64,000 nucleotides of DNA. Source: a virus. Its lineage: Duplodnaviria; Caudoviricetes. Where the stretch lies: IMG/VR virus record IMGVR_UViG_3300033463_000014, positions 1 to 64,000 of that record. The stretch is one strand, 5' to 3'. The position numbers and the translations under genes are program-made. The notes under the pieces are model-generated. The model made no database searches. It was given only the letters and a program-made list of their open reading frames with translations, and had not been told where the DNA came from. Positions 1 through 64,000 of the stretch are shown in pieces; position 1 is the stretch's first letter; each line of letters begins with the position of its first letter.

Positions 1-125
1 GGATACGCGCCGAGCATTGCCGCTTCCGATTTTGTCGGGTGTATCCGCATCCTTCCGCCGACCATCACGGGGAGTTTGAGCTCAACGGGGTAACCATCTA
101 CGAGTCTGTAGTAACGTTCTGTCAT
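1..125 (-). CDS. Hypothetical protein, 5' part only (MTERYYRLVDGYPVELKLPVMVGGRMRIHP...), runs off the window edge
   Basis: ATG at 125-123 with an upstream GAGG; open to position 1; same strand as all neighbours. Confidence 0.55.
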   Translation of the reverse strand, partial: MTERYYRLVDGYPVELKLPVMVGGRMRIHPTKSEAAMLGAY

Positions 126-175
126 GGGGTAGAACCTCACTTGATGGGTTCGTGGTTAGTGGATAGGTGTCGGGG

Positions 176-913
176 TTAGCCGACCCCTGTAACTGCGTCG
201 AGGTCCTGGCGGACGATCTTCACGACAGGGAGGTTGGAGGATGTCTCAGGCGTGTCCGTGATGTACAGGTCGCACCTGGCCCCCGCGTCGAACGCCGTCA
301 TTTCGGCGAGATCCTCGCCGTCCGGAACGCGCACCGCGTATGACACGCCAAGGCCCGCAAGCTCGATCGAGGCGGATGCCCCTGACGTATTGGAGACGCA
401 GACGTACAGATCCCTCGCGTAGCCGCTGACGGGAGCGGGCAGGGACACCTCTGTCGAAGCGACGGCGAGGTCGAGAAACTGGACCGATCGGTCCTTGAGA
501 CCGAGGACGGGCTGCATGGAATCCCCGACGGCAGGGGTGATCGTCCCGAATTTCAGATCCGTTATCTCCTGGTTTATGCTGGAGATGAGGCCAGTTGACA
601 CGTCGAAAAACGCGACGAATACTCCGTCGAGGTGGATGTACCCATAATCGTCGATCTGGAGTTCTGAGCCCTGGTCGGAGGAGTCGTAGTCGGTCCCGTC
701 GTAGGTGAAGGTCACGGGTGTTTCAGGCACATCCCACCCTGAACGCTCGATCGTGTCCAGCGTGTAGCGGATAGACTTCATCTCCTCATCGAGTTCATCA
801 CCCTCGACCAACCCCTCAAGGTTGACGCTGGTGACTACGGAGGGGTTCTCGTCGAGGTCCATGTGGGCGAGTTTGGCGTCCTGTATACGCGAGGATTCTC
901 GTTTGGTGGCCAT
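176..913 (-). CDS. Hypothetical virion/tail-fibre-associated protein (245 aa)
   Basis: Acidic, beta-rich ORF with AGGAG RBS at the distal end of the structural cluster; function inferred from position only. Confidence 0.6.
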   Translation of the reverse strand: MATKRESSRIQDAKLAHMDLDENPSVVTSVNLEGLVEGDELDEEMKSIRYTLDTIERSGWDVPETPVTFTYDGTDYDSSDQGSELQIDDYGYIHLDGVFVAFFDVSTGLISSINQEITDLKFGTITPAVGDSMQPVLGLKDRSVQFLDLAVASTEVSLPAPVSGYARDLYVCVSNTSGASASIELAGLGVSYAVRVPDGEDLAEMTAFDAGARCDLYITDTPETSSNLPVVKIVRQDLDAVTGVG

Positions 914-929
914 GTCTTTCTCCTACTGC

Positions 930-1547
930 CTACTGGCCCTGCTGGTCGTTCTGCTGGCTAACGATATTTGCCCCAAGCATGTCGCCGAAGATGGCTACTG
1001 CCTGCTTCAGACCGTCAATCGTGTTGACTGCGATGTCCACGCCGTCGAGGGCGTCCTTTGAAACCTTCCCGTCGACGTCCTGCTTGATTTCGTCTATCTC
1101 CTGCTGGATGGGATCCTCGTGCGGCGGGTTGCCTGGGCCGTCTGCCGTAACGGACCCTCCGGAGAACTCGACGTCCGTCTGGAGGGTGAAGTCGTTCGCG
1201 CTGTTGAGGACGTCGTATCCGCGCTGGAGCGCGCCGATGTCATCAACGAGGAGCTGCTTGGCCTCGGCGAGGTCGTCCGCGTTCCTGAGCCAGATTGTGC
1301 AGACGGACGTGCGGTACCATGGAACAATCTCTGATGCGGCGTCCTCCGGTATCTCCTGGAAATCGACCGGGGTGGCGACATGGTCGAACTCGGAGAAAGT
1401 GTTTCCGTCAAGCCCGGCGGGGAACTGGTGGTAGACGAAGATCTTGGAGGGGATGCGGTCGGAGGAGACGACCTCCGCCCTGAGGGCGTAGCCGAAAACA
1501 CCTCTTATCTCGGGTGACTGCGTAAACCTGACCTTCAGACCGCACAT
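930..1547 (-). CDS. Hypothetical structural protein (205 aa); its C-terminal module is shared with the 14796..17915 protein
   Basis: C-terminus EIDEIKQDVDGKVSKDALDGVDIAVNTIDG...LGANIV aligns with EIRGMKEEIDGKVDKDALEGVDVMTNTADG...LGANVV. Confidence 0.65.
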   Translation of the reverse strand: MCGLKVRFTQSPEIRGVFGYALRAEVVSSDRIPSKIFVYHQFPAGLDGNTFSEFDHVATPVDFQEIPEDAASEIVPWYRTSVCTIWLRNADDLAEAKQLLVDDIGALQRGYDVLNSANDFTLQTDVEFSGGSVTADGPGNPPHEDPIQQEIDEIKQDVDGKVSKDALDGVDIAVNTIDGLKQAVAIFGDMLGANIVSQQNDQQGQ

Positions 1548-1556
1548 CGCTATACC

Positions 1557-2114
1557 CTATTTGCCAATGAGTTTTAACAGAACGTTGAAATGCCCGGATA
1601 CGAAAATTACGACGATGAAGAATACGAAAGTGTAGAACGAGAGGAGAGGATGGTCAGATATAACCTTGGCGACGATGTTAGCGTGTGCGATGTCCACTGA
1701 CGGGAATGGCCCTTTATCAGGCGTTCCGCCACTTCCTTCATGGGCTAATACTGGCTTTCCTCCGCCATGCCCTGAGTCGATCTTCCTGATGATGTCCGCA
1801 AGGCCCTCTCCGAGTTCCTTCCTGAGCAGGTCGAACTCCCCGTTGTTCTCTTCCCTCAGGTTCCTGATCTCCTTTCTGACAGAGTCGAATGTCCTCTCCT
1901 GGGCGCATGTGAGCTCGAACAGGTTTTCGGCAGTCTTCTGGATCTTGTCCTCGCCAGAGAGTCCGTTGCATCCCTCCATGGCTGACTCGATCCTGGCTAT
2001 CCTGTGTTCCTTCTCCTCGGCGTCCTCGTGATCCTCGCCGTATTTCTCGTAATAGCGTACGATCCCGTCGATCGTCCGCTTAGCCTCAGCCCTTATCCTG
2101 TCAGAAATCGCCAT
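1557..2114 (-). CDS. Coiled-coil protein with one C-terminal transmembrane helix (holin-like candidate)
   Basis: Charged helical N-terminus; hydrophobic LLSFYTFVFFIVVIFVSG at the C-terminus; has its own upstream promoter. Confidence 0.55.
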   Translation of the reverse strand: MAISDRIRAEAKRTIDGIVRYYEKYGEDHEDAEEKEHRIARIESAMEGCNGLSGEDKIQKTAENLFELTCAQERTFDSVRKEIRNLREENNGEFDLLRKELGEGLADIIRKIDSGHGGGKPVLAHEGSGGTPDKGPFPSVDIAHANIVAKVISDHPLLSFYTFVFFIVVIFVSGHFNVLLKLIGK

Positions 2115-2149
2115 TTCGGATAAATCCCCTTTTATCGAAAACCTAAAAA

Positions 2150-2178
2150 ATTATACCGAACTAGAGCCTTCCGCGCAA
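2150..2178 (-). promoter_or_regulatory. Sigma70-type promoter TTGCGC-N17-TATAAT (with CGG before the -10)
   Basis: Read directly on the minus strand, about 35 nt upstream of ATG 2114. Confidence 0.6.
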
Positions 2179-5082
2179 TGTCTCAATGACGCGGGCCCTC
2201 ATGGCGCCTGTGTTTACGGAACCGCGTCTTTCGCAGGCCTGCGCGAGCGGCGATCCGGAACGTATTGTCGCCAGCCTTTCCGCCCCGATGTTCACCTGTC
2301 CGACGGAGCCTGCGCCTACGTTGCTGAACCGCACCGTGCGCATTCCCGCCTGGTCGGAAAGGTACGCGCTGATGACGGACGCGGCATCTGGCGACCTTTT
2401 GGACTCAACGGGGTTCTTGTTCCTCCCGTTCGCGGTTGCGGACGACCACCTTCCGATGATGTCCCTCCACACGGTCCTCCATCCCGGTACGCCGAACAGG
2501 CGGAGCTCCTCGGCCCTTGAGATCTCGCCGAGAAGTCCGTGCCACACCGGCGTGTCGCGGACCATGCCGGCCACGCGGAGTATCTCCATGGACTCCGATG
2601 GGGATGCGGGGGAAGGGTCGCCGGGAAGTCCGCATGACGTCCTGGCGTCCGCCCTGCGCAGCGGATCCGGACGGAAGTCTGGTTTCGGCTCATGGGCTTT
2701 TCCGTACATCGACGCTGCTATCCTTGACGCGTTCGCCCCCGTTCCCTTGGCGTACCTGCCGATGGATGGTATGGCCAGCATGGGGTCGCGCGGAACGACG
2801 TCGAGTGTCTCGAACCTGCTCGGATCGGGGAACAGGCGCTTGAGTATGGAGAGGGCGTTGCGGTAGCTCCCGTCGTTGTAGCCAACATGCGTGGCTGACG
2901 GGATCTCCCTGTCGTACGGCGAGAGGAAGACGTGGTCGTAGTCCTGCACGCCGACCACGCCGGCGAAGTTGAAGTAGCCGGAGGCGATGATCGTGTCGCA
3001 CCGGCTCTCGTACCCGCTCCATCTCGCGTAGTCGAGGAAGGTGTCGCGGTCGATCTGCATCCACATGTGCGGCTGGAAGTAGCGGGCGGCGTCGGTGACG
3101 CCTTCGGACCTCCTCCGATCCGTCTCCCTCACGAGGGTGTCGCGAAGTCTGGAGTGCCAGACCCTTCCCATGTCCGCGTAGAACCCGTCGGACGGGTCGA
3201 ACATCCTGATCCAGCGCGGCGTGAAGTCGTCCCACGTGCATTGTCGGGTCTGGAACTGGTCGTCGGAGCAGAAGAGGATGCGTTTCGCGATTCCCCTCTG
3301 CTCGCAGGCGTGGCGGAGCTTGTCGATGATGTTCGCGTCCTTGGCGTGTGAGAAGCGGTCCGGCCACTGGAGGTGGATGACCTTCGAGCGGTCGACCCAC
3401 GGCGGGCAGAAGCCGCAGATGTAGACGTTGCGGACGAATGGGCAGTTTTTCTCGACGCTTCTGAGGGCGTACCGGAGCTCTGTGTTGTTGTCGGCCGAAC
3501 CAGTGCCGATGACGAACACGGCGTCAACGGCATTCATGGCCAAGCCGGCCTCGAAGGGGGCAGGCGGAAGTTTGTCGGCCTTCGCCGCCCAGTACCTCTT
3601 CACCTCCCTTCCATGCGCGTTGCCTGTGTAGTGCAGTATTTTTCCGTTCCAAGACGACGGCATGTCGGCGAGGCGCGTAAAGCTCGTCTGCCATCCTTTG
3701 GCGGAAAAGTCACAGAAACCTTCATGCCATTTTTCGTCATTGTGGTATAGATGCCCGAAAATGCACTCGTCGTCCTCGATGGGGAACTCGCTGTCCAGGC
3801 TTTTAAGCCGCTCATTGGCGTCGTTGTGGAAAAACATCATGCAGTTCCAGCACATTCGGTTGTTATAGTCCCTGTCGGGATGGCGATTGTCTGGATTCTC
3901 CACATGATTGAGAGGCCTGCGCACAAAACCCTTTTCCTTGGGTCCGCCATTGGCCACATAGTCGAAGCTGGGGTCGTATTTCCCGGTCTCGTTTGGGGCG
4001 TAGAACTGCGTGCAGATGAACCCAGGTGATGAGGCGGCGTAGTCGAAGCACTCGTCCAGATTGCCCACGATCTCGGCGTCATCGTCAATCCACGCCCACT
4101 CCTTTGGGGAAAGCCTTGTCGCTATCGCATGCAGAAGCGCCTTCTTGGAATACCATCCGACATTGCGGCTTACGGCTCTTGACGCCAAGGGTCTGGACAG
4201 GGCCCACTCGTCGGAGCAGTCGAACACCGTTCCTCCGCTGTATTCAGCCGCGGCCTCGCAGTATTCCATGTCGTCGTCACGCCAATCTCCGGGAGGCCCG
4301 GGAACTATCACAAGAGGGATTTTGTTTCCGGAGGCGAAATACGCCCTTATCCACGGGCGTATCAGCTCGTGTCGAGGAGACACCACAATACACCTGTCCA
4401 GCATGTCCATATCGCCTCCGTCGTTGCTCCCGGAGACGATCCGGTCCATTTCCCTATGCCCTCCTTTGTCTACGTAGTGTATGCAGAAGGTCCTTCCCGG
4501 GGCTTCTCCTTTCCTCCATACCCATCCAAAGGCTGGATCCATCTCCGTGATGCTGAACATTCCGTTGAGCAGGTCCTGGTCTCGCAGCTTGAGGCCTACG
4601 CGCCTATGTATATCAAGACCGGCATCTATCTTCCTGCGCCACTCCGCCTTGTCGATCTTGCAGAGATCCATGACGAGGACGCCCGCGTTGCAATACACGG
4701 AGCCATTATATCCGCCGAACCTCGTCTTGAGATATGACTTATACTTGTTCTGTTTTACGTCAGACGCGGCGGCGAGGCCGTCCTTCCCTGTATCCACGTT
4801 CAGTATCTCGGCGAAACCTCGAAATATGTCGACGTCGACATCCAGCCATACCACCCTGTCATACTTATCGAACTGCCTCATCAGCGGGATGGCGAGCCGC
4901 GAGAAGTAGACCATCTGTCCTTCCGGCGCGCCGGTAAGCAGGCTTCTGGCCTCTTCCATGTCGAGATCCACTATGTCCACTCCGGGGACATGCTGGTGCA
5001 GACGCCTGACCACGTAGTTCCTGTATCCAACGTACCTATCGCCCGAAGCGTACACGGCGAACGCGCATTTTTTACGATCCAT
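2161..5082 (-). CDS. Multi-domain glycosyltransferase (973 aa): GT8-like + second GT-A-like + Stealth-family phosphotransferase + unknown C-terminal extension
   Basis: GT8 motifs SRLAIP..YDRVVWLDVD, NAGVLVMDL, DQDLLN, IHY; second DxD WAWIDDD; Stealth CR1-CR4-like DAVFVIG, ELRYALRSVEKNCPFVRNVYI, FCSDDQF, PH, LFPDPSRFE. Confidence 0.8.
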   Translation of the reverse strand: MDRKKCAFAVYASGDRYVGYRNYVVRRLHQHVPGVDIVDLDMEEARSLLTGAPEGQMVYFSRLAIPLMRQFDKYDRVVWLDVDVDIFRGFAEILNVDTGKDGLAAASDVKQNKYKSYLKTRFGGYNGSVYCNAGVLVMDLCKIDKAEWRRKIDAGLDIHRRVGLKLRDQDLLNGMFSITEMDPAFGWVWRKGEAPGRTFCIHYVDKGGHREMDRIVSGSNDGGDMDMLDRCIVVSPRHELIRPWIRAYFASGNKIPLVIVPGPPGDWRDDDMEYCEAAAEYSGGTVFDCSDEWALSRPLASRAVSRNVGWYSKKALLHAIATRLSPKEWAWIDDDAEIVGNLDECFDYAASSPGFICTQFYAPNETGKYDPSFDYVANGGPKEKGFVRRPLNHVENPDNRHPDRDYNNRMCWNCMMFFHNDANERLKSLDSEFPIEDDECIFGHLYHNDEKWHEGFCDFSAKGWQTSFTRLADMPSSWNGKILHYTGNAHGREVKRYWAAKADKLPPAPFEAGLAMNAVDAVFVIGTGSADNNTELRYALRSVEKNCPFVRNVYICGFCPPWVDRSKVIHLQWPDRFSHAKDANIIDKLRHACEQRGIAKRILFCSDDQFQTRQCTWDDFTPRWIRMFDPSDGFYADMGRVWHSRLRDTLVRETDRRRSEGVTDAARYFQPHMWMQIDRDTFLDYARWSGYESRCDTIIASGYFNFAGVVGVQDYDHVFLSPYDREIPSATHVGYNDGSYRNALSILKRLFPDPSRFETLDVVPRDPMLAIPSIGRYAKGTGANASRIAASMYGKAHEPKPDFRPDPLRRADARTSCGLPGDPSPASPSESMEILRVAGMVRDTPVWHGLLGEISRAEELRLFGVPGWRTVWRDIIGRWSSATANGRNKNPVESKRSPDAASVISAYLSDQAGMRTVRFSNVGAGSVGQVNIGAERLATIRSGSPLAQACERRGSVNTGAMRARVIETLRGRL

Positions 5083-5104
5083 ACTCTCCTCATCCTCCTG
5101 CCGT

Positions 5105-5114
5105 ATTATACCAA
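5105..5114 (-). promoter_or_regulatory. Extended -10 promoter TTGGTATAAT
   Basis: Intergenic, 22 nt upstream of ATG 5082; the identical 10-mer recurs before other genes. Confidence 0.65.
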
Positions 5115-5115
5115 C

Positions 5116-7548
5116 CTATTCGGATGCCGAGAATCCGAACACCCTTCCGAATCGCCTCCCGAACGCGCCGACGAGGAGTGGTGTGTCCGATCTCGGGGGG
5201 GCGTCCGAGACGCGCGTCGCCGCGTGCGTTTCCGGGGAGGGCTCAGCCTCCCTGGCGGACGCCCCTTTGAACCCGCGCTCGAACCGGCAGGCTGAGGGGA
5301 ACAGCTTTCCGGCGAACTCCATCGCCTTTTTGAACACTCCGTCCGTATAGGCGATGTGAGTAACGTCGGGGATATCCTTTGTATTCTCGCAGATGAAGCG
5401 GTGGTCGTATATCTGGCTTCCGCCCGCGTCGATGAAGTTGAAGTACCCTGAGGCGATGATGGTGTCGGACCGGTTTGCGTAGTCTGACCATTCGGCGTAC
5501 TTCAGGAAGAGGTCGCGGTCGATCTGCATCCACATGTGCGGCTCGTAGTAGAAGACACGCGTGTCGTCAAGTCCCGCGTCGCGCCTCCGCTTGGCGTCCC
5601 TCTCAAGCGTGTCGCGCAGCCGCGTGTGCCACTCCCGCTTCATGTCCGTGTACCACGTGTCTGACGGGTCGTACCTCCTGAGCCAGCGCGGGGCGAAATC
5701 CTCCCATGAGCAGACATGCGTCTGGAACTGGTCGTCGGAGCAGAAGAGGACGCGCCTGGCCATCCCCTTTTCGGAGCACGCCCGGCGGAGCTTGTCGATG
5801 ATGTTGGCGTCCTTGGCGTGCCTGTACTTGTCCGGCCACGGGATATGGCGTACCGTGTCCGTGTTGACGAACGGCGGCAGATCGCCGCAGATGTATACGT
5901 CGCGGACGAACGGGCAGTTCGTGTCTAGGCTCCGGAGCGCGTACCTGAGCTCCTCGTTCCCGTTCTTTGAACCTTTGCCGATGACGAACACGGCGTCTAC
6001 GGCCAGATCGTCTGGTATTCCCGCCTTGGAGGTCATCATGCCGCTCATGAGCGAGTCCATGTTTCCTATGAGGCACTCGAACGGCGCTGGGGGTAGTTCG
6101 CTGACCTTGGCCTCCCACATTTTCTTCACCTCCCAGCCGTTCCTCCTGGATGCGTAATGGATGGCCTTGCCATTCCAGTCCTTCGGAATATCTGAGACCG
6201 ACTTACACACCGTCTGCCATCCAAGATGCGAGAAGTCTCTGAACCCGTCATGCCATTCCTGGTCGACGTTGTAGAGATAGCCGAAGATAATTTCGTCGTC
6301 CTCTATCGGATAGTCCTTGGACAGCTTGTCTGTAAGCCTCGCGTTCGCGTCATTATGGAAAAACACAAGGGAGTTCCAGCAGAGCTTATCCCCTCGGTAG
6401 AGCCTGAACATGCCGGCCGGACGGGAATCCGTCTTTCCAGGCCTGTAGAACTGGGAGCAGATGAACCCTGGCCTCGACTCTGCATAGTCGAAGCATTCAG
6501 ACAGGTCTCCCGTTATCTCAACGTCGTCATCGACCCATGCCCACGCCTTCGGGCTTACGCGCGTGGCGACGGCTCGGAGGAGGCTTTTCTTCGTATACCA
6601 CCCGATCATCTTGTTGAGGGATGACCTTTGGGCGAGACGCGCGGAATTTTTCCACTCCTCGGAGCAGTCGAGAACCATCCCGCCGCAGAAGGCCGCGGCG
6701 GCTTTGCAGTAGTCGAGGTCGCCCTCCTTCCAGTCTCCATCCGGTCCTGTCATGATGACGAGCGGAAGCGTGTTTCCTGAGGCGAAGTACGCGCGTATCC
6801 ACGGCCTGATGAACGCATGCCTCGGGGCGATGGCGACACATCTGTCTGAGGAGAGGGATACGCCAGTCTTTTCATGTCCGGACTCTATCTTTTCCAATAG
6901 AGCCTTGTGTCCTTGATTGTCAGCGTAATGGACGAGCCATGCGTTGTCTACCGAGGACTCACGCCAGATACTGTTGTATCTCTGGTCTATAACCTTTACA
7001 TTGAACAGCCCGTTAATTAGATCCTGGTCTGCGAACCTGAACGTTTTCGCGGCATGTATTGATATGCCTAATGAAACGCGGTCATGCCACGATTTTTTAT
7101 CTATCTTGTCAAGGTCCATGACGAGAACGCCAGAGTTGACGTATACGTCTATGTCCCTGCCTTGGAAATACCTTTTTAGTTCAGCCTTTCTTCGTTCTTG
7201 ACGCATATCAGGGCTCGCGGCGAGCCCGTCGTCGCTCGTCTCAACCTCAAGCACGCCGGCGAACATACCTGAAAGGATTTCCGTGTCGCAGTCAACCCAC
7301 ACGACCCTGTCGTATTTCTCGAACCTTTCTGACATCGGGATTGAAAGCCTGGAAAACTTAGGAATATCGGAATCAGTCAATCCAGGAAGCGCCGTCCTGA
7401 CGTCATCCATGTTTAGATCGACGACATCAACGCCAGGCGCGAACCATCCGAGCTGTCCGACAAGACGCTCCCTGAACCTTTTGTACATATCGCCTTGAGC
7501 AAATACGGCGAACGCGCATTTTCTGTTTAAGGCCATTTCACCCTCCAT
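5116..7548 (-). CDS. Paralogous multi-domain glycosyltransferase (810 aa): GT8-like + GT-A-like + Stealth
   Basis: Colinear with the 973-aa ORF: YDRVVWVDCD, NSGVLVMDL, DQDLIN, WAWVDDD, ELRYALRSLDTNCPFVRDVYI, FCSDDQF, LFPSACRFE. Confidence 0.8.
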   Translation of the reverse strand: MEGEMALNRKCAFAVFAQGDMYKRFRERLVGQLGWFAPGVDVVDLNMDDVRTALPGLTDSDIPKFSRLSIPMSERFEKYDRVVWVDCDTEILSGMFAGVLEVETSDDGLAASPDMRQERRKAELKRYFQGRDIDVYVNSGVLVMDLDKIDKKSWHDRVSLGISIHAAKTFRFADQDLINGLFNVKVIDQRYNSIWRESSVDNAWLVHYADNQGHKALLEKIESGHEKTGVSLSSDRCVAIAPRHAFIRPWIRAYFASGNTLPLVIMTGPDGDWKEGDLDYCKAAAAFCGGMVLDCSEEWKNSARLAQRSSLNKMIGWYTKKSLLRAVATRVSPKAWAWVDDDVEITGDLSECFDYAESRPGFICSQFYRPGKTDSRPAGMFRLYRGDKLCWNSLVFFHNDANARLTDKLSKDYPIEDDEIIFGYLYNVDQEWHDGFRDFSHLGWQTVCKSVSDIPKDWNGKAIHYASRRNGWEVKKMWEAKVSELPPAPFECLIGNMDSLMSGMMTSKAGIPDDLAVDAVFVIGKGSKNGNEELRYALRSLDTNCPFVRDVYICGDLPPFVNTDTVRHIPWPDKYRHAKDANIIDKLRRACSEKGMARRVLFCSDDQFQTHVCSWEDFAPRWLRRYDPSDTWYTDMKREWHTRLRDTLERDAKRRRDAGLDDTRVFYYEPHMWMQIDRDLFLKYAEWSDYANRSDTIIASGYFNFIDAGGSQIYDHRFICENTKDIPDVTHIAYTDGVFKKAMEFAGKLFPSACRFERGFKGASAREAEPSPETHAATRVSDAPPRSDTPLLVGAFGRRFGRVFGFSASE

Positions 7549-7555
7549 GAATGAA

Positions 7556-7957
7556 TCACGGCACTTCGATCACATACTCGCACATTCCGACGCCCGACGT
7601 ATCGTACACCTGGCTCTTCTGCTCTCCGACACCGGGAACGGTATAGAACACGACGATCGATGGGCAATCATCCGTCTCCGGTGGCGTGACGGGGGACGAC
7701 GAACCTGCATGGCTCGGCCCTGAGGACGCTCCGTTGGACGAACCGGCATGGCTCGGTCCGGAGGAAGAGACCTTAGACGAAGACCCCTTCTGGGGGGACG
7801 ATGCAGTGGGATAGGAGACAGACGATCCGGACGTCCCGGATGATGGATACCATCCAGAGTCTTTCGATCCTGTAGACTGCGATGAATCACCGGCCGGTGA
7901 TCCGGATGTCGGATAAGACGAGGATGTTCCCCTTGCAAACGCCCATTCGTTTTCCAT
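7556..7957 (-). CDS. Ser/Gly/Pro-rich low-complexity protein (133 aa) with a small Cys-bounded C-terminal domain
   Basis: GGGAG RBS; duplicated SSGPSHAGSS unit; fills the gap between flanking genes. Confidence 0.6.
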   Translation of the reverse strand: MENEWAFARGTSSSYPTSGSPAGDSSQSTGSKDSGWYPSSGTSGSSVSYPTASSPQKGSSSKVSSSGPSHAGSSNGASSGPSHAGSSSPVTPPETDDCPSIVVFYTVPGVGEQKSQVYDTSGVGMCEYVIEVP

Positions 7958-8046
7958 TCCCTACTCCCTTAAAATTCCCCGTTCGCGTGTGGGTCCTCCG
8001 GTGGGTCCTCCGGCGGATCCTCCGTTCCGTCTTCCTCGGTTCCACC

Positions 8047-9621
8047 CTAGGTGGTCTCCGTATTCTCGTCATCGCAGCACTTGTTGACGTGGCTTGACGT
8101 GGGCAGGCAAATCGGATCGGCGTCGATTTTCGTAACGGTTCCGTTGTCTATGCACACCTTTTCCGTGGTGAAACAGTATTCCCCTCCGCTTGATGTAAAT
8201 CCCGTTATGGAGAGGAAGCAGTTTTCGTCGCTTCCGCTACCTCCTCCACCGCCTGATCCGCTTGACTGGTCTCCGTGGCTACTGGACGAACTGGACTGTC
8301 CGGACGAGCTTGATGATCCTGATGAGCTTGAGGAGCTTGAAGACCCAGATGAGCTTGATGAGCTTGATGAGCTTGATGAGCCTGACGATCCTCCGGAGCT
8401 CGACGAGTCGAACGTTGATCTTGGGATGACGATGTTGATGTCGAAGTTTGTCGAACACTCGCCATCGTCGATAGGTTCCTTCGTGATCGTCATCTTCGGC
8501 TCGTCGCCGATCTCGATCTTGCCCGTCATGCTGAGGCTGTCGAGCGGGCATGGGATTTCGAGGTTGATCTCGGGCTCATAGAAATTCAGTGTGCAGTCGT
8601 CGCCATTTCCCGAGACGAAACCGAAATTCCCGAAAACGTTGAAATTAGCCCCTCCCCATCCTGCGCGGAAAGCGATGTTTTTGGCGATCGTCGCGAACGG
8701 GCAGGGGAGGCCTATGTCGAAATCCTGGGTCTCGAGGTCGATCTCGCACTCCTCCCTCCTGCGGATAGCGAGCCTTCGCGTGTCGGACTTCTTGTCCTTC
8801 CAGTCGATCTTGATCGTGAGGTCACGGTTGAGGTCCCTGATCGGGCACGGAAGCCCCAGGTCGAAGTTCTCTGCGTCGATCTCCGGCTCGCACTCCTCCG
8901 CCTTCTTTTTCAGGGAGATGGTCTTGGTGTCCGACGTCTTGTCTGTCCAGCTAAGGCTGATCGTGATGTTGTCTGACGTGTCCTTGATAGGGCAGGGAAG
9001 CCCTAGGTCGAACTCGACGTCAAGTGGCTCGATGGAGCATTCCTCGCCGTTGTTCTCGGTTTTGACGTAGACCTTCTCGTCCTCGCCCTTGTCGTCCGCC
9101 CAGTCGATCTTTATGGAGATGTTCTTGTCGCCGTTCGTCCGGACTGGGCACCTCAGGCCTATCTCGAAGTCTATGTCGTCCGGCTCGAGACCGCACCCGT
9201 CATCCTCGTTCCAGATGTAGCGCTGGATGTGCTCTGACTTCTCGTTCCATTTGAGCTTGGCCTTGAAATACTTGTCGTCGATGCGCTCGATTGGGCAAGG
9301 CAGCTCGATGTCGAACTCGTTCTCGTAGTTCCCGTCGCAGCAGTCGCCGACCGACTTGAACGTGTAGCCGACGTTGAACCGCTCGGTGTAGCCCTCGAAC
9401 TTGAATTTGTAGTCGATGCTGACGCAGGCGCACGCGGACGGGATGTCAGGGATTGGGAAAGTCCCGATGATCTCCGGAGGCACCGGCGGATGTGTCGGGT
9501 CTATCGGGTCGCAGTAGGGGAAATCGTCGAACTGGCGGATGTCGACGGATCCCCTGTCGCACCCGTCGTCCGACAGGAACGGCAGCCTTCCGCAGTTCTG
9601 GAGTTTCTGAGCGTCTGACAT
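8047..9621 (-). CDS. Cys-containing repeat protein (524 aa) with ~6 ~50-aa repeats and a poly-Ser tract; putative fibre/whisker-like virion protein
   Basis: Repeated F(D/E)(I/L)xLxCP units; SSSGGSSGSSSSSS tract; the frame stays open 25 more codons past the TAG, to TAA at 7969-7971. Confidence 0.7.
   Translation of the reverse strand: MSDAQKLQNCGRLPFLSDDGCDRGSVDIRQFDDFPYCDPIDPTHPPVPPEIIGTFPIPDIPSACACVSIDYKFKFEGYTERFNVGYTFKSVGDCCDGNYENEFDIELPCPIERIDDKYFKAKLKWNEKSEHIQRYIWNEDDGCGLEPDDIDFEIGLRCPVRTNGDKNISIKIDWADDKGEDEKVYVKTENNGEECSIEPLDVEFDLGLPCPIKDTSDNITISLSWTDKTSDTKTISLKKKAEECEPEIDAENFDLGLPCPIRDLNRDLTIKIDWKDKKSDTRRLAIRRREECEIDLETQDFDIGLPCPFATIAKNIAFRAGWGGANFNVFGNFGFVSGNGDDCTLNFYEPEINLEIPCPLDSLSMTGKIEIGDEPKMTITKEPIDDGECSTNFDINIVIPRSTFDSSSSGGSSGSSSSSSSSSSSGSSSSSSSSGSSSSSGQSSSSSSHGDQSSGSGGGGGSGSDENCFLSITGFTSSGGEYCFTTEKVCIDNGTVTKIDADPICLPTSSHVNKCCDDENTETT
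8325..8385. repeat. Imperfect 9-bp tandem repeat (GATGAGCTT)n encoding the poly-Ser tract
   Basis: gatgagcttgatgagcttgatgagcttgatgagcct visible at about 8348-8383, with degenerate copies upstream. Confidence 0.8.
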
Positions 9622-9627
9622 GTGAGT

Positions 9628-9637
9628 ATTATACCAA
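9628..9637 (-). promoter_or_regulatory. Extended -10 promoter TTGGTATAAT, 6 nt before ATG 9621 (leaderless geometry)
   Basis: TTGGTATAAT-actcac-ATG with no Shine-Dalgarno in between. Confidence 0.6.
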
Positions 9638-9646
9638 CGGTTACCG

Positions 9647-10504
9647 TCAGGAACGCGAACCGGAAACGGCGGCCCGGTAGAGGGACATGACCTCAGTTCC
9701 CGCGGTTATCTCGATGCATGGGACATCCCTTCCTGCGCACGACCCCGTCCTTACCCTGTACGTCCCTCCGGGGGAAACGACGATCCCCCGGCCTCCCTTG
9801 AGGATGATGTTGCCGCTGTTTATTGCGTTCTGCCCGCAGAAGAAGAACAGGGGGGAGCGGCAGTCCCTCGCGCCTTCCGGTCCGTAGTCGTATCCGCACG
9901 GGTCGAGCCCGTAACGCCTTCCGACCCTGACCAGCACGCTACCGTTCCGGACGGTCGGGCTGGTCCTGTAGCCGTCCTCAAGGACGACGTCGCCCGACGC
10001 GACTGCTGGCGAACCCATGCCGGGAACGCCAGAGCTTCCATTGACGGAAATTCCGGACACGCCCGATCCGTATGACAGACGGACGACCCTAGCCCTGAGG
10101 ACCGGCAGCCCGAAACTCCACGACCCCTCGCCGACAGACGACAGGATGTACGCGTGGCTTGACATTGCCAGGGAGAATGAGACCGCCCTTCCTCCGACCG
10201 TGAAACATCCCCTCTTTGCCTCGAAAGACCCTTCACCGTCTACGCCCCCGCCGGAAAGCGAGACGGAGAGCGCGACGCCGCAATACCTGAGCGTGACAAT
10301 GGTCTCTATAGCGCCGACGCTGACAGACTCAAGGAGAAGGGTGCAGTCATCCGACGGGTCGGCCGAGCCGTCGAACACAAGCGCGTCAAGAAGGACGCAG
10401 TCAATCGCGGAACCCGCCGGAACGCGCCCTCGCCACTCGTCTCTGGCCATCGGGTAGGACCTGTTCCTGTTCTCATTGAGCCACCCAATCGTTTCGGAAG
10501 TCAC
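9647..10504 (-). CDS. NEN..R.YP-family Cys-rich tail/baseplate-associated protein (285 aa)
   Basis: N-terminal GWLNENRNRSYPM; C-terminal CGQNAINSGNI; start overlaps the upstream stop. Confidence 0.65.
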   Translation of the reverse strand: MTSETIGWLNENRNRSYPMARDEWRGRVPAGSAIDCVLLDALVFDGSADPSDDCTLLLESVSVGAIETIVTLRYCGVALSVSLSGGGVDGEGSFEAKRGCFTVGGRAVSFSLAMSSHAYILSSVGEGSWSFGLPVLRARVVRLSYGSGVSGISVNGSSGVPGMGSPAVASGDVVLEDGYRTSPTVRNGSVLVRVGRRYGLDPCGYDYGPEGARDCRSPLFFFCGQNAINSGNIILKGGRGIVVSPGGTYRVRTGSCAGRDVPCIEITAGTEVMSLYRAAVSGSRS

Positions 10505-11574
10505 AGTGCGCCTCCTGACAGTCCGGGGACCTGTATGATGACGGCGTTCGACGTGACGCTGTCCATCGTCTCGCCTTCCGCAAGCTCGACGCCCATCCCG
10601 TTCACAACAACCTCAGGTTCGGTCGTCTTAGGCGAGACGACGCCATCCTCAAGCGTGATGGAGAGCGGGTTCGCGTACCCGACCTCGTTCGGGACGACGA
10701 GGTAGAACGCGTTCTCCGCCCCGTCAGCGTTCTCGGACGTCGGTGGGACGAAGACCTCCTCAAGCTGGTATGTCTCAGGGAGGGGCTCACCGGCGTCCTC
10801 GTAGGACTTGTCGCACGGGCCGTCTTCTCCTTCCCCGCACGAGCAGGTGTCGGCCGGCATAAACGACAGCTCCCTGTGAGCGGCGGCGCAGACATCCTCC
10901 CTGTCTATCCCCTCAAGCTGGAGGGCGACGGTGTTTGATCCGGGCGCCAGTTTCGAGATCCTGAACGGCGTCTGCCCGTCAACCACGCAGATGACCCTCC
11001 TGACGGACAGGTCCTCTGCCGCCGAAGGCCTCGGCAGGACGTCGAACCTGAGCGTCTTCCGCCCGTCTTCCAGAGTTCCGCTTGAGACCCTAACCTCGTC
11101 ATCTGCTCCGTTCACGAACGATACGTCTCCAGCTGCCGGACCCGCTCCTCCAACCGTGATTGACGTGACGCCGCCGACGGAAACAGGGAAGAGGCACGAT
11201 GCGGCGAACGCAGCCTGGTCAGCCGTGTACCTCATCTCGTAGCCCCTGTGGGCGAACTCGGACAGCGCATCTACGGACGACGCGCAGAGGACGCCGCACG
11301 GCCTGGACAGACCAGAGAGGTCGGTGAACTCGACCGAAGCACCGTCCGGCCTGCCGGTCATGATGACGCCAGTTCCGTCTGACACGCTGAACAGGCCGTC
11401 CTCCGACACGGAAGACAGGTAGACGGTCCCGGACGGGTTGACCGGGTATATCGCCGCGTCGATGAAAACGCCGTCCGGGATGGCCGATCCCTCGGCGGAC
11501 GGATCCCTGCCTCCGGCGAATGGGTACGCCCTCAGCGCGTTCTCGTTCTCAAACTCAAGGAAAATGCCTTCCAT
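10501..11574 (-). CDS. NEN..R.YP-family protein (357 aa)
   Basis: N-terminal EFENENALRAYPF...DAAIY; Cys cluster CSCG..PC. Confidence 0.65.
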   Translation of the reverse strand: MEGIFLEFENENALRAYPFAGGRDPSAEGSAIPDGVFIDAAIYPVNPSGTVYLSSVSEDGLFSVSDGTGVIMTGRPDGASVEFTDLSGLSRPCGVLCASSVDALSEFAHRGYEMRYTADQAAFAASCLFPVSVGGVTSITVGGAGPAAGDVSFVNGADDEVRVSSGTLEDGRKTLRFDVLPRPSAAEDLSVRRVICVVDGQTPFRISKLAPGSNTVALQLEGIDREDVCAAAHRELSFMPADTCSCGEGEDGPCDKSYEDAGEPLPETYQLEEVFVPPTSENADGAENAFYLVVPNEVGYANPLSITLEDGVVSPKTTEPEVVVNGMGVELAEGETMDSVTSNAVIIQVPGLSGGAL

Positions 11575-11594
11575 CTGACTCTCCCACCCCTACA

Positions 11595-12314
11595 TCACCT
11601 GAAAAGAAGGACGATGTTCCCGTCCGGGTCTGGTGCAACCCCGTTTATGGACCTGATCGGCGTCGCCCCGCACACGCCGTCTCCCTCAGCGAGTCCGACG
11701 CACCTGGACATCAGCTCCTCCGCCGATCCAGGGTCAAGAGACAGCGAGAACCCTCCGCCCGAAAGGGACGCGTCAACATGGCCGGAGAACGAGAACCCGA
11801 CATCACCTGAAACCGATTCTCCGCTTCTCGGGTCCGTAATGGACCTGAGGCCCGAAGGGGTCGCCGCGGCAACGCAGCAGGGAAGGATCTCGGCGTACGA
11901 GAACCTGTACGTCTCAGGAAACGTCGGGAAGTCGAACGACCCGAACGCGATGACGCCTCCGGCGTCCGCCATCCCCGGATATCCGGAAAGGGGTTTCAGG
12001 GCATACGGGAAATACGGCCTGAACGACGCGGCGGACACCGTGACGGAAAGGGCGTCGTCCGTCGGGGAGACCCCGGCGTACGCCCTGAAGCACACAGACA
12101 CCATCGCAGGAGAGACGTGTGCGCTCTCGAGCCTGACCGACGTAACGCAGTCCGTACCGTCGCGGAACGGGACGCAGAACCTCGCGTCCGCTATAAGGCT
12201 GTCCGGCAGCTCTTTTCCGTCTTCCGACACGAGCGACGCCCAGTCGGCGAATGGGAACCTCCTCATCGCGTTCTCGTTCTCGAACTGCTCCGCCATCTCC
12301 ATCCTGACAGGCAT
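11595..12314 (-). CDS. NEN..R.YP-family protein (239 aa; start reassigned to MPVRMEMA)
   Basis: GGAGGAG RBS before ATG 12314; QFENENAMRRFPF; C-terminal IRSINGVAPDPDGNI. Confidence 0.65.
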   Translation of the reverse strand: MPVRMEMAEQFENENAMRRFPFADWASLVSEDGKELPDSLIADARFCVPFRDGTDCVTSVRLESAHVSPAMVSVCFRAYAGVSPTDDALSVTVSAASFRPYFPYALKPLSGYPGMADAGGVIAFGSFDFPTFPETYRFSYAEILPCCVAAATPSGLRSITDPRSGESVSGDVGFSFSGHVDASLSGGGFSLSLDPGSAEELMSRCVGLAEGDGVCGATPIRSINGVAPDPDGNIVLLFR

Positions 12315-12342
12315 TAGTCTCCTCCGTTCAGTTAAGCGAGCC

Positions 12343-13842
12343 CTACGCGTCCACCGTCTTCCTGAGCCTGCCGAGGTAGAACGTCTGCCCGCCCGAGACA
12401 TACGACAGGTCGAACGACGCCTCACCGCTGAACCCTCCAGTCGACACGGCGTTCACCATCTCGCTCCTGGCGGACATGAACGTGACGACGAGCGTCCTTC
12501 CTGGCGGGACCGGATAGGTCATTCCTATGAGGCCTGACGCCGAGTCGTAAGATGACGTCCGCTGCGTCCCCTCGGCGGATGACCACGAGACGGACGCCTC
12601 GACGACTTTGTCCGTTCCGGATATCGAGCTTACCCTGGCGAGGACCTCGAACGCGGACGAGTTGTTGAGGACCGCCGTGAACGAGCATCTTGACATCTTT
12701 CCCCTCACGTCCGTCGTCTGGCTCGGCTGCGGGAGTTTTGGGCTGATGTTCTTTCCAACGGGGAAGGCGGCGAGCGTCAGCGTAACGTCGTCCGGGAGGG
12801 CCGGCGCCCCCAGTCGCTCCCTGAACATCGCCACCGCGCTCTCGTAAGACGCGAGAAGGTCGTCGATGCCTGGCGCGTCTCCGTCGGACCTTGCCGACTT
12901 CGCGGACCTTATCCTATCAGCTATCTCGGCGAGGCGGCCAACGACGTCCCCGTACATCGAGCAGGTGCAGCATGCCGTGCATTTGGCGTGGATGACGAGA
13001 TCCCTCGTGAGGAGCCCGTTCTCGTCATAGTACGCCGCATCCCCAGGCTCTAGATCGTAGCAGGTGTCGTTGAAGATCCTCGCGTGTCCGGTCGGGCCGG
13101 CGAGCAGACTGTTTCCGCCGGCGGTCTCTGCGCACGAGCACGGGACCCTGCCCTCTCCGGCGCCCGGATCGGCGTTCACGGCGAACCCGTTGACAGGGCT
13201 CATCCCGTCCGGATCGGAAAGGGACACGTTGTTCCCGGGCGTCACGGCGATGTCGCCCATCAGGACGAAGTGCGGGCCGTTCGCGAGGGTGTGCCCGTCT
13301 CCCTCCCTTCCGTCATAGACCATTACGGATCTGAGGGAAGACGGCTGGAGGCTGACGCATCTCGCGCAGAGGGTAAGGTAAGAGTCCCCGTCCAGCCTGG
13401 GTGAGGAGGAGGATGGAGTAGAGGCTGGAGGGGACAAAGATTGGGACATGGATGAGCACAGGGAAACGAAGTTCCGTATGCCCTCCGAGCACATGGATAT
13501 GACATACGCGCAGAACCCGGCATTCCCGAAAACGCACGGGAAGGGGTCCTGCGACGCATAGACGGTTATCCGGACGGATGACCCGCCGGCGGACAGTGCG
13601 AACGAGATGGCGTCACCTCCCGGGAGCGAGAAGGCTCCGACGGACGGCCATCCGCCTTCCGGGATTGATTCGCTGAAAAGGGTTACGTGGGCGTCCGTGA
13701 AGCACGACTGTAGCGCATTCTGTAGGCCGTCCGCGTCGGAGTCCGATACGGTTCCCCATTGCGCCCAGTCCAGGAGCTGCCCGTCGGAAAGCGGGAAGGC
13801 TGTAAGCGAGTTATGGGACAGGTATCCGTTTCCGAGGCTCAC
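12343..13842 (-). CDS. NEN..R.YP-family-related Cys-rich protein (499 aa; start reassigned to GTG 13842)
   Basis: GTGA start/stop overlap with the upstream gene; GYLSHNSLTAFPL; KCTACCTC followed by a predicted coiled coil. Confidence 0.6.
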   Translation of the reverse strand: MSLGNGYLSHNSLTAFPLSDGQLLDWAQWGTVSDSDADGLQNALQSCFTDAHVTLFSESIPEGGWPSVGAFSLPGGDAISFALSAGGSSVRITVYASQDPFPCVFGNAGFCAYVISMCSEGIRNFVSLCSSMSQSLSPPASTPSSSSPRLDGDSYLTLCARCVSLQPSSLRSVMVYDGREGDGHTLANGPHFVLMGDIAVTPGNNVSLSDPDGMSPVNGFAVNADPGAGEGRVPCSCAETAGGNSLLAGPTGHARIFNDTCYDLEPGDAAYYDENGLLTRDLVIHAKCTACCTCSMYGDVVGRLAEIADRIRSAKSARSDGDAPGIDDLLASYESAVAMFRERLGAPALPDDVTLTLAAFPVGKNISPKLPQPSQTTDVRGKMSRCSFTAVLNNSSAFEVLARVSSISGTDKVVEASVSWSSAEGTQRTSSYDSASGLIGMTYPVPPGRTLVVTFMSARSEMVNAVSTGGFSGEASFDLSYVSGGQTFYLGRLRKTVDA

Positions 13843-14774
13843 AGGATGGCCTTTCTGGACAGGACGTAGCTTGTGATGAACTCCGTGAGCCTCTCCCCTA
13901 GGGCCGCGACGTTGCCCGTGAGCGTGTTCACCGATGTCTGGAGGTCGTTGACCGTCTGGTTTATGAACTCGGTCTCTGCGCAGCCACAGCACGGCTTCGC
14001 GCAGGTGTCTCCGATGCTGATGATGCCGCCGCTCGTCGAGACGGACACGCACCCACCGTCCGCGCCCGTGATTTTGACGTTCTCGACCGCGATGCCGTTG
14101 ATTGACCTGACGTAGTTCTGGCCAGTGTCCCCGCAGTCGCAGGACTCGGAGTATCCGGAGTCGGGGTCCGCGCTGACTTTGAGCGAGTTGGACGCAGGGT
14201 CGTAGTCGAACCTGATGTTGTCGCCGGCAACCAGGCTCACGTCCCCTGTGAGCCCAAGTGACGTGTATCCGGAGGAGTCGACCGCCCTCAGCGTGCTCAC
14301 GCCCAGAGCCGACGGCCTGACGCACGTCGGCTCAACCATCGTCTCCTCCGGGCGGAACTCGTACAGCCCGTCGGGCGTGGACTCAAGGAACTGGTCGAGG
14401 TCGCCTATGCAGATGACGCCGCGGGCGGAGGAGAACGACCCTGTCCCGGTCATCTGGTAGGACATGTTCTTCTCGTGCGTATCAGACGAGACATGGATAG
14501 ACATCGCCATCTCGCCGGACCTCGCGCGGAAGACGAGCGTCACGCCGCCGCCGAGAACGGACATCTGCCCGAGGTAGAGGAACGGGTCGAAGTCGGATCC
14601 TGCCACGGAGACGGACATGTCCACGACGAGGCAGTCCGGAACGGACCACCCGTTCTCGACGAGCGCGCCGGCGGAGTCGTTCGGACGCAGGCCGCAGCCC
14701 TCATGGAAGGGGTACTCCCTGAGGGCGTTCTCGTTGAGCCATCCGGCGGCTATCGGGTTCGATGTGACGGCCAT
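13839..14774 (-). CDS. NEN..R.YP-family protein (311 aa)
   Basis: GWLNENALREYPF; CDCG..VRSINGI; CAKPCCGC followed by a heptad coiled coil. Confidence 0.7.
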   Translation of the reverse strand: MAVTSNPIAAGWLNENALREYPFHEGCGLRPNDSAGALVENGWSVPDCLVVDMSVSVAGSDFDPFLYLGQMSVLGGGVTLVFRARSGEMAMSIHVSSDTHEKNMSYQMTGTGSFSSARGVICIGDLDQFLESTPDGLYEFRPEETMVEPTCVRPSALGVSTLRAVDSSGYTSLGLTGDVSLVAGDNIRFDYDPASNSLKVSADPDSGYSESCDCGDTGQNYVRSINGIAVENVKITGADGGCVSVSTSGGIISIGDTCAKPCCGCAETEFINQTVNDLQTSVNTLTGNVAALGERLTEFITSYVLSRKAIL

Positions 14775-14795
14775 ACTTCCTTAGACCTCCCTGCG

Positions 14796-17700
14796 CTACT
14801 TGACCACGTTCGCGCCGAGCTCCCCGGAAACGGACCTCACCGCGCTCCTGATACCGTCCGCGGTGTTCGTCATGACGTCCACGCCTTCCAGAGCGTCCTT
14901 GTCGACCTTGCCGTCGATCTCCTCCTTCATGCCGCGGATCTCGCTTGCGATGGCGCTGATGTCGCGCGAGGATCCGGCAGTCTCGGTGGAGACGAGCGAC
15001 CAGGAGATGTTGATGAATCCGAGCGGACCGGTGTAGGCGTCATAGCCGCTCGGGGTGACGGCCCTCGATATCCTGATGCCGACGAGGTTGCCAGGCCTGA
15101 GCTCCGCGACTACCCCCTCCTGACCGTAGAAGTCCGACGCGGCCGGGATCGGGCTTCCGAAGGCGTTCGAGACGACGTCGTCGCTGTCGTCCGAAAGACC
15201 GTCGTCTGTCTTGACCATGATGGGGTCGAAGCCGTTGTAGACCGTTCCTTCCGATGTCTCGTGGCCGAACGGGATGATGACCGTGCGCTCGCTGTCGGGC
15301 TTGAGAAGCCTGGTCTTCAGGTTCATGTACTCCATGCCGGTCCCGACCCTGTAGTCCGGCAGGATGTTGTACGTGAACCTGACGCAGGCGTAGCGCTTTG
15401 CCCCGGTTGCCGACACGCTGAAGCCGTTCTCGCCGAAGACGGAGGCCTGCAGCTTGAGCTCGTACCTCCCGTCGGGCAGGCTGGCCGGTACGCGCATCAT
15501 GGCCGTGAACGCCGACGGTGACGTCATCGCCGTCGCGTACCCCTTCAGGCGGACATACGGGAACATCCCGATCTTGGCCTGCTCGGCGTTCTCGAGGACG
15601 ATCTCCGAGAACTGGCTCTGGTACGCTCCGTTGTCGAGCGACAGGACGACCGTCCCCTGCCCCGACGGGCATCCTGCGCTGGAAATGACGGAGACGCCAG
15701 GGCCTCCGACGATGCGCTCGACTACGGGGCCGGCCATGAGAACGCCGTTCCTCGCGCGTTTTGGGACCATGTATCCGGGAAGGCCGGCGCCGGCGATCTT
15801 GAAGTCGAACGACCCCTCGATCTCAAGGTCGCCCGTGTTCGCCTCCGTGTCCGTCCCGTATCCGACGATTCTGAAGGGGGAGCCCTCCCTGACCTGTATC
15901 GACGTGACCGGACCTGTCGAGCACTGGAACCCTCTGACCCAGCGCAAGACCTCTGTCTTGTCTTCCGACGGGTCGATCAGGCTACCCCTGCTTGAGAACG
16001 CCTCCGGCCACGGACGCTTGCCCTCCGCGTCCGAGAACCAGTGGATCGTGTCCCTTCCGAACGAGACGGTCGGGCTGGACGGGAAGAGCGCCTTGCTGTC
16101 CATCTCTACGCCGTTCACGACGAGCGCGGCCGCCTTAACCGGCACCGGGGGCCAATGGGATGCGATGGCCTGGTCGAACCCGATCGCGTAGTCGTAGACT
16201 GCCCCGGGCTCGAAATCGGTGATGGAGCAGGAGAGGATGTCTCCTGGGCTGATCGTCGCAGAGCTACCTGCGATGTCCTGGAACACCATGACGGATAGCC
16301 CGTTCCCGATATCCTTCCATACATACGATGAGACGTCCGTGACGACCGCCTCGTCTCCGAGAACGCGGCTGTTGCCGTCATAGACGACCATCCGCATGCC
16401 CGTTCCGCCGACCACTCCGTATCCGGACGACATCGAGTCGCTTCTTACGTATGACGAGACGATGTCGCCCGAGCCCTCCGGGATCGTCTCAGCCCCCATG
16501 GCCACGAGGCTGGCCTCCGTCCCGCTTTCGTTGGACAGGACGGCGAACGTCCCGCCGCCGGTCCCGTTCAGGGCCCCGGCGAGATAAAGGGCGGAGTCGG
16601 CGAGCGTCGACCCCAGCAGAACCTGGCTTCCCGCGTTCGGGTCCGGGTCCGCGCTGAACGTGTACGTCACGCCGCGGTAGGTGAAAGTAGAACCCTCCGC
16701 GATGACGCCGAGCCCAAGGACCTGCACGGTTGACGGGAACGCGACGTTCACCGTCGCGGGGGACGCGTCGATCCTTCCCATGACGGCGACGTGCGGCTCC
16801 GGTGTCGATCCCTGGCCGCCGCCCGAAGGTAGGGAAGCGACCGACAGAGGACTGTGGTCTATCCATCCCCTGCCGGCCTCAGGGAAGGTGAGCGCGGGCC
16901 ATGTCCGCTGGCTCTCCGTGAGGTCCCGGAAGGCAAAGCCGCTGTTCGACTCCGGGAAATGCACCCTGGCGGTCATTCCGTTGGAGATAGGGACCTCGAT
17001 TCCCGGGCCTGGGATCTGGACGCTTCCCTCGACCGGCGATCCGCCCGTCGGGGTCTCGGTCCAGTACAGCGTGACTCCGTTCGGCCAACCGCCGTCTGAC
17101 GATCCGCTCGACGGCGAGACGAGCCAGAAGGAGTATGTGACGTCCGTTTCGGCCGTCCATGTCCCTCCGAACGTGAGCGTCGGAGCGGATGACGGATCCT
17201 CCACATCGTATGAGACGGGAAGATACCCAGCGGTCGAAAGAGTGCCGGCTGGCCTTGCGGTGAGGACGGCGCACCGGTGTATGTGGGACATGCCGATGTC
17301 GAGGAACTGGGGCGTGACCATGGCCGACCCGGAGGAGAACACGCCGCTTCCGGAGACTTCGCCAGTGATCGAGCAGACGTAGATGAGCGGGCCGTTCGGG
17401 CTCGCGGTAAGCTTTCCGGCCTCGTTGGACGAGAGGTAGTACCGCCCATTCCTGAACGTCTCGCCCTCCTGGATCATGTCGGATACGGCGATCGGGATTC
17501 CCGCGGAGAGGCCCATCTTGCCGTAGACGAGGACGTCGCCGTTGGAGGAGTACGCGTCGCGCCGGACGAGGATGCCGATCGAGAACGCGGAGTCGGCGGC
17601 CTTGAAGTCGTCGTACAGGCTCATGGTCGCCCTCGCCTTCGAGAACGTTCCGTTCTCGGAGTCGATGTAGACGACGCTGCCGACCCTCAGATCGTCCGAC

Positions 17701-17915
17701 GAGTCAGACGAGTCCGTCCCGTCGCCGCTGTCTCCGAGCCTGACGTCTGTCAGGATGACGGATGACATCTTGCCGCTGTCGAGCAGCTCGCGTAGGCGCT
17801 CGTAAAGGTATGCCGTCCTGTCGCCGAGCTGCCCGATCGGCACGTTGAGAACCTCCGCGCTGAGGTCTTCCCCGTTCTCGAACTTCGTCAGCTGTGGCCA
17901 CATCAGTGTAGACAT
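14796..17915 (-). CDS. Large baseplate/tail-fibre-associated structural protein (1039 aa)
   Basis: Follows the baseplate wedge genes; N-terminal NGE..SAEVLN.PI.QL..RT.YL resembles tail-fibre/baseplate N-termini; beta-rich. Confidence 0.6.
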   Translation of the reverse strand: MSTLMWPQLTKFENGEDLSAEVLNVPIGQLGDRTAYLYERLRELLDSGKMSSVILTDVRLGDSGDGTDSSDSSDDLRVGSVVYIDSENGTFSKARATMSLYDDFKAADSAFSIGILVRRDAYSSNGDVLVYGKMGLSAGIPIAVSDMIQEGETFRNGRYYLSSNEAGKLTASPNGPLIYVCSITGEVSGSGVFSSGSAMVTPQFLDIGMSHIHRCAVLTARPAGTLSTAGYLPVSYDVEDPSSAPTLTFGGTWTAETDVTYSFWLVSPSSGSSDGGWPNGVTLYWTETPTGGSPVEGSVQIPGPGIEVPISNGMTARVHFPESNSGFAFRDLTESQRTWPALTFPEAGRGWIDHSPLSVASLPSGGGQGSTPEPHVAVMGRIDASPATVNVAFPSTVQVLGLGVIAEGSTFTYRGVTYTFSADPDPNAGSQVLLGSTLADSALYLAGALNGTGGGTFAVLSNESGTEASLVAMGAETIPEGSGDIVSSYVRSDSMSSGYGVVGGTGMRMVVYDGNSRVLGDEAVVTDVSSYVWKDIGNGLSVMVFQDIAGSSATISPGDILSCSITDFEPGAVYDYAIGFDQAIASHWPPVPVKAAALVVNGVEMDSKALFPSSPTVSFGRDTIHWFSDAEGKRPWPEAFSSRGSLIDPSEDKTEVLRWVRGFQCSTGPVTSIQVREGSPFRIVGYGTDTEANTGDLEIEGSFDFKIAGAGLPGYMVPKRARNGVLMAGPVVERIVGGPGVSVISSAGCPSGQGTVVLSLDNGAYQSQFSEIVLENAEQAKIGMFPYVRLKGYATAMTSPSAFTAMMRVPASLPDGRYELKLQASVFGENGFSVSATGAKRYACVRFTYNILPDYRVGTGMEYMNLKTRLLKPDSERTVIIPFGHETSEGTVYNGFDPIMVKTDDGLSDDSDDVVSNAFGSPIPAASDFYGQEGVVAELRPGNLVGIRISRAVTPSGYDAYTGPLGFINISWSLVSTETAGSSRDISAIASEIRGMKEEIDGKVDKDALEGVDVMTNTADGIRSAVRSVSGELGANVVK

Positions 17916-17926
17916 AAGAACTCCTT

Positions 17927-18655
17927 TTAACGGAACACGACCGTCCAGTCAAGGGCGATCTCGAACCCGGACGGCTTCTGGAGATAGACGCCTACCGACG
18001 CTCCCGAACCGGACGGCGAGGAATACCCGGATGACGCGGACGTGTCCTTTAGCGAAGCCCTGGCGATGACGCGGTATTCCCCGCCGCTGTATCCGAGAAG
18101 GACGCACTGGTAGATGTAGCTTCCGTCGCTGAACGTAGCGCCGTTCAGGATTCCGCTGTCCTGGGAGTTCGACACGGCGTGGAACGTCACGGCGTTCCTG
18201 ATAGACCCGTATACCTGTCCGCCGTCACCACCGGGGGACTGGTCCGACGATCCGGAGGAGCCTGAGCCTGATTCCTGGGCGCCCCCTCCGATCGGGGCCG
18301 CGGACTCGCGACCGACCGTGGGAGAGTACGAGAACCCGACGATCTGGATGTCGACCGTCGCCCCGTCCTGCGCCGACGTGAGTTCGCTCACCAGACCGTC
18401 CCACGTCTGGTTCCTCGTGATGACGGACTCGGTCGGCATCGTCGCCTTGTCTCCGTAGATGAACCCTATCCTGGACGGGATGAACGACGTGTCGCCGCCG
18501 AACGCGGCGGCCACGGACTCGGCGGCCATGTAGCTCAGCGTGTTGTGCCTGGCTCCGGAAATGAACGGGGAGCGCCTGCCGGTTGAAAGGTCAATGAACG
18601 ACGGGCTGACGACGCCCCTGTGAAGACGGATACCATCCGAAATTTTCATCATCAC
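17927..18655 (-). CDS. Baseplate structural protein (242 aa; possible fibre-attachment wedge subunit)
   Basis: Position after the wedge genes; N-terminal HNTL and C-terminal K.S.FEIALDWTVVF pattern. Confidence 0.5.
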   Translation of the reverse strand: MMMKISDGIRLHRGVVSPSFIDLSTGRRSPFISGARHNTLSYMAAESVAAAFGGDTSFIPSRIGFIYGDKATMPTESVITRNQTWDGLVSELTSAQDGATVDIQIVGFSYSPTVGRESAAPIGGGAQESGSGSSGSSDQSPGGDGGQVYGSIRNAVTFHAVSNSQDSGILNGATFSDGSYIYQCVLLGYSGGEYRVIARASLKDTSASSGYSSPSGSGASVGVYLQKPSGFEIALDWTVVFR

Positions 18656-20412
18656 TCCCTGACTGCCCTCTTTTTCGCGGGCGCTGGCCTCACGAACCTG
18701 AACCCCACCCTGTCCCCGTAGGACGCGCCCCTTCCCTCCAGACCAGGCAGCGCGACGGCGTCGAACGTCTCCACGACGGCCGGCGCCGACGCCGACACGA
18801 GGGCTCTTTCCATCGAGCTTCCCAGATCCATCCTGTCGTCTTTTCCGACAGGTTGGTGTTCCACGAGGAACAGCCGTATCGCGGACGGGACTACACTTGT
18901 CAGTGTACCAAAAAACATGGGGTCCCGCATGAGTGACGGGTTCTCCAGCTGCGACCTGTCGATGACGGCGAAAATGGTGTTCGCGCCAACGAGGTTCCTC
19001 AGCATGAACTCAGCCGGGGATATCTCAGACCCCTCTTGGCCGATGAGGCTCTCCATGCTCACGCCGGCCTTCTCGGCCGACTCCCACACGCCCTTCCAGA
19101 ACGCCTCGCGGTCACCGTCCGTCCCGCCGACGTCGAAATAGAGCCTCCCGCTTCCGGACGGGTCGCGCTTGACCCTCGTCGTGCCCCACATGGCGTACAC
19201 GCCGTACTCGGTCCTTACCCTGAGGATGTCCGGCGGCAGGATGACGGACGGTATGTCCATCTTGAGGGGGACGGAGAACCCGGTCGCGTATTCCGGCTCG
19301 GCGACCGGGCCGGACGAACCGCCACCAGATTCAGATCCGGATCCTGAGTCCGACCGGACGGAAGGGGTCTCCTCCCTCAGGAGGTTCAGGTAGGGATAGA
19401 CGCGCAGGGACTCGTCGAGTAGGTCCCCCCTGGAGAGTACAGACCCGGGATGGAGCCCCTTGACGAGCGTTGCCCTTTTGCAAACCCTGTACATGCCCAT
19501 GTCCGTCTCGACCTCCTTCGCGTCGTCAGTCTCCGTTATGCTGACGACCGTCTCGCGCTCGTTCTGGATGACGGGGATGTTCAGCATGGCCGCCATGAGC
19601 GTCCTGATGAGCTCAGGCGTAAGCCCGCTGGCGACCGAGCTCCATGCGGCGTTGATGATGCGCTTGACGATCGCGGACGACGGGGCGCTGAGCCCGAGCG
19701 GGTACGAGAGGTGGTCGGCTATGTAGTTCTTGTCGAACAGGACATCCGACGCCCATAGGATTGCCTCCATGTCGGCGTCCTCAGGGTCGTCGCTTTCGCC
19801 CGGTATGTCGTACCGCTCGAACGGCGACCCGTCGGCGAGCGGGTCGTCGGACTCCCTGAAGATTATGGTGTTGTTCCTGAAGGCGAAATCGCCGCCGTCC
19901 CCGGTGTCTGCGTTCAGGACGACCGTCGGGTTGATGATGTTGTCGACGATGCTGGAGGCCATCCCGACGATGTTACCACCGATGGGGTACGTCACGTAGT
20001 CCGCGTGGTTGGCCATAAGCCCCATCTGCAGGACGGTCCCCTCCCCGTACACGCTTCCTTCCGGCTGGGCCCCGATCACGCCTTCCCCGCCGATCGACAG
20101 CATGTTCTCCTGCGCCCTGTTCCTCTGCGAGCGCCTGACGGAGATCGGGTGCCACAGCTCCCTGTGGAAGACGGGCGCCCCGTTCCTGTCCTGGAGCTTA
20201 GCGGCCTCGAGGATGTCAAGGTAGAGCTGGGCGAGCCGGATTCCCCTGGCTCCCTGCAGGCCGCGGATCATTCCCTCCCCCTTGTGGACGCTCCTCCAGA
20301 TGCTGCCGAGCCAGGAGTAGAGCGTGTTCCCCGCGCTCTCGGCGTATCCTTCCGGGATGTCGACGATCGAGTTCCTGACCATCGGGTCGTCCTGTCCGTA
20401 GATGTCTCTCAT
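18652..20412 (-). CDS. Baseplate wedge protein (gp7/gpI-equivalent position, 586 aa)
   Basis: Directly follows the baseplate J-like gene; inferred from synteny. Confidence 0.5.
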   Translation of the reverse strand: MRDIYGQDDPMVRNSIVDIPEGYAESAGNTLYSWLGSIWRSVHKGEGMIRGLQGARGIRLAQLYLDILEAAKLQDRNGAPVFHRELWHPISVRRSQRNRAQENMLSIGGEGVIGAQPEGSVYGEGTVLQMGLMANHADYVTYPIGGNIVGMASSIVDNIINPTVVLNADTGDGGDFAFRNNTIIFRESDDPLADGSPFERYDIPGESDDPEDADMEAILWASDVLFDKNYIADHLSYPLGLSAPSSAIVKRIINAAWSSVASGLTPELIRTLMAAMLNIPVIQNERETVVSITETDDAKEVETDMGMYRVCKRATLVKGLHPGSVLSRGDLLDESLRVYPYLNLLREETPSVRSDSGSGSESGGGSSGPVAEPEYATGFSVPLKMDIPSVILPPDILRVRTEYGVYAMWGTTRVKRDPSGSGRLYFDVGGTDGDREAFWKGVWESAEKAGVSMESLIGQEGSEISPAEFMLRNLVGANTIFAVIDRSQLENPSLMRDPMFFGTLTSVVPSAIRLFLVEHQPVGKDDRMDLGSSMERALVSASAPAVVETFDAVALPGLEGRGASYGDRVGFRFVRPAPAKKRAVRE

Positions 20413-20436
20413 GTCCTGGAGGCCTCCTCAACCGAA

Positions 20437-22146
20437 TCACGCGTTCGGGATCATCTTGATCTGTATGCCGCCCCTTTCTGCGGCGAACACGACCGTGTCC
20501 TTCGATATCATCGCAGGTCCGTCCTCGATGGACGAGATGTCCAGGGCGTCCCCGCTCAGGCTGTGGGCCACTCCGAGCGCGTCATGGAGCGTTCCGTAAA
20601 GCATATCCTGGTTCGGCATGTCGACCGACACGGCGCCGAGGTTCTTCAGGATCTGGACGATGTCCGACCTCGTGAGCCTTCCGACGAACCCAAGACCGTT
20701 GATGTGGGTCCTGATGAGGGTCTTCGCCTCCTCCTCGTCGATAGGGTTTTTCGGGTCGTAGTGCACGACCGCGTTCACGGACACGCTGCAGACGATCGGG
20801 CACCTGACGACGACGTCCGTGGCGACGCTCCTGACGTCGTCCCTGTCCACATACGCCTGGATGTCGACGGCCTGCGGTAGGCAGTACATCGTTACCTTGA
20901 AGTCCCGTGAGGATGACCACTCGTATCCCGTTTCGGCCGATCCTCCGTCCGGCGGGACGTCCGTGAGCCTTATCCTGAAGCCCTGCCAAACCGTGTTGAA
21001 CGCCTCCGCGGGTCCGGAGGACACGTCGATGTCGTGCCACGTGCCCGAGACGTCGGCCGTGCGCTCGGCCGTGAATGCGAGCGACGACAGGACGGTCTCG
21101 TACTCCTCCGCGCCGACCGACCCGGAGGAGGAGGACGACGCCGCCAGTCTGCTGAACGGGTCTGAGACTGACTTTACCCAGCACGCGCCCGGGAACATGC
21201 CGGTGGGGACTTCGACTGTGTACGTCCCGTCCGACTCACCGGCGGAGCCCGTGACGGTCTTCGTAACCGTGAAGGCGTCCGTGAAGTTCCTGACGTAAAG
21301 GTCGATCCTTCCTCCGACACCGACACCGAACACGTTGTGCCTGTCCCTCCTCTGGGCCGGATGCCCGTATCCCACGGACGAAACCGCGACGATGGGGTTG
21401 TCTCCGGAGTCGAACTCGGCCCGCAGCATGCCCTCTGACGCCGTCCTGCTCACGAACCCCCTGATCGAAAGACCGGATGGGATGCTCTCGATGATCGACT
21501 CGAGCGACTGCGTGTCTGACCCTCCGCCGAAATCCTTGTAGGCCTCGGCCATGACGAACGTGGAGACCTGCGACCCGGGGGAGAGAGACGTGCCCTGCTG
21601 GATGTTCCCGGCCTCGCCCACCTCGGACGCCGTCACGGGGACGAGGAAGAAGTATCCTGCGGCCCCCTCGTAGAGCTTCGTGGTGGGCGTCACGCTCGGG
21701 TTACGGATGCCTGCGGACGTGGCGACAACCTGCGCGTCGGCTTCGAACGACAGCCCGTCGGCGGTCGTGAACACGGCCCCCTCCGGGACGGAGTATGCGA
21801 GCGCGCCGTCGGAGACGACGATTTTCACGGTTCCCCTGGCCTTCGTCCCGGACGACGGCGTGATGTTGAAGTTGGAGAGGATGGACGCCACGTCCTCCGG
21901 GTCGATCTCCTCCCCATCGTCCTGCGCCTCCTTGAGCATGGCGAGGGACGACGACTTCCTGGCCTCCGCTATCTGGCCCGACACGACGCTCTCGACAGCC
22001 GCCTCCGGATCGACCAGGAGGTCCCTCAGGACCGTCCCGCTCCTCGTGTCGAGCTTCCTGTTGTAGGCCTTGATGCCGGCTATGACCGTCTGGGCGGCCG
22101 AGTCGAAATCCTCCTGCGTGATGTCATCTAGCGTGATCGTCTTCAT
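20437..22146 (-). CDS. Baseplate J/gp6-like wedge protein (569 aa)
   Basis: LDTRSGTVLRDLL, ARGTVKI, VPEGAVFTTADGLSF, VTASEVGEAGNI, FGGGSDTQS, GGRIDLYV motifs typical of Baseplate_J. Confidence 0.85.
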   Translation of the reverse strand: MKTITLDDITQEDFDSAAQTVIAGIKAYNRKLDTRSGTVLRDLLVDPEAAVESVVSGQIAEARKSSSLAMLKEAQDDGEEIDPEDVASILSNFNITPSSGTKARGTVKIVVSDGALAYSVPEGAVFTTADGLSFEADAQVVATSAGIRNPSVTPTTKLYEGAAGYFFLVPVTASEVGEAGNIQQGTSLSPGSQVSTFVMAEAYKDFGGGSDTQSLESIIESIPSGLSIRGFVSRTASEGMLRAEFDSGDNPIVAVSSVGYGHPAQRRDRHNVFGVGVGGRIDLYVRNFTDAFTVTKTVTGSAGESDGTYTVEVPTGMFPGACWVKSVSDPFSRLAASSSSSGSVGAEEYETVLSSLAFTAERTADVSGTWHDIDVSSGPAEAFNTVWQGFRIRLTDVPPDGGSAETGYEWSSSRDFKVTMYCLPQAVDIQAYVDRDDVRSVATDVVVRCPIVCSVSVNAVVHYDPKNPIDEEEAKTLIRTHINGLGFVGRLTRSDIVQILKNLGAVSVDMPNQDMLYGTLHDALGVAHSLSGDALDISSIEDGPAMISKDTVVFAAERGGIQIKMIPNA

Positions 22147-22649
22147 CAGTGAACCCCCACCGCTACCGGTATGATGTATGTGTACGACTGTCCGGACGCC
22201 GTCGTCAGCAAAACCGAAATCTCGACCCTCGACCTCTCCCTCGAGTAGCTGAGACCGGTGACCTCGGACTCCTCGAGCGACTCGTCCGCCGGCGTGTCCT
22301 CGTCCGTTTCCTCGTCCCCCTCCTTGGTCTGCGTCCTGGCCATCATGTTCGCCTCGGCGGCGACTGCCTCAAGGGTCGGCATGTTGTACACGAGCCCCTC
22401 GGCGACGCTCGGTACCAGGTTCGTGCCGTGGCCATCCCTGAATTTGGCGCTTCCGAGGGCGGTGATGAACGCGTTCGCGTACCGCTGGACCATCTTCTCG
22501 ACTCCCGTGACGATCATGGGCTCGCCCGAGACATTGGAAACGTCCACGTCTACCGGGACCCTGACCGCAGGGGCGTCCAGGATCGTCTTGAGCATCAGGA
22601 GGTCAACCGTCCTACCGTCATAGTCAATCTTCGCCGCTCCAGAAGCCAT
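22146..22649 (-). CDS. gp25/gpW-like baseplate (sheath-initiator) protein (167 aa)
   Basis: TGVEKMVQR...ITALGS..F...GTNL pattern; immediately upstream of baseplate J. Confidence 0.7.
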   Translation of the reverse strand: MASGAAKIDYDGRTVDLLMLKTILDAPAVRVPVDVDVSNVSGEPMIVTGVEKMVQRYANAFITALGSAKFRDGHGTNLVPSVAEGLVYNMPTLEAVAAEANMMARTQTKEGDEETDEDTPADESLEESEVTGLSYSRERSRVEISVLLTTASGQSYTYIIPVAVGVH

Positions 22650-23051
22650 TTAACCCTCCTCCGCGAACTCGTCCCTCATCGACCTGAGCGGAGTCCTGGA
22701 CGTCACGAACGGAGTCCTCAGGTCCCTCAAGCATGAGACGGACCCCCGCCCGAAGTCCTCGTTGATCTCGCGCCACCCGCCGATCGCGAAGCACACGCGC
22801 CTCCTCAGCCTGATGAGCTCCTCTACGCTGTTCCGCTTCTTGTCGTACTCGGCTATCCACGCCGCGTCGTCATCTTTCCAGTCGAAAAGCCCGAGAAGCT
22901 CATCAATCGCCATGCCCTTCCCGTCCTCCCCGCACCTCTGGAGGAGAGAGCGGTACGGGCGGTCCATCGCGAAGTCGTTTCGGTAACCCGTCTCCCCGTT
23001 CTTGTCCCCGCTGTCCTCGATCAGTAAATCGACCGCCTCTTTAGCCCCCAT
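22650..23051 (-). CDS. Hypothetical protein (133 aa; start reassigned to MGAKEAVD)
   Basis: ATG 23051 overlaps the end of the sigma gene; the longer upstream extension is out-of-frame overlap. Confidence 0.55.
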   Translation of the reverse strand: MGAKEAVDLLIEDSGDKNGETGYRNDFAMDRPYRSLLQRCGEDGKGMAIDELLGLFDWKDDDAAWIAEYDKKRNSVEELIRLRRRVCFAIGGWREINEDFGRGSVSCLRDLRTPFVTSRTPLRSMRDEFAEEG

Positions 23052-23802
23052 GTCTACCCCCACCTGCGAAATCGGCGATATCCCTCGCGATGGCCGACGC
23101 CCTCTGCGAGACGGCAGCCTGCGAGATGTTAAGCATGTCGGCGAGGCTTGACCCGGACATCTCCTTCTTACCGTGCATGCCCGTCTTCCCGTCGAAAATG
23201 GCCTTGTCCCTATCGTCCAGCCCCATGTAGACCGCATCGGCGGCGTATGACGCCCTGTCAGGCTCTCGGAGCCCGGGGTCACCGTACGAGCGCTCGTCGT
23301 CAGGGTCCGACTCAGATAACCCGCTCACCGAGTGGACGGCCGACCCCCTGATCTTAGCGATGGCCTTCGCGCTCCAGCCCGTCTCGTCCGTCAGCTCCTC
23401 GTCGGTTGGTCTCCTGCCGAGCTCGTCCTCAAGCCGTTTCTCGGTCGCGGCGAGCTCCGCCGCGTTCCTCAGCATCTCCTCGGACGCCCTGACCGGACGC
23501 AGCCGCTTCCCGTAGCGGGAGAGCTGGCGCAGGTTCGTGACCACCCACGAGTTTAGCCTCGTGTTCCCCATCGGGTTGTACGACCGTATCGCCTGCGTGA
23601 CGATGAATCGCCCCCTGGACCTCAGGAGCTCCTTCGGCCCGGAATACTGCATGATCTCTGCGTTGACCGTCGGCATGAAGGCCTCGACCAGCCCGGCCAT
23701 GTTCTCCGGCGTCTGGTTGACGACCCACGCGTTGTACGCCCTCGTGTAACTGTCCTGTCCTTTTGGATCCATGCTCCCTCCGAAATCCCAAACCCTAGCC
23801 AA
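23041..23802 (-). CDS. Sigma-70 family RNA polymerase sigma factor (FliA/SigF-like; regions 2, 3, 4)
   Basis: QAIRSYNP..NTRLNSWV (region 2), LEDELGRRPTDEEL (region 3), LDDRDKAIF...LADMLNISQAAVSQR (region 4 HTH). Confidence 0.8.
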   Translation of the reverse strand: MARVWDFGGSMDPKGQDSYTRAYNAWVVNQTPENMAGLVEAFMPTVNAEIMQYSGPKELLRSRGRFIVTQAIRSYNPMGNTRLNSWVVTNLRQLSRYGKRLRPVRASEEMLRNAAELAATEKRLEDELGRRPTDEELTDETGWSAKAIAKIRGSAVHSVSGLSESDPDDERSYGDPGLREPDRASYAADAVYMGLDDRDKAIFDGKTGMHGKKEMSGSSLADMLNISQAAVSQRASAIARDIADFAGGGRHGG

Positions 23803-25288
23803 GGTCGTAGACCGCGTTGATGTTTCCGTCCGGAACCGTCTGAACGGTCTTTGTCGGCCTGACGTGGGTCATCTCGACAAGCGTCGAGCATCCGCCATTG
23901 GACGACATCGTGTGCACGACCTTCCTGCCGTACCCGTAATAGATGTCCTTGCCGTCCGACACGAACCTGAACGTGTTTCCGGGAAGGATAAGCTTGCCGT
24001 CTACGTCCCTGAAGCCGAGCGCCATCTGGGCCCTGGCCGTGTTGAGCGATCCGTACGAGATCTCGTAGACGGCCCGGCAGTAGTTCATGATCGCTCTGTT
24101 GAAGCTGTCTGTCGCAAGGTCGGTCATCGCGATCTCGGATTCGGATATGTTCTGGCCTTTCGCCCCGTCCTCGGCGAACGCCTGGCACAGGATGGGCGGC
24201 GCGCTCGTCTTCATGATCCTGCCGTCGGAGCTCTCCGGGTCGACGGGGGCGTAGAGGATGTCGCAGACTCCCTCGTTCCTCTTTTTCTTCTCTCCCTTGA
24301 ATCCGGACTGCAGCGGTTTCGTGAACATGTTGACCGGGCGGGCCATCACGCCGACGAGCTTCATCATGTCCATCCCCGGCAGCTCGGTCATCATGCAGCG
24401 GTCCTCGTCCAGCCTGATGACGCTGTCCGTCCTCCACGGCTTCAGGGGCTCGATGACCAGCCCCTTCTCCATGGTGTAGTTGTTCTTCTCGTTCTGGACG
24501 ACTCCCAGAAAGAGCGATCCTGACGACCTGACGATCATGTCCCACGTGGACGTTCCGTCATCGGCCGGGCAGACCATGGTCCCGATCGCGGCGGCGATCT
24601 TATTGACGGCGTCCTGCGTGGTCACGGCATTCCAGAAGATCATTTTCCCGGAGCCATTGTATTTCTCGGCGATGTACCTCTCCGGGTCGTACTCGTTCAC
24701 GCCGAGGTTCTTCCTGTACTCCTCCGGCATGTCGTCCGGCGCCTGGTAGAAATCGACGTCATCTCGCATGGCGCTGTAGACCGCGGACACAATCTCAAGG
24801 AACGACCCGCAGTTGGCGGACGCGGACGATATGACGCTGTACGCCGTTGACTTTGGCTCCTCGTAGATCGACCCGACCTTCGTCAGGTAGCATGACGGGT
24901 GCTGCAGGATCACGGACAGGTGTGGAGCTGCGGTCGCGCTGGCGCCGGAGAGTCCGACGCCGCATAGGACCCAGTTCTCAAGCGTCAGCTTCTCGTCCTT
25001 GATATCCTTCTCGGTGCTTTTCGTCTTGAGCGTGATCTTGACGGTACCGCGCGTCTTGAGGCCCTCGGCCTTCTTTGAGAGCTTCTTGTAGAGATCGGCG
25101 AAATCGGAGATCCTCGGCCTTGAGACTGACGGGGAGAGCGGCGACGCGTCGTAATTTTTCGACGGGGGGACCATGAGCTCGATGCGCGGGATCTCGTTGA
25201 CCGCGAGGATGATGTTCGCACCGCATACATCGACGCTCTCTCCGTCGATCTTCGCCTCGAACGATAATGTTACGACCCTCTCCTCCAT
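23795..25288 (-). CDS. Baseplate hub protein (gp27/gpD-like, 497 aa)
   Basis: Position downstream of the tape measure gene; C-terminal ILPGNTFRF...YYGYGRKVVH...T.VEMTHVR resembles hub proteins. Confidence 0.6.
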   Translation of the reverse strand: MEERVVTLSFEAKIDGESVDVCGANIILAVNEIPRIELMVPPSKNYDASPLSPSVSRPRISDFADLYKKLSKKAEGLKTRGTVKITLKTKSTEKDIKDEKLTLENWVLCGVGLSGASATAAPHLSVILQHPSCYLTKVGSIYEEPKSTAYSVISSASANCGSFLEIVSAVYSAMRDDVDFYQAPDDMPEEYRKNLGVNEYDPERYIAEKYNGSGKMIFWNAVTTQDAVNKIAAAIGTMVCPADDGTSTWDMIVRSSGSLFLGVVQNEKNNYTMEKGLVIEPLKPWRTDSVIRLDEDRCMMTELPGMDMMKLVGVMARPVNMFTKPLQSGFKGEKKKRNEGVCDILYAPVDPESSDGRIMKTSAPPILCQAFAEDGAKGQNISESEIAMTDLATDSFNRAIMNYCRAVYEISYGSLNTARAQMALGFRDVDGKLILPGNTFRFVSDGKDIYYGYGRKVVHTMSSNGGCSTLVEMTHVRPTKTVQTVPDGNINAVYDLG

Positions 25289-25306
25289 CGCCTGAAACCC
25301 CCGTCT

Positions 25307-25885
25307 CTACTTCAGGGACTTGATGTCTCCGCCCCCGACCCTCTTGTCCGATGCGATGTCTGGGCCGCCCTCGAACGACCGGATGTCGCCCTCGCCGAGC
25401 TTCTTGCCCTTCTTGCTCTTGTCCTCAAGCTGCATGATGAACGCAGCCGTTGCGTGGCAGATTCCCTTCGTGCCCTCGATCTGCCCGATGTCGATCCCGA
25501 CCAGCCATCCCTTCGTCGAGAAGCTGCCTATCGTGATGTTCATGGCCTTCGTCTTCTGCGAGATGCGGTTCGCGACGTATTTTGTCAGGCCGGCCTTGAT
25601 GGCGCCCGTGTTGCTCTTGCCCCTGCACGCCGCCGTTCCGATGAACACGGCGAACTGGAGCGTGATGCCGCACCTCGCCTGGTCGTTCCCGAGGGCGTAG
25701 ATGTACGACACGTCGTTGAAGCACTGGCGCACGTCCACGATCTCCTTGGCCCCGATCGCGACGTTCTCAAGGATCCACGAGTCGTCTATGAGGGAACCGA
25801 ACGCGCCGACCCTCACCTTGACCGACGCCGTCGGACCCCACACGACCGTTGACCTTCCTACACCGACTATGCTGAAAACTTCCAT
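25307..25885 (-). CDS. Tail-tube-like baseplate protein (tube initiator, gp48/54-like; 192 aa)
   Basis: Directly after the tape measure gene; VRQCFNDVSYIYALG resembles the tube's VINTIGDKRVISIG. Confidence 0.5.
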   Translation of the reverse strand: MEVFSIVGVGRSTVVWGPTASVKVRVGAFGSLIDDSWILENVAIGAKEIVDVRQCFNDVSYIYALGNDQARCGITLQFAVFIGTAACRGKSNTGAIKAGLTKYVANRISQKTKAMNITIGSFSTKGWLVGIDIGQIEGTKGICHATAAFIMQLEDKSKKGKKLGEGDIRSFEGGPDIASDKRVGGGDIKSLK

Positions 25886-25897
25886 GTCCGGACCGAT

Positions 25898-28800
25898 CTA
25901 TGACATTTTACCCAGGCTTTGAGTAGCCTCTTTAGCTGCCTTAACTTGATCACCTACAACGCCCAGAGCTGGTGTGAACTTTTCAAGTTCTTTAAAGATT
26001 TTACCGACTAACTCAAGGATATCATACACCACGGAGTCCTGCCTGTAGGCGCCTTTCGTAAGCTCCGCCATCTTCGTGTCATCTATTCCAGCGGCATCTT
26101 TTATACCTTTAACAGTATCGAATCCCTCCTTCACCAGGTTCTGCAGGAATGCGGCGGCGTACTTGGAGTCGCCGAAGACCTTGTTCCCCTTAGAATCCTT
26201 GATCTCCGCCAGACTTTCGGCGATTTTTCTCCTTTCGTCCGATGACCCATCCTTATATTTCTTCAGAACGTCATCAGTGATCTCGGCCTCGCCCATGTAC
26301 TTAGCGAGGTCCCTGACGAGCTTCCTGCTCCGGTTTATCTCTTCCTTGGCGATCGACCCTGAACCCATGTTGATCGCGTTCGAGATCGCGTTCTGACCCT
26401 TCCAGGCGGCCGTGTCGTCGAGGGCGGTGATGAAGTCGGCCACGTGCTCCTCATCCACCCCCATTCCTTTCCAGTATTCCTCGTTGTGGATATCACCGCC
26501 AGCCATCTCGATCATCGTAGCGGCCTGCGCGAGGAGCCCAACCTGGGCGTTCTCGCTACCGAGGACGGCGCGTATCTTGTCGATGCGCTTGGACGAGACC
26601 CTCGATCCCAGAAGTTTGGACAGGGCCCTCATGCGGCCCTGACGGGTGTTGAGACCCTTCATGCCGGTCTTCCTGAGCTTGTCGATCTTGTCCTTGTCCA
26701 GCATGCCGAGCCCGGCTAGCTTGTCGGCGCTTTTCAGGAAATCTTCCGCGTTTCCAGCCCCGAAGATGCTGTCTATTGACTCGGAGACCATGCCGCCGGA
26801 CAGGCGGTTGATTTCCCTCATCTCCTCGGACGCCACATCTTCCCTTCCTATAAGGTTTTCTTTGGAAAGCAGTTGCTCAATACGCTTCTTCCCATCTTCT
26901 CCAAGAGCTTCTCCGTGGATTTCTGCATATGCCCTAAGAGCGTTCTTTGCCGCTTCCTCAATGGAGGAACCGGTAAAACGCGCGTTTTCAACGCTTTCAG
27001 TAACGATGTCAACAAGCGCCGAAAAATTCTCGTCACCCTCCTTGACATTTCCGACACCCCCATTGAGCATGTTCCTCACCGCGTTCCTATACGCCGATTT
27101 GCGGATTCTCCCCATGCCTCCTTCGCCGAGGTCCAAGCCTGATTTCTCAAGCTCAAGAATCTTATTCTCGAAAGCGGACAGAGCCTCCTCGTCTGTCTTC
27201 TTGCCCTTGAAGTCCTTGTCCATCAGGTTGCCGAACTTGAACGTGTTCGCCACGTTCATTCGGTCCCTGGCCGCGTTGAAGACCTTCCTCATCTGGTCCT
27301 CAGTCGCGTCCGCCTGCCAGAAATCCCTGTCGCCCTTCAGGTCGTTCTTCATCCTTTCCGCCGCGGCGCGCGATATCTTGCCCCCGGTGACGCTCGCGTC
27401 GTATTTCATGTCGAACGCCTCGGTGATCCGCTCGTATATGCCGGACACGTCCGCACCTTCGGCGTCCAGTGATTCCAGAAGCTCCCGTTTCTTCTCCTTG
27501 CTGACGCCGAGCGACCCTATTATTCCCCTTATGCGTTTCTTGGCCCTCGCCTCCTCGGCCCCGGTCATCACGCTTTTGTCGATTTCCCTGATCTGGCTGT
27601 CGATCTCGGCGGACTTCTCCGTGCGCTCGATCTCGTCCTCGTCAGCGCCGTACGCCCTGAGGTATTTCCTGATCTGCTCGATGCTCCTTCCCTGCGCGTA
27701 TCCGGCGTCCATGCCGTACTCGCTAACGGCCAGCCTCCTGAGGGCGTCGGCCGCTGCGTCTTTGCGCCAGCCGCCCGCCCTGTCCTTCCTGCCGGTCAGC
27801 GTCTTCAGCGTTGAGTCGCTGTCTTCGAAGTGGTAGGCCAGCATCTGCCTTCCGCCCTCGAGGGCGGTCTGGATGAGGTTGCCCTCCACGCCGGACATGG
27901 CGAGCCTGTCCCACGTTTCCCTGTCTCCGTTCAGCCTGAACGCCTGGATGGCGGACGGGTTGCTCATGTACGAGTCGAAGGCCACGCCGCCTATGCGTTT
28001 CCTGATGAGCGCCTTCGCGCTGTCCGGATGGCCGGACCTGAACGCCTCCTCGATCCTGGACATGTCCTCCTCGGTGAACTTGTCCTTGTGGGCTGACACG
28101 ATGGAGACGGCGTGCTCGGTCGAGGTGTCCATGAACTGGGTGAACCTCGACTGGATCCCGAACAGCGCGGTCATCTTCTGCGGTTTCGAGGCTTTCGGGT
28201 TGTTCGCCGCCCATGTGGTGAACGCGTTCATGGCGCCCTCGGACAGCGCCCTGATGGCCTCGTTGAGGCCTGACATGTCCGCGATCGTCCTGTTCGTCCC
28301 GAGCTTGCTGTCGAGCGCCTGCTGCGTGCTCGTCATGATGCCGTAGGCCTCCTGCGGGTCCATGCCGGCCATGGCGGATGTCACGCGGACCCTTGCCGCC
28401 ATGTTCCTGGCCCTCATGGCGATCTTTCTGGCGTCCTCCTCCGAACCGCCCAGGAAGTTGCCTCCGGCCATCCTGTCCATGACGTTCAGGGCCTCCTCGA
28501 CGCTTCCCGTAACCTTCGCGAGCATCGACGCGGCGTCGTTGAACTTTGAGCCGAGCTCCTCAAGCCTCCTCTTAAACCTGTCCGCCTCCTCGGCCCCGCC
28601 GAACGGGTTGATTTTGCCGTTCGCGTCGTTGTACGGGAGAGACGACGACAGGAGCCTCTGCGTCACGGCGCCGACCTCGTTCATGTTGAGCCCGTGGGTG
28701 AAGCTGACGTTGTAGCCCCTCCCCTCGGAGTTCGACATGTTGAAGACGCTGTGGGCGAGTGCGACCGACCTGTCGAACGCCGCCCTCGCCCCGTACGGGT

Positions 28801-29212
28801 TGAGCAGGTTCGGCGTTCCGAACCCGGCAGCAGCGTTGATCCCGGACGCACCGTTGGCGATCTGCTGGAAGAAGCTCTTTGGGCTCTGGATGCCGATCAT
28901 GGGCCCGATCATGTCAGGCGCGAACCGGTAGAGGCTTGATATGACGTTGGACATGCCCTGCCCGAAGCCGGTCATGGGGTTGAGCCCGAGCGTGTCGAGG
29001 AACGCGCCAGAGTTCCTCGCCACGATTGCGTCGCTCGGCCTCAATTCGAGACCGTTCCCCCTGACGAAGTCTCCGAGGCGGGCCGACATCATTCCCCTGA
29101 GCCCGTCGTAGGACGCGCCGCCCCCACCGCCTCCAGCGAGGTGGCTGAATATGGTCTTGATGTCTGCCCCGCTCATGAGCAGGGGCAGGAGTACGCCTAG
29201 AAGATCGTTCAT
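25898..29212 (-). CDS. Tape measure protein (1104 aa)
   Basis: Long helical Ala/Gly/charged protein immediately downstream of the frameshifting chaperone pair. Confidence 0.75.
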   Translation of the reverse strand: MNDLLGVLLPLLMSGADIKTIFSHLAGGGGGGASYDGLRGMMSARLGDFVRGNGLELRPSDAIVARNSGAFLDTLGLNPMTGFGQGMSNVISSLYRFAPDMIGPMIGIQSPKSFFQQIANGASGINAAAGFGTPNLLNPYGARAAFDRSVALAHSVFNMSNSEGRGYNVSFTHGLNMNEVGAVTQRLLSSSLPYNDANGKINPFGGAEEADRFKRRLEELGSKFNDAASMLAKVTGSVEEALNVMDRMAGGNFLGGSEEDARKIAMRARNMAARVRVTSAMAGMDPQEAYGIMTSTQQALDSKLGTNRTIADMSGLNEAIRALSEGAMNAFTTWAANNPKASKPQKMTALFGIQSRFTQFMDTSTEHAVSIVSAHKDKFTEEDMSRIEEAFRSGHPDSAKALIRKRIGGVAFDSYMSNPSAIQAFRLNGDRETWDRLAMSGVEGNLIQTALEGGRQMLAYHFEDSDSTLKTLTGRKDRAGGWRKDAAADALRRLAVSEYGMDAGYAQGRSIEQIRKYLRAYGADEDEIERTEKSAEIDSQIREIDKSVMTGAEEARAKKRIRGIIGSLGVSKEKKRELLESLDAEGADVSGIYERITEAFDMKYDASVTGGKISRAAAERMKNDLKGDRDFWQADATEDQMRKVFNAARDRMNVANTFKFGNLMDKDFKGKKTDEEALSAFENKILELEKSGLDLGEGGMGRIRKSAYRNAVRNMLNGGVGNVKEGDENFSALVDIVTESVENARFTGSSIEEAAKNALRAYAEIHGEALGEDGKKRIEQLLSKENLIGREDVASEEMREINRLSGGMVSESIDSIFGAGNAEDFLKSADKLAGLGMLDKDKIDKLRKTGMKGLNTRQGRMRALSKLLGSRVSSKRIDKIRAVLGSENAQVGLLAQAATMIEMAGGDIHNEEYWKGMGVDEEHVADFITALDDTAAWKGQNAISNAINMGSGSIAKEEINRSRKLVRDLAKYMGEAEITDDVLKKYKDGSSDERRKIAESLAEIKDSKGNKVFGDSKYAAAFLQNLVKEGFDTVKGIKDAAGIDDTKMAELTKGAYRQDSVVYDILELVGKIFKELEKFTPALGVVGDQVKAAKEATQSLGKMS

Positions 29213-29238
29213 CTCTCGTCCCGTTACCGGCTGGCTTA

Positions 29239-29267
29239 ATTATACCAATTTGGGGACCCGGGATCAA
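29239..29267 (-). promoter_or_regulatory. Sigma70-type promoter TTGATC-N17-TATAAT with extended TGG
   Basis: Read directly; 26 nt upstream of ATG 29212. Confidence 0.65.
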
Positions 29268-29758
29268 ACGCCGGACGCCGGCTCCTCACGAGCATACCTC
29301 CCCGTCGGTAGTCCGGATGGCGGGAGCCGACCCTCGGCGATAGCCCTGTTTTTCTCCTCTATGATCTCGTCAAGCTCGCGGAACAAAGCGTCGTAGTCGG
29401 TATCGTCCGATCCTCCTCCAGCGTTTTCTCCGTCACCGTCTCCGCCCGAACCGCCCTCTTGGGTCTTTTTAGACGAAGCGTACGGGAACGCGGACCTTAT
29501 GAGCTCGGACCTGATGTCCGAAACGCGGGACGCGGCTACACTGAAGTCGACGGACTTGCTGGAGCTCTGCGACGCGACAGACATCATCGACGCCATGAGG
29601 ACGAGGATCGTGTCCCTCCTCTCAAAGAAGTCCCTCCTCGCCCTCCTGTGCGTCACGGTGTGCCGGAAAACCGCCTCGCGGCCGTCCTCAAGCCTTCGGC
29701 AGTCGTACCCGATAGCGCCCTCCAGCTCCCTCAGGGCGTATCGGGAAGCCAGAAATTT
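29264..29758 (-). CDS. Tail assembly chaperone -1 frame extension (gpT-like part of a G/GT fusion)
   Basis: Frame is open from the slippery site to TGA 29264: FLASRYALRELEGAIGYDC...THRRARRDFFERR... Confidence 0.7.
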   Translation of the reverse strand, partial: KFLASRYALRELEGAIGYDCRRLEDGREAVFRHTVTHRRARRDFFERRDTILVLMASMMSVASQSSSKSVDFSVAASRVSDIRSELIRSAFPYASSKKTQEGGSGGDGDGENAGGGSDDTDYDALFRELDEIIEEKNRAIAEGRLPPSGLPTGRYAREEPASGV

Positions 29759-30438
29759 TCGTCTTCCGCCTTTTCGCAGAGAATCCTGTACCTTGTGTCG
29801 AAGTCTGAGATGCAGTTCATGACGGCGTCAACGACGCCCGCGCCGATCCCCTCCCAGAAGTCGGCCCGGCCGACCCACCCGGGCTCCGACAGCGTCTTTC
29901 CGTCGCTCCCTAGGGTCTCGAACAGGGGCTTCTCCATCGGCGGCATGTCCGTCCCGTTGAACCTCGCGATCTGGGCCACGAGAATGTGCCTCCGGCCGCG
30001 CCCTGAGACGTTCCATGTCGGGTCGGCCACGGCCTTCTTGAACGCCCACGCGGCGAGGGCGTTGGACTCCTCGGCCGTTATCGACCTTACGGTGAGCGAG
30101 ATCCTGCCGCCGAACAGGGTATAGTTCCTCTCGAACCGGCTGTTCGAGGCGACGGCGTCGATGAACCGCACCTTGTCCTCAGCCGTTACGGTCACGGTCC
30201 TCGTCTCGGGAATCGACTTGAGTCCGCCCTCTCTGCCGGGAGCGTCCCCGTCGACGTCATCCGGGATCTCGACCTCCGTATCCTCGGCGATGCGCTCCTG
30301 CGAGAAGATGCCTCCGCTTTCATCATACTTGCCGGATTCCCTTTCGGCCGCATCACGAGCGTCCGGATCCTTCCCGGCATTCACGTCTTTACCGGACGTC
30401 TCCGGCTTCACTTCCCTGTCTTCTCCTATGACCGTCAT
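29731..30438 (-). CDS. Tail assembly chaperone (gpG-like, ~235 aa; start 30438 or 30456)
   Basis: AAGGAGG RBS; ends ENFWLPDTP; lies between the spike and tape measure genes. Confidence 0.7.
   Translation of the reverse strand: MTVIGEDREVKPETSGKDVNAGKDPDARDAAERESGKYDESGGIFSQERIAEDTEVEIPDDVDGDAPGREGGLKSIPETRTVTVTAEDKVRFIDAVASNSRFERNYTLFGGRISLTVRSITAEESNALAAWAFKKAVADPTWNVSGRGRRHILVAQIARFNGTDMPPMEKPLFETLGSDGKTLSEPGWVGRADFWEGIGAGVVDAVMNCISDFDTRYRILCEKAEDENFWLPDTP
29752..29758 (-). other. -1 programmed ribosomal frameshift heptamer A AAT TTC
   Basis: X XXY YYZ in the correct phase (E-N-F), 6 sense codons before the chaperone stop. Confidence 0.75.
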
Positions 30439-30479
30439 CCTGTCCTCCTTTTCCATTGCGCCTTTCGGCGCGTTTACCT

Positions 30480-32945
30480 CTACCCCCTGACGAGGTACCC
30501 GATCTCCAGATCCTCGTACACGACGTCCGTGCTCGGCAGGACCTCTTTCCTGCTCGCGTTGAACCCCTTGTCCGTCAGGTTCGCGGGCTTGTCGCCCGAA
30601 AGCCTGGCATACTCGGAACCCGATCCGGCCCCCGGGAAAGGCGATCCGGACTCCTCCCAAAACTGCTCGGAGTACGCCTTCGCCTTTACCCCGGACAGCG
30701 TCTCGAAAACGCGCATGACCTGCGCCCACGCAGGCTGGTACATCCTGAAGACGTTGTCCTCCGCGCCTATCGTCCACGACCTGTCCGTCCCGCACTCGGC
30801 CGCCGTCCTGAAGCTGAAGGACATCTTGTCCAGCGCCTCGACGCTGAATCCGAGGGAGGCCTCCTTCTCGTCGGCGAGGTCCGTCGTCACCTCGTCTATC
30901 TCGGGAAGGAACTCGGACGCGACGTTTTCCACATCGGCCCACATGAGCGGAACGGGAAACTTGTCTCCCTTCGTGAGCGTCAGGTTTTTCTCCGAGAACA
31001 TCCCGATCGATCCAGCGACGGCCTGGACGCTCCTCCCGTTGACGATGAGGTGGGCGTCACCCTCCCTTGCCGAAAGGATGGTCGATCTCGCCCTCGTCCT
31101 GAGCGTCTTCGCGGCGATGGACACGTTTCCCTCGATCTCCTCTCCGCCGGATATGATCCGTGTGTCCTTCCTGGACCTCAGGTTCAGCGTGTTCCCGTCT
31201 ATGACGACGCCCTGGCCCTTCGTCCGTATGGTGATTCCCCTCACGGCGGCGCCCTCGCCGATTCCGGAGTCGCCCCACGGGGCCATGCCGTTGCCCCTGG
31301 ACTCGATGACGACCCCGCCCGGCCTGTCCTCCCCGTTCGCGCCGCCGAGGATCTCCATGTTCCTCGCCGCGCTGAGCCTCACGTCGTGGGCCGACGCGTG
31401 GATGTCGACCGAGTTCTGGGCCTTCTGTACGATGTCGTCGCCGGCTATCGTGAGCGCGGTCTTTCCGGGAAGGCTCATCACGCTTCCGGCGCACGCGATC
31501 GTGACGTTCCCGCCTAGCATGACGATCTCGCTTCCCCAGGCGTCCCTGATGATCACGCTCCCGTCCTCGCCGACGTAGACGCCTGCCCTGCGCCTGTCGT
31601 ACTTGGCGAGCTTGACCGTCTCGCTCCCCCCGTCCACGCCCTGTATGGCCGAGTCGTACGCGTCGGAGGACGGGCCCATGTCCTCCTCCTGGGGCGTGTA
31701 GTAGTCCGGTTCGCCGCCGGCGCCGTTTCCGTCCACCCTCGAGTACTGGTTCTTCAGGTCGTACGCCTGCCTGTCGTAGAGCTCGACCTGCCTGAGCGCG
31801 GGATCACCCTCCTTGTGCTCGAACGGCGTGAGGACATCGGGTCCCTCGCTGATGTCATGCCCCTTGTCCGTCGGGTATGCCGTCCTTACCGGGACGGGTA
31901 TCCTTCCGGCCCTCTCGAGGACGAGCATGCCTGAGGACGAGATGCGCGTCTGTCCGGACGGGTCGACCGTCTCGCGGAAGACGCCCTGCTCTGTCGGCTC
32001 CCCTTCCCCCATGACCCTGATCGCGGCGTCCCCGGGGTCCGGACGGAGGCAAAACCTGGACACGACGTTGCCGAAATAACCGGAGAGCTCCTTGAACCTA
32101 GGCCGCATGGCCTGGTTCTCTCCGCCTATGGGAGCCTCCGCGTCCGGCGTCCAGACCTGCTGCCCCCTGTACTTCCCGCCCAGTCGCTCCTCCTGGAACA
32201 CAGCGACGTCCCTCTCGGACGAGAGGAACCTTCCGTTGTGGAACTCGTGCAGGCTCCCGGACATCGAGTGGCGCTGGTAGGTCTCGCAGGTGACCCTCGC
32301 CAGGTTCGAGAGGGCTGACACCCTCACGGAAGCCCCGCCGCCGAGCAGTGTGGCCGAGAACATTCCTCCCTTGATGCCGCAGTTGTGCTGGTTTACGTTG
32401 GCGAACTCCCCCGGGTAGACGTCCGTGGGGCGTAAATGGGTGTGGATGTGCGTCGAGCCGTTGAACTCGTCGTGCATCGGCTTCATCATGCCGGGGACGT
32501 TCCTGTCCCACGTCCTCCTCTCCAGATCGTCCATGGTGAAGAGGCGCCTGTGGTACTGGTCGGGGTCGTTGTACTCGTCTCCCGTGCCCGAGAACAGCAT
32601 CTCGATTGGCATCCTTCCGATGATGACCCCGGACATGATCTTCCTCCCGACAGGCCTGACGAGCACGAACTCGCCTTCCCTCGGCGGGAACGTGCAGGAG
32701 TAGCCGTATGAGAGGGAGACGGGCTCGTCGGCGAAACGGCAGCTCCACTGGCTGCTCGTCCCGAAGGCCTGGACCGTCGCCGTGTGCGTGTTCGGGTTGT
32801 ATGTGATGACCCTTCCGAGGAGGACGTCCTCGACGCCGTTGTACGCTCCGGAATAGAAGCGCGTGCATCCCATCGGGTCTGAAGACCCGAACGGGACCGT
32901 GCCGCCGACCCATCCCATCGGCAGGGCGTTTAGCGTGACTAGCAT
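30480..32945 (-). CDS. Baseplate central spike (gp5/gpV/VgrG-like, 821 aa)
   Basis: N-terminal OB-like GRVITYNP...PREGEFVLV; beta-helix-like GSVIIRDAWGSEIVMLGGNVTIACAG... Confidence 0.7.
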   Translation of the reverse strand: MLVTLNALPMGWVGGTVPFGSSDPMGCTRFYSGAYNGVEDVLLGRVITYNPNTHTATVQAFGTSSQWSCRFADEPVSLSYGYSCTFPPREGEFVLVRPVGRKIMSGVIIGRMPIEMLFSGTGDEYNDPDQYHRRLFTMDDLERRTWDRNVPGMMKPMHDEFNGSTHIHTHLRPTDVYPGEFANVNQHNCGIKGGMFSATLLGGGASVRVSALSNLARVTCETYQRHSMSGSLHEFHNGRFLSSERDVAVFQEERLGGKYRGQQVWTPDAEAPIGGENQAMRPRFKELSGYFGNVVSRFCLRPDPGDAAIRVMGEGEPTEQGVFRETVDPSGQTRISSSGMLVLERAGRIPVPVRTAYPTDKGHDISEGPDVLTPFEHKEGDPALRQVELYDRQAYDLKNQYSRVDGNGAGGEPDYYTPQEEDMGPSSDAYDSAIQGVDGGSETVKLAKYDRRRAGVYVGEDGSVIIRDAWGSEIVMLGGNVTIACAGSVMSLPGKTALTIAGDDIVQKAQNSVDIHASAHDVRLSAARNMEILGGANGEDRPGGVVIESRGNGMAPWGDSGIGEGAAVRGITIRTKGQGVVIDGNTLNLRSRKDTRIISGGEEIEGNVSIAAKTLRTRARSTILSAREGDAHLIVNGRSVQAVAGSIGMFSEKNLTLTKGDKFPVPLMWADVENVASEFLPEIDEVTTDLADEKEASLGFSVEALDKMSFSFRTAAECGTDRSWTIGAEDNVFRMYQPAWAQVMRVFETLSGVKAKAYSEQFWEESGSPFPGAGSGSEYARLSGDKPANLTDKGFNASRKEVLPSTDVVYEDLEIGYLVRG

Positions 32946-32977
32946 GTTTAAGTATCCTCCCGATCCGTATCCGCCGA

Positions 32978-32987
32978 ATTATACCAA
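32978..32987 (-). promoter_or_regulatory. Extended -10 promoter TTGGTATAAT
   Basis: Just downstream of the tube terminator, 32 nt upstream of ATG 32945. Confidence 0.65.
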
Positions 32988-33009
32988 ACGCGGCCAGCTG
33001 TGACGGCTG

Positions 33010-33041
33010 AAAAAAAGGAGGCCCCGTTTCCGGTGGCCTCC
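33010..33041 (-). terminator. Rho-independent terminator after the tail tube gene
   Basis: GGAGGCC-accggaaacgg-GGCCTCC followed by TTTTTTT on the minus strand. Confidence 0.85.
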
Positions 33042-33067
33042 GTTCGAGTCAAACTAGCCCGTCATCG

Positions 33068-33496
33068 TCACATGGTCAGGCCTGTGAACACCGCCTGAAC
33101 GCCCTGCCCGATGAACCCCCGCCCTCCCTGGACGGTCAGGCTGACGGCGCTCGCCACGCAGTTGTGGCAGGTCAGCGTCTTTCCGTAGATGTTGCAGGTC
33201 GATCCGCCGAACGTGACGGACATCGTGAACGTGTCGCACCCGCCCTCGTTCAGGTGCATCGCCTCCGCGATGTCGTAGTCCTTCGACAGGATCGTCTCCG
33301 CGGAGAACGAGCCCTGCGCCTCGCCGATACTGATGACGCGCTTGTCACCGATCGTGTTGATCACCTCGACCTGGCGGCCGAACTGGATCTGTGCGTTGAT
33401 GGCAAGCATCGTAGCCCCGTTGATGGTGATGATCGCCTTGCCAGTCCTTACGACCACGGGCTTTCCAGTGTCTGTTCCAAAAACCGAATTAGGCAT
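33068..33496 (-). CDS. Tail tube protein (142 aa)
   Basis: Small beta-rich protein directly downstream of the sheath gene and followed by a terminator. Confidence 0.75.
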   Translation of the reverse strand: MPNSVFGTDTGKPVVVRTGKAIITINGATMLAINAQIQFGRQVEVINTIGDKRVISIGEAQGSFSAETILSKDYDIAEAMHLNEGGCDTFTMSVTFGGSTCNIYGKTLTCHNCVASAVSLTVQGGRGFIGQGVQAVFTGLTM

Positions 33497-33528
33497 TTCT
33501 TTATCTCCTTGATTTCACAAGACCGGCG

Positions 33529-35754
33529 TTAGACCGTCAGGACGATGTCGATGCGGTTGCACGGGTACGGGACGCTGAGCCTGATGGCCACGTCCACGTG
33601 GTCCTTCACGAGGGGGTTCTGCCTGATGTAGAGGATCTCGGTCTCCTCCGCGATCAGCTGCGGGCCGTACACGCTCGAGCTGCCAGCGAACTGGTCGATC
33701 AGCCGGACGGCCAGGTTGTTCAGGATCGCGATCAGGCCCGGGAAGATGTTGTACTTGCCGTAGTACGGGCGGAAGGTATCGGCGAAGGCGTAGGAGATGC
33801 TGTCAACGTTCTTCGTGATCGAGATCTCCCCTGTGTTGAGGTTTCCGTCCGAGTACGCCGTCGTGATCTGGTGCCTGACGTAGACGACGTCGTCGGGGAG
33901 GTCCTGCGCGATGATGAGCGTCCCGCCGGCGGCGATCCTGTTGAGGTCGTCGCGGCCGTAGCGGCTGTAGGTGAGCGGGATGGAGTCGATCCCCCTGACC
34001 GTCATGTTCGTGAACGGCTGCTGGGGCTCGAGGGACGAAACGAGGCCGGCGATTGCGCAGGCCGCGAACTCGCCTGTCATCTCGACTCCTCCGGAGACGA
34101 ACTTCGGGGGGAACACGTTCATGGTCCTGCGGTCGGAGAGGTGCCGCGAAAGGCTCGCGATCTCGTCGGCGGACTCGGAGGCGGATAGCCTGTGGTAGAT
34201 CTCGATCTTGGCCGGCACGTAGCTCGTGCTGCCGATCTTTCCGAGACTGGACACGTCGACCTTTCCGTAGACCTCAACGGTGTAGTTGTTCACGACGCGC
34301 TTGACGGTGTAGGTGTCGGGCTCGGTCTCGCCCCAGGCGTTCTCGCCGAACCTGAACAGGACGATGTCTCCCTCTTTGAGGTTCGCCGAGCGGAGCGCGA
34401 TGTCCGTGTTGCCGTTCGTGTCCGAAACGGACTTTGTTACCCTGAGCATCGTGTAGTCCGTACCGTCTGGAGCGACGCCGACGGTCGGCGAAACGGGGAT
34501 CGCCAGGTAGTCGTTCCCGTTAAGGTCCATCGAGGAGTCCAGGACGGGAACCGTCTCAGGGACGTCCTTGGAGACGTACGAGACGCGCCACTGCTTCTCC
34601 GTCTCGCTGGACATGCTGGCGACGTGGCTCATGACCTTTTCGATGACGGCGCCGTCCCTCGTGACCGGCGCGAGGTTGTAGACCCTGCTGGTCAGGGACG
34701 CCTTGTTCAGCACGAAGTCCCAGCCCGCGGAATCGTTCGTCGGGATGGCCATGAAGTAGACCGGAGGGGCCTCGTTTCCGGACGCCGCGTTCAGGCAGGC
34801 CATGTGGACGCCCTCGGCGAGGGGGTTGTCCGGCGAGACCGCCCCGAGAAGCCCCTCCACCTGGGAGTCGCCGGTCACGGAATGGATGTTGTCAGCGTAG
34901 GACGTGTCGAGCTCGCGGAACTGGACGTAGAGGTCTGCGAAAAGGACGCCGCTGTATTGCGGCTCCTCGAAGTAGTCGGTGACCTTGAACTTCAGGGTGG
35001 TGATCTGGACGCCGTAGAAAGACCCGTCGCTGTCAGTCAGTTTCGTGTCGGGCTGCGTCCACTGGTAGTTTCCCGGGCGGTCGAAGTCCTTAGATGTGAA
35101 CTCGACGCCGCTCCGGACCTCGACGAGCTTGACGGAGACGGAGGATGTGTTGACGGTATCGGGGATGGCGTCTCCGATCGTGATGACCGTTCCGACAGCG
35201 ATCTCCGTAGAGGAGTCGCCTCCGGATAGCGAGCTGTCGATATCCGTCGCGCTGTCGTAGTACCGGAATCCCTTGACGGTGGTCTTCAGGTAGGTGGTAG
35301 GGGCGCCCGATCCGGTCTCCTGATAGGATACGATCAGCGTGTCGCCGACCTTAAGGTCCTGTTTGAGGGCGTCCATCCTGCCCTGTCCGGCCACTTTTTC
35401 GCCGGCGAGCCCGAGGAGGGTGTACCCGCCGTTCGCGTCACGCACGGCCTTGACGGCGTCCTTCTCGGGGAGCGTCACGCTGCCGATGTTCGCGAGCTCG
35501 ACGACCACGTTGTCGCCGAAGAGCCTCGTGAAGGACTTGTCCACCTTCTCCTCGTCGAGTACGGAGGGATAGCGGACGCTCATGGAGGCGCCCTCGTAAA
35601 GCCCGACGTACGTTCCCGCCTTCTCTGCCTCGTCCGTGTACCTGTGGAGATAGAAGCTCGGCCCGAAGACGAAAGCGGGCTGCTCACGCTCGACCGAAGT
35701 CGGGGCGATTGTCAGATCCTGTTTTACAGTGACCATCGGTTGCTGGTATGCCAT
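33529..35754 (-). CDS. Contractile tail sheath protein (741 aa)
   Basis: N-terminal MAYQQPMVTV.Q; C-terminal DDLNRIAAGG..VYVRHQITT..EISITKNVD..VPYPCNRIDIVL sheath signature. Confidence 0.85.
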   Translation of the reverse strand: MAYQQPMVTVKQDLTIAPTSVEREQPAFVFGPSFYLHRYTDEAEKAGTYVGLYEGASMSVRYPSVLDEEKVDKSFTRLFGDNVVVELANIGSVTLPEKDAVKAVRDANGGYTLLGLAGEKVAGQGRMDALKQDLKVGDTLIVSYQETGSGAPTTYLKTTVKGFRYYDSATDIDSSLSGGDSSTEIAVGTVITIGDAIPDTVNTSSVSVKLVEVRSGVEFTSKDFDRPGNYQWTQPDTKLTDSDGSFYGVQITTLKFKVTDYFEEPQYSGVLFADLYVQFRELDTSYADNIHSVTGDSQVEGLLGAVSPDNPLAEGVHMACLNAASGNEAPPVYFMAIPTNDSAGWDFVLNKASLTSRVYNLAPVTRDGAVIEKVMSHVASMSSETEKQWRVSYVSKDVPETVPVLDSSMDLNGNDYLAIPVSPTVGVAPDGTDYTMLRVTKSVSDTNGNTDIALRSANLKEGDIVLFRFGENAWGETEPDTYTVKRVVNNYTVEVYGKVDVSSLGKIGSTSYVPAKIEIYHRLSASESADEIASLSRHLSDRRTMNVFPPKFVSGGVEMTGEFAACAIAGLVSSLEPQQPFTNMTVRGIDSIPLTYSRYGRDDLNRIAAGGTLIIAQDLPDDVVYVRHQITTAYSDGNLNTGEISITKNVDSISYAFADTFRPYYGKYNIFPGLIAILNNLAVRLIDQFAGSSSVYGPQLIAEETEILYIRQNPLVKDHVDVAIRLSVPYPCNRIDIVLTV

Positions 35755-35811
35755 TCATTTCTCCTTCCGTGGAGACCCGTTGCGGGCTCGTAAAGATTGA
35801 CTCTGAACATT

Positions 35812-35841
35812 ATCCTACATAAGAGGAGGCCTAGTTGTCAA
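35812..35841 (-). promoter_or_regulatory. Sigma70-type promoter TTGACA-N18-TAGGAT upstream of the sheath gene
   Basis: Perfect -35 and near-consensus -10, read directly. Confidence 0.6.
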
Positions 35842-36634
35842 CGGGCGTGTCCGTCTCGGAAGACAGGTCGCCGAACCTGATGTCGGTCACTCCGGGCGTG
35901 ACGTCGACCGGCGTTCCGGACACGAAGATCCCGGTCGGGAGGACCGGCTTCATGCCGACGGTCTTCAGAATGGGCGACTCGATCTTCACGGACCACGCGT
36001 CCGCCCAAGAAAACGAGACCTGAACGGCGGACATCAGCCTGTCCCTGCCGTCCGCCTGCCCCGATTCGCCCTTCTGGACCGGGACGCGCCCCCTGACGAC
36101 GAAGCTCTCGAAGCAGTACTGGTCGGCGATCTGGCCCTGGAGGGAGGAAAGGAAGCTCTCCGTGTTGTCAGCGAGGCAGCACGCCTCACCGACGCTTGTC
36201 CCGACGTGCGCGAAGGTTGCGGAGCACGACCCGGTGCGCTCGTAGCGCATCTCACCTCCCGGGCTGACGTACGTCAGGCCCTCCGGGCTGATGGACGGGA
36301 CGGGCTCGTAGGCGATCTCGCCAAGCCTGACGAAGATGGCAGGCAGAAAGTCTGGGCGCATGTCCTCCCACCTGAGCTCGGTGTCTATCCATATCCCGGT
36401 ACGCTCAGGATCAGGCTTCCAGACGACGCTAGGGCATCCGAACACGCGCCCCTTTTTGTCCGCGTATATCGAGCGCGCGGTGGAGACGAGCATGGCGTAG
36501 AGGACGGACGCGGACTTCCTGAGCTCGCAGATGTGCTCCATCCCGCCCACGCGGTGCCACGGCTGCACCTCCTCCTGTGAAATCCCCAAACGCGCCTTAC
36601 TGATCCTCGGGTCAGACGCCTTCCTCCTGCCCAT
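35831..36634 (-). CDS. Tail completion/terminator-like protein (267 aa)
   Basis: Between neck and sheath genes; LPAIFVRLG motif typical of tail terminators. Confidence 0.55.
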   Translation of the reverse strand: MGRRKASDPRISKARLGISQEEVQPWHRVGGMEHICELRKSASVLYAMLVSTARSIYADKKGRVFGCPSVVWKPDPERTGIWIDTELRWEDMRPDFLPAIFVRLGEIAYEPVPSISPEGLTYVSPGGEMRYERTGSCSATFAHVGTSVGEACCLADNTESFLSSLQGQIADQYCFESFVVRGRVPVQKGESGQADGRDRLMSAVQVSFSWADAWSVKIESPILKTVGMKPVLPTGIFVSGTPVDVTPGVTDIRFGDLSSETDTPVDN

Positions 36635-36635
36635 C

Positions 36636-37454
36636 CTAGTCCTCCCCTTCTCCGGAATCCGTTCCGCCGGCGACGCCTATCCTGTAGGCCGCGTCGCTGA
36701 GCGGGGCCTCGCTGAACGAGACGTTCTGCAGGCAGGGTATGCGCCTCACCTCGGACGTCACGCTGACTGACGCTATGACGTAACGCTTGTCCTGAGCCCT
36801 GTCGATGACGACGTCCCCCATCTTCAGGACGGGGTTTCCGATCGCAAGGGCCTCGAACACGCGCTCCTCCCGCGTGCCGTCGTTCGTCCTCGCCTCCCTG
36901 TGGGCCGCGTCGGCCGAGAAGGACATCATCATCCTGTGCGGGCCGTAGTAGGCCGGGAACCTTCCGGTCCCGAAGCACTTCGGGCAGTGCGTGTCCCTGA
37001 CGACGCCTGTCACCGGGTCGAGGCACCTCGGGCATCTCGGGCCGAACGTCGAGCGGATGTACACGTCGCACTCGACGCCGGCGAGGACGCGGGCCCTCAG
37101 GAGCTCCCTCCGGATGATCTCGCGAGCGAGAAGGAAGTCGCGCCTCCCGAGATCACCGTACGGCTGCCTGGCCGAGGAGAAGTACGTTCCCTTCGGCGTG
37201 TCCATCCTAAGCCTGAAATACAGGACGTCCGACTTCCCGACGAGGTTCTCTCCCCCGGGAGCCCTCCACGAAACGACGTTGACGAGGACGGGCGACACGT
37301 CCTCCCACGGCCCGCCGGACGAAGGGCCCCTCTGCACGCGGAAGGTCCACGGCGATGGGTCGCTGAACCCGCCGAAGACCTCCCACGAGTAGGAGAATCC
37401 GCCCGCGTAGCCTGGCGCTATCGTGAACGCGCTGAATGGGCTCTCAACAGGCAT
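36636..37454 (-). CDS. Neck/head-closure protein with a CxxC..CxxCxGxG zinc finger (272 aa)
   Basis: RCPRCLD...HCPKCFGTG; C-terminal LKMGDVVID..KRYVI..V stopper-like pattern. Confidence 0.6.
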   Translation of the reverse strand: MPVESPFSAFTIAPGYAGGFSYSWEVFGGFSDPSPWTFRVQRGPSSGGPWEDVSPVLVNVVSWRAPGGENLVGKSDVLYFRLRMDTPKGTYFSSARQPYGDLGRRDFLLAREIIRRELLRARVLAGVECDVYIRSTFGPRCPRCLDPVTGVVRDTHCPKCFGTGRFPAYYGPHRMMMSFSADAAHREARTNDGTREERVFEALAIGNPVLKMGDVVIDRAQDKRYVIASVSVTSEVRRIPCLQNVSFSEAPLSDAAYRIGVAGGTDSGEGED

Positions 37455-37456
37455 TC

Positions 37457-37615
37457 CTACTTTCTGTCCGGGCTAGGACGCCTTTCGGTCTTGTGTTCTT
37501 GCCGCCCGGTATTCCCACCGTCTGCTTTCGCCGCGAACTTGGCGAGCGCGACCGGATCGACCCCTCGGTCCTCGGCTGCCTTGACGAAACCCCTAATGAA
37601 TGTCTCTCTGCTCAT
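37457..37615 (-). CDS. Small head-associated protein (52 aa; start reassigned to MSRETF)
   Basis: CAGGAG RBS; FIRGFVKAAEDRGVDP motif shared with the scaffold C-terminus. Confidence 0.55.
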   Translation of the reverse strand: MSRETFIRGFVKAAEDRGVDPVALAKFAAKADGGNTGRQEHKTERRPSPDRK

Positions 37616-37634
37616 GCGTTTCTCCTGTTGCCAC

Positions 37635-38579
37635 TTATTTACCACTGCCTTGTCCGTCGGTCTGTGCGTCATCAAGCGCCTTTAACAGGCTTCCCCAGTC
37701 GATCCTGGAGGCACCTCCTGCGAGGGCTCCCAAAGCGGCCCCCCTGCCGGCTTTACCACCGAAAAGCTTGCTTATGGCGGCTCCGCCTATCGCGCCTCCT
37801 CCCGTTGAAAGGAGAGCCTTCGTCACGGCGTTCTGTTGCCCGTACCAGTCCCTGGCCCTTCCAGCGTATTTCCCGATCTGCTCCTTGACCTGGTCCCATG
37901 TCGCGGACGCCTTTTTCTCGGCATTGCCATTGGCCTCGGCCTCGTCCCTTTCTCCCTGCGATCTGCCTAAGCGCTTGAGAAGGCCATAATCCGCGAGCCC
38001 AGGAACTACATACTTTGCGAGTAACGAACCCTTGTCAGCCTCGATCTGCTCCCTAGCCGTTCTGCGTCGTTTCACAGCGGCCGCTATGGCCGCCGCAAGA
38101 TGTCCGGCTACTGCCAGTGCAGCTCCGGAAGCCCCTCCTTTTATGGCTCCTTTCTTCCCGCCGGCCGCCGCTCCTATTCCAGCTCCAGCTCCAATAGCCG
38201 ACAGTAGAGCTATCGGACTACCAATATGCTCTGCAACGGCGTGCGCGACAGGTCTTGCGTCTTTGTCTCCCTCGTTCTCTTTGATGGCGGCAAGTTCCCT
38301 CATCACTTGCGTCTTTATGCGGTTACCCAGCCGATATGAACCTACCCCAGGGAAAAAAGCTGGCCACATTTTTTTCTGTCGGTTGTCCGGTTGGGACGCC
38401 AGTCCAGCAAGATACGCGAGGCCCATTTTGGAAGCCGCCACTGGACCCACACCCGGAAGTGCAGAAATCAAAGCGGATGCCGGCATCCCGGCTACCACAT
38501 CTCCGGCAACACCGACACCTTCCGCGCGCTTCACGGATGAACACTTCTCCATTGCCATGGTTAGCTTTTCCTTATACAT
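37635..38579 (-). CDS. Gly/Ala-rich hydrophobic protein, putative internal/ejection protein (314 aa)
   Basis: Glycine-zipper segments IGAGAGIGAAAGG and GGGAIGGAA; KxA motifs (VKRA, EKKAS). Confidence 0.55.
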   Translation of the reverse strand: MYKEKLTMAMEKCSSVKRAEGVGVAGDVVAGMPASALISALPGVGPVAASKMGLAYLAGLASQPDNRQKKMWPAFFPGVGSYRLGNRIKTQVMRELAAIKENEGDKDARPVAHAVAEHIGSPIALLSAIGAGAGIGAAAGGKKGAIKGGASGAALAVAGHLAAAIAAAVKRRRTAREQIEADKGSLLAKYVVPGLADYGLLKRLGRSQGERDEAEANGNAEKKASATWDQVKEQIGKYAGRARDWYGQQNAVTKALLSTGGGAIGGAAISKLFGGKAGRGAALGALAGGASRIDWGSLLKALDDAQTDGQGSGK

Positions 38580-38593
38580 GCCTTATCCTTTCA

Positions 38594-41335
38594 TCAGTCC
38601 TGCTGGACCGTCTTCTCCTTGAGCTGTAGCGTGAGGTCGCCCAGCGACTTGAACACGTTGCGGAGCCTGTCCTCCATCTGGACGACGTCGTCGCTCCCGT
38701 ACCTCTGGTTGAAGTCCTCGTGCTTCCAGTAGAACAGGAACAGGATGCGTCCGAGCCGGTCGATCGTGTCCATGAACTCAGGGACGTACGAGTCTACGAC
38801 GTTGCCAACGTCGTAGACCTTGACGAGCCCGCCGATGGCGGCCTGGTCGAACACGTGGCGCTGACCGGCGGCCGCCGCATCCGCGGCGAGGGCCTTCGCC
38901 TCCTCGTCAAGCGGGAGGGCGCCCTCGAGCGAGTCCGTGTGCCCGTCGGGGATCTCCTCGCCCCCCATGTTGCGCTCCATCTCTCCGCCGATGTTGATGC
39001 CGCGAGTCATGCCGCCCTCGGGCGGGAGCCCCGGGACGCCGGTGAACTGGCCGTGGACCATCTCGACGTACGGCGACGCGTATACGGGAACTCCGGAGTA
39101 GGGGTCCGTCGCGGGGATCTGGTCCATCGGGGCAGGCATCGCGACGTTCACGAGGCTTCCGACCTGCGCCGACTTCCCAATCCCGGCCTTTCCGGACAGG
39201 GACGGTACCATTACGAGAATCCTTACGCCGTCCGAGGAAGCAGCCGCCTTTGAGAGGTAAGAGAACGCCCGCCTTGGCCTCATACCGAACCTTGTGACGA
39301 GGTCTACGGCCGCCTGCTTGTATCCCATGGGGCCGTGCGGGCGTTTGGCGCCGTCGACGCTGAAGTAGAAGTCGGATCCGTCTGAGGCGATCTTGATCCT
39401 CTCGACTCCCTCGCTCTTCATCTGGTCGAGGATGTCCCCGGGATGTCCGAACGTGTACCTGCTGATCAGGGCCTTCCGTTCCTCGCCGGCCCTGGCAATG
39501 CTCATTTCCCGATCCGCATCGCTCTCGTCCGGATTGTATGCGTGTTCCGGCAGCGTCCTGACCTTTAGCGCCTTCCAGTCTGCAGGGATGATGACTCCGG
39601 ACGATGTCTTCTTCGGCATGCCGCCCTCCGAGCCGACGCTGAGGAAGTCCGAGGACCCGCAGATTTCGCACTCGCAGCAATTGTCTGCGTCGTACCACGT
39701 CTTCCTTCTCCCGTCGAAGTCGTGGTAGCGGTCGGACATATCCCAGTCCATGAAACCGTAATGCGGCTCAAGGGAACCGGACGGCTCTGTCTCGATGACG
39801 CAGTTCCCCCATCCGGTTGAGAACCTAGTGTGGTCCCCGTCCTTGAAGACGTGCTTGATGAAGAACGGACCGGCCGCATTCCCCTTGTCGTCGATGAACA
39901 TGTACGGCGTTCCCCTGTCCCTTCCGTCAGTCCCGACCTCGATTCCGCCGATGTCGGAAGCCTTCCCGTAAAGAGCCTTGAGATCGTCACCCTTGTCATC
40001 CTTCGCGGAATCCTCCTTGAACTCAGTCGTGAGGACTGACATCGGGGATGCCTCCGCGATCACGAACCCGTTGTCCTCGAAGCAGAAAAGCGTGCAGTCC
40101 TTGCCGCAGGTCGGAGAGACGACTGCGTTCAGCATAAAGCCCTCGCGGGTCATACCGTCCCCCATTACGAAATTGTACATCCCGGGACCGTCCGGAGGAT
40201 TGAACCTGCGCTCGAAGCTGACGAGGGCGTCGTCGTCCGTAACCTTGGCCGTCTCCTCGTCAGGGCGGAGATCCTCGATGGTGAAGTCGCGCTCGACGAT
40301 CTGCCTGGCGTTCTCCTCGACCGTGAGAGGGCTATCCTCCTTACCGACGTCGGATGCAGGGGTGTCCTGGGCGGACTTAGACAGGTCACCGATGTCACCG
40401 ACGACCCTTACCTTAGGCGATGAAGCGGCGATCTTGCGCATCCTGTCGACGTGGATGGATGCGTTCGCGAGCCTGTCGGTCCAGAACGCTCCTGCGTCCT
40501 TGTAGAGCGTGAGGGCCGCGTTGGCGAACCCTGCGTCGTGCATTGCCCCGAGGAACATGACCATGCACTCCGGTCCTCCCACCTTCTCCATGAAGGACCG
40601 GATGTATCCGGACTCGGCGCGCTTCTCAACCTTTCCAACCACCGACGACGCGAGGCCTGCCAACATTTCCGCGGTGTCCGGATCGGAGAGGGCTTTCGCG
40701 GTAGCCTCCTTGATGTGTTCCCACGCGTCGGAGAACGTCCACAACTCGTCTTTTTCAGCCGATCCCATCTTCCCGAGCATCACCTGCGGGCGCTGGACAA
40801 ACGTGAGGTCAGGATTCCGCATGGTCTCCCTGACGCGGTCGTCGGCAGCCTCGCCGATGCTGACGGAATGCCGGCTGATGATGAAGTCGATCCATTTCTC
40901 CTCAAGCGGGATGAACTGGTTCGTCTTCTTGTTGAGGATCATGTCGATCCCGCGAACCTGATTGTTCAGGAAGAACGCGGGGACATAGTAGAAGTCGTCG
41001 CCGATCTTGTATCCGAAGATGCCGACGGCCTTCGAGCCGTCCTCGCTCCTGTCGACGACCTCGAACCCGATGAGGTACTTGATGAGGGCCGGCGCCCTGT
41101 CCTGGACGAACTGGAACGCGAGCGACCCGAAATCGTCCTCGTACTGGCGCTGGTTCGCCGACTCCGGGGCCTGCATCTCGTCCGGGTTACCAGTCACGGG
41201 GGACTGTCCCGGGTCTGGCGGGATCCCCTCAGGGCCTCCCGGCGCAGCCATCTGCGCCTCCTTGAAAATGAGCGTTCCCAGCCCGATTTTCGGGCTTATC
41301 CTGAGAGAGTCGAAAGTGGGTCTAGAGCTTGCCAT
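38594..41335 (-). CDS. Large head-module protein (913 aa), putative inner-head/core protein
   Basis: Own promoter and AGGAG RBS; multiple KxA motifs (KEAQ, KRAE, KIAA, KSAQ twice). Confidence 0.6.
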   Translation of the reverse strand: MASSRPTFDSLRISPKIGLGTLIFKEAQMAAPGGPEGIPPDPGQSPVTGNPDEMQAPESANQRQYEDDFGSLAFQFVQDRAPALIKYLIGFEVVDRSEDGSKAVGIFGYKIGDDFYYVPAFFLNNQVRGIDMILNKKTNQFIPLEEKWIDFIISRHSVSIGEAADDRVRETMRNPDLTFVQRPQVMLGKMGSAEKDELWTFSDAWEHIKEATAKALSDPDTAEMLAGLASSVVGKVEKRAESGYIRSFMEKVGGPECMVMFLGAMHDAGFANAALTLYKDAGAFWTDRLANASIHVDRMRKIAASSPKVRVVGDIGDLSKSAQDTPASDVGKEDSPLTVEENARQIVERDFTIEDLRPDEETAKVTDDDALVSFERRFNPPDGPGMYNFVMGDGMTREGFMLNAVVSPTCGKDCTLFCFEDNGFVIAEASPMSVLTTEFKEDSAKDDKGDDLKALYGKASDIGGIEVGTDGRDRGTPYMFIDDKGNAAGPFFIKHVFKDGDHTRFSTGWGNCVIETEPSGSLEPHYGFMDWDMSDRYHDFDGRRKTWYDADNCCECEICGSSDFLSVGSEGGMPKKTSSGVIIPADWKALKVRTLPEHAYNPDESDADREMSIARAGEERKALISRYTFGHPGDILDQMKSEGVERIKIASDGSDFYFSVDGAKRPHGPMGYKQAAVDLVTRFGMRPRRAFSYLSKAAASSDGVRILVMVPSLSGKAGIGKSAQVGSLVNVAMPAPMDQIPATDPYSGVPVYASPYVEMVHGQFTGVPGLPPEGGMTRGINIGGEMERNMGGEEIPDGHTDSLEGALPLDEEAKALAADAAAAGQRHVFDQAAIGGLVKVYDVGNVVDSYVPEFMDTIDRLGRILFLFYWKHEDFNQRYGSDDVVQMEDRLRNVFKSLGDLTLQLKEKTVQQD

Positions 41336-41358
41336 TGCTTCTCCTTTGATTCGTCCCT

Positions 41359-41368
41359 ATTATACCAA
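41359..41368 (-). promoter_or_regulatory. Extended -10 promoter TTGGTATAAT
   Basis: 23 nt upstream of ATG 41335. Confidence 0.65.
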
Positions 41369-41405
41369 CAAATGCCCGAAACATCTTTTGCTGAGGGCCA
41401 GCGGC

Positions 41406-41867
41406 CTACGCCCACCCCCATCCGAGATTGGCGTTCAGCTCGCGCTTTTTCTTCCTCACCGCGGTAAGGAACTCGTCCCTGAGCCGCATGGACGCCTGGT
41501 CATACTCTGCAGCCTTCGCCTGGTCGTTGACCGACGTTCCACCCGCGCTGATCTGGAGGCTGTTCCTCCTGTACCGGTGGGCCGCCATGGCGAGAAGGTT
41601 GGACGCGACGCCGAGGAGGAGAATCGATCGGTAGGGGAACTTGTCCCAGTCCGTCCTGTAGATCTCCGGCGGAGTGTCGTTCCACCTGTCCACCGTGATG
41701 TTCATAGCCGTCCGGATCTCCTCCGGAGTGAACTCGAAATCGTCGAGAAGGATGTTCGCCGCCGGGTTTTTGTCCCTGAGGAAGACGCGGACCTCCATGT
41801 CCGTCATCGGGGCGTCGTTTCCCTTTGGATCGATCGGCCTACCGTCTCTGTCCGTCACACCAGCCAT
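41406..41867 (-). CDS. Head-tail adaptor/connector protein (153 aa)
   Basis: EVRVFLRD...EFTPEEI...SAGGTSV pattern of adaptor proteins; two genes after the MCP. Confidence 0.65.
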   Translation of the reverse strand: MAGVTDRDGRPIDPKGNDAPMTDMEVRVFLRDKNPAANILLDDFEFTPEEIRTAMNITVDRWNDTPPEIYRTDWDKFPYRSILLLGVASNLLAMAAHRYRRNSLQISAGGTSVNDQAKAAEYDQASMRLRDEFLTAVRKKKRELNANLGWGWA

Positions 41868-42367
41868 TCGGACCTCCCGGAATTCTTCTTTTCACCGTCC
41901 GTCCCTCCGGACCCTCCAGTGCCGTTGAGCCTGAGCAGGGGCGATTTCTTAGGGTCGACCGGGCTCACGTATCCAGGCGTGTCCGTGAAGGCGCTCTCAA
42001 TGGCGCTCCTGTTAAGCCCTAACAGCTCCCTTACCCTGTCCACGACCCTTCCCCACGCGTTCGAGAGGTGTCCCCTGTCTGCCCTGCCGTGCCTCTCGCC
42101 GTCCGCTCCCAGATAGAACGCGGCGCTTCCGACCAGCGCGGGGATCAGCCAGGACTTGTTCCTGTCCCAGAACGTCTCCTCGACATACCCTCCGTGTCCG
42201 CCGTGCCCGCCGTATGCGACCTTTCCGATGGACGCCTCCTTGCACAGCCTCTCCGCGACGGAGATCGCGTCGTCCGCCGGAAGCCCAGCCTCCGAGGCCG
42301 CCATCATTGCGCCTGCGGCGAACATAGGCGCCATGTTGTCCCTCAGGAACCTGTCTCTGATATCCAT
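41855..42367 (-). CDS. Hypothetical head-module protein with a hydrophobic segment (170 aa)
   Basis: KEAS/KVA motifs; WLIPALVGSAAFYLG. Confidence 0.55.
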   Translation of the reverse strand: MDIRDRFLRDNMAPMFAAGAMMAASEAGLPADDAISVAERLCKEASIGKVAYGGHGGHGGYVEETFWDRNKSWLIPALVGSAAFYLGADGERHGRADRGHLSNAWGRVVDRVRELLGLNRSAIESAFTDTPGYVSPVDPKKSPLLRLNGTGGSGGTDGEKKNSGRSEWLV

Positions 42368-42380
42368 GAATGTCCCCCAC

Positions 42381-42419
42381 AGAAGAGAGGCGGGACCGGA
42401 AACTAATCCGGCCCCGCCT
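42381..42419 (-). terminator. Terminator-like hairpin downstream of the major capsid gene
   Basis: AGGCGGGGCCGGA-ttagtt-TCCGGTCCCGCCT followed by a weak CTCTTCT tail. Confidence 0.65.
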
Positions 42420-42474
42420 GGCCGTTAAGACCGTTGGACGGCTTGCTGGCTATGTCTCGATTCGCTCCATACGG

Positions 42475-43494
42475 CTAGCTGCCGCTGCCAGAGTCAGAGC
42501 CCGAGGTTTCGGTGTCCCAGCTTCCCTGGAACTGCGACCCGAACCGGGCCACCGCCATGCCGGCGATGTTGCCGAACGAGAAGCCGCCCAGCCAGTAGCT
42601 GAACCACTTGATGAAGTACGCCTCCTTGTTGAGGTACATCGTCCAGTCGGTCAGCGTGTAGTTGTGGCCGAGGAACGACGGCTCCGCGAAGAAGTAGATG
42701 TACCCCTCCGGGACCAGGCTGCGCTTGATCGTGGAGATCGCCTTGATGCCCATGATCGTGGTCTCGGTGAGGCCGTTCTTCCAGTGCTCCTGGGCAAGGT
42801 CGCCACCGATTTCCTGACGGTTGAGCTTCAGCACGTCGCGCAGCGTGTTCTCGTGCGCAAGCATGACGTAGTTGCGGGCGATGAACTTGTCGTTGGCGTT
42901 TCCGGCCGGCAGCATCTTCGTTGCATCCGTGAACGTGTCGCGGTTGAGGCCTTCCTCGAAGTCCCTCCACTGAACCTTGCCGGTGACGGGATGGACGTTG
43001 CCGGCCACTCCGCCGCCAACAGTGTTGCTGACGATCGAGTTGACGGTGTCGATGAACTTCCGGTCGTGCGTAGCCATGCCGTCCTTGATGCTGTTGTCGG
43101 TGAGCATCTTGCGGATCGGGTAGTTGTACGTCCGGAGCTGGTCGATGTCCTTCGTGAACGCCGGGGTGACGATCCGGGCGAGCGGGGTGATGTACTTGGA
43201 CCCCGTGATGATCTCGCCCTCGGGGACCATCTCGAACGGGACGTACTTCGCTCCCGGGGAATCGGGCTCGAGGTCGTCGATGACGATCAGGTCCTCGGTC
43301 ATGGTCTTCGCCAGCTTCTCGTTGCCGATCTTCTCGGGCGGGAGGATCTTGTTGGCGAAAGAACCCTCACGGATGTTGATGCGCGTCACGTCGCTCGCGG
43401 CCTGCGCCACCTTCTCGATGTCGGCGGACGCGCCCTTCTCGAGCATGGCGCGGAGGTTGCGGTCAAGAATCTGCTCCTGTGCTTCCTTAGTCAT
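42475..43494 (-). CDS. Major capsid protein (HK97-fold, 339 aa)
   Basis: Canonical protease-scaffold-decoration-MCP order; strong codon bias and AGGAG RBS; IREGSFANKILPP and VPEGYIYFFAEP motifs; followed by a hairpin. Confidence 0.8.
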   Translation of the reverse strand: MTKEAQEQILDRNLRAMLEKGASADIEKVAQAASDVTRINIREGSFANKILPPEKIGNEKLAKTMTEDLIVIDDLEPDSPGAKYVPFEMVPEGEIITGSKYITPLARIVTPAFTKDIDQLRTYNYPIRKMLTDNSIKDGMATHDRKFIDTVNSIVSNTVGGGVAGNVHPVTGKVQWRDFEEGLNRDTFTDATKMLPAGNANDKFIARNYVMLAHENTLRDVLKLNRQEIGGDLAQEHWKNGLTETTIMGIKAISTIKRSLVPEGYIYFFAEPSFLGHNYTLTDWTMYLNKEAYFIKWFSYWLGGFSFGNIAGMAVARFGSQFQGSWDTETSGSDSGSGS

Positions 43495-43509
43495 CTGTCT
43501 CTCCTTTCC

Positions 43510-44049
43510 CTAGATGGCGGTTTTGAAGCGGATGACCGAAACGTTGGCGCCGGTGCGGACAGCCAGCCTGCGGTCGTTGGGGCTGCCGGGGACGGCGACC
43601 GCGTCATTCACCCAGCGCTCGAACGGGGCCGCGGTGACATATCCGACGAGGGGGTTAGTCCCGTCGCTTCCGGTCGTGGTGAGCAGTCCGTCGGCGACAT
43701 ACAGCTTAGCCCCGACCGTGTAGTTAGTCTTGGACTTGTCGTACACGCTCGTCTCGTACTCGCCGTCCTGGGTGAGGTCGATGGCGCCGATCGCGGGCTT
43801 GCCGCCATTCGGGTCGAACGCCGTACCGACAAACCCGGCCGTCGGGTCGGAGCTGTCATGGAGCGCGACGTAGAGAATATTGTCCGTGTTTCCGGCGATC
43901 TTGAACTCGGCGTTGGCGCCGGTTGCGTCGGAGGTAACCGCGACGATCATGCCGCGCTCGAACGTCGTAACGCTGTCCGCTGCCGGAAGCGTCTTGTCGA
44001 CCTGGGCGAGGCTCGGGTAGGGTCCCTTAACAGGAGAAAACCATCCCAT
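43510..44049 (-). CDS. Capsid decoration/cement protein (179 aa; start reassigned to MGWFSP)
   Basis: Immediately upstream of the MCP; YETSVYD...YTVGAKLYV..GLLT...VGYVT pattern. Confidence 0.65.
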   Translation of the reverse strand: MGWFSPVKGPYPSLAQVDKTLPAADSVTTFERGMIVAVTSDATGANAEFKIAGNTDNILYVALHDSSDPTAGFVGTAFDPNGGKPAIGAIDLTQDGEYETSVYDKSKTNYTVGAKLYVADGLLTTTGSDGTNPLVGYVTAAPFERWVNDAVAVPGSPNDRRLAVRTGANVSVIRFKTAI

Positions 44050-44108
44050 GTTTTTTGCCTTTCCTTTGGTTTTGGCTTGTTGGTTGTGAACCGGCTGGCC
44101 CACATGGG

Positions 44109-44546
44109 TCAGTCGACGTAACCCGCCCCGCGGCGGCAGCCGAGGAGCAGGGCAGACCACGGATCATCGACGCTCCGGGAGGAATCGAAGTCTGATGCCC
44201 TGCCGAGCGTGGGCGCGGAAATGCTTTCCGCCATCTTCTCGACAAGATCCCAGACCCCTGACGGATCCTCCGCGACCTTGTTGACGAAGTCGTCAACCTT
44301 GTCGTTCCCGATCGCGCCGCATCCGGCCAGAACCCTAGCGGCGTGCGCGGCCTTCTTGTTGAAGCTCTCGCGGGCCTCAACGAAATTATTCAGCGTTTTC
44401 TTCGTCTCGCCAATCTCGACCTCGGCGGAAGCGAGCTTCTCGGTGAGGCGCCTCCCGAAGTCGCAAAGGTCGAGGATGCGGGCTGTCCTCCGGAGCTCTT
44501 CAGCCTCGGGGACCAGAACCTGCCTTTTCTGAATCTCTGCGCTCAT
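44109..44546 (-). CDS. Head assembly/scaffold-associated protein (145 aa)
   Basis: Helical; four KxA motifs (KLAS, KKAA, KVAE, KMAE). Confidence 0.55.
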   Translation of the reverse strand: MSAEIQKRQVLVPEAEELRRTARILDLCDFGRRLTEKLASAEVEIGETKKTLNNFVEARESFNKKAAHAARVLAGCGAIGNDKVDDFVNKVAEDPSGVWDLVEKMAESISAPTLGRASDFDSSRSVDDPWSALLLGCRRGAGYVD

Positions 44547-44562
44547 CGGAGAACACCTCCCG

Positions 44563-46068
44563 TCAGTTCGACTTGCGGCACGCGAGGGCGTACCGGGCGA
44601 GGGCGGCGGGGTCTACACCCATCTCGGCGGCCTTCTTGCAGAACCCCTCGATGTACTTGGCCTCGTCGCCAGTCGGACTGGCGGATGCCGTCTTCTCGCG
44701 GATCTTGGCCTCGATGGCGTCCTTGCGGCGCTGCAGGCATGCGGCGACCTTTCCGAGAAGCCCGCCCTTCGCTGACGCGGCGCTGGCCCTGTTGGCGACG
44801 ACCGCGGAGGCGACCTTGCTGATGGCGTTTTTCCTGATCGCAGCGGCGGCGGTCTTCATGGCCTCCTCGGCGGCGGCGGCACCGGCCGCCTCGTCCTGGG
44901 CGTCCTGGATCGCCTGCGCGGCGTCGGCCTCTCCGGCCGCTGCGGCATCATCGGCGGCGGCGGCTTCAGCGCCGGCCCCGGAACCACCCTCGATCTCGCC
45001 TACGATGGCCTTGGCCTGCTCCGGTGTGATCTCCCCGCTCTCGAGCCCCTGCGCGATGATCTCGGCGGCCTCGTCCTCCGTGATGTCTCCGTTCTCACCG
45101 GCGGCCGGCTCGGATCCTTCGTCCCCGGCGAGCTCATCGACGAGGGCCTTGGCCGTGTCGACGTCGAGCTCTCCTGTGCGGACGAGGTCCACGATCGCGG
45201 CTCCGAGCTCTTCCTCCGTCACGTCCTCGGGGATCTGGACATCCCCAACGCCGGTGGCTGCATCGGCGGCGGCTGCATCGGCGGAACCTGCGTCAGCGGC
45301 GGCCTCGGCGGCCGCGGCGTCCTCGCCGGAGATTCCGGCCATGGCCATGGCGTTGTTCGCGGCTGCCTCGGCGGCGGCGGGATCAAGCCCGTCGGCCTGT
45401 GCGGCCTTCACGCAGGCGGCCTTGATCAGGGAGATGACGGACTCCCTGTCGGAGGCCTTCTTCTCCTGGGCCTTCTGGATAGCGTTCTCGGCGGCCCCGC
45501 GACCGGCCATGAACGCGGCACTCGCGGCGGCGATCTTGGAGATCGTTTCGTCGTCCAGGGCGATAGTCGTCTTGGAGGGGTTCTGAGGCACGTCCGTCTG
45601 GGCCTGCTTCTGGGCGGACGGTGCGGGCTGTGCCTGCTTCTGGGAGGCCTGCTTCTGTGTTTCCTGCTTCTGGGCGGCCTGCTTCTGCCCGCTGTCGATG
45701 TCGGACAAAAGGTCGTTGATGAGGCTGGCCATGCGGTCGGACGCCTCCTTGGCGCTGAGGGCGTCGTCCGTCACGAGGGGCTTCTCGTCCGGGTTCAGAA
45801 GCGGCTGGTCGACCTCAAGCTTGCCCTCGTTGAGAGGCTTTGCGTCGCCACCGTTCACGGCCCCCTCGGAGGATGTCGCTCCGGCGGGTAGGCCCTGCGT
45901 GACCTCCGGATCGGGTTTCTCAGCGTCCTTGGGGACTTTCTCGTCATGCTCGGAACCCGGAAGGGAGTCGACGCCGACAAGAGCCCCCGGTTCTGCAGCG
46001 AGCGTCTCGTTCGCAAGCTTCTCGAGCCTGTTGAACTGTTGGATGAGCTGGTTCAGCGGAAGTGCCAT
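44563..46068 (-). CDS. Scaffolding protein (501 aa)
   Basis: Acidic, Ala-rich low-complexity protein between the protease and MCP genes; more than 10 KxA motifs including QKQA repeats. Confidence 0.7.
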   Translation of the reverse strand: MALPLNQLIQQFNRLEKLANETLAAEPGALVGVDSLPGSEHDEKVPKDAEKPDPEVTQGLPAGATSSEGAVNGGDAKPLNEGKLEVDQPLLNPDEKPLVTDDALSAKEASDRMASLINDLLSDIDSGQKQAAQKQETQKQASQKQAQPAPSAQKQAQTDVPQNPSKTTIALDDETISKIAAASAAFMAGRGAAENAIQKAQEKKASDRESVISLIKAACVKAAQADGLDPAAAEAAANNAMAMAGISGEDAAAAEAAADAGSADAAAADAATGVGDVQIPEDVTEEELGAAIVDLVRTGELDVDTAKALVDELAGDEGSEPAAGENGDITEDEAAEIIAQGLESGEITPEQAKAIVGEIEGGSGAGAEAAAADDAAAAGEADAAQAIQDAQDEAAGAAAAEEAMKTAAAAIRKNAISKVASAVVANRASAASAKGGLLGKVAACLQRRKDAIEAKIREKTASASPTGDEAKYIEGFCKKAAEMGVDPAALARYALACRKSN

Positions 46069-46169
46069 TTTTACTCCTTTAGTTTGTCTTGTTCCGTCTT
46101 TCCTGCCTGCGCCGTCGGTCGCCGGCTAGTACGCGGAGTACTTCCCAAGCAACTTGGCTGACACAGTAA

Positions 46170-46198
46170 ATCATACATAATCCTCTGTGGCGTGTCAA
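46170..46198 (-). promoter_or_regulatory. Sigma70-consensus promoter TTGACA-N17-TATGAT for the scaffold-capsid operon
   Basis: Read directly; lies in the 126-nt intergenic region, with the -35 overlapping the protease stop. Confidence 0.75.
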
Positions 46199-47670
46199 CT
46201 CGCGGACGGCGACACCATGTCCTGCGCCGCTGCGATCGCGATCACGTCGTCCTCACGTATGCCGGCGCATGCCGGCCCTGACAGCGCCGCGGCCAGCGCG
46301 GCCACCTTGTACATCGCGTAGCGCCTGGCCAGCCTGTCCGCGACAGCGGAAACCTCGCCGTCCGCATCCGCGTCCGCGCTTTTCTCCATACGGACGAACT
46401 GCGGGCACTCCCCGGACGCCATGGCAGACAGAATTCCAGTCACGGCGTCCCATGCGGAGAACCCGCCGGCGGACGCGGACTTCGACAGGGCCTCGCGGAT
46501 CGGACCGGGGACCGGACTAGAGAGCGCGAGCGGGCAGGACGGGTCGTAAGACGCGCAGTTGCAGAACCCGGCGCACGACGCCGTCTTGACGGCCTCCGTT
46601 ATGATCCCGGGAACCCTGCGGGCGACATGGCCAGCGTATCGCACGACCTTCCCGTATTCGGGGCCGAACGCGTACTTCAGGAACGATTCGGCGTCGAGGA
46701 TGACGCCGGCGTTCCCGAGCGCGGCGAAGGCGTCGGAAGGGTCAAGGGCCCTGAGCGACGACAGAGTCTCCCCGTCCAGCCTGGCGCCTGCGAGCTTCCT
46801 GAGCTCGAACTCGTATGCCTCCCTAGCCCCCGACGGCTTCGCGCCGCCGAAAATCCACGAGTCCATCCTGGAATAGGCGCCGGCCAGCTTTTTCATGATC
46901 CCGAGCTTCCTGACCGCCAGGTCCGACTCGATGACCAGATCGTCAGGGAGTACGTATCCCTCGATCTCTGCCCGCTTGACGGAACTGCAGATGGGGATGT
47001 CCTCCGGCATGCCAGAAGCGACCTTCAGGCTCCACGCGATGCGGTCCGCTGGCCGGCCGACGAAGGAGATGTCGAACCACGTCGGCTCGTCATTGTAGGT
47101 CCCGATCTGACTGCCGTCCTCCGCGATCTTCCCGAGGCTGTATTTGACGTGGTCGCACTCGTTCTCGTCGCCCGCCTGCTTCCGTATGGCCCCGCAGCAT
47201 GAGCAGCGGTCAAAAGGCACCTTGGCCGCCATGCTGAAGCTGACCTCGCCGGTCTTCTCGAGGCGGTCAAGATGGTCGCGGGCCTTCTCGTTGTCCGCCC
47301 AGATGTACAGCTCGATCCTGTGCATGTCCGGGTTGTATGCCGCGGCCTTGATCTGACCGATTGCCTTTTCGGGGTCCTTGTTCCTGTGGTGCTGGAAGAC
47401 GTGGCCGTACTTCACGAACGTGTCGTGGTACTTGACGCACGCCTCCTTAGGGAACAGATCCCCGTTCCTGTTCATCGGGTACGCCTCTGAGTCCCCGAGG
47501 GCGACCAGGTGGATCCCCGTCATGCCATCCGGAGGCTTGAGCTGGTCGTACCCGCACCTGAAGATCGTGGAGGCCTGCTTTCTCATCTCGGACGCGGACT
47601 TCACGATCTCCCCGCCAACCCCGACGGACTGGCTGATGTCGGAAGAGTATGTGACCTTGATCATCGACAT
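46195..47670 (-). CDS. Prohead maturation protease (HK97/assemblin-like Ser-His protease with a CxxC insert, 491 aa)
   Basis: NRNGDLF, HVFQHH, SFSMAAKVPFDRCSCCG...CDH, FDISFVGRPAD motifs; upstream of the scaffold gene. Confidence 0.75.
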   Translation of the reverse strand: MSMIKVTYSSDISQSVGVGGEIVKSASEMRKQASTIFRCGYDQLKPPDGMTGIHLVALGDSEAYPMNRNGDLFPKEACVKYHDTFVKYGHVFQHHRNKDPEKAIGQIKAAAYNPDMHRIELYIWADNEKARDHLDRLEKTGEVSFSMAAKVPFDRCSCCGAIRKQAGDENECDHVKYSLGKIAEDGSQIGTYNDEPTWFDISFVGRPADRIAWSLKVASGMPEDIPICSSVKRAEIEGYVLPDDLVIESDLAVRKLGIMKKLAGAYSRMDSWIFGGAKPSGAREAYEFELRKLAGARLDGETLSSLRALDPSDAFAALGNAGVILDAESFLKYAFGPEYGKVVRYAGHVARRVPGIITEAVKTASCAGFCNCASYDPSCPLALSSPVPGPIREALSKSASAGGFSAWDAVTGILSAMASGECPQFVRMEKSADADADGEVSAVADRLARRYAMYKVAALAAALSGPACAGIREDDVIAIAAAQDMVSPSAS

Positions 47671-47710
47671 GAATCACCCCTCTTTGAATAAACAAACTAC
47701 TCCAGAAGAT

Positions 47711-48781
47711 CTATTGATCCCCCAGAAGTTCTATTGCTCTATTGAGGTTATCCACACCGCCGCTGTTCATGTTAGCCAATACGGACAGTAACCCGCCGGC
47801 GAGTGCCGACGCTCCTCCTGCAGCAGCGGGCGTCCTGCTTGCCCTGTACCTATGATCGGATCCTTTTATCTTTACTACTCCTTTTGGCTGAGCTCCCGGT
47901 TCTTTGCTAGCAGTCAATGCTTTGTAATTACTGGCTGCTTCTGCAGCATTGACACCTCTACGAGCATCTGAAACAGCTTTGTTTTTACCTCCTGGATTTG
48001 TGAAGGTATTTGCTTTCGCATTGCTCACTTCACCCAAACCAACCTTCGAATTCGCAAATGCCAAATTAGCGTCAGTAACGTTTTTAGCATCTCTCAGAAA
48101 ATCTGACCATTTCGCATTATAATCCCTTGCGCTAAGCAAGTTACCAATGTATTTTCCGAGCCCCCAAGCTCCTCCTGCATAAAACGGAATACTAGCCAAA
48201 TTTTCGACTGTACCAGCGAGGTTCCCCTCCGAAGCCAACCCTTCTAACGTTCCTTTCGGATCCGCTCCCGTGGCCGCCCTTCTCGCCTCTGCGTAATTAG
48301 TATCACGGCCTTTGCGAATACCGCTGATAAGATCGAGCACTTCGCTGGTATCCGCGGCTTTCTTCTTAAGCATGTCACCGAGGGCATAACCACCGTAAAT
48401 TCCAAGTCCAGCCGCGCCTAGTGGAAGGATCTTGGAAAGTGCGCGCCTCCACGCCGGCTTCCTTTTCCCGTTTTCGTCATTATCTCCACCGGCGAGCTCA
48501 GAGGCAACCGAATGAGACAGAAGCCCACCACCAGCCATAAGGGCCAGCGTTGTCCAGTCGAGATCTTTCACGGACGGGGCGGGACTCTCCGCCTCCCCAT
48601 CTAGACCATTGGCCGCGGCGTTACTGATCTGCTCTTTAACTTTCTCCAGTTTCCTCTCGGCCCTCCTGCTGTCCACGGGAACGAGAAAATCGTACCATGA
48701 CCTAGGAAGAACGGACTTCACAACATTCATATCATCACCATTCTTTCTCTGACTTCTATCAGTAGAGTGTTCCAGCATCAA
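47711..48781 (-). CDS. Lower-GC hydrophobic protein, putative internal head/ejection protein (~340-356 aa)
   Basis: Gly-rich hydrophobic segments; LKKKAAD motif; visibly lower GC. Confidence 0.55.
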   Translation of the reverse strand: MMLEHSTDRSQRKNGDDMNVVKSVLPRSWYDFLVPVDSRRAERKLEKVKEQISNAAANGLDGEAESPAPSVKDLDWTTLALMAGGGLLSHSVASELAGGDNDENGKRKPAWRRALSKILPLGAAGLGIYGGYALGDMLKKKAADTSEVLDLISGIRKGRDTNYAEARRAATGADPKGTLEGLASEGNLAGTVENLASIPFYAGGAWGLGKYIGNLLSARDYNAKWSDFLRDAKNVTDANLAFANSKVGLGEVSNAKANTFTNPGGKNKAVSDARRGVNAAEAASNYKALTASKEPGAQPKGVVKIKGSDHRYRASRTPAAAGGASALAGGLLSVLANMNSGGVDNLNRAIELLGDQ

Positions 48782-49200
48782 ATCTCAACAACCTCTTCCG
48801 TCGGGATCTGCGCCGTGAAGCTGGCGCGGAGATCATCAACGGCGCCCTCGATCCGTCCAATGACGATCTCCTTCCACTCGTTCCCGACGGCCCTCGCCTC
48901 TCCTACGGAAGAGTAGTCCCTAGAGTCGAAGCTACGCATGTACGGGAAGCCATGCAGGACCCTGACATACTCGTCGCCGAAAGTGACCGTCTTCTCCGGA
49001 TCCACGGAGGCCGACCTTGCCGACGCGCCCTGTGACTTAATCGTGGTGTCCGAGTACGTGTAGGTGACGTCTCCACCGACGTTGATCTCCGGCTCGCCGT
49101 ACTGGACCATCAGCTCAAGGTCTCTCTCGCTCCAGTCCTCTGTGTTGATCAGAACCCTGAAGACCGAATCGTCCATTGAAAGAAAAACGCGAATCTTCAC
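48778..49200 (-). CDS. Hypothetical protein (140 aa)
   Basis: GGAGG RBS before GTG; packs tightly between neighbours. Confidence 0.6.
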   Translation of the reverse strand: MKIRVFLSMDDSVFRVLINTEDWSERDLELMVQYGEPEINVGGDVTYTYSDTTIKSQGASARSASVDPEKTVTFGDEYVRVLHGFPYMRSFDSRDYSSVGEARAVGNEWKEIVIGRIEGAVDDLRASFTAQIPTEEVVEI

Positions 49201-49208
49201 GGAACCTC

Positions 49209-50681
49209 CTAGAGATAGTTGGAATCCTTGATCGAGCTGTCCAGCCTCGTAAGGTCCTCGACGTTCGACATCCTTATCCCCTTGTCCACGTCAGTCATGA
49301 CCTTCATGTCCGCAGGAGACACGGCGACCGAGTTCACCGCGGACCTGAGGACGGACCTCACCATGGCCTTGTCAAGGGATATGCGGGGGGACGACATGAC
49401 GATCGACTTGTACACCTCCGCTACGACGTTCGGATCGGCGTCACGGATGATGGGGTCGTTTGCCATCAGGTCGTCAAGCAGCATCGACCTCCTGACGTTG
49501 AGAAGCATCTCGTCCTCACCCGACAGCTTGCCGTTGTCCGAAAGCGCCTTAAGCGCCGGGCTGAAGCTCACGGTCGGCAATATGTTCGCTATCGGGGCGG
49601 CGTCCTTCTCGATTTCCGTACCGGTCCCGTCTGAGGTGAGGGAACCATCCGCCATCTCACTGATGACAGACGCCAGTTTATCGCTCAGACGGCTGTCCGC
49701 GATGGTGTCCCATCCCGTACCGTTTGACGATCCTGAAACGTCTCCTTCAGGCTTGCCGTCAGGGGCATCCATGCCAGACGCTACCGGTTCGGCAGGGTCG
49801 AAAAAATCCGAAAGCGAAGACCCTCCTGCGTTATCATCCGGAAGTCCTGTGACGGAGGACTCAGCCTCCTCCGCTTTCTTGATGTAGAACGCCTCCTTGC
49901 CCCTGAACTCGGATGCCATGCCGAGAATGGTGTCGACCTCCTCGGCCATCTTGAGCAGGTCTTCCACGGGGGACGCGTCAAACACGGCGGACGACGCGAA
50001 CGCACCTCCGTCGGACGACGCGACGGACCCGCATACAGAGGAAACGAGTGAAAGGGCTTTGCCCGCCGTACAGGCCGATTTGAACATGGCGGCCGTTGTT
50101 TCCGGATCTTTGGACATCTCGATCGCCTCGGCGATCTTAACGGCCCGTTCGCGCGCGGCGATGTCCATCTCCCTGGAGAGACTTCCCGCCATCTCGCCGG
50201 CGGACTTCAGGAGATCGATGTCCCCGAAAATCATCTTCAGCACGCTCGCGCTCGACATTCCGGACGTTCCGTCATCATCCTCCCTTGACGAGGCCTCCTT
50301 CACGGCGGAACTGAATCCGGCATCCATGGCCTCCATCGTGGCGTTCGTTTTCGAAGGCGGATTCGCGTAGAAAGAGTAATCGCATACGTTTCCGGTTTCT
50401 GACGAAGCGGCCTTTTTGAGCCCGCCGTCCGACGCGCCGTCAAGGAGGATCTTGGCTACAGCCTCCTTGCTCGCCAGCTCGCAGGCCCCTGTCGGGTCGT
50501 TCTTGTCGCGCTCCTTGCTGATCGCGGCGAGCGTGTTGAACATCTCGACCAGACGGTCGGTCTGGTTACCGTTGAAATCGGCAGCCGACGCGGCCTTGGC
50601 AACCGCGTCGTTCGCGCCCATCCCGCCGTTGTAGTCCGCGGCAGCGGATTTCACGGCCTCCATCAGCTTTTCTTTAATCAT
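49209..50681 (-). CDS. Head-module protein (490 aa), putative prohead core protein
   Basis: Own promoter; Ala/Ser-rich; many KxA motifs (KSAA, KKAAS, KEAS, KSAG, KDAA). Confidence 0.6.
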   Translation of the reverse strand: MIKEKLMEAVKSAAADYNGGMGANDAVAKAASAADFNGNQTDRLVEMFNTLAAISKERDKNDPTGACELASKEAVAKILLDGASDGGLKKAASSETGNVCDYSFYANPPSKTNATMEAMDAGFSSAVKEASSREDDDGTSGMSSASVLKMIFGDIDLLKSAGEMAGSLSREMDIAARERAVKIAEAIEMSKDPETTAAMFKSACTAGKALSLVSSVCGSVASSDGGAFASSAVFDASPVEDLLKMAEEVDTILGMASEFRGKEAFYIKKAEEAESSVTGLPDDNAGGSSLSDFFDPAEPVASGMDAPDGKPEGDVSGSSNGTGWDTIADSRLSDKLASVISEMADGSLTSDGTGTEIEKDAAPIANILPTVSFSPALKALSDNGKLSGEDEMLLNVRRSMLLDDLMANDPIIRDADPNVVAEVYKSIVMSSPRISLDKAMVRSVLRSAVNSVAVSPADMKVMTDVDKGIRMSNVEDLTRLDSSIKDSNYL

Positions 50682-50710
50682 GGGACAAAAGTCTCCTTAG
50701 TCATGTCATG

Positions 50711-50739
50711 ATTATACCGAATAAAACGTGTAGAGTCTA
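50711..50739 (-). promoter_or_regulatory. Sigma70-type promoter TAGACT-N17-TATAAT (CGG before the -10)
   Basis: 29 nt upstream of ATG 50681. Confidence 0.65.
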
Positions 50740-51978
50740 ACCGCCAATCTCGAGCCGGGACAGGTAATCGTCCAGCGCTTTCATTTTCTCTTTTCTTATG
50801 CCATCTGCCTTCGGAAAATCCTTGTGGATTGACTTAACCATCTCAGACGCCATTTCGCGGCTCCACGGCTTTCCAAGGATCTCGTCGTACATCCTGTTCT
50901 TCGCATACGTGTCCCATATCACCTTGTCTTCATCGTTAAGCACGCCTTTCATTCTCTTGAGTAACTCCATACCCTCGTATTCCTTGGGCCTGATTTCCTC
51001 GCCTTCCATTATTTTCCCAAGAACCCTGTCTATCTTGTACCTTAACTCTGCCCTTTTTCTGTCGACCCTGTTTCCCTGAGCCCCGATTTCCGCGGCTGCG
51101 GTCTGGAGAGGGGCAACCATATACAACGGGAACTTAGCCGCTTCGGTCACAGCGGACCGGACACCTTTCCTTATACCATTCTCCAAGCCTTCGGATCTCG
51201 CCGACTTCCCTCCTTCTGACAGTCCAATTCCGGCAACGAAAGCTGGCAACGCGTACTTCCCTCCGAGGAAGAAGCTCGGGAACGCGTATCCGTTAAGAGC
51301 GGATCCCGCTATCTCTCCCGAGTTTCCTCCCTTGAGGTACGTTCCTATACCCTCCTTCGCGCCCATGGAAACGCCTATAGGTGTCTTGAGCTTACTGAGG
51401 GCGCCGAACGCCTTACCAAATCCTGACGCCACAGCGCTGCCTCCGGGAATCTTTGATGCGACACTTCTCATGGCGCCAGACACACCCCTCGCCATGGGAA
51501 CAATGCCGAGCCTTTTGAGGAGGACGGCCGCTGAGTTTGCCCCGACCATACCTGCTGTCGCCTCAGGGAGATAGGATCCGGCCGCCATTACCTTCTCAAG
51601 CGGGGTCCCCTTCTCGAATGCGTATTCCCTTCCAGCATCCAAGGCCGACTGAAGGCTAGGGTTTCCGAGCGCCCCGTACCATCCCCTGTATGCCATGTCA
51701 GGGTTTGCGCCGTTGACAGACCCGGAACCTCCGTTCCATTTGCCCTTTCCGGATGTCATGACGGACTTCTGTTCTCCGCCAGGAGCGACATTTTTCCACG
51801 CCCTTATCTGCGGTACCGGTCTTCCTGAACTATCAAGCATGTGTCCGGAAGGCGATCTCGCGTCCCTGTTGTAGCCATGGTATCCCTCAAGCCACTCCGC
51901 CGGCCTCATCTGCGCTGTCTTCAACATGTCTACCCACGACGTCTTTCCTTCCATCGCCATACTGAACCCTCCTGACAT
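50737..51978 (-). CDS. Hypothetical Gly/Ala-rich protein, putative internal head protein (413 aa)
   Basis: N-terminal MLKTAQ motif; amphipathic/hydrophobic middle region; lower GC. Confidence 0.55.
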   Translation of the reverse strand: MSGGFSMAMEGKTSWVDMLKTAQMRPAEWLEGYHGYNRDARSPSGHMLDSSGRPVPQIRAWKNVAPGGEQKSVMTSGKGKWNGGSGSVNGANPDMAYRGWYGALGNPSLQSALDAGREYAFEKGTPLEKVMAAGSYLPEATAGMVGANSAAVLLKRLGIVPMARGVSGAMRSVASKIPGGSAVASGFGKAFGALSKLKTPIGVSMGAKEGIGTYLKGGNSGEIAGSALNGYAFPSFFLGGKYALPAFVAGIGLSEGGKSARSEGLENGIRKGVRSAVTEAAKFPLYMVAPLQTAAAEIGAQGNRVDRKRAELRYKIDRVLGKIMEGEEIRPKEYEGMELLKRMKGVLNDEDKVIWDTYAKNRMYDEILGKPWSREMASEMVKSIHKDFPKADGIRKEKMKALDDYLSRLEIGG

Positions 51979-51995
51979 TTATGTTCATCAATGAA

Positions 51996-53642
51996 TCAGT
52001 TCTTTCTCCTTGCCCTGTCAGCCTGTCCTCCTGCGTCTTTTGCAGCTTGGCTAATCATCCCGCCGGAAAGATCATCAAGCCGAGACACAATGTCTGGATG
52101 TTTCTCAATAAACGGGACGAAGTCTCTCCACCCCTTTTCAATCGACGGGAAAAGTCCGATTGTCTTACTGTTGAACCCTATGTCCCCAAGAGCTGTTTTA
52201 GGCATAAAAACGTATGGCCCGACGTTGTCAAAAAACCTTAGAAGCTCGTCGTAATGTCTCTTCATGGACTCTTCTGTATGGTATGCGCCGGTTCTCCTTA
52301 TGTCTGCGACAACCTTCTTGAGAGCATTAGACCCCTCCAGAGTGGGCGCTGACGCCGAGTAGTCCCAGAAAGGCCTCTTGATCCCGTACCCTTTCATGTC
52401 TGACACGTCTCCGAAACCACCGTTTATGTACGCCGACAGGACATTCCTTGAGGCAGGATACCTTGCGGATGTCCACTTTATCGCATCCATGACAGCGCGG
52501 TCGAGACCGTTTGTCTCTACAGCATCTTTCTGTTCGGCAGACCATCCTTTTCGTTTCGCGTACAAACCCATGACTCCCGGCATGGCGTATGCGAGATTTC
52601 CAATGTAAGCCGATTCTCCTTCCGGCCGCCGATATCCGCTGTCTGGCAACATCCCGGCGGCAAGATATGTCAGTGGGGCAACCCTTACGTCCTCCTTAAT
52701 GCCGTAGACCCCGGGGTTTTCCCCATTAGACGGAACGACTTGAGGCTCTATGGCCGAGACTGCACGCTCGATTGGTCCGACCCTAGGCTTATAAATAAAA
52801 AGCTCCTCGTCATCAGGGTCCGCGAACGCATTCTCCCAAAGGTACACGTTTTTTGGCCTAGGGATATAACCTGTTCCTACTCCTTTTTCCTGGTTCTTCC
52901 GTACGAGCTCCCTAAATGATTCATTGAACGCACGATAATCATTTTTCGTTTTAGCCGTTGCTGCCCTATCGAACAGCGCGACCTCGGGGATTGCGGCCCT
53001 TGCGAGACGAGGATGAAGCGCATCAGGAGTTAAGGTTTCCGCAATCCACTTTCCGAAATCAGCTTTTTTGAGCATCCTCCTTTTCTTCTTCTTCTCCCTG
53101 AGAGCCCTTACCTTTTCCGCTATAACAAACGAGAGCGCTATGGCGCCAGCGACAGATCCTGCTATCTGCGCACCATTACGGACAAGATCCATCCATCGCG
53201 GAACCTGATTTTCTCCTGGAACTTTTGATAATGTCCTATTCCTCCGTCTCCTTCCTCTTCGACTTTTAGATGATCTGGATTTTTCACGTAAAGATTTTTC
53301 GATTTCCGATCCAGAACCGGGAGAAGGGTCAGAAGTGGGAGAAGGGTCAGAACTGGATGATGTCCCAGAAGGGGCTAGAGTGGCAGAAGAGTCTTCTGTC
53401 CCTACGTAAGTGGCCCACCTACCCATTTCTTTAATATCCTTATCCGAGTATACGTCCTGTTTTCGCGAATTGAACGATCTTTCAGCAAAAGATCTCACTA
53501 TTGGAGCGCCCCATTCGTCCCAATCATTTATCCTTTTTCTATCATAAGGCGTACTTCCTGCTATTAACACTTTTAGAGGATCGGGAAGTCGGCTGAAATC
53601 GATTCGTCCTTCTCTCAATGCATTTTCAAGCGTTTTATCCAT
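51996..53642 (-). CDS. Hypothetical modular protein (548 aa) with a Ser-rich linker, basic patches and one hydrophobic helix
   Basis: SGTSSSSDPSPTSDPSPGSGS; IAGSVAGAIALSFVIA; MLKKAD motif; lower GC. Confidence 0.6.
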   Translation of the reverse strand: MDKTLENALREGRIDFSRLPDPLKVLIAGSTPYDRKRINDWDEWGAPIVRSFAERSFNSRKQDVYSDKDIKEMGRWATYVGTEDSSATLAPSGTSSSSDPSPTSDPSPGSGSEIEKSLREKSRSSKSRRGRRRRNRTLSKVPGENQVPRWMDLVRNGAQIAGSVAGAIALSFVIAEKVRALREKKKKRRMLKKADFGKWIAETLTPDALHPRLARAAIPEVALFDRAATAKTKNDYRAFNESFRELVRKNQEKGVGTGYIPRPKNVYLWENAFADPDDEELFIYKPRVGPIERAVSAIEPQVVPSNGENPGVYGIKEDVRVAPLTYLAAGMLPDSGYRRPEGESAYIGNLAYAMPGVMGLYAKRKGWSAEQKDAVETNGLDRAVMDAIKWTSARYPASRNVLSAYINGGFGDVSDMKGYGIKRPFWDYSASAPTLEGSNALKKVVADIRRTGAYHTEESMKRHYDELLRFFDNVGPYVFMPKTALGDIGFNSKTIGLFPSIEKGWRDFVPFIEKHPDIVSRLDDLSGGMISQAAKDAGGQADRARRKN

Positions 53643-53659
53643 ACAAACCCACCTTCACT

Positions 53660-53989
53660 TCATTTTCGATCTATCGGGTATAGAACCGTGTCGGCAACCG
53701 CCTCCAGGCACGTGTCCGCAGCCGGTATAACGGAGACAGGCACCGACAATACATTATACCATGAAAACCTGAATACGCCGTCCGTCGCCATCATCTGCGG
53801 GAACGCCGTAACGGCCGTCCACGACGCCATCTCCCTCGTGGACTGGTAGGGCCTCTCTATCCTCGCGTCCGTCCACGGGCATCGGTTGTAGACGTTCATG
53901 CAGCCGGACGATATCGCAAGGACGGCCGCCAAAAGCGCCGGTATTACGATGCGGGCAGGGATAAGAACACATTTTGTCGCATAGTCCAT
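53660..53989 (-). CDS. YceK/YidQ (DUF1375)-like lipoprotein (109 aa; start reassigned to MDYATK)
   Basis: Signal/lipobox LLAAVLAISSG-C; PYQST; C-terminal DTCLEAVADTVLYP. Confidence 0.6.
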   Translation of the reverse strand: MDYATKCVLIPARIVIPALLAAVLAISSGCMNVYNRCPWTDARIERPYQSTREMASWTAVTAFPQMMATDGVFRFSWYNVLSVPVSVIPAADTCLEAVADTVLYPIDRK

Positions 53990-54003
53990 CAAGCTCGCCA
54001 CAA

Positions 54004-56106
54004 CTACACCCCCTTTATCTCGACAGGGTCGTTCGGGCCGATCTCGCCGCCCCTGTACGCCCTGATCGCGTCCGCCTTCGTCTCGAACACCCTGACCGGA
54101 CGCTTCGTCCTGCCCCTCGTAAGCGCCCACAGCCCGGATATCTGCTCCTTCTCGGGCTTGTACCTGACGGACTTCATGTCCGTAAGGCTGATGAGGTTCT
54201 CGGACGGGAGCATCTTCTCAAGGGACTGCTTTGCGGCCTTGTCGCTCGCCGGCACGTGGATGTTCACCGTGTTGCTGAGAACGACGCCGTCGTCTGAAAT
54301 GAACGTGTCGGGGCCTGGCACAGTAAGATCATACCCGATTTCCTCCTTGCCCGTCTTCTCGACGGACTTGATCTTGAGCCACGAAACCTTATATGACGCC
54401 GTCTCCGAAAGGGCCTTCATCTCGGCGCAATCCCTGAGTTCGGTGTCCGGGCTTCCGTACAGGGAAAACAGAGCCTTTATGTCCCCCAATTGTGACCATG
54501 TAAGGAATCCCTTCTTCCTCGCGATGTATATGTCGTTAACCGATTTCCTCACATCGGAGGACCATGTCGGAGCGATCCTTGGCTTCGAGGCGTTCCACCC
54601 GTCCGAGAGGGCTTTCAGCTCGTCGCCGCTCACGCTGACCTTCCACGACCTCCTGCTTCCGCCCGCGTCCTTCTCGAGCATCCCGGAGAACCTCGACTCG
54701 ATATCAGCAAGCACGGACAATCCATTATCCCTTGCGATTGTGTTCTTTTCGGCCATCTCGTTCCCAATGGCCTCGATATCGCGGACGGTATTCCTGGTTA
54801 TCGTTCCGATACACGCGCGATTCCTCACGTTCATGGCGACACTATTCACTTTTCTTCTCATCGCCATCTCGTCTTCTCCTGCGGATCCCTCGTCAGAACC
54901 CGAAACCTCGAAAGTCGGTATCAGACGCGATATCTTTTCCGCTATTCCGCGAGGGAACGGGATCACATCGTTCCTGACGTAGGTTGAGCGCGTGTCAACA
55001 TGGGAAGAGACGAAAATGTCCCTCTTTCTCGAATGGCAGCACATCGAGAGGAGATCCACGCGCTTCGCGTCAACTGTGCTTACTGAGCATATCCAAGAGT
55101 CGTTCCCTCCGGACGTGCGCTTGCTGTAGGAAATAGAAGACCCGACCCCGAGGAGCTGGCAGCACCTCCTGAACTCCCTGACGAGACGGATGGATGTGCT
55201 TGAGAACGATATCAGGAGCTGGGGCTTCTCTTTGCTGTGGCTCAGGCATACCGTCCCGTCCGTAGCGATAAGCCCGTTAACGAGACCAAGGATAAACTCC
55301 CTTCCAGCGAACTGGAACCAGACCGGAAGCCTCTTATTGGCTGACCCGGACGTTTTCTCGTCCCCATGCCCGTCGATGAGCTCCTTGATCCGTCCTCCGA
55401 GAATACTTCGTCTACCGGAGTTCAGCCTGTAAGCGGTCGTGTCCCCGTACCTACCGGACTCATCGCAGAACCTGTGCTCGATCTTCGATATCGTGAAGTC
55501 CGGGAAAACGGTCTTCAGGAAGTCTGATACGAAGGCGATGTTATATCCATCGTTGTCCGAGAGATATGGGTTTAGGCACCTGTCCGCCCATCCGTCTCCA
55601 GCCATGATTCCGACGAACTGTCCGAAACCGAACCCGATTTCAGTACACAGCCCTGACTTTTCCAGCTTGATCATCCCATCCTGAAAATCAAACGACAGGC
55701 CATCAACAGAGGAGGCTAGAGGACAGTCCGATACGGGGACGAGAACATTCTTGTCCATCGCATCGGACGGCGTGAACCTCCCCGGAGTCATTGAGTCTCC
55801 GTTGGCCGCGATGCCGTAGACTGCCCTCGGGTCGTTGTCCGTGATGATCTGCCTTCCGTCCTCAAGGTTTACGATCTCAACCTTCTTCCCCCGATGCACG
55901 GACCAGAATTTGACATCCCTGAACTCGGGGAGACCGGTCTTCTCGTTGTATGAGGAAACCCTCACGCCTTCCGGGACATCGTAGAACTCAATGTCGTATC
56001 CGGAATCCTTCCTCACTGACGAGAGCCCGCCATGGGGGAAGTCCTCGAGATCAACGACAACCGGGACACCTTCCATCTCAGCCACCACGCTCTTTTTGAT
56101 CTGCAT
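54004..56106 (-). CDS. C-terminal split-intein-like part with LAGLIDADG endonuclease, fused to the last 88 aa of the beta'-like RNAP segment (700 aa)
   Basis: FVGIMAGDG and LVNGLIATDG motifs; GYDLTVPG..F...GVVLSN followed by TVNIHVP, which continues NADFDGD. Confidence 0.8.
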   Translation of the reverse strand: MQIKKSVVAEMEGVPVVVDLEDFPHGGLSSVRKDSGYDIEFYDVPEGVRVSSYNEKTGLPEFRDVKFWSVHRGKKVEIVNLEDGRQIITDNDPRAVYGIAANGDSMTPGRFTPSDAMDKNVLVPVSDCPLASSVDGLSFDFQDGMIKLEKSGLCTEIGFGFGQFVGIMAGDGWADRCLNPYLSDNDGYNIAFVSDFLKTVFPDFTISKIEHRFCDESGRYGDTTAYRLNSGRRSILGGRIKELIDGHGDEKTSGSANKRLPVWFQFAGREFILGLVNGLIATDGTVCLSHSKEKPQLLISFSSTSIRLVREFRRCCQLLGVGSSISYSKRTSGGNDSWICSVSTVDAKRVDLLSMCCHSRKRDIFVSSHVDTRSTYVRNDVIPFPRGIAEKISRLIPTFEVSGSDEGSAGEDEMAMRRKVNSVAMNVRNRACIGTITRNTVRDIEAIGNEMAEKNTIARDNGLSVLADIESRFSGMLEKDAGGSRRSWKVSVSGDELKALSDGWNASKPRIAPTWSSDVRKSVNDIYIARKKGFLTWSQLGDIKALFSLYGSPDTELRDCAEMKALSETASYKVSWLKIKSVEKTGKEEIGYDLTVPGPDTFISDDGVVLSNTVNIHVPASDKAAKQSLEKMLPSENLISLTDMKSVRYKPEKEQISGLWALTRGRTKRPVRVFETKADAIRAYRGGEIGPNDPVEIKGV

Positions 56107-56242
56107 CTCCTAAACTCCTTTTCTGATTGGATGCGTGATAATTTATCAAAAACTTAAGATTGATGCAACCAATATCTTTGCTACTCAAAAAGTCGTCAAG
56201 AGCCTTGCCAGTAAGGCTGACGCGAACGCTTCCAATCTGCTG
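54271..56242 (-). mobile_element. Atypical split intein/homing-endonuclease element at the RNAP catalytic motif (IntN 56242-56081, IntC 56106-54271)
   Basis: Removing it restores NADFDGD-TVNIHVP, equivalent to NADFDGD-QMAVHVP of bacterial beta'. Confidence 0.75.
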
Positions 56243-59200
56243 GTCGCCGTCGAAGTCGGCGTTGAACGCGCCACAGACTAGAGGGCAGACGTTGATTGAG
56301 CGCCCTTTCACGATGTGAGGCTTGAAGGCCATGATGTTGAACTTGTGCCACGTCGGGGCCCTGTCCATGAGAACGGGCCGCTCCTCCATGACGTCGTCCA
56401 GTATGTGCCTCGCAGTGGCGTTTCTCTCGTCGATCATCTCCTTTGAGGCGACCGGGGAATAGCCGCGCTGGACGAGCTTGCGCTCTACGAAGGGTCTGAA
56501 TATTGTCCAGGCCATGTCCTCAGGGATCCCGATCTGGTCCATGCTGAGGTTGCCGTTCGGGGTGATGACGGAGCGTCCGACGAGGTCCTGGGTCTTCGAG
56601 ACGGTCTTTGCCTGGAACATCCCCATCTTCGGGACTGTCCCTATCACCTGCCTGACGGCGCCCTTGAGGTTCTTCGCGCGGCCCTCCTGCGTTACGGGGT
56701 CACCGAGCCCGTAGGCGGCCTTCACGGCCCCGTAGACGGCAAGGCGCTCGTCCGCGAGGGCGGAGGCGGGGAGCTCCCTGGAGAGGTCCTCGTAGTTGCG
56801 CTTCATCTCGATGAGCTCCTTGTAGAGCTCGTTCATGTCGGGCACGAGGGCTACGTCGCCCATCTTGGAGACCGGGCGGAACATGGGCGGGAGAACGGGA
56901 ACCCGCGAGATCATCCAGTCTGACGGAGAGATGCCCATCTTATTGGCGGACTTCAGGTATCCGAGGACCTTAACGGCGTTGTCCCGCTGCGCCCCGCGCC
57001 TGGTTAGAACCTCCGAGCGGGCCTTCTCGATGGCGCCGTCCACGTCGACCTTCGACAGGGCTTCCCTGAGGGCTTCCCCGCCCGTCTTGCCGTTCAGCTC
57101 CTCGCGTCCGGAGAGGACGGCCTCCATTTTCTTCGCCGTCAGTCCGAGGACGCGGCGTACGGGCTCCTCCATCATCGGGTTTGGGACGGGATCCGGGAGC
57201 GTGATCATGCTCCAGCGGTTTCCGCCCATCCCGCCCGTCTTTCCGAGGTCGAAGAGTCCTCCCCTTACGGGGTTCATGTCGGGGTCGACCATCTGCGAGG
57301 AGTCGATCACTCGGCCCTGGGCGAGCTCGTCGATGTCCTTGTCGGTCTGCGGCATGATGGATGTGACGTCTCCCTTCTCCACGACGTTCACGCCGCCGGC
57401 GCGGAGTGTGTTCAGGAACTTCTGGTAGATGAACGGCACTCCGGGCTCCTCGACGGGGAGCCCGAGGCGGTAGCGGCGCCAGTACTCGTCGTTGCGCGAG
57501 CCGCGCAGGGTTATGGAGTCCTTCAGGACGTCGGTCGCGCCGTGAGAGAGCAGGGCCGTCGCGTCAAAACCAGAATTTGAAACCAGGCAGTCAGAAGCAC
57601 AGTATTTGTGCGATTTCGCAACTGTAATGTCATACAGGCATATTTCGTCGTCTGGACCATGCTTGCCATCGCTGTACGGCCTCACAGATGTGACAAGCGC
57701 CGGGACGCTTCCAAGTGCGTAAGCAGTGTCTACACCTACGTACGTTTCATACAGCCTTGAAACTTCATTTATCAGCCACTTCTTAGAGGCTGGTATGTCT
57801 TCAGGCCTGATGTATTTGGCTACAATACGAGCCATACTGCGGCAGGCATCAGCAGACAACCCCAAGTAATAATACTCTTTTTTTACACCTTTGTAGGTTT
57901 TATGCGTCGTCCTGACAGTCACGCCAGCGCCAAGCCTCCCGCAAAGCCATTCGGCAAGCCTACAGTTCTCTTCATACGTAAAGTTCAATGTTGATATTGC
58001 CCCAAATGGGCTACCGGTCGGCACTCCATTCTTCGTGTGCTCAGATGCGCAGCCATCGTCAAGGAACCATGCGGCTATGCCGACATCATTTATGTTAGAC
58101 AGGTCGACGTTGACAAGGCTCTTACGACCGAGAGACCCGTCTGGCTGTCTATAGAACATGTTCTTGAGCCGTTCTGCTATGTCATGGCGGTGAATCTGAA
58201 AATACACAATATGCGAGTCGTCTCCATCAGCACGCCTAAATCCAGTCTTGCTCTTCCTCTGGGTGTTCTTTCTGCTTGACACCAGCGCTCCTAGGCAGTG
58301 TATCTTCCAGTTGACGTAGGCGTACTGATGGTGGCTGTGCTGCTCTTGGTAGAACGGTATACATCCGACGTCTAAGCTATTCGTCCTGTCAGACTTGCAT
58401 AGATTGTCGTTTATATTGCATATGCATCCATCGCCAAGCATAGAACCCATTAGAATGGACATCTGGTCCTCTGTAGGCACATACCCGTATGTCGTCAGCC
58501 AGTCACCAGGCCTTAAATCACCAGCAAGAACTTCACCTTTGTTGAAGGAGTACATGTGATGCTGACGTGTGACATGCATCGTCTTGCCTGTGTATACTAC
58601 TCGCTTACGGCTACAATTATCTGACCCTGGCAGATAGTTAATTGATATGGACAGAACCTCTGACATCTTCCCCTTGCGGCAGAACCAGTTCGTTATGAGA
58701 GAATAACCCCATGACCCGTTGTCGAAGCGGGTCCACACGTATTCGGGAATTTTCTTGTCTACGATATGACCTATGGATTCCTCTCCATGCAATACCCTGA
58801 TCGGCTGATCTGCGGTGAAACACATACGCTTAGCACCGTCATCGCCCCCCTTGGCCGGCTGCTCGTCCATCGTGTAGGCGCTGTCCACGCCGCGTGCCGA
58901 GAACTTCTTTTCGGCCAGGTGGTGGAACGCCTTGACGTACGCGTACCCGTCTCCGACGTTCTTGATGATCCTTCCCGTCTGCGGGTCGAACACGTCTGAC
59001 GACTCCTTGACGCCGTTCTCGTCCATCTGCCGTTTGACCCATGCGGTCCACCCCTCTTGCGGCGGCAGCTGAGGGATGCGGATCTGCTTCCCTGTCTTCT
59101 TGGCCACCTTGGCGAGGTTCATCAGGGCTATCTGGCCCGGGGCGACGCGGGAGAGGAAACCCATGGGGTTCATCAGCATGTCGTACGGCTCGTTCGTGGC

Positions 59201-62200
59201 CGCGTCGCGCGGCATCTTATCGTCCGGGATGACGTCCGAGACGACCCCCTTTAGAGAGAAATCGGGGCACAGCTTGTCGCCGGGCTTCACAGGAGGGTCG
59301 CTGTTGACGATCACCTTCGCGCCGTGCGGTCCCGACACGATGTCCGTGACGACTCCAGGCCAGTCGTGCTCCCACTTCTGTGATCTGTCCGTGATGGCGT
59401 TCCTCAGGACGCCGGAGAGCTTTCCGAGCTGTGCGTTCTCCGGTGACAGCATCTTGGGCCCGATGGCGAGGATCATGGGGTCGTCCCTGTGGAGCACGGT
59501 ACCGACCTTTACGACGCCGTCGTCCCCGATCGTGTCGGCCTGCGCCTTCGTGTAGGCCGACGGGAACGCCGCGAGGAACTTCGACCTGGCGATCTGCACG
59601 CCGTTCTTAGTGTCCTGCTCGAAGTTGTACGTGCGCGACGTGGCGAGCTTCTTCGCCGCGGATTCCGAGATCACGATGGCGTCCTCGAACGACGACGTGC
59701 CCTGCGGGGCGGGAAGCACGGCGACCTTCAGGTTCCGTCCCATGGTGACCGTTCCGGTCTTCGGGTCGGTGAAGTTGGAGTTGGCGAGGATTCCGCCCTC
59801 CTCCACCTCGTCTCCCTTTTTCACCTGGGCGGTGAACGAGAGGGAGGACAGGCGGTTGAACGGGAGGCCCTTGACGAGCGACGCGGTGTGCTCGCGGCCG
59901 TCCTTCCCGCGGAGGACGATCTCATTGTCGCTCACCTTCACTACGGTACCGGCGAACGGGGCCGTCAGGCATCCGACCCTCCGCCCGTAGTACTCGCCGT
60001 ACGTCGTTTTCCCGTCGTCGGTCAGGCTCTCGACAAGAGGAACCTCTCCCTCTTTCTGGGGGAGGAACTGCTCCCAGAACTTCGACATGTAGAACTGGCG
60101 GGCGCCCATGACGGCCGTTGGCATCGGGTTCATGTTGATGCCGGCAGACACGGTGTTGCCGAACCCAGGCACCATGAAGTCCACCTCGTCCCTGGGGACC
60201 ATCGTAGGCACGCCCTTGCGCATGACGTAGAGGTTGGGTGACTTCGGGTCCTGGCCCGGGAAGGCCACGGTGTGGGACGACGCGTCGTTCAGGGAGACGT
60301 AGCGGGTTTTACCGGTCCGCATGTCGATCATCTTGTTGTAGATCCGGTTGTCGCTCCCCTTCATCGTCCCGAGCGCCGCCCTGACGTCGATCCCGATGCC
60401 GAACGACTCAGGACCGCTGATGAAGTCCACGTAGCCCAGGTAGTCACCCTGGACGTTGCGGGCCTCGTTGGTCACGAGGTCGGGCGAGGAGATGCCGCCC
60501 TCCCCAAGGCGGGTGATGCGGGACTGCTGGGTGAGGAGCGACATCGGGTTCGCCTCCTCTCCTGGCATCGCGAGTCCGGACCCCGAGAGAAAGGTGTCGA
60601 GATAGGGCCCGAGCGCGTTCCTGGCTATGCGGGCCAGCGAGCGGTCCCGCTTCGCCCTGAACAGGAGGGACTTCGTGAGGCGTCCAGAGTCGCGGTCGAT
60701 GCGCTCGCGCATCATGTCCTCCACCCCGTAGAACCGGCTGAAGCGGGGGTTGTCGCGCTCGTCCGGCTCCTCAGCGCCCCTGTTGATGTTCAGGAGCTTC
60801 TGCGCGGCCCTGAGCATGACCTTCCCGGTCACTCCAGAGGCGTTCTCAAGCCCGAGCGTCCGGACGACGACGTCTGGGTCGAGCCCGCTGGAGGCAAGCG
60901 ACTCGGAGATGAACGAGGCCTTCTCGGACGGGGTCAGGCTCATGTCGGCCCGGCGGCCGGCGTAGCGCGCGTAGACCTTGTCGACGGCCCTAGGGTCGAA
61001 CTTGGCGATGTTCACGTTCGCAACGGCGTCTCCCCAGGACTTCCGCATGTCGTCATCCGACACGCCGAGGGCGCTCAAAATGGGGTAAAGGGGGACATGG
61101 CCCTGTCCGACGCTCATGTTCAGTGCGCCGGTCGACCTGTCCAGTCCGATCCGGAAGCCGAGCCCGTTCGCCACGTTGAACTGGGACTCGAGCTCGCCGT
61201 TCTGCTTGCGGCGCACGTAGACCCCGGGGGACAGGCGGGCCTGAGAGATGACGGTGTACTCGCTCCCGTTATTGATGATCGTTCCCCTGTCGGTGTAGTA
61301 AGGTACCCTGATGACGCCGTCCCTTCGCTCGTCCAGGACTTTCCCGGTGCGCTTGTCCGTCAGGCGCCACGTCCCGGCGACAGAGCATCCGAGGCGCCTG
61401 TTGTTCAGGATGGCCCTCTTCTGCTGCTCAAGCGTGTAGGAGGTAGGACCCTCGTATTTAACGTCCAGAAGCTCGAGGCGCACGTCGTCGTTCTCGATCG
61501 GGAAGCGGTTCTTGACGGCTTCAAGGACGTTGTCCATGATGGCCTGCCGAGTGGCCGGCGCGTCCGTGAACCCGCGTAGCCTCACGCCCGGAGGCACGCC
61601 CTCCATGGGATCGTCGGCGTCGTCCGCCTGGGAAGTCTTGACTATGCTCTTCTCTTTCTTATATCCGGAAGCAGTCTCCTCGTCGTCAAGATTCTTCTGA
61701 GCCTCTTCCCGAGTGTTGAACACCTTCCCGGGATGGTCTCCGAACCCGCCGTACATGGCGAGTCCGGTGGTCTTAAACCTTCCCCCTTCTTCGATGTCTG
61801 GGGAATCTAGCCAGCAGCAGTAGTAATCCTTTCCGTTGGACCGCTTCCCGCCGTAATAGTATCCTACGATCTTACGTACCTTTCCACTCATCCTCGCGTG
61901 AGGGAAGGTTACCCATTTCCCGATAGGAAATTTTTCCTTCATTTCCGCGGGGATATCATCCTCCTCATGACGATCTTGCGATGTCTTGACGATGCTCTTT
62001 TTTTCGGCTGGATCTGATTTGGCGGCAGGGGCCTTGTCCGCGGGAGCCTGTTTTTCGGTCTTGGCTGGATTCGAGGCCTCCTGGTTCAGGACCCAGACGT
62101 CACCGTTCCTCCTGAGCCTCTTCATGAAGTCGCTGTGGAGCTTCGCCGACTTCGCGACGGCCGCCTCGCTGTAGCTCCTGTTCCCGGGTATCGTGTGGGC

Positions 62201-63349
62201 AGGAGTAAACACCTTTCTCAGAAGCCAGTCGGCGTACTTGTCAGCGGTGAACTCCGCCCCGGCGGCCATGTGGGCCTTGTAACCGGACCTGGACGGCATG
62301 TAGACCTTCGTGAAATAGTCGATCTGGCTGTCGGACGAGTCTTGAAGCCCGTTCTTCGCGAGCCACGCCTTATAAGCATCAAGAGAGGGGCCCGTGTACT
62401 GGAAGAGCCCGCGTCCACCTCCCCCTCCCATCTGCTTAGTGGCGTAGTCGAATCTACCTCCTGTCTCCCTGTCTATGTTCGCCAGCACAGCGGCCTCTAG
62501 AATCGGGTTGTTCAGATTCTCGTGGAGCCTCTTTGCAACGTTATTGAACCTTTCGTAGACATCCACCGGACCGGCGGCTTGCTTTGGCGGGGGGATAACA
62601 ATTTTCTGCCCGATAGAGAGAACGTTCGGGTTCTTGAGGCTGTTCGCGGCGATCAGCTCTTTCAAAGGAACCTTTAGCTTTTGGGCGATACCGTAAAGCG
62701 AGTCGCCCTTCTGGACGACGTATTCGGACGGGCGATTGACAGGATTGACCTGGGCCGCCTTCTCGTTGACCTTTATCGGATCGACGATCGGAGCGACGGA
62801 CCTGTACTCGTGGAACGGCTTGGTCTTGCGGTCAGACGAGTCGATCCACTTCCTGAACTCGGCCTTGGAGACAGGCGTGATCCATCCTAGGCCATTCCAC
62901 CCCTTCTGGTAGCAGGCTAGGTAGGTCTTCTTGGCGTCCTCGACGCTGTCGAAACCGTACATGACCTTGTGCTCGTCGAACTTTCCGGTCTTGGGGTCCA
63001 CCTGGTCGATGACGAAGACGCACCCCTTCTCCGGATGGTCGGACAGGTAGATGTCCACCGGGTCGCCGTCCGTGTCTGTCGTGCCCCTGATGTCTCCGTA
63101 GTCGCATGCGAGAGCATTGCTCCACCTCGTCCCGTCCGGAGAGACCCCGGATCGGATTGACCCCTTCGGGTTCTCTATGGACACGCGGAACCCGTCGATG
63201 GACAGGTGGACCTTTCTGTAGTTCCCCGCCCTTCTCTGCCCTTCTGTGGGGTTCTCGGCTGCGTCAGGGGCTCCTGCGTTCACGGCGCGCTGCGCCGGCG
63301 AGGAGGCCTTTTTCGAGAAGATCGAGTCGATGGTTTCAAGTAGCGTCAT
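56078..63349 (-). CDS. Polyprotein (2423 aa): PPase-like + LysM + phage-tail-lysozyme-like + small insert + fused beta/beta' multisubunit-type RNA polymerase, with a cis intein and a terminal IntN
   Basis: ENPKGS..DYG..DGDPVD..DEHK; YVVQKGDSLYGIA..NPNVLSIGQKIVIP; ANIDRETGG..GLFQYT; beta motifs GRNL..FEDAIVISE, GDKL..KGVV, NPMGFLSR, HHLAEKKFSAR; beta' motifs VPVLPPMFRP, GRSVITP, RAPTWH, NADFDGD. Confidence 0.9.
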   Translation of the reverse strand: MTLLETIDSIFSKKASSPAQRAVNAGAPDAAENPTEGQRRAGNYRKVHLSIDGFRVSIENPKGSIRSGVSPDGTRWSNALACDYGDIRGTTDTDGDPVDIYLSDHPEKGCVFVIDQVDPKTGKFDEHKVMYGFDSVEDAKKTYLACYQKGWNGLGWITPVSKAEFRKWIDSSDRKTKPFHEYRSVAPIVDPIKVNEKAAQVNPVNRPSEYVVQKGDSLYGIAQKLKVPLKELIAANSLKNPNVLSIGQKIVIPPPKQAAGPVDVYERFNNVAKRLHENLNNPILEAAVLANIDRETGGRFDYATKQMGGGGGRGLFQYTGPSLDAYKAWLAKNGLQDSSDSQIDYFTKVYMPSRSGYKAHMAAGAEFTADKYADWLLRKVFTPAHTIPGNRSYSEAAVAKSAKLHSDFMKRLRRNGDVWVLNQEASNPAKTEKQAPADKAPAAKSDPAEKKSIVKTSQDRHEEDDIPAEMKEKFPIGKWVTFPHARMSGKVRKIVGYYYGGKRSNGKDYYCCWLDSPDIEEGGRFKTTGLAMYGGFGDHPGKVFNTREEAQKNLDDEETASGYKKEKSIVKTSQADDADDPMEGVPPGVRLRGFTDAPATRQAIMDNVLEAVKNRFPIENDDVRLELLDVKYEGPTSYTLEQQKRAILNNRRLGCSVAGTWRLTDKRTGKVLDERRDGVIRVPYYTDRGTIINNGSEYTVISQARLSPGVYVRRKQNGELESQFNVANGLGFRIGLDRSTGALNMSVGQGHVPLYPILSALGVSDDDMRKSWGDAVANVNIAKFDPRAVDKVYARYAGRRADMSLTPSEKASFISESLASSGLDPDVVVRTLGLENASGVTGKVMLRAAQKLLNINRGAEEPDERDNPRFSRFYGVEDMMRERIDRDSGRLTKSLLFRAKRDRSLARIARNALGPYLDTFLSGSGLAMPGEEANPMSLLTQQSRITRLGEGGISSPDLVTNEARNVQGDYLGYVDFISGPESFGIGIDVRAALGTMKGSDNRIYNKMIDMRTGKTRYVSLNDASSHTVAFPGQDPKSPNLYVMRKGVPTMVPRDEVDFMVPGFGNTVSAGINMNPMPTAVMGARQFYMSKFWEQFLPQKEGEVPLVESLTDDGKTTYGEYYGRRVGCLTAPFAGTVVKVSDNEIVLRGKDGREHTASLVKGLPFNRLSSLSFTAQVKKGDEVEEGGILANSNFTDPKTGTVTMGRNLKVAVLPAPQGTSSFEDAIVISESAAKKLATSRTYNFEQDTKNGVQIARSKFLAAFPSAYTKAQADTIGDDGVVKVGTVLHRDDPMILAIGPKMLSPENAQLGKLSGVLRNAITDRSQKWEHDWPGVVTDIVSGPHGAKVIVNSDPPVKPGDKLCPDFSLKGVVSDVIPDDKMPRDAATNEPYDMLMNPMGFLSRVAPGQIALMNLAKVAKKTGKQIRIPQLPPQEGWTAWVKRQMDENGVKESSDVFDPQTGRIIKNVGDGYAYVKAFHHLAEKKFSARGVDSAYTMDEQPAKGGDDGAKRMCFTADQPIRVLHGEESIGHIVDKKIPEYVWTRFDNGSWGYSLITNWFCRKGKMSEVLSISINYLPGSDNCSRKRVVYTGKTMHVTRQHHMYSFNKGEVLAGDLRPGDWLTTYGYVPTEDQMSILMGSMLGDGCICNINDNLCKSDRTNSLDVGCIPFYQEQHSHHQYAYVNWKIHCLGALVSSRKNTQRKSKTGFRRADGDDSHIVYFQIHRHDIAERLKNMFYRQPDGSLGRKSLVNVDLSNINDVGIAAWFLDDGCASEHTKNGVPTGSPFGAISTLNFTYEENCRLAEWLCGRLGAGVTVRTTHKTYKGVKKEYYYLGLSADACRSMARIVAKYIRPEDIPASKKWLINEVSRLYETYVGVDTAYALGSVPALVTSVRPYSDGKHGPDDEICLYDITVAKSHKYCASDCLVSNSGFDATALLSHGATDVLKDSITLRGSRNDEYWRRYRLGLPVEEPGVPFIYQKFLNTLRAGGVNVVEKGDVTSIMPQTDKDIDELAQGRVIDSSQMVDPDMNPVRGGLFDLGKTGGMGGNRWSMITLPDPVPNPMMEEPVRRVLGLTAKKMEAVLSGREELNGKTGGEALREALSKVDVDGAIEKARSEVLTRRGAQRDNAVKVLGYLKSANKMGISPSDWMISRVPVLPPMFRPVSKMGDVALVPDMNELYKELIEMKRNYEDLSRELPASALADERLAVYGAVKAAYGLGDPVTQEGRAKNLKGAVRQVIGTVPKMGMFQAKTVSKTQDLVGRSVITPNGNLSMDQIGIPEDMAWTIFRPFVERKLVQRGYSPVASKEMIDERNATARHILDDVMEERPVLMDRAPTWHKFNIMAFKPHIVKGRSINVCPLVCGAFNADFDGDQQIGSVRVSLTGKALDDFLSSKDIGCINLKFLINYHASNQKRSLGDADQKERGG
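56140..56168 (-). promoter_or_regulatory. Internal promoter TTGCAT-N17-TAAATT with downstream AGGAG RBS for the IntC ORF
   Basis: AT-rich island inside the IntN coding sequence; AAAAGGAG 8 nt before ATG 56106. Confidence 0.55.
57575..58822 (-). mobile_element. Canonical class-1 intein (416 aa) with LAGLIDADG homing endonuclease in the beta C-terminal region
   Basis: GAKRM/CFTAD start; block B VTRQH; GSMLGDG and AWFLDDG; YDITVAKSHKY..LVSN/SGFD end; lower GC than the flanks. Confidence 0.9.
61626..62005. repeat. Imperfect direct repeat (KSIVKTSQ, gtcttgac.atgctctt) flanking a ~105-aa insert in the RNAP polyprotein
   Basis: EKKSIVKTSQD at about 61975-62005 and KEKSIVKTSQAD at about 61626-61658. 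Confidence 0.75.
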
Positions 63350-63464
63350 TTCTTCACCTGTGAGTTCTCAGCGCCGGTCACCGCGTTTCCTCTCGAATAG
63401 ACCGGAACGGGCCATTTTTCGTTGAGCCGGCCATCTTTGATCGGGTAGTGTATTAAGCGGTCTT

Positions 63465-64000
63465 CTAGGTTTTGGCATTCGAGACGGTGGAAGGCTGCGG
63501 AGCCATACCTGAAAGAGCCTTGTTCACATAGTTTCTAGTGAACATCCTCCTCAATCCCAGACCGTTCATAAGCCAGCTCAGGAATCTAAACCACAGGCTC
63601 CCTCCCCTAGCCCACCCGTTATTTACGATCATTCTGTTCGTCCTGTCCTCCACCAATTGGTTCCACCCGGGGTGACTCCCATCGTTTAGGTAGCTCGTGA
63701 ACAGGTCCCCTACCCTCTTGTCGGTGGTAACCCTTCTCTGAAGCTCATTCGGATCAAGTTTGGCGAACATGCCAAGCCTGTCCTTCGGAATCATCTCAAG
63801 CATTTTTTCCCTAGCGAGACGGGTATTCGGGTTTTCAGGGTCATACGCTTTCGCTATATCCAAAAGCTTATCCTTGTTCTTCTCATCGCTTATGATACCG
63901 TATATTTCGTTTACGGCGTTACCGTATCCTGTGTCATTAGCTTCATACGCATCCTTTGGGACGAATTCCTCCTTAATTTTGTCCACGGCCCTACTGAATA
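63465..64000 (-). CDS. Hypothetical protein, probably 5'-truncated by the window edge
   Basis: Lower-GC ORF of at least 173 aa; amphipathic WFRFLSWLMNGLGL near the C-terminus. Confidence 0.5.
   Translation of the reverse strand, partial: FSRAVDKIKEEFVPKDAYEANDTGYGNAVNEIYGIISDEKNKDKLLDIAKAYDPENPNTRLAREKMLEMIPKDRLGMFAKLDPNELQRRVTTDKRVGDLFTSYLNDGSHPGWNQLVEDRTNRMIVNNGWARGGSLWFRFLSWLMNGLGLRRMFTRNYVNKALSGMAPQPSTVSNAKT

What the first reader, a model, noticed from the sequence alone, without database searches (positions are those of the whole stretch)
61600..63349. Pyrophosphatase, LysM and lysozyme domains fused ahead of the RNA polymerase: an injected entry-and-transcription polyprotein
Seen: a PPase-like domain (about 63250-62800), LysM (62725-62592) and a phage-tail-lysozyme-like domain (about 62560-62090) precede the RNAP, separated by KxA/KTS linkers. 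Known: this PPase-like domain occurs in phage polyvalent proteins, and PPi removal favours NTP polymerisation. Cell-wall binding and hydrolysis make most sense for a virion-delivered protein. Inference: the RNAP is packaged as a polyprotein and matured by the head protease into a wall-opening enzyme, a PPase and an early-transcription polymerase.
Basis: partly seen in the sequence, partly recalled or inferred. Interest (0 to 1): 0.85.

Follow-up and report, generated by a model that had tools for sequence, protein, structure and literature searches.

The report
Phage RNA polymerase carrying cargo enzymes
A large uncultured phage makes its only RNA polymerase as one giant precursor that also carries a pyrophosphatase, a cell-wall-binding lysozyme and a small barrel domain. 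Each part is bounded by a short motif that looks like a head-protease cut site, so the enzymes are probably loaded into the capsid together and injected with the DNA.

Summary
One 2423-codon ORF (56078-63349, minus strand) encodes four things in a row. These are InPase (PF18823, E 2e-50), LysM, a lysozyme-fold domain (best structural match phi29 tail enzyme gp13; invariant Glu295), and a small SH3/Tudor-like barrel. A beta-beta'N multisubunit RNA polymerase then follows in the same frame.

It is not an assembly artefact. About 90 protein clusters from independent metagenomes carry InPase-RNAP fusions, and 7 of them carry the LysM-lysozyme cassette.

Between InPase and the polymerase, relatives hold a hypervariable array of modules, including HExxH peptidases and GNAT-like modules. 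Each module is bounded by K-x-[A/S]-[Q/E]. That motif is about 58 times denser in the arrays than in the polymerase core. It is enriched in this genome's head-module proteins and invariant near the N-terminus of 118 capsid-protein homologues.

The nearest cultured homologue, Salmonella phage Arash gp206, has the highest spectral count in the virion proteome.

The polyprotein reading is therefore well supported by comparison, but cleavage, packaging and enzyme activities are untested here.

It is a new variant of the "polyvalent protein" principle, known for N4-like single-subunit polymerases and here built on a multisubunit polymerase.

Other notes of this scan flagged related fusions in other genomes.

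The parts
56078..63349 (-). Whole 2423-aa precursor ORF: N-terminal cargo array plus RNA polymerase beta and beta' N-half.
63302..63313 (-). N-proximal K-K-A-S (aa 13-16) in a leader that is nearly invariant among homologues. It may be the first processing site or a capsid-targeting leader.
   Evidence: Consensus. Inference.
62843..63241 (-). InPase domain (family-I pyrophosphatase-like, PF18823), aa 37-169. E59, K62, R66, Y84, D94, D96, D99, D115, D125, E126 and K128 are conserved.
62750..62773 (-). Boundary motif 1, KVNEKAAQ (aa 193-200).
62591..62722 (-). LysM peptidoglycan-binding domain, aa 210-253. It is the only LysM in the genome.
62087..62560 (-). Lysozyme-fold domain (Phage_lysozyme2 / phi29 gp13 N-domain-like), aa 264-421, with invariant Glu295.
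61976..61999 (-). Boundary motif 2, KSIVKTSQ (aa 451-458), at the end of a low-complexity linker.
61670..61954 (-). Small beta-barrel module with a C-terminal helix (SH3/Tudor/chromo-barrel-like), aa ~466-560. It is the commonest module in related arrays (52 of 88 clusters). Function unknown.
61628..61651 (-). Boundary motif 3, KSIVKTSQ (aa 567-574), 20 aa before the conserved start of the polymerase core.
58823..61597 (-). RNA polymerase beta-like part (aa 585-1509). Homologous to Arash gp206 from its residue 21.
57575..58822 (-). Canonical LAGLIDADG intein in beta (aa 1510-1925; Cys1, terminal Asn, Ser+1). Absent from most homologues.
56243..57574 (-). RNA polymerase beta' N-half (aa 1926-2369), ending in the catalytic NADFDGD.
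56081..56242 (-). 54-aa tail after NADFDGD. It is the short N-piece of a conserved split intein-like element.
54004..56106 (-). Next ORF (700 aa, own RBS). It holds the rest of the Hint/LAGLIDADG element. After ...VLSN come TVNIHVP and the last 87 aa of the beta'N protein, as seen uninterrupted in homologues.
46195..47670 (-). Candidate prohead protease (weak assignment).
   Evidence: phrog_18299, E 9e-5; 37% identical to a Vibrio phage D69 gene; nothing in Pfam, NCBIfam or PDB.
42475..43494 (-). Major capsid protein as annotated by the first-stage notes. It carries K-x-A-Q at aa 3-6 and 28-31.

Best explanation
The gene encodes a phage 'polyvalent' head-cargo precursor built on a multisubunit RNA polymerase.

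Proposed sequence of events:
1. It is expressed with the head-assembly genes and incorporated into the prohead. The polymerase half associates with the separately encoded beta' C-half.
2. It is cut at K-x-[A/S]-[Q/E] sites, most likely by the prohead protease.
3. This yields four products: (i) an InPase pyrophosphatase, (ii) a LysM-lysozyme, (iii) a small barrel domain and (iv) the polymerase.
4. All are ejected with the DNA.
5. The lysozyme then acts locally on peptidoglycan during entry. The polymerase starts phage transcription, and the pyrophosphatase removes PPi or a related phosphoanhydride next to it.

Shown here:
- The domain identities and the conserved catalytic residues.
- The conserved fusion and the modular, motif-bounded array.
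- The motif's concentration in head proteins.

Taken from a relative: virion association of the polymerase.

Inferred: the cleavage, the protease responsible, the ejection, and what each module does in the cell.
For: 1. Domains. InPase, LysM, Phage_lysozyme2, Rpb2_6 and Rpb1_2 lie in one frame.
- The lysozyme model has pLDDT 91.5. Its best PDB match is the phi29 tail cell-wall enzyme gp13 (3csq/3csr, probability 1.0, TM 0.52-0.64). Phage lytic transglycosylases and GH19 enzymes follow.
- Glu295 is invariant in 62 homologues.
- The InPase acidic residues, including D-G-D-x-x-D, are conserved between the RNAP-fused and the polyvalent-protein versions.

2. The fusion is real and selected. Of 88 clusters with an InPase-RNAP fusion, 7 also have LysM-lysozyme. 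They come from contigs of up to 192 kb in several assemblies.

3. Modular array. The InPase-to-RNAP spacer varies from about 40 to about 720 aa. It consists of interchangeable modules, each ending in K-x-[AS]-[QE].
- Motif density is 1.15 per 100 aa in the arrays, 0.02 in the RNAP core and 0 in InPase.
- The last motif sits 19-23 aa before the core landmark in 80 of the 88 clusters.
- On an RNAP-core tree, the LysM-lysozyme label needs at least 5 gains or losses. It behaves as exchangeable cargo.

4. Link to head maturation.
- In this genome the strict motif occurs 7 times in the head module (0.7 expected). It occurs 0 times in 36,000 aa elsewhere (2.3 expected).
- An N-proximal motif is present in 9 of 19 head-module ORFs against 5 of 194 others (Fisher p 7e-8).
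- All but two of the 120 capsid-protein homologues listed keep K-x-A-Q about 25-32 aa from the N-terminus. The preceding residues diverge.

5. The two KSIVKTSQ copies differ at 4 synonymous positions and are not a DNA repeat. The peptide is therefore what is conserved.

6. Packaging.
- The gene lies directly upstream of the head-assembly genes.
- Arash gp206 (30% identical) has the most spectra in the virion proteome. The beta'C homologue gp216 is also abundant (PMC10585845).
- InPase is otherwise found in polyvalent, MuF-like and portal proteins.

7. Precedent.
- Prohead proteases of phiKZ-like phages cut head proteins at a short motif, and their vRNAP is in the head (PMC10052503).
- N4-like vRNAPs are fused to lysozyme and other effector domains (PMC5512222).
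Against: - There are no proteomic or biochemical data for this phage or for any member of its clade.
- Arash and Vibrio phage D69 lack InPase and the whole array. Their data say nothing about processing.
- The Arash preparation listed 116 proteins, including obviously metabolic enzymes. Virion association may therefore be overstated.
- The protease assignment rests on one weak PHROG hit.
- The scissile bond within the motif is unknown.
- Conserved motifs at module junctions could also be recombination joints or plain linkers.
- The motif counts come from related sequences and are not independent.
- A contractile-tailed phage usually carries its wall-digesting enzyme at the tail tip. A capsid-internal lysozyme would have to leave through the tail.
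- The polymerase frame is interrupted by an intein and by a split intein-like element with a non-nucleophilic first residue. Its maturation is itself unproven.
Confidence: 0.6

Rival explanations
1. An uncut, tethered multidomain ejection protein. The whole polypeptide is packaged and ejected as one chain, like the N4 virion polymerase. The K-x-A-Q stretches are only flexible linkers or recombination joints. The LysM-lysozyme works in the periplasm while the chain threads through the envelope. The pyrophosphatase stays attached to the polymerase in the cytoplasm.
For: - N4-like vRNAPs act as giant multidomain proteins fused to lysozyme and other domains.
- A physical tether would best explain why a PPase is fused to a polymerase.
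- Rapid module exchange could be served by short conserved junction sequences.
- Another note on this genome describes module swapping at conserved anchors (e1-5781143, not tested here).
Against: - The motif is not confined to this protein. It is enriched near the N-termini of many head-module proteins and is invariant in the capsid protein. A linker or recombination role does not explain that.
- The duplicated motif is conserved as peptide, not as DNA.
- A single chain would have to work in two compartments, the periplasm and the cytoplasm.
Confidence: 0.2
2. Not a virion protein. The polymerase is a cytoplasmic, late-made phage RNAP. Its N-terminal PPase simply improves transcription yield. 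The LysM-lysozyme is a lysis enzyme, or an inert passenger picked up by recombination.
For: - Only one RNAP set is detectable in the genome, so it may serve all transcription phases.
- No SLT, T4-type lysozyme or Amidase_2 endolysin was found elsewhere, and this is the only LysM. The cassette could therefore be the phage's muralytic enzyme.
- Close standalone LysM-lysozyme homologues with signal-peptide-like N-termini exist.
Against: - The homologue is highly abundant in Arash virions.
- The gene sits in the head module.
- The InPase family is tied to portal, MuF-like and polyvalent proteins.
- 81 of 88 related phages lack the cassette in this gene, so it cannot be the clade's general endolysin.
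- Only a few endolysin families were searched, so the absence elsewhere is weak.
- There is no signal sequence or holin link for a lysozyme buried inside a 2423-aa protein.
Confidence: 0.1
3. Assembly or annotation artefact: unrelated genes joined by a chimeric contig or by a missed stop or frameshift.
For: The record is a metagenome-derived virus contig.
Against: - The frame is open for 2423 codons.
- The same InPase-LysM-lysozyme-RNAP order is found in 6 other clusters and the InPase-RNAP fusion in about 80 more, from ENA, Logan, JGI and NCBI assemblies.
- One homologue was read on 8 contigs.
Confidence: 0.01

Closest known systems
Polyvalent proteins of phages, especially N4-like virion RNA polymerases fused to metallopeptidase, lysozyme, ART and RNase domains (Iyer et al. 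2017, PMC5512222)
   Same: A giant phage protein strings an early-acting polymerase together with unrelated effector enzymes. InPase and lysozyme are both listed as phage-type polyvalent domains. Delivery with the DNA and processing into units were proposed, as was PPi clearance to aid early transcription.
   Different: - There the polymerase is a single-subunit T7-like enzyme and processing is assigned to an in-chain zincin peptidase. Here the polymerase is a cellular-type beta-beta' enzyme.
- This protein has no peptidase module; 9 of 88 relatives do.
- The boundaries carry a motif shared with head proteins.
- No paper in the library reports a multisubunit polymerase in such a fusion.
Salmonella phage Arash gp206/gp216 and Vibrio phages D69/D181/D148
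   Same: They have the same split of the polymerase into a beta-beta'N fusion plus a separate beta'C. Identity is about 30% over the whole core. The genomes are about 180 kb. gp206 and gp216 are among the most abundant proteins in Arash virion preparations.
   Different: - They have no InPase anywhere in the genome and no N-terminal array. gp206 starts 20 aa before the core.
- There the gene follows the portal gene. Here the portal homologue is at 164.5 kb.
phiKZ/SPN3US-type virion RNA polymerase and prohead-protease maturation
   Same: A multisubunit RNAP is carried in the head and ejected. Many head proteins lose propeptides at a short protease motif (PMC10052503).
   Different: - Those phages use 4-5 separate small subunits and have a second, non-virion set.
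- Their motif is A-x-E rather than K-x-A-Q.
- No enzymes are fused to the polymerase.
phi29 gp13 and T7 gp16 (virion-borne wall hydrolases)
   Same: The gp13 N-domain is the best structural match of the lysozyme module. From general knowledge, T7 gp16 is a capsid-internal, ejected protein with a transglycosylase domain. That is the same logic as proposed here.
   Different: - gp13 sits on the tail knob and is paired with a LytM peptidase.
- Neither protein is fused to a polymerase or to LysM.
Pbunavirus portal gp19 (Pa193, PDB 9b41) and BcepF1 portal with a C-terminal InPase
   Same: It is the only PDB sequence match of the InPase module (E 6e-28). There the domain is attached to the capsid-interior end of the portal.
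   Different: There it is fused to a structural protein and is invisible in the map (residues 529-765 have no density). Here it heads a polymerase precursor.
Thermus phage P23-45 tape-measure-fused virion RNAP (PMC10770324)
   Same: A cellular-type RNAP is delivered by fusion to a protein that leaves the virion with the DNA (abstract).
   Different: The fusion partner is the tape measure, and the polymerase is a minimal two-barrel enzyme. There is no enzyme cargo array.

Membership tests
InPase (Pfam PF18823; family-I pyrophosphatase-like domain of polyvalent proteins) | Match to the family model above the curated cut-off. | tested here: met
   170.4 bits against 26.8, model positions 2-134 of 135; 176 bits on the genome.
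InPase (Pfam PF18823; family-I pyrophosphatase-like domain of polyvalent proteins) | Conserved acidic metal-binding residues, including the D-x-D-x-x-D signature. | tested here: met
   E59, D94, D96, D99, D115, D125 and E126, plus K62, R66, Y84 and K128. Each is at least 90% conserved in both the 91 RNAP-fused and the 32 polyvalent copies. Mapping them onto classical PPase residues is from memory.
InPase (Pfam PF18823; family-I pyrophosphatase-like domain of polyvalent proteins) | Pyrophosphatase activity. | not testable with these tools
   Needs an enzyme assay. The family's own substrate is only predicted.
LysM (PF01476) | Match to the model above cut-off over its full length. | tested here: met
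   56.1 bits against 20.9, positions 1-43 of 43. PDB LysM chains match at E down to 4e-14.
Phage_lysozyme2 (PF18013) / phi29 gp13 N-domain-like lysozyme | Sequence match above cut-off. | tested here: met
   32.4 bits against 28.2, but only model positions 21-88 of 140. There are 207 relatives at E<=1e-3 in 1.8 billion representatives.
Phage_lysozyme2 (PF18013) / phi29 gp13 N-domain-like lysozyme | Lysozyme-like fold. | tested here: met
   Model pLDDT 91.5. Foldseek top hits are 3csq/3csr (probability 1.0, TM 0.52-0.64, E 1e-3). All further hits are lysozyme-superfamily enzymes. The E-value is borderline.
Phage_lysozyme2 (PF18013) / phi29 gp13 N-domain-like lysozyme | Catalytic glutamate retained. 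| tested here: met
   E295 (in ..RETGG..) is invariant in the 62-sequence alignment A1. That it is the catalytic residue is inferred.
Phage polyvalent proteins (Iyer et al. 2017) | Several functionally unrelated effector domains in one phage polypeptide, in variable combinations among relatives. | tested here: met
   The polypeptide holds four N-terminal modules plus the RNAP. Related arrays differ in content and order.
Phage polyvalent proteins (Iyer et al. 2017) | Gene placed with the head-morphogenesis genes. | tested here: met
   It lies directly upstream of the candidate protease, scaffold-like and capsid genes.
Phage polyvalent proteins (Iyer et al. 2017) | In-chain zincin metallopeptidase for self-processing (typical, not universal). 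| tested here: not met
   There is no HExxH in the array of this protein. 9 of 88 related arrays have an HExxH module.
Phage polyvalent proteins (Iyer et al. 2017) | Packaged in the virion and delivered into the host. | not testable with these tools
   Indirect only: Arash homologue in virion MS.
Virion-packaged multisubunit RNA polymerase | Beta and beta' catalytic modules present and intact. | tested here: inconclusive
   Rpb2_6 and Rpb1_2 are present with NADFDGD, and beta'C is at 172628-175687. However, the catalytic loop is interrupted by a split intein-like element whose splicing is unproven.
Virion-packaged multisubunit RNA polymerase | Protein present in purified virions. | not testable with these tools
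   Known only for the 30%-identical Arash gp206/gp216.
Virion-packaged multisubunit RNA polymerase | A second, non-virion polymerase set (phiKZ-type arrangement). | tested here: not met
   There is only one place each for Rpb2_6, Rpb1_2 and Rpb1_5 at E<=0.1. Very divergent copies could be missed.
Substrates of a prohead maturation protease | A shared short motif at propeptide or domain boundaries of head proteins, including the capsid protein. | tested here: met
Substrates of a prohead maturation protease | Cleavage at that motif demonstrated. | not testable with these tools
   Needs N-terminomics or an in-vitro protease assay.

The most novel reading that the evidence does not exclude
A whole clade of ~180-kb uncultured phages uses the N-terminus of its only RNA polymerase as a combinatorial cargo-loading rack. 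The invariant leader plus InPase brings the precursor into the prohead. Any module inserted between K-x-A-Q sites (lysozyme, zincin peptidase, GNAT, small barrels) is released inside the capsid by the head protease and injected. Sister phages with near-identical polymerases therefore deliver different enzyme sets. This would be a natural, rapidly reshuffled protein-delivery system coupled to a previously undescribed protease code.
Probability: 0.35. Interest if true: 0.75.

Novelty: new variant of a known kind. Interest (0 to 1): 0.62.

Why it matters
- It extends the polyvalent-protein principle from N4-like single-subunit polymerases to a cellular-type beta-beta' polymerase.
- It links that principle to ordinary prohead-protease maturation rather than to an in-chain peptidase.
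- It proposes a concrete, testable cleavage code (K-x-[A/S]-[Q/E]) for a large clade with no cultured member.
- The direct fusion of a pyrophosphatase to an RNA polymerase is conserved in about 90 protein clusters. This is unusually clear genomic evidence that PPi removal matters at the first moments of phage transcription.
- The fast turnover of modules between near-identical polymerases suggests a natural way to load arbitrary enzymes into capsids. That is of practical interest for engineered phages in laboratory hosts.

Tried and rejected
1. The 608-aa ORF just upstream (63465-65291) as the portal, by analogy with Arash. Rejected. It does not match the Arash portal (E 0.06). The true homologue is at 164565-166364 (E 2e-59).

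2. The duplicated KSIVKTSQ as a recent DNA duplication or recombination anchor. Rejected. No DNA repeat was found, and there are 4 synonymous differences in 8 codons.

3. Identifying the small barrel module.
- The ESM Atlas feature search gave nothing above 0.86 and no family.
- Foldseek gave only weak SH3/Tudor/chromo-barrel, eIF5A and Mfd/CarD-like hits (E>=0.13).
- The fold class is tentative and the function is open.

4. Firming up the protease. Pfam, NCBIfam and the PDB sequence search gave nothing.

5. Using N-terminal K-x-A-Q in standalone LysM-lysozyme homologues as further support. Set aside. Several of those N-termini look like Tat/Sec signal peptides, and one contig is only a distant phage relative.

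6. Read support across the junctions.

7. The sigma-factor ORF at ~152.9 kb as another polyprotein. It shows no sign of that.

8. Searches for other endolysin families covered only SLT, Phage_lysozyme and Amidase_2. Absence of an endolysin elsewhere is not established.
Full report
**What is there**

The window is the first 64 kb of a 181,382-bp virus record with direct terminal repeats. On the minus strand, 56078-63349 is a single open frame of 2423 codons.

Pfam places the following in that frame:
- InPase (PF18823) at aa 37-169, E 2.3e-50.
- LysM at aa 210-253, E 3.5e-15.
- Phage_lysozyme2 (PF18013) at aa 286-352, 32.4 bits against a cut-off of 28.2.
- RNA_pol_Rpb2_6, then a LAGLIDADG endonuclease, then RNA_pol_Rpb1_2.

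In window coordinates these are 62843-63241, 62591-62722 and, from the model, 62087-62560.

**The individual modules**

InPase:
[quoted passage not shown] That part lies at the capsid-interior end of the portal and has no density in the map.
- Its acidic residues E59, D94, D96, D99, D115, D125 and E126 are conserved. So are K62, R66, Y84 and K128. All hold both in the polymerase-fused copies and in copies from classical polyvalent proteins.

Lysozyme region:
- It has 207 relatives in a library of 1.8 billion representatives.
- A 62-sequence alignment keeps Glu295 invariant.
- The AlphaFold2 model is confident (pLDDT 91.5).
- Its best structural match is the lysozyme domain of the phi29 tail enzyme gp13 (probability 1.0, TM 0.52-0.64, E 1e-3). 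Phage transglycosylases, GH19 enzymes and Slt/Mlt follow.
- LysM plus this lysozyme is a pre-existing two-domain cassette. It also occurs as standalone proteins of 275-440 aa.

Fourth module:
- It folds confidently (pLDDT 85) into a small beta-barrel plus helix. Only weak SH3/Tudor-like matches were found.

**The polymerase part**

- From aa ~585 the protein is colinear with gp206 of Salmonella phage Arash, at 30% identity over about 1400 aligned residues.
- It is likewise colinear with the Vibrio phage D69/D181/D148 genes.
- It contains beta, a canonical intein (aa 1510-1925) and the N-half of beta' up to NADFDGD.
- The beta' C-half is a 1019-aa ORF at 172628-175687, with another intein.
- No second polymerase set is detectable.
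- A sigma-70 family gene lies near 152.9 kb.

**Not an artefact, and part of a family**

A search with the first 600 aa found about 90 clusters of InPase-polymerase fusions. They come from contigs of up to 192 kb in ENA, Logan, JGI and NCBI data.
- Of 88 clusters that could be parsed, 7 have LysM-lysozyme, 52 have the small barrel and 9 have an HExxH module.
- The spacer between InPase and the polymerase core ranges from about 40 to about 720 aa.
- It is an array of interchangeable modules, including Arg-rich helices and GNAT-like and zincin-like domains.
- On a tree of the polymerase core, the LysM-lysozyme label needs at least five gains or losses. For example, P0009 (with the cassette) is sister to P0081 (InPase joined almost directly to the core).
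- The cassette is therefore accessory and mobile. InPase and a nearly invariant 30-aa leader are constant.
- Arash and D69 have no InPase at all.

**The linkers**

Every module ends in a short motif of the form K-x-[A/S]-[Q/E]. Examples are PIKVKAAE, EKTAQA, KEAQ and VKTSQ.
- Across the 88 clusters it occurs 1.15 times per 100 aa in the arrays, 0.02 in the polymerase core and never in InPase. In 80 of them the last copy lies 19-23 aa before the core landmark.
- These sequences are related, so the numbers describe a pattern and are not independent events.
- In this protein the motif stands at aa 197-200, 455-458 and 571-574, with a K-K-A-S at aa 13-16.
- The two KSIVKTSQ copies differ at four synonymous positions and are not a DNA repeat.

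**Link to head maturation**

- Within this genome the strict motif occurs 7 times in the head-module proteins (0.7 expected from shuffles).
- It does not occur at all in 36,000 aa outside the virion region (2.3 expected).
- A motif within the first 40 residues is found in 9 of 19 head-module ORFs against 5 of 194 others (Fisher p 7e-8).
- The capsid protein carries K-V-A-Q at aa 28-31.
- All but two of the 120 homologues listed, down to 56% identity, keep K-x-A-Q at that place. The residues before it diverge completely between subgroups.
- This is the pattern expected of a prohead-protease site. Such sites are documented for T4- and phiKZ-like phages, where the motif is A-x-E and the virion polymerase sits in the head.
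- The candidate protease here (46195-47670) is only weakly identified.

**Packaging**

- The gene lies immediately upstream of the head-assembly genes.
- In Arash, gp206 has the highest spectral count of the virion proteome (3516), and the beta'C homologue gp216 has 1210. The authors note that abundant non-structural proteins may contaminate the preparation.
- InPase is otherwise known from polyvalent, MuF-like and portal proteins.

**Comparison with what is known**

- Iyer et al. 2017 defined polyvalent proteins. They described N4-like virion polymerases fused to zincin peptidases, lysozymes and other effectors. They also proposed that InPase clears PPi for early transcription.
- I found no paper in the library that reports InPase, or any polyvalent array, on a multisubunit polymerase.
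- The finding is thus a new variant of a known kind.
- Other notes of this scan report 1785-aa InPase-polymerase fusions in another genome. They also report an InPase inserted in a polymerase loop between K-x-A motifs. These agree with the present reading but are not independent evidence.

**Verdict**

The most likely reading (about 0.6) is a head-cargo precursor that is cut at the motifs into a pyrophosphatase, a LysM-lysozyme, a small barrel domain and the polymerase, all injected with the DNA.

The main rival (about 0.2) is the same protein delivered uncut.

Cleavage, the protease, packaging of this protein and both enzyme activities remain to be shown.

Noticed in passing
window 56081-56242 and 54004-56106 (minus): The stop 54 codons after NADFDGD is conserved. 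At least 14 homologue clusters end 43-54 aa after DGD with a similar tail (..QIGSV.I.L.NKAL..F..S.D.GCINLKTL..). Another 3 have a contiguous insert at the same site, and 47 have none (DGD-TVNIHVP). It is a naturally split intein-like element with a short N-piece and a variable, non-nucleophilic first residue (Q/L/K/E/M). It sits in the catalytic loop of beta'.
   Followed up: partly
G000 172628-175687 (L010:1629-4688, minus): The beta' C-half is a separate 1019-aa gene about 110 kb from the beta-beta'N gene. It carries its own Hint/LAGLIDADG intein. The polymerase genes of this phage thus hold three intein-type elements.
   Followed up: partly
G000 164565-166364 (minus): This is the homologue of the Arash portal (26% identity, E 2e-59). 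In Arash and D69 the portal gene directly precedes the polymerase gene. Here the polymerase gene has moved next to the head-assembly genes.
   Followed up: partly
window 37457-63349, head-module ORFs: Nine of 19 head-module ORFs have K-x-[AS]-[QES] within the first 40 residues. Examples are the 913-aa protein at aa 25, the 413-aa at aa 20, the 314-aa at aa 17 and the protease candidate at aa 24. Elsewhere it is 5 of 194. These are likely short propeptides.
   Followed up: partly
L011:19695-22343 (relative carrying P0006): In this relative the homologue of the candidate prohead protease is itself interrupted by a Hint/LAGLIDADG intein (882 aa against 491 aa here).
   Followed up: no
Homologues P0005, P0063, P0072, P0064, P0067, P0087, P0049, P0078, P0082 (N-terminal arrays): Nine related polymerase precursors carry HExxH (zincin-like) modules in the array. 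P0024 carries a GNAT-like module. This is the same domain repertoire as classical polyvalent proteins.
   Followed up: no
G000 175703-176494 (minus): The 263-aa ORF just upstream of beta'C has an N-proximal ..VKRAQ.. motif. It is one of only five ORFs outside the head module that do, so it may be another packaged protein.
   Followed up: no
Proteins P0060 and P0076: Some classical polyvalent proteins carry two near-identical InPase copies in one chain.
   Followed up: no
L007:8941-8960 and L008:8938-8957: Arash gp206 and D69's homologue begin MPKSAS.. and MPKKAS... That is a K-x-A-S at residues 3-6. It resembles the K-K-A-S at aa 13-16 of the leader here.
   Followed up: no
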